Shown here: positions 1 to 12,983 of the stretch, one piece after another | Layout: each line of letters starts with the position of its first letter | Position numbering within the stretch: position 1 is the stretch's first letter | Origin: Fibrobacteria bacterium | GTDB taxonomy: Bacteria > Fibrobacterota > Fibrobacteria > UBA11236 | Direction: 5' to 3' | Assembly (NCBI GenBank): GCA_041746255.1 | Contig: JBGTHM010000031.1 | Location: 1-12,983, forward strand | Length of the DNA stretch: 12,983 bases | The notes under the pieces: model-generated | The model's input: the letters and a program-made list of their open reading frames with translations, nothing else | The model's database searches: none | What the model was told of the DNA's origin: nothing | Made by a program: the position numbers and the translations under genes

Positions 1-141
1 ACGTAGCGAGTCAGGAATGGGGCTCGAAACGGTACCTGAATATGGATTTGCTTAAGGGACACGAACTCCAGGCGCAGGTCGCCTAGTGAGAGTCAGACTC
101 GAGGAGCCAAAATCAATTTGCGAAAGAAACTTGACACTACC
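1..141 (+). mobile_element. IS256-family insertion sequence, right end (transposase tail + terminal inverted repeat)
   Basis: Frame +3 encodes VASQEWGSKRYLNMDLLKGHELQAQVA* (3-86), resembling IS256 transposase C-termini (WG..RYL.M). It is followed by TTTGCGAAAGAAACTTGACACTACC (117-141), a typical IS256 terminal repeat. The flanking repeat sequence resumes abruptly at 142. Confidence 0.8.
3..86 (+). CDS. IS256-family transposase, C-terminal fragment (partial, runs off window)
   Basis: Hand translation VASQEWGSKRYLNMDLL..., with stop TAG at 84-86. It is not in the ORF track because it is 5'-partial. Confidence 0.75.
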   Translation, partial: VASQEWGSKRYLNMDLLKGHELQAQVA

Positions 142-331
142 TGGGTTTTGGACTGCGCTTATGTGTTTCTCTCTCCCCATTCGGGTCGAGAGAAATCCTT
201 AGCTTGCCTCAACCCATCTTCATTGCGCGCTGCGGGTGCTCATTACGGGAACGGTAGCGCCCCACTTCATTCGCATCCTCGCGCAACGGGTATGCTCTCG
301 CAGCCCACTTCCTACTGGGGCAACGTTGGGT
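142..331 (+). repeat. Long attC-like repeat, copy 0 (left part removed or displaced by IS256)
   Basis: Ends in CACTTCCTACTGGGGCAAC|GTTGGGT (core GTTRRRY 325-331). Shares GGGTTTTG (143/2779), CCCATCYTCATT (213/2831) and GCTGCGGG (229/2847) colinearly with copy 2. Confidence 0.75.
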
Positions 332-447
332 GACATGTTGGCTTTTAAAATGTCGCCACTCCACATAAATTGGAATGGCGATAACTATTCTAATTTTTCT
401 TGGCGGGGTAAGATCCAAATGCCGATCTTCTTAGGTCACGAAACTAA

Positions 448-1737
448 ATGGCAAAGATGAAAAAGGAGTCAATCGAAGGTAAGCTTCTTGCCCTCTTGCG
501 ATCCATAAAACTGAAAAATTCCGCGGGATACCTTGCTGGGCTCCATAAATTCGTATTCGACAATGGGCCTCCATTTTCTCCGTTTGGTTGTCCTCAGGTT
601 AAGTGGTGGTTTGAGGATAGAGCTAATGCCTTGATAAACGAAATCGGGCTGATGCTTAGAATTTACGAGCCATCGTTTCAGCGGTTCACAAAATCTGGGT
701 TATCCAAATTCATAAATGAATTTCTTAAATCCCATGCGCTGGATCCCAAACTATTTAATACTCACTATCTCCATCCTCAAAGCACCTTCGAATCATTATT
801 CGAGGCGAGGTCAATCCAAGATATTAAGGAATTTGGAGAATTATTTTTGACGGCGATACTCTCAGAAAAAAGCGAAAACAATGGAAACTGGGTAAATATT
901 TATTCAATGCCGGTGAATATTCATTCCCCCTCGTTCGAATTAGGATATGAAGGGATTTCTGTAATTGAAAACGATGACAATGAGGCTTGGAAAAAAATAT
1001 CGAAAAGATATCTTGGCGTTAATCTTCGGCATACAGGGGAAGACCTGAGGAAAACTCAGCGGCAAGAGTACAAAACCAATATTTGGGTGATTTGCGAAGA
1101 GGTTGGCGTGCAAAGTGTAGCCTCGCATCATGCTGAAATCAAGGTTGGAGCATTCTTCGTAGTTCTCTTGTCACATTTCATCATTCAAAATCCTAGGTAC
1201 ATGCTGAAGAATTCTACGGAACCATGGCCAGTAGTTTTTGAGTACCCAGCAATCTCAAACAAGGACACAACCTCCTCCATCGGGTTCCCAAAATCTTTTG
1301 TCTTTCCAGTCTATCACGATGTCCAGATTTTGCCGGACGACCTCGTTTCTATTAGGAAGTGGTACGATGGGTTTTCGAAAGCGCCCATCGCAACAAGGAA
1401 GAAACTTCTTATAGCCGCACACTTTATGCGTTCGGCGATGACCAGCGAGGACCTGATAAGCTTCACGCTTTTTTTCACCGCGCTGGATGCTATCTATGGA
1501 ATCAAAGGAAATGTTGAGAATTCCATTATTAATGGAATAAGAAAAACCTTGAACGATGAGCTCTGGTGTAAAAAGGCCAAGCAAATTTATCAGCTTCGAA
1601 ACGACATAGTCCACGGTGGGATCACTTCTTTTGAGGAGTGGGAAGAAATGGACCGATATAAGAAGGAATTTCAATCTGCTCCTGAGAACGATATATGGAA
1701 ATTAGCATGCAATTGTATGATGAAATTCTTCGGTTAA
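448..1737 (+). CDS. HEPN-domain protein (Apea-like C-terminal HEPN), gene cassette
   Basis: 429-aa AT-rich ORF. The C-terminus has F..LF.ALDAIYG...IYQLRNDIVHG, with the HEPN RxxxxH motif at 1597-1614. Start is at 448 or 457. Confidence 0.75.
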   Translation: MAKMKKESIEGKLLALLRSIKLKNSAGYLAGLHKFVFDNGPPFSPFGCPQVKWWFEDRANALINEIGLMLRIYEPSFQRFTKSGLSKFINEFLKSHALDPKLFNTHYLHPQSTFESLFEARSIQDIKEFGELFLTAILSEKSENNGNWVNIYSMPVNIHSPSFELGYEGISVIENDDNEAWKKISKRYLGVNLRHTGEDLRKTQRQEYKTNIWVICEEVGVQSVASHHAEIKVGAFFVVLLSHFIIQNPRYMLKNSTEPWPVVFEYPAISNKDTTSSIGFPKSFVFPVYHDVQILPDDLVSIRKWYDGFSKAPIATRKKLLIAAHFMRSAMTSEDLISFTLFFTALDAIYGIKGNVENSIINGIRKTLNDELWCKKAKQIYQLRNDIVHGGITSFEEWEEMDRYKKEFQSAPENDIWKLACNCMMKFFG

Positions 1738-1775
1738 ATGCACCCCGCCAAAAAAAGAGGGAAGCCAACACGATC

Positions 1776-2023
1776 ACCCAACAAAGCCCAGCCGGGGCGG
1801 CGCGGACATGCGTTCGCATTGCGCCGCCGCAAATGGCTCCTCGGGGCGGTTTGGCAATTCGCCATAAGTTTCGAGCTGCGTTCGCTTCGCTCACTTGTTC
1901 TCAACTTTGGCTCATTGCAGCTTGCGCGCGCGGGCTTCGGGGGCTGAAAAACCCCACTACGCCCGCGTGCTCAGCTTTCAAACCTGCCCCTCGAAGCCAC
2001 TTCCGGCTGGGCCAACGTTGTGG
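1776..2023 (+). repeat. Long attC-like recombination site, copy 1 (248 bp)
   Basis: Inverse core ACCCAAC (1776-1782) and core GTTGTGG (2017-2023). Outer stem GCCCAGCCGG/CCGGCTGGGC plus internal hairpins. The inverse core is the exact complement of the preceding core at 325. Confidence 0.8.
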
Positions 2024-2079
2024 ATAATGGCGGGGCAAGAAAAACCTCAAAAATCAATAAAATTCCTTGTTCAATCTCC

Positions 2080-2114
2080 TTGTCTTAATTAAGAAATAAT
2101 TATATTGTAATTAT
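2080..2114 (+). promoter_or_regulatory. Putative sigma70 promoter and autoregulatory operator of the brnTA cassette
   Basis: TTGTCT (2080-2085), 17 nt, TATTGT (2103-2108). The palindrome ATAATTA-N5-TAATTAT (2096-2114) overlaps the -10 and ATG. No Shine-Dalgarno is visible. Confidence 0.55.
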
Positions 2115-2403
2115 GTCTGAACTAGCATTTCGTTGGGATCCGAAGAAAGAAGCCCATAACCAGGAAAAACATGGCGTATCCTTCGAAGAAGCCAAATCTG
2201 TCTTTTACGACGAAAGTGCCAAGCTCATTCACGATCCGGACCACTCCGAAGACGAGGACCGGTTTATCCTGCTTGGTTTCAGCTTGGCATTGAGGCTCCT
2301 TGTGGTCTGCCACTGTTACCGAGAAAATGAATCTACCATACGGATTATTTCGGCTCGAAAGGCCACAAAATCCGAAGCTAAAAGTTATCCGAGGTCACTA
2401 TGA
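2113..2403 (+). CDS. brnT: BrnT-family (DUF497) ribonuclease toxin
   Basis: F.WD..K...N..KHGVSFEEA..VF.D, HS..EDRF..LG and IRIISARKAT..E motifs. Confidence 0.93.
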   Translation: MSELAFRWDPKKEAHNQEKHGVSFEEAKSVFYDESAKLIHDPDHSEDEDRFILLGFSLALRLLVVCHCYRENESTIRIISARKATKSEAKSYPRSL

Positions 2404-2609
2404 GGAAAGAATACGATTTTTCAAACGCAGAAAAGAATCCGTACGCTAAGAAGCTGAAAAAGCAGATCACGATTCGACTCGACGAGGACGCGATCTCCTA
2501 TTTTAAAGGCTTATCGCAGAAGACTGGAATTACCTACCAAAACCTCATCAATCTCTATTTGAAGGATTGTGCGGTATCTCATCGCAAGCTGTCTTTCAAA
2601 TGGCAATAA
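2400..2609 (+). CDS. brnA: BrnA-family antitoxin (ribbon-helix-helix)
   Basis: MRKEYDFS..KNPY..KKQITIRLD..I.YFK.....GI.YQ.LINLYL. ATGA overlap with the toxin stop codon. Confidence 0.9.
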   Translation: MRKEYDFSNAEKNPYAKKLKKQITIRLDEDAISYFKGLSQKTGITYQNLINLYLKDCAVSHRKLSFKWQ

Positions 2610-2684
2610 AAGCCAGTACTGCCCACCCGGAATAAAGAATGCCCCACCACTCGCTCAGCGCTGCGCGCTGGCGGGCTTCACCAC

Positions 2685-2947
2685 CCACAACAAACCGCAG
2701 GGTGCTGCGTGGCACTTTCCAGTGCCACTCCGGGGCTTCGCCCAAATGGCTTTTCGAGGCGGCCCGGCAATTCGGAAAGGGTTTTGAGCGGCGCGAACTT
2801 CGCTTAACGCCTACGTCCGCTTGCTCAAAGCCCATCCTCATTCCATGCTGCGGGCGTTGCCTCCGGGGTACATAAGACCCACTCCGGCTTCGTCCTCGCA
2901 TTCAGCCCAAACTCGAAAAACCGCTTCACCCTCCGCCAACGTTGTTC
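2685..2947 (+). repeat. Long attC-like recombination site, copy 2 (263 bp)
   Basis: Inverse core CCACAAC (2685-2691) complements the preceding core GTTGTGG (2017). Ends CGCTTCACCCTCCGCCAAC|GTTGTTC (2941-2947). Shares CAAATGGCT (1830/2743) and GGCAATTCG (1853/2766) with copy 1 at an identical offset. Confidence 0.8.
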
Positions 2948-3230
2948 AATGGTGGTGCATAGATGCGAACCGCCGCACGTCGTATGGGTAGGGAAATTTA
3001 TAAATATCACAAATGACGCGCGCCCAAGAAATTCGAGAGGGAATAAAAAAGTCCTACTAAGTAATAAGATTTCTCCTACAAGAAAATGGGGGGCCAGTTT
3101 TGAAAATGGGCTTCGATTTACCCAACTCCGCTGGATTTTCCGCCCCTATGGACCGCCCCGAAACACCGGGAACGGGTTTTTCCTGGTAAATTTAGCCGAA
3201 TTCCTGGGAAATAAAATATTTTAACCCTTT

Positions 3231-3257
3231 TGTCGATCCAGGGATGGACCGTTCGAC
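3231..3257 (+). promoter_or_regulatory. ECF42-type promoter (-35 TGTCGA, -10 CGAC)
   Basis: TGTCGA (3231-3236), 17-nt spacer, CGAC (3254-3257), directly upstream of the DGPF + ECF42 operon. This matches the described ECF42 TGTCG/CG(A/T)C motif. Confidence 0.7.
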
Positions 3258-3321
3258 GTATGGGCAGAGGCAGGAACCGGGGCAATGCCGTCCCGGGGAA
3301 GACGCCGGAAGGAGCATTAAC

Positions 3322-3762
3322 ATGAAGGTCATGGTGATTGTAAAGGCGACCAAGAATTCCGAGGCCGGGGCGATGCCCAGCGAGAAGTTGATGATTGAGA
3401 TGGGCAACTATAATGAGCAACTGGTGAAGGCCGGCATCATGCTGAACGGCGAAGGGTTGCTGCCCTCGGTTAAGGGCCGGAGACTGAAGCTTGTGAACGG
3501 GGGGAAGCGAACGGTGTTGGATGGGCCGTTCTCGGAGACCAAGGAGCTTATCGCGGGCTTCTGGATTTGGCAGGTGAAGAACATGGAGGAGGCCGTGGAA
3601 TGGGCGCGTCGTTGCCCGGACCCGATGCCTGGCGAGGACGCCGAACTTGAGATCCGCCAGATCGCCTCGGCCGAGGACTTCGGCGCTGCGTTTACCCCCG
3701 AGGTGCAGGAGCAGGAAAACAAGCTGCGCGCCGAGCTGGAGCGCCAGCAGAAGAAGGCCTGA
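3322..3762 (+). CDS. YciI/DGPF-domain protein
   Basis: VLDGPFSETKELIAGFWIWQV...EEAVEWARRCP signature. The true start is likely ATG 3322 after AAGGAG (3309-3314), not 3244. Confidence 0.92.
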   Translation: MKVMVIVKATKNSEAGAMPSEKLMIEMGNYNEQLVKAGIMLNGEGLLPSVKGRRLKLVNGGKRTVLDGPFSETKELIAGFWIWQVKNMEEAVEWARRCPDPMPGEDAELEIRQIASAEDFGAAFTPEVQEQENKLRAELERQQKKA

Positions 3763-3765
3763 GTC

Positions 3766-5070
3766 TTGGTGCCTTCCGACGCCTCCGCCGCGGCCCGAGC
3801 GGTCGATGCTGTCTGCCGCATCGAGGCCTCCCGGGTCATCGCCCGCGTCGCGCGCATGGTGCGTGACGTGGGTTTGGCCGAGGAGCTGGCCCAGGATGCC
3901 TTCCTTGCCGCCCTCGAGCAATGGCCGAAAGCCGGCATCCCGGAGAATCCCGGAGCATGGCTGACGGTAGTGGCCAAGCGGCACGCCGTGGACCGCATCC
4001 GCCGGGAGCGGAACTTCGCATCCAAGGAGGAAGCCATCGGATACGAAGTGGAATCGGGGACGCGGGTGCCCGAGTTCGATTTCGAAGAGGATCCCATCGA
4101 GGACGACCTCCTGCGACTCATCTTCACCTCCTGCCACCCTCTGCTTCCCAAGGAGTCCCGCGCGGCCCTCACTTTGCGGGTGCTGGGCGGGCTAACCACG
4201 GAGGAAATCGCCCGTGCTTTCCTGGTGCCCGAGCCCACCATGGCCCAGCGCATCGTGCGCGCCAAACGCACCCTGACCGAAGCCAAGGTCCCCTTCGAGG
4301 TGCCGAGGGGCGCGGACCGCGAGGGGCGCCTGGCCTCGGTGCTGGAGGTCATCTACCTCATCTTCAACGAAGGCTATGCGGCCACCTCCGGCGATCGGTG
4401 GCTGCGGCATGAGCTCTGCGACGAGGCGCTGCGCCTGGGGCGCATCCTGGCCGAGTTGGTCCCCCAGGAGCCGGAGGCCCATGGGCTCGCGTCCCTGATG
4501 GAGATCCAGTCTTCGCGCCTGCGCTCCCGCGTGGGGACGAACGGGAAGCCGGTCCTCCTGCTGGACCAGGACCGCGCCAAGTGGGATCGATTGCTGATCA
4601 GCCGAGGTTTGACGGCCCTGGAACGGGCCGAGAAGCAGGGGAAGGGACTTGGATCCTACGGGTTGCAGGCCGCCATCGCCGCCAGCCATGCCCGGGCCGT
4701 GCGGGCGGAGGACACGGATTGGGTCCGCATCGCCGCGCTCTACGATGCCTTGAGCGAGTTAACCCCCTCGCCCATAGTGGACCTCAATCGGGCTGTGGCT
4801 GTTTCCATGGCCTATGGTCCGGCGGCGGGCCTGGAAATACTGGAGGACCTGGTCGCGGAGGGTGCCCTAGAGACCTATCCGGCCTTGCATGCGGCCCGCG
4901 GGGAGTTGCTCGCGAAGTCCGGCCTGTGGACCGAGGCGCGAGCCGCTTTCGAGTGCGCGGCGGAGCTGAGCAGGAACGGGCCGGAGAAGGAGTTGCTACT
5001 TGATCGGGCGAGAGGGTGTTCCCAGGGCGCCTTGTGGTGGAGGGCAAAACCGAAGGAGGGCGGCCGATGA
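3766..5070 (+). CDS. ECF RNA polymerase sigma factor with C-terminal TPR-like extension (ECF42 group)
   Basis: Sigma region 2 (LAEELAQDAFLAALEQWP..G.P.NPGAWL), region 4 (LTLRVLGGLTTEEIARAFLV.E.TMAQRIVRAK), YLIFNEGY and a ~200-aa helical C-terminus. Adjacent to a DGPF gene. Start is TTG 3766 or GTG 3769. Confidence 0.92.
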   Translation: MVPSDASAAARAVDAVCRIEASRVIARVARMVRDVGLAEELAQDAFLAALEQWPKAGIPENPGAWLTVVAKRHAVDRIRRERNFASKEEAIGYEVESGTRVPEFDFEEDPIEDDLLRLIFTSCHPLLPKESRAALTLRVLGGLTTEEIARAFLVPEPTMAQRIVRAKRTLTEAKVPFEVPRGADREGRLASVLEVIYLIFNEGYAATSGDRWLRHELCDEALRLGRILAELVPQEPEAHGLASLMEIQSSRLRSRVGTNGKPVLLLDQDRAKWDRLLISRGLTALERAEKQGKGLGSYGLQAAIAASHARAVRAEDTDWVRIAALYDALSELTPSPIVDLNRAVAVSMAYGPAAGLEILEDLVAEGALETYPALHAARGELLAKSGLWTEARAAFECAAELSRNGPEKELLLDRARGCSQGALWWRAKPKEGGR

Positions 5071-5351
5071 TCCTGGATATGGATCTGCAAGCCATGGCGC
5101 GAACGTTGGGTTGGCAATTCACACGGCATCCTCTCTGCGCCTGCTAAGACAGGCTTGTTGCAGCGATCTTGTTCACTGCAAGTTACGGGCGGTATGTGCC
5201 AGGGAGAAATGGCGGAGGCCATTCTTCAAAAATTTTCCACTTTTCGAATCCGACTCGCAATAAGAGTTGTGGCGCAAAATTTCAATAAAGAGCAAACGAT
5301 TCAAGTGGAAACTCGCAAATATTTTACGTTTTCCGATACAAGGAGGTTTCC

Positions 5352-5807
5352 ATGACACCACTGTTCAAGAAGCTCAATCTGGGGACCCACGAGACCATCC
5401 TTGTTCTCAATGCCCCGGATTCTTTTGAAGCGGAACTGATACAACTTGCCGGAATCAAAGTATTGCGTAAAATACCGTCAAGCCCAAATGTTCCATTCGT
5501 AATCGGATTTGCAACCAACCAGATGGAACTCGATCAACTATCCGATAAAATTATCAAGTCGATAACTGGAGACGCCATCGCGTGGGTGGCCTATCCCAAA
5601 AAATCTTCCAAGCGGTATAAATGCGACTTTAACCGTGACGAAGGCTGGAATGTACTTGGCGAGGCCGATTTCGAGCCTGTGCGTCAAGTGGCAATCGATG
5701 AAGACTGGTCTGCACTTCGATTCAGGAGAGTCGAGCATATCAAGACGCTGACCAGGAACAAGGATATGGCCATTTCCATCGAAGGAAAAAGACGCACCAA
5801 AAAGTGA
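5352..5807 (+). CDS. Conserved hypothetical protein, DUF3052-like
   Basis: AAGGAGG RBS. LFKKLNL...LVLNAP, W.AYPKKSSK.YK.DFNRD.GW and VRQVAIDEDWSALRFR conserved motifs. Confidence 0.75.
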   Translation: MTPLFKKLNLGTHETILVLNAPDSFEAELIQLAGIKVLRKIPSSPNVPFVIGFATNQMELDQLSDKIIKSITGDAIAWVAYPKKSSKRYKCDFNRDEGWNVLGEADFEPVRQVAIDEDWSALRFRRVEHIKTLTRNKDMAISIEGKRRTKK

Positions 5808-5969
5808 ACCAATCACCCTGGTGGTGGTGGCGTCTCCGATTTGTAGGAAGACGCCTCTGAATGTGTTCGGACTGAGGTGCAGGGAAAACTCCTCCACGCG
5901 CCTGGACATAGCCGGTTTTGGTCGCAGGCTGGCGGAATGGCCCAAGAAGAATAGCACCCGAATTCCGGA

Positions 5970-6023
5970 TATTCGCAGTATTTTAGCGAATATTCCTATT
6001 TATTCGTGGAAAATATGCGAATA
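5970..6023. promoter_or_regulatory. Two tandem palindromic operators TATTCG-N11-CGAATA
   Basis: Copies at 5970-5992 and 6001-6023 with a 31-bp period, ending 20 bp upstream of the ATPase ATG. Confidence 0.7.
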
Positions 6024-6042
6024 ATCTGCCATTATTTACATT

Positions 6043-7209
6043 ATGAGTGCGAATAACCTCGATTTTTCCCGACAGCTCCAGTTGACCACAGTCCTGCGGA
6101 AAAAGTCAGTGCTATTGCTGGGCCCCAGGCAAACAGGCAAAAGGCGACTAATTCGCCAGGCCTTTCCCAATGCGCCTTGTTACAACCTACTGGATTCGAG
6201 AACCTTTCTGAAATTGGCGGAGGCGCCCCATTTGATGGTGGAGGAACTGTCCGCATTGCCCCAACCCATTCAAAGCCCCATCCTTATCGATGAAATCCAG
6301 AAACTCCCGCGTCTTCTCGATGAAGTCCACAACGCCATCGAAAGCAGGGGGTGGACTTTCCTTCTCACCGGAAGCAGCGCCCGCAAGCTTCGCAGGGAGG
6401 AGGCGAATCTGCTCGGGGGTCGAGCCCGAGTTCTGCACTTGCATCCTCTCGTCAGCGCCGAAGTGCCCGACTTTAATCTGGAGCGGGCGCTATCCTTCGG
6501 GATGCTGCCGAGCATCTATCTGTCGGACGAACCCTATGAGGATCTCCGGGATTATTGCGGGCAATACCTACAAGAAGAGATTGCCGCGGAAGCAGCCGTT
6601 CGGCGCATAGAAAGCTTTTCCCGTTTCCTGCGCGCCGCCGCCCTCATGAGCGGCGAGATAATCAATTTCGAAGCGCTTTCCCGGGAAAGCGGAATTCTTG
6701 CCCGCACCTTGCGGGAATACTTCTTCATTCTTGATGATACCCTGATAGGCAAGCTCATTCCGCCCTATCGTGAGCGCCCGACCCGCAAGGCCATGGCTTC
6801 CGCGAAGTTCTACCTCTTCGATATCGGAGTAGCCCACGCCCTTGCGCAGCGACGGCATATCGAACCCAGAACACCCGTTTACGGCAAGGCATTCGAGCAT
6901 TGGGTGTATATGGAAATCGCCGCTTGGCTGTCGTACACAAGGGATGAACGGGAGCTTACCTATTGGCGCAGCGCTAGCGGACATGAAGTCGACTTCTTGA
7001 TCGGCAAGGACGTCGCCGTTGAGATAAAAGCTTCGGAGCGGGTGGTCGATCACCAGATTAAGGGATTGCTGCTGATAGGAGATGAATTGCGCCCCAAACA
7101 CCGGATTGTGGTGACCTGCGAATCCACTTCCCGGAAGTCGAATGGCATCCGGTTCCTGCCTTGGAAGGAGTTCGCCTCGCTTCTGTGGCAGGGCGAATTT
7201 CAGGACTGA
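6043..7209 (+). CDS. AAA_14 / DUF4143 family ATP-binding protein
   Basis: LLLGPRQTGK (Walker A), ILIDEIQK (Walker B), LTGSSARKL, LLGGRA, KFYLFDIGV, YWRS.SG.EVDF and EIK (C-terminal PD-(D/E)xK-like). Confidence 0.9.
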   Translation: MSANNLDFSRQLQLTTVLRKKSVLLLGPRQTGKRRLIRQAFPNAPCYNLLDSRTFLKLAEAPHLMVEELSALPQPIQSPILIDEIQKLPRLLDEVHNAIESRGWTFLLTGSSARKLRREEANLLGGRARVLHLHPLVSAEVPDFNLERALSFGMLPSIYLSDEPYEDLRDYCGQYLQEEIAAEAAVRRIESFSRFLRAAALMSGEIINFEALSRESGILARTLREYFFILDDTLIGKLIPPYRERPTRKAMASAKFYLFDIGVAHALAQRRHIEPRTPVYGKAFEHWVYMEIAAWLSYTRDERELTYWRSASGHEVDFLIGKDVAVEIKASERVVDHQIKGLLLIGDELRPKHRIVVTCESTSRKSNGIRFLPWKEFASLLWQGEFQD

Positions 7210-7220
7210 ACCGTCACCCT

Positions 7221-7366
7221 CCCTCCGTCACCGTGCTCTCAGGCTTTTGGGCGCCGGCAAAACCACCCTGCTAAACCACATGCTCGGCATTCGCGGGTAG
7301 CTGTGCGTCGTCATCGTTAACGACATGAGGTAAGTTTAAATCGATGCCGAGTTGGTCAAAAGCGCC
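7221..7366 (+). pseudogene. Decayed N-terminal remnant of a COG0523 (CobW/ZigA/YeiR) metallochaperone GTPase
   Basis: With one frameshift it reads VTVLSGF/GAGKTTLLNHMLGIRG*LCVVIVNDMR*V*IDAELVKS. The family consensus is PVTVLSGFLGAGKTTLLNHIL...VAVIVNDMSEVNIDA.LV. Confidence 0.85.
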
Positions 7367-7615
7367 CCGTAATGATTTGCGTTCCATCCGGGCCTCATTC
7401 TTTCCCACATCCGCTTAGGAGAACCCTGTTTACACGTGGCGCGCAAGGTTATCGTCTGCTTGGGGGGAAAAGAAAACTTGAGTGTTGCAATTTCCCCTTT
7501 AAACTTGTTTACAGGTTTATGGAAAAAAAGCCTAGCATGGATATCTAGGTCAGGATCCTCGAACCAATCCCAGGTGCTCAGAAAGGGCGCGCACCTTGGG
7601 AGACGAAGTGATCGG

Positions 7616-8422
7616 TTACTTCACGGTGTTCGCATCGAGTGTTACCGCTGTTTGCGCCAGCAATCGACCATTCGCAGTGGCGCCGGTCTTGAGGACAATG
7701 GCGGTCTTGGAAAGTACGACGCCTTCGATATGCGAGGTCGTTCCGAAAACCGCGGTCCCGGCTACTTGCCAGAAAATATTCTTGGCCAAAGCTCCCCCCT
7801 TTAGAATGACTTTGACGCCGGAACTTTGGGTTAGAGTGCCAGCAATCTCGAAAATCCAAATATCCTTTGAGCCGCCTGTGAGGGTTACATTCGTGGGGAT
7901 GAGGACATTGCTGCTCCATTTATAAACGCCAGGACCGAGGTTCCGTCCGCCGATATTTCCTGCGCCCAGTTCGGTGAAGTTTGGAGCCCGGCTGGCGGCA
8001 TCGGAATATGCGGTTTGCATGTCCAGTACCGACGTGGTCAAGTTTGCCGGTGTCGGTGAATCATAATCCGCTGCATAAACCTTTCCGGTTATCAAAGCGG
8101 AGGTCGAATAGGTGCTAGGCGGGGCAATCAAGGAAAAGCCGGTGATGTATGTTGCCGCGGCCGGGCTAACGCCAATATCACCGGTAACCGATGTGTTACC
8201 AGTGGTCGAGATTCCGCTTTTTGCCAAGATCACAAAATTACCTGCCATCCCAAGGTTCACAGAGGCCGTATTTTTGGCGGCTCCGCTGACCTTAAGAGGG
8301 CTTGGTGATATGGTTTCTTCTTTGCTGACGTCCGACAAGCAGCCTACCGTGAAAAACGTAAGCATAAGCGCCATCGTTATTTTCGTCGCGGGTTTTACAC
8401 TGGTCATGTAATATTGATTCAT
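7616..8422 (-). CDS. Ice-binding family protein (DUF3494/IBP-1), probable lipoprotein
   Basis: VNLG.AGNFVILAKSGIS, GDIGVSPAAATYITGF, DMQTAYSDAA.R, PGVYKW and AKNIFWQVAG motifs. Lipobox-like FTVGC. Likely start is ATG 8422 (AAGGA upstream) rather than 8485. Confidence 0.92.
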   Translation of the reverse strand: MNQYYMTSVKPATKITMALMLTFFTVGCLSDVSKEETISPSPLKVSGAAKNTASVNLGMAGNFVILAKSGISTTGNTSVTGDIGVSPAAATYITGFSLIAPPSTYSTSALITGKVYAADYDSPTPANLTTSVLDMQTAYSDAASRAPNFTELGAGNIGGRNLGPGVYKWSSNVLIPTNVTLTGGSKDIWIFEIAGTLTQSSGVKVILKGGALAKNIFWQVAGTAVFGTTSHIEGVVLSKTAIVLKTGATANGRLLAQTAVTLDANTVK

Positions 8423-8914
8423 TTTTTCATCCTTGGGTTTACAGACAAAAAGAAACCGGCTTCGTAACCGCCTCCGTACTCTCAAGTACTGTCATCGAGA
8501 TACATAACAAGATTCGGTTCGACTAGGTTTATCTTTGAGAAGGGACAAACAAGGCTGAAAACGAAGGGTTTCTTTTTGTGGCTGTCCGAGTTACGATTTT
8601 TATGGAGAGATAACTTGCGAATACGAGAGAATGAATTCGCTCCGCGAAGGCCAAAAGCGCGTGATGTCCTCTTCTATCATTCTCACGGCGCTGGCTAAGA
8701 CCAGCTTGTTCCGGTGCTCTTGTTCAATACATGTTGCGGGCGAAGCCTACGGGAGGAAAATGCCCCCACACAAGACATGGAAATTTCAAAACCAGCACTC
8801 CAAGAAAAGAAAAAATGCGCGCGCCGGAAAGACAAAGTTTTACATTCCTTATGATAATCAGCCTAATTATATTTGGTTGGAGAAGAGCATCGCACCCACA
8901 GAGGAGAAACTCCC

Positions 8915-9376
8915 ATGAACAAAGTGACACCTTTCCTCATGTTCAACGACCAGCTCGAAGCGGCGATCGAATTCTACACCGCAACGTTTCCGAACTCGGA
9001 AATACGCAACGTCGCCCGCACGGGAAAGGACGGTCCAATCAGCTCCGCCGAGTTCGTCATTGGTGGTCAACTCTTCATGGGCTATAACGGAGGTTCGTAC
9101 TTCAGCTTCTCTGAGGGTGTCTCGCTCTACGTGGACTGTGCGGATCAGGATGAAGTGGATGAATACTGGGACAAGCTCGTGAAGGCAGGATCAAAGCCCA
9201 CGGCATGCGGTTGGATCAAAGACCCCTTCGGTCTCTCCTGGCAAATTGTCCCTAGACGATTCACCGAGCTAATCGGCGATAGGGATCCCAGGAAGGTGAA
9301 GGCTGTGATGGATGCCATGATGACGATGGTGAAGCTCGACGTGGCGGAGCTCGAGAGAGCCTACAACGAGGCGTAG
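8915..9376 (+). CDS. VOC family protein (PhnB / 3-demethylubiquinone-9 3-methyltransferase-like)
   Basis: KVTPFLMF, FSFSEGVSLYVDC.DQ.EVD.YW.KL and CGWIKDPFGLSWQIVP motifs. GAGGAG RBS at 8901 before ATG 8915. Confidence 0.92.
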   Translation: MNKVTPFLMFNDQLEAAIEFYTATFPNSEIRNVARTGKDGPISSAEFVIGGQLFMGYNGGSYFSFSEGVSLYVDCADQDEVDEYWDKLVKAGSKPTACGWIKDPFGLSWQIVPRRFTELIGDRDPRKVKAVMDAMMTMVKLDVAELERAYNEA

Positions 9377-9418
9377 GCGTGCTCGTCTAGTTAGATGCCC
9401 GAGCTTTCCATGAATGTC

Positions 9419-9477
9419 ACCCAACAAGTCGCTGCAGCCGACCGCCTTCGGCGGCGGCTGAGCGGCAGGCGTTAGCC
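9419..9477 (+). repeat. Canonical integron attC site (59 bp)
   Basis: ACCCAAC...GTTAGCC. The stem CGCT[G]CAGCCG[A]CCGCC-TTC-GGCGGCGGCTGAGCG has two extrahelical bases on the left arm and a 3-nt loop. Confidence 0.9.
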
Positions 9478-9613
9478 CAGTACAGGAAAAAACGTCGCGC
9501 GAAGAAAAAATAAAGCGCCCGTCCGAAAACAAAAACCAGTTTGAATTAAGTCTGTCAAAGGCCTTTTCATTACCTCCATTGATTTTTTATAGAAAACAAA
9601 CAATATTTCAGAT

Positions 9614-9976
9614 ATGAATAATTCAGACACTCATAATCAGCGTATCGCGAAAATGACCTTTACCTCAGTCTATCCACACTATCTTACAAAAGTGGAGAAA
9701 AAGGGTAGGACAAAAGAAGAATTGCATCAGGTCATAGAGTGGCTGACCGGCTTTAAAAGCAATAAGTTGCAGGAACTGCTGAAGGAAAACGTGACTTTTG
9801 AAACCTTTTTCCAGCGGGCTTCCCTGAACCCCAATGCGGACCTCATCACCGGACTGATTTGCGGGTATCGTATTGAGGAAATCGAGAATCCTTTGACAAA
9901 ACGAGTCCGGTACCTAGATAAGTTGGTGGATGAATTAGCCAAGGGGAAGAAAATGGAAAAGATTTTACGTCGTTAG
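9614..9976 (+). CDS. DUF2200 family protein
   Basis: RI.KM.F.SVYPHY..KVEKKGRTKEEL..VI.WLTG, ITG.ICGYR.EEIE.PL and RYLDKLVDELAKGK motifs. Confidence 0.9.
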   Translation: MNNSDTHNQRIAKMTFTSVYPHYLTKVEKKGRTKEELHQVIEWLTGFKSNKLQELLKENVTFETFFQRASLNPNADLITGLICGYRIEEIENPLTKRVRYLDKLVDELAKGKKMEKILRR

Positions 9977-10132
9977 GCAATTTCCTCCTTCCTCTCCGCT
10001 CTAGATCATTGCACAAACTGCGCAGCCCGAAATTCAGCCCTCGCTTCGCACTGCGGCCAAGGTTGGACGAAATCGATCAGGCGCAATCCACTTTCGATAG
10101 CATCGGTTTTTCCGGAATGGAGGGCGGCTTCC

Positions 10133-10453
10133 ATGATTTTCGTCACCGGCGCGACGATAAACGGTGAAAAGAGCAATCCCACCAGCTTGGGGGCGAAGGG
10201 GATCGCTTCGCGGAGTTCTCCGTACTTTATGCGCCGCACATCCATCGGCTTGAATCTTTCCGCGGAATCCTATCCTCTGGATATTTCCCTGATAAACCTG
10301 CAAGGCCGGGAATTATGGCGACTTGACAATGTAACCGGTCCGCAAGTGATTCCGACATGGATCGTTCCCAAAACCGCGTCCATTGCCGTCCTGCAATCCA
10401 GGGGAAAGAATGCGGAATCCTTCCGGTTACCCGTTCATCCGGATTTTCCATGA
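10133..10453 (+). pseudogene. Probable 3' fragment of a secreted-protein gene (C-terminal sorting-like domain only)
   Basis: PTSL linker followed by DISLINLQGRELW, resembling T9SS/Fibrobacter-type C-terminal domains. There is no signal peptide. The frame is open back to 9977. Confidence 0.35.
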
Positions 10454-10463
10454 CGGGGCTCTT

Positions 10464-11567
10464 CTATAACAATGCCAACTTTTTCACATACAACTTGTTG
10501 TCCACTAAGATTTGCAGATACACCAATCCGGATGTCACATTTTGAGGCACAAGATAGGTTGAGTTCCCCATGGGTACGGCCTGATGAATGCTCTTCCCTT
10601 GTGCATCCGTAATTCGCAACGAATAGGTTCCCTCAAGATTTATCGACAAGCGTCGCCCCGCAAGCCTCACCTTATTATCTAAAAAACCATTGACAGGTTT
10701 GATGCTTGAAGGAGTTTCGCATGCGCCGGGCGGTTGCGAAGTGGCGTAGGGGTTGTGCTTCGAGGAAGCGGGGTCCATGCATCCCGTTCGCAAAGTATCG
10801 TATCCTGCCACATACCGGAACCCGCTCAGCAAGAATTCGTTCATAAAAGGAATTTCGAAGGCAGCTTGAGTATGCATTCCCGCCCACCGGAACATCCGGC
10901 TACCTTCTACCTCTTTAACCCAGGCATGAGGATATTCACCCGTACTTTTATTCCAGGCCTTTGGATCTACAGTGAGCAGCATAGTGACACCGGGTTGGCC
11001 GCGAGGATTGAGGTTCATGGTGTTCCATTCATCCGTCCAAGTCATGGATTTCGGGGCCGTTAATCCCTTGAAAATTGGGTGGCTCGCCGCTTCCGCATCG
11101 ACATGAACGGTTCCAGGCTTTATGGGGGTGTGACCGTTGGTGAAGGCGCCCATTGCCGCTCCATACCACGGCCACGCCAAATGGATGTGTTTTTGACCGC
11201 AAGCATGGATGCAAACCGTGCCATTACCAAGACTACTCCACTTTTGATAATCGGCCTGCTGAGTTGCATTAAAGTTAATGTCATAATTGCTTAAAAACAA
11301 AACGAGTTGGTACTGCTTGAGGTTTTCCTCAGTAAAATCGACTTCAAGCCCTTCATCCACTTCAAAGCCGTTGTCTTTCCCCATTTTTTTGGCATAAGCA
11401 TAAGCGACTCTGTCGGGATTGCGACCCCCTGCATAAATAAGGGCTTTCTTTAGCCGAGAGGTAATAAAGGGAGACGTATCCGCGCTCTTCTCCGGTTGTG
11501 CAATCAAGTTCGGCGACATAACAAGGCTGCCCAAAATGGGTAAGACCCATAAAAATCTCTTTGACAT
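10464..11567 (-). CDS. Secreted ThuA-domain (trehalose utilisation / class I GATase-like fold) protein with C-terminal sorting-like domain
   Basis: N-terminal signal peptide and AGGAG RBS. FTEENLKQY.LV.F, G.VCIHA, WPWYG...GA.F.GH, HPI, DEW and P.AW motifs. GCMDP...NP.AT...GAC linker. C-terminal ITDAQGK..SGLVYLQI. Confidence 0.85.
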   Translation of the reverse strand: MSKRFLWVLPILGSLVMSPNLIAQPEKSADTSPFITSRLKKALIYAGGRNPDRVAYAYAKKMGKDNGFEVDEGLEVDFTEENLKQYQLVLFLSNYDINFNATQQADYQKWSSLGNGTVCIHACGQKHIHLAWPWYGAAMGAFTNGHTPIKPGTVHVDAEAASHPIFKGLTAPKSMTWTDEWNTMNLNPRGQPGVTMLLTVDPKAWNKSTGEYPHAWVKEVEGSRMFRWAGMHTQAAFEIPFMNEFLLSGFRYVAGYDTLRTGCMDPASSKHNPYATSQPPGACETPSSIKPVNGFLDNKVRLAGRRLSINLEGTYSLRITDAQGKSIHQAVPMGNSTYLVPQNVTSGLVYLQILVDNKLYVKKLALL

Positions 11568-11606
11568 TTTCTCTTTCTCCTAAAAAATACCACTCATGCC
11601 AAGGGG

Positions 11607-12844
11607 TTAATGCGAAACGACCTTTTCCGTAAAGCTACCCAGATCCGATGAAACGCTTACGATGTACACTCCCTTTTTAGGCAATGTTACGGAGAAAACC
11701 CCTTGATTGCTTTTTAGTGGATAGGGGAGCCGGCGTCCCGAGGCATTATGGATCCTCACGGTAAACTCGGCCGCCGCATTCTTTTTAACGATGGACAATT
11801 GGTTGTTCTGGAATGCGAGTCCAAAGTCATTCGCCGAGGCATGTTTTTGCACATTGGCGGTTAAAGGAGACTCGGAACCGATTTCATTCAAGGTGTACCA
11901 TGCATAGGGGAACCAAAGCGGACTACCTGATTGTGACTGCATCCCGGAGCTGAACGAAAACTGATAGACTCTGCCTTTCTGCAGCCCCTCGATGGACAAC
12001 GCTACGGTTTTTCGATCCGGGGACATTTCCAACCGGGTAATTTTCATATCCCTTGTATCTTCGGCCACTCCACCATACTTTTGTTCCGCTTTTCCATAGT
12101 GCCATGAACGAACCCAAAAATTTTCAGGTTTCAAATCCGTTTCCCGAATAGGATCGGTAAAGGTGATGTCGAAACCGACATTGGTGGAATTGATGCGATG
12201 GATGTCCATTAACTCCTTACCGTTTCTCTGCCATTTCATCAAACCCGATAAGCGTCCGAGATAACTCCAGCTGCTTGGCGCAGGCGATCCCAAACCCCCG
12301 CCGTAAATAGTGCCATCAGGTCCTTGCAGGATGGATTGAATGCCCGCCTCCAAAATTCCACTGAAGGTAAATACGGCTCCCTGATAAACATCGTTCACCT
12401 TTTCAAGGTATGCCCTGTGCACCTTGCCCATGTGAATGTCGCCCATCAAAAATTGTCCCGCGAACTCACCTTGGTTCAATTCAAACATATCCGTGGGAGA
12501 ATTGCCGACGGTTCGATACGGAATCCAAATTGCGGGTTGCTGAATGGAATCCGGAGGGGGCGGAGGAGCCCACGAGGTTTGCGTCAATTGGGTTGGATAG
12601 CCGTAGTGCTTCCCTTCCACCATATGATAGATGGGGTTTGCCTTCCGCCACTCCCCCTGATTGTCGGTGAAAAACAAATCGCCCGTGGATTTCTTCACCC
12701 CCACGCCATTAGGCATACGCATGCCTCGGACGAAATGAGTCCATGCGCCTGTTTTCAGATCCACTTTGTAGATATAACCCGGCTCTTTTTCCGTTACATA
12801 TTTTTTATAGCCCCCAATGCCGAAATAAATGAAGCCGTCATGAT
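11607..12844 (-). pseudogene. Secreted beta-propeller (glucose/sorbosone dehydrogenase-like) protein with C-terminal sorting-like domain, 5' part cut off by IS21-type element
   Basis: GMRMPNG, FFTDNQGEW, GKHYG, PAIWIP, SPT, FAGQFLMGD, YQGAVF and AWYTLN motifs, and a C-terminal NASGR...KGVYIV. The first ~21 residues of the 11607..12908 ORF are read from IS sequence. Confidence 0.7.
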
Positions 12845-12983
12845 TGCAGAATCCGGTGAAAGTGACCGGGCGATCCGGTTCAAAGTGACCGACAGCCACC
12901 CTTGTCATAGCCGGTCACCATGGACCGGATTTCAACCGATTAGAAGTTACTCATTGCCGGTCACTTTGGGTACGGATTTTGGG
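12845..12983 (+). mobile_element. IS21-family insertion sequence end (probably left end)
   Basis: Starts TGCAGAATCCGG. Direct repeats ATCCGGT-N2/3-AAGTGACCG at 12851 and 12873, and inverted copies CCGGTCAC...CGGATT at 12911 and 12957, as in the multi-repeat ends of IS21/IS408-like elements. Confidence 0.8.

Follow-up and report, generated by a model that had tools for sequence, protein, structure and literature searches.

The window, by which we mean the whole stretch of DNA analysed (12,983 nucleotides, numbered 1..12,983), is best explained as a broken-off, partly decayed part of an integron-like cassette array in a Fibrobacterota bacterium, in which each cassette spans the stretch between successive GTT cores and comprises its gene or genes and one large site (Table 1). 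The system behind it is probably integron-like, with a tyrosine recombinase that lacks the I2 insertion acting on folded giant sites that carry no bulge; in the best reading, it works like an integron and fails two of an integron's defining features, I2 and the extrahelical base. Below, C numbers denote contigs of the window's own genome (G000), G numbers the genomes compared, and L numbers recombinase or array loci.

Table 1. Cassette array features and their surroundings in the window
Feature	Position	Strand	Details
Insertion sequence end (multicopy), context only, outside the cassette system	1..141		cuts site 1
Site 1, right-hand part only	142..331	+	core GTT 325-327
Cassette 1 leader	325..447	+	pairs with own trailer: 325-345 with ~1762-1782; further inverted repeat 394-409/1742-1756
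Cassette 1 gene, 429 aa	448..1737	+	no Pfam/NCBIfam/PADLOC family
Site 2, complete, 248 bp	1776..2023	+	core GTT 2017-2019; left end complementary to core at 325
Cassette 2 leader	2017..2112	+	TGGCGGGG at 2028 pairs with CCCCACCA at 2642
brnT, encoding the toxin in a bacterial type II toxin-antitoxin pair	2113..2403	+	PF04365, E 1.6e-29
brnA-type antitoxin gene	2400..2609	+	PF14384, E 3.2e-7
Site 3, complete, 263 bp	2685..2947	+	core GTT 2941-2943; left end against core at 2017: 5/6 after GTT
Leader of third cassette, closing site not found	2941..3023	+	array decays from here
Remnant: internal arm of another site, no cores	5105..5193	+	nhmmer E 3.8e-5
Remnant of another site, then known cassette leader	8672..8835	+	nhmmer E 7e-14; upstream of gene 8915-9376

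An earlier note on this DNA had described three homologous repeats with shared end motifs, and all of these were found where it placed them: GTTGGGTGA at 325, TCACCCAAC at 1774, GTTGTGG at 2017 and CCACAAC at 2685, with the third core at 2941. The motif C(A/G)CTTC begins at 306, 1998 and 2922 and is followed in all three repeats by exactly 9 bases and then CAAC-GTTG, so that the spacer of 9 or 10 given in that note is corrected to 9. Site 1 is partial because an insertion sequence end occupies positions 1-141. This insertion sequence, which we take to be of the IS256 family, has matches of 97-100% on C13, C64 and C65 (the same end also occurs on C2), imperfect terminal repeats of ~28 bp and 8-bp target duplications (ends paired C57/C64 and C47/C65), and unpaired insertion-sequence left ends lie on C18, on C37 and behind the IntI landing site on C56. 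The left half of site 1, searched for by motif and by target duplication, was not found in the assembly, nor was any insertion-sequence left end with a duplication matching site 1. Since a public contig is identical to the window over 197-1870 and differs in the letters before 197, positions 142-196 may be variable across populations or assemblies.

A model built from the three window copies, run as an HMM, found matches on nine other contigs of the same genome (E <= 7e-6), and the site family is present in 21 of the 61 genomes searched, although related genomes in this and the other counts are not independent of each other. The further copies flank unrelated, co-oriented genes, site and gene alternating in series of as many as 8, as anticipated in the earlier note, whose reading of each left end as the complement of the previous core also held up: the left end matches the right end of the previous site in 32/40 neighbouring pairs from 11 genomes (permutation mean 4.9, maximum 12 in 2000), and that of its own site in only 9/53. 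Together with AAC ... GTT triplets on both arms, this is the arrangement of an attC site. Gene order is variable, with the same site or landing site preceding different cassettes; the copies on C18 and C103 are identical over 119 nt and diverge immediately past GTT, each then leading into a cassette whose own left end matches. By such comparisons, cassettes are shown to be exchanged at the GTT core and the two ends of a cassette to have once been joined. In four public runs, no assembled contig (contigs drop rare forms) passes from one GTT core to another with the cassette missing; the four joints listed resemble other copies, and none lies at a core. Among the public runs with window sequence, no RNA dataset is listed. 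Several copies in the window's genome are solitary or self-complementary (C36, C100, C127/C47).

The giant sites measure 183-319 bp, with a median of 267 (54 sites), and the default attC limit of IntegronFinder is 200 bp. Both complete window sites exceed the 57-141 bp of integron attC (PMC5371416), in agreement with the earlier note's estimate of about twice the maximum size. Size is nevertheless a secondary feature of the system and not an essential one, because 36- and 58-bp members in one relative chain correctly and Bacteroidota carry short versions. The giant form itself is lineage-specific, as had been suggested; no match turned up among 80 recombinase loci from metagenomes or in 3 loci on Bacteroidota plasmids. 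Nor does it belong to a repeat family already described in Rfam, which returned no match to the window sites at E <= 1 and, for the sites of six array loci, four matches of which none falls on a site. None of the outcomes that the earlier note had named as refuting its reading was observed.

The fold predictions show the site adopting, as a single strand, a conserved branched shape. The bottom-strand DNA of the two complete window sites folds with z = -5.6 (0/200 shuffles as good) and z = -3.2 (1/200), and in the common branched fold 47/66 pairs have changes on both sides and 94% of cells are paired, compared to 30-45% in slid controls. As in attC, the fold presents an R box, an unpaired spacer, an L box and a terminal structure, with a strand preference that is modest: G-T outnumber A-C pairs on the bottom strand by 64 to 19 (34 to 19 without two near-invariant pairs), and the bottom strand is more stable in 37/51 sites, with a mean advantage of -2.7 kcal/mol and 14/51 not favouring it. 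The canonical extrahelical G (R''-L'' arm, near position 9) is present in 2/50 distinct giant sites, neither of them in the window, and in 9/10 attC candidates of IntI arrays; the Bacteroidota bulge count of 0/24 includes overlapping and spurious candidates.

No integrase is in view in the window, as the earlier note stated, but the genome encodes both a true IntI (C56) and an I2-less tyrosine recombinase (C18:48722-49942), which exists as a dedicated enzyme besides XerC/XerD. The earlier note had advised looking for an IntI-like recombinase; the probable partner of the giant sites is not IntI but an I2-less relative. The C18 enzyme has PF00589 and PF13495 domains and catalytic R, K, H, R, H and Y residues invariant in the alignment, scores 208 bits against TIGR02249 (below the cut-off of 265), and, like four homologues, is missing the I2 insertion that is present in the C56 IntI. 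Its best solved relative by sequence is VchIntIA, which is also the best by fold for its G013 homologue (2A3V). A tree of 28 recombinases, which keeps two rows labelled IntI that are not IntI (one out of frame), separates the IntI clade (100/99) without recovering the I2-less enzymes as a single clade. The window contig has no physical link to the contig of either enzyme.

At the I2-less loci, the landing site lies after the recombinase stop codon, with the enzyme pointing towards the array, and not in the divergent position. The landing sites were chosen from few candidates by an AG-TT motif, in one case by eye. At I2-less loci, they agree with the first giant site in 8/8 cases, at least at 5/6, against 3/56 for non-cognate comparisons; at IntI loci, the landing-site core matches the first giant site in 0/3. 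A dedicated landing site with a variable first cassette, as in an integron platform, was thus found at all eight relatives' loci that reach a giant site and on C18, where the first cassette behind the orthologous landing site differs between G000 and G001. Only these 8 of the 22 I2-less loci of relatives reach a giant site downstream within the DNA fetched; one further I2-less locus has its cassette upstream and divergent. The same layout with shorter sites was found on 3 Bacteroidota plasmids and in 5/41 metagenome loci, and a strict generic hairpin-chain detector gave a good link in 8/44 loci with at least 1.5 kb downstream. Many I2-less homologues may be insertion-sequence enzymes. A Nanoarchaeota match (L075) was rejected as a cassette platform, there being no array behind the enzyme.

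The giant sites could instead be oversized attC recombined in trans by the ordinary IntI of C56, the I2-less gene being a bystander with a chance secondary landing site at its 3' end, a reading that we regard as unlikely. IntI above cut-off occurs in 26/61 genomes, most giant-site genomes included; giant sites lie inside IntI arrays at three loci (L039, L060, L068); no I2-less match was found in G009 (98% complete), which carries IntI together with four giant sites; IntI-type attC reach 157-164 bp within the family examined; and loss of extrahelical bases (EHBs) does not always block IntI, some attC recombining without them in the part of the source seen (PMC5027507). Against this, the first giant site matches the landing site of the I2-less enzyme and not that of IntI, as given above, and the attC of IntI arrays form a separate family, which has distinct cores and the bulged G. 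Genomes with IntI and no I2-less match, such as the closed genome G012 with two IntI, have no giant site, nor do any of the 11 genomes of family f4, and the Bacteroidota arrays are headed by the same I2-less layout. Genus g5 has neither enzyme (0/10) and no sites (0/12). G003 is not a clean control, because IntI-type attC are present there despite there being no IntI above cut-off.

It is also conceivable, but in our estimate quite unlikely, that the substrate of the I2-less enzyme is double-stranded or cruciform DNA, recombined by the usual two exchanges, with the 250-base fold selected otherwise, for example as RNA or as a cassette-making intermediate. Without a bulge, nothing in the stem would block a second cut, the energy advantage of the bottom strand is small, chaining does not depend on the body, whose structure is strongly conserved all the same, and one inverted site end lies on C37. 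However, the terminal stem, the part that the enzyme would bind, covaries freely in 5/7 pairs, which is expected for recognition of fold and not of sequence, exchanges are confined to one end, and G-T pairs favour the bottom strand. It is very improbable, finally, that the sites are dispersed repeats of the MITE/REP type, or ends mobilised by an IS91-type transposase that has an I2-less recombinase of its own (C23), and not cassette sites. The solitary and self-complementary copies would fit this, as would the IS91-type element, 1 kb away from the C23 copy, whose recombinase is 38% identical; but the flanks match the previous site far more often than their own, which target duplication does not yield, sites alternate with co-oriented unrelated genes, chains begin at a defined site behind a recombinase, and there is no Rfam match. 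The chain statistics already largely refute a dispersed repeat.

On the preferred reading, that of an I2-less recombinase acting on folded giant sites, the C18-type enzyme would bind the end of the folded bottom strand, consisting of a 4-bp AAC box, a small asymmetric loop and an unbulged stem of 9-11 bp. It would excise cassettes as circles and place them just past its own stop codon, where a short double-stranded landing site (..AG-TT) lies. The 200-base branched body would be the counterpart of the variable terminal structure of attC and would be dispensable for recognition. Since both the extrahelical base and the I2 helix are missing, another feature must stop the second cut; we conjecture that this may be the conserved GAAG motif or the hairpin branch right at the stem end, or alternatively that one-strand exchange might be resolved by replication, as with XerCD on folded CTX phage DNA.

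The arrays resemble sedentary chromosomal integrons (VchIntIA with VCR; CALINs) in their co-oriented cassettes, AAC/GTT triplet, left end complementing the previous core, bottom-strand fold, toxin-antitoxin and defence cargo and group II introns in sites, and the closest solved structure (2A3V) is from the V. cholerae integron. Unlike integrons, they have giant sites that lack the extrahelical G, cassette ends that pair 10-20 nt past the core, and a heading enzyme without I2 that falls below the TIGR02249 cut-off and faces the array from upstream of its landing site. The C18 enzyme fits the description of the "integron-like" tyrosine recombinases, which include IS91 and IS3 enzymes and are, in the part of that work seen, the closest IntI homologues without the helical insertion (Smyshlyaev et al., bioRxiv 10.1101/542381); in the same part, they are tied to insertion sequences and not to cassette arrays or folded sites. 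The DUF1874 motif, in the portion of Weinberg et al. 2017 (PMC5737381) available to us, is a multistem structure that recurs in one intergenic region after another and was put forward as an unusual attC, no integrase being in view; in contrast, a recombinase, a landing site and core chaining were identified here, and Rfam gave no match. A conserved 250-base branched single-stranded DNA fold is in itself rare (PMC5737381). CTX phage (IMEX), per the sections seen of PMC4792948, likewise uses an enzyme without I2 on a folded single-strand site without EHBs; it borrows the host XerCD and dif, whereas a dedicated enzyme and an exchangeable cassette array are present here.

Our literature search found no description of an I2-less, bulge-less cassette system. 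We lean slightly towards regarding it as a second class of cassette-shuffling system beside integrons, widespread in Fibrobacterota and Bacteroidota, in which an I2-less recombinase uses bulge-less folded single-strand sites and which shares genomes with true integrons, keeping separate cores and nesting in their cassettes. It would be either a living state from before I2 and the extrahelical base or an independent solution with a DNA branch replacing the flipped base, the giant sites being its extreme form. Those sections of PMC4792948 treat the I2 helix and extrahelical bases as having co-evolved, the two together making cassette recombination productive, and present as an open chicken-and-egg problem how one could have come before the other; given a natural system with neither, a single enzyme and a 58-base site would suffice to put the question of origin to a direct test. 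Such platforms would go uncounted in screens where the I2 domain defines an integron (bioRxiv 10.1101/2022.02.06.479319). For 540 genomes of one Bacteroidota species, no integrons were reported with the standard tool (PMC11523902).

In the window, the end-to-end pairing of cassette 1 extends well past the core (6/6 after GTT, local score 13 over 27 nt). The cassette has a G+C content of 42%, compared to 53% for the genome; its gene was not found in the 60 relatives searched, and its leader family recurs behind the landing site of G001. The protein has one homologue at 80%, and its nearest named atlas clusters are HEPN_Apea/ApeA_NTD1 at 0.85-0.88. An HEPN/ApeA-like C-terminus is a lead only; given that no family was found in three libraries and all named-family atlas matches fall below 0.9, we claim no function. 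The toxin-antitoxin module of cassette 2 is flanked by the same cassette ends in G011 alone. The module was also considered as shuffling evidence in G001, G013 and G046, where it occurs without cassette ends or sites and therefore does not demonstrate shuffling. The leader of the third cassette has 75-84% matches after giant sites or within recombinase loci (L021, L023, L035, L037, L045). Of the remnants, the first is 78-80% identical by blastn to copies on C18, C37 and C23, and the leader in the second is matched in L020, L050, L044, L043, L037 and L053. Because the arrays carry defence-like genes and genes without a known family, they are a source of candidate genes.

In the window, which is the entire contig C31 of a 4.6-Mb assembly, we located every motif that the earlier note had assigned to three long attC-like repeats, each at the position given there. 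The first of these "giant sites" is only partial because an insertion-sequence end, presumably of the IS256 family, fills positions 1-141; copies of the same end occur on four further contigs of this genome (G000). Two pairs of such ends are joined by 8-bp target duplications, and no target duplication in the assembly ties any other insertion-sequence end to that of the window. Cassette 1 carries a gene for a 429 aa protein to which no family was assigned, and cassette 2 carries a BrnT/BrnA pair; the G+C content of both cassettes is low (42% and 45%, respectively, compared with 53% for the genome). Downstream of site 3, the leader of a third cassette is followed by decay of the array.

Giant sites and site remnants in the window
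Feature	Position	Length	Remarks
Site 1	142-331		partial
Site 2	1776-2023	248 bp	complete; fold z -5.6 vs shuffles
Site 3	2685-2947	263 bp	complete; fold z -3.2 vs shuffles
Site remnant	5105-5193		past site 3
Site remnant	8672-8835		past site 3

Amid this otherwise giant-site region, an ordinary-looking 59-bp attC (9419-9477) follows the gene at 8915-9376; its single-base bulges lie at the canonical places, the first being a C rather than a G and the second a T, and it is an IntI-type site. The window also encodes a protein with an ice-binding-like domain (PF11999; 7616-8422, minus strand), yet the best-matching public run is labelled as a hot springs metagenome.

A profile HMM built from the three copies and run against the genome matched copies on nine further contigs, where they adjoin unrelated genes (an acetyltransferase, a DUF5615 pair, an AAA ATPase, a methylase-Vsr-HNH set, and an 868-aa protein). 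Many copies are interrupted by a bottom-strand group II intron (Rfam RF00029, RF02001) or by the insertion sequence. Both elements share a target, the loop of the same giant-site sub-hairpin (C18:51359, C37:64, C103:3320-3479, C127:1-170, and C47:3240-4633), and it is because they insert there that the assembly is fragmented. Group IIB introns are reported in integrons (PMC7923331). A sequence model of 16 full giant sites retrieved matches in 21 of 61 genomes (G021, an unpublished genome, enters this count as a number only): G000 itself, 19 of the 31 other genomes in its family, one of six in a sister family, and none of 23 others. By genus, all 15 g4 genomes and none of the 12 g5 genomes matched. 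Across 54 full sites, the median length is 267 bp (range 183-319 bp), against the 57-141 bp given for attC sites in PMC5371416.

Chaining was scored by comparing the six bases after GTT with the left end of the next site, counting at least 5/6 as a match, for 40 neighbouring pairs from 11 genomes; one pair occurs in two genomes. The core matched the next left end in 32 of the 40 (permutations: mean 4.9, at most 12), and the two ends of one and the same site matched in 9/53. At least one miss, at L019 (a recombinase locus from G003), arose because short sites intervene; these 36-bp and 58-bp members retain the terminal stem alone and chain correctly, so chaining does not require the branched body. 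Pairing of cassette ends usually extends 10-20 bases past the core. Contigs C18 and C103 share 119 identical bases and split directly after GTT into two different cassettes, both of which have a matching left end of their own. In the relative G011, the window's toxin-antitoxin cassette lies at non-array places with the same ends, and in three other relatives the module is found without cassette ends. No junction at any core was detected in four public runs, examined as contigs. Cleavage between G and TT is the integron convention; for giant sites we place the exchange at GTT and name the bond by that convention. The repeats are almost certainly cassette sites.

Several individual sites deserve mention. 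One site is split by an intron into two halves, C127:172-356 and C47:3165-3242, between the AAA ATPase gene (AriA being its best PADLOC match) and the methylase-Vsr-HNH set. The flanks of the halves are complementary over 15 bases, and this represents a site's circular form residing in the chromosome. At C37:1017-1060, a toxin-antitoxin-like cassette takes its upstream core from a site's left end in inverted orientation; this points to a rare exchange on the top strand. At C100:104400-105630, a giant site is cut off where the 3' end of the upstream 659-aa gene, which we take to be uvrB-like, recurs as a second copy, with cassette-like genes between.

The 16 sites share a bottom-strand fold. 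It has a 4-bp box that contains AAC/GTT, a small asymmetric loop, and a 9-11 bp stem, after which a junction bearing a GAAG motif extrudes one hairpin or two; a long second stem then leads to another junction, from which two arms branch. Changes on both sides were found in 47 of 66 pairs. Paired cells reached 94%, compared with 74% in shuffles (0/500 as high) and 30-45% in slid controls, over which the fold has an advantage in being derived from the same sequences scored. G-T outnumbers A-C by 64 to 19 (34 to 19 minus two near-invariant pairs), and the bottom strand is the more stable in 37/51 sites. Together, the pairing, covariation, G-T excess, and strand stability argue that a single-stranded fold, DNA or RNA, is under selection.

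The earlier note had called for an IntI-like recombinase to be sought, and two relevant enzymes were found elsewhere among the five tyrosine recombinases above the Pfam cut-off in G000. With 374 bits (cut-off 265), the C56 enzyme is a true IntI, whereas that on C18 scores 208 bits and keeps the catalytic residues without the IntI-specific insertion, I2. The C18 gene points toward a short AG-TT landing site 41 bases past its stop, followed by two giant-type sites; G001 carries an orthologue (83%) with the same landing site and a different cassette. Among 22 I2-less loci fetched from relatives, a downstream giant site was reached in eight, and in all eight the landing-site core matches its left end (5-6 of 6), with extension scores of 11-19 (non-cognate 3/56, mean 4.8). 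Three IntI loci include a giant site; there the landing-site core agrees with its left end at 1, 4, and 3 of 6 positions, and the arrays possess a separate attC family. Of the IntI-array candidates, 9/10 show the canonical bulged G on the R'' arm, versus 2/50 giant sites; loss of the bulge and loss of the helix gripping it go together. We consider it quite likely that the I2-less enzyme serves the giant sites.

The first cassette after the C18 recombinase (C18:49982-50564) has no clear gene, and its closing site differs internally with the same end grammar; comparable gene-poor cassettes of 180-390 bp occur in relatives. On C56 (28927-29227), the IntI landing site is divergent, the first cassette is interrupted by the insertion sequence after 160 bases, and the array beyond is absent from the assembly. 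The systems nest both ways: L060 (G045) 4679-5990 has a self-complementary giant site within an IntI cassette, and L019 4342-5650 has IntI cassettes within a giant-site cassette. In an unusual layout, at L025 (G003:C9) 175-1620, a giant-site cassette begins at an AG-TT found at the 5' end of an I2-less gene that is truncated, and heads away from this gene.

The comparison shows exchange at GTT, former joining of cassette ends, a conserved fold, and association with the I2-less enzyme. Cassettes would be excised between two folded bottom strands, inserted into the double-stranded landing site, and expressed from upstream; conceivably, the part played by the flipped base in preventing a second cleavage falls to the branch or to the GAAG motif. 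A precedent is XerCD acting on folded CTX DNA, a case that involves no I2 and no extrahelical bases (PMC4792948). Several points weigh against an I2-less reading. G009 combines an IntI with four giant sites and gave no I2-less match. G003 is without IntI, yet carries IntI-type attC sites; deletion of extrahelical bases does not always stop IntI (PMC5027507). In the recombinase tree, IntI forms a clade and the I2-less enzymes are left unresolved. Unpaired insertion-sequence ends occur on C18, on C37, and on C56, where the end follows the IntI landing site, so the window cannot be placed relative to any of the three. Our counts are drawn from related genomes, and kin are not independent samples. 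From sequence, we nevertheless judge an integron-like, I2-less, bulge-less cassette system, of predicted activity, the probable reading.

On three Bacteroidota plasmids, genes for I2-less enzymes (38-41% identical) precede a landing site of this type and chains of unbulged 50-150-bp hairpins. A strict hairpin-chain detector found good links in 8/44 loci (9/14 links versus 0/2 on the reverse strand), and the giant-site model had no match in the plasmid loci or the other loci scanned.

The giant-site system is a real feature, a variant on the integron theme that operates as sedentary integrons do and departs from integrons in three features (I2, extrahelical base, and length); there is a fair chance that it is a separate class. 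In the portions of full-text literature covered, which mostly leave out subscription journals, no description of this system or of sites this long was found. One earlier proposal of a multistem candidate attC came with no enzyme (PMC5737381), and I2-less IntI relatives are a known clade linked to IS91 and IS3 (bioRxiv 10.1101/542381). At C23:76353-78444, an I2-less recombinase and an IS91-type transposase immediately precede a cassette ending in a giant site.
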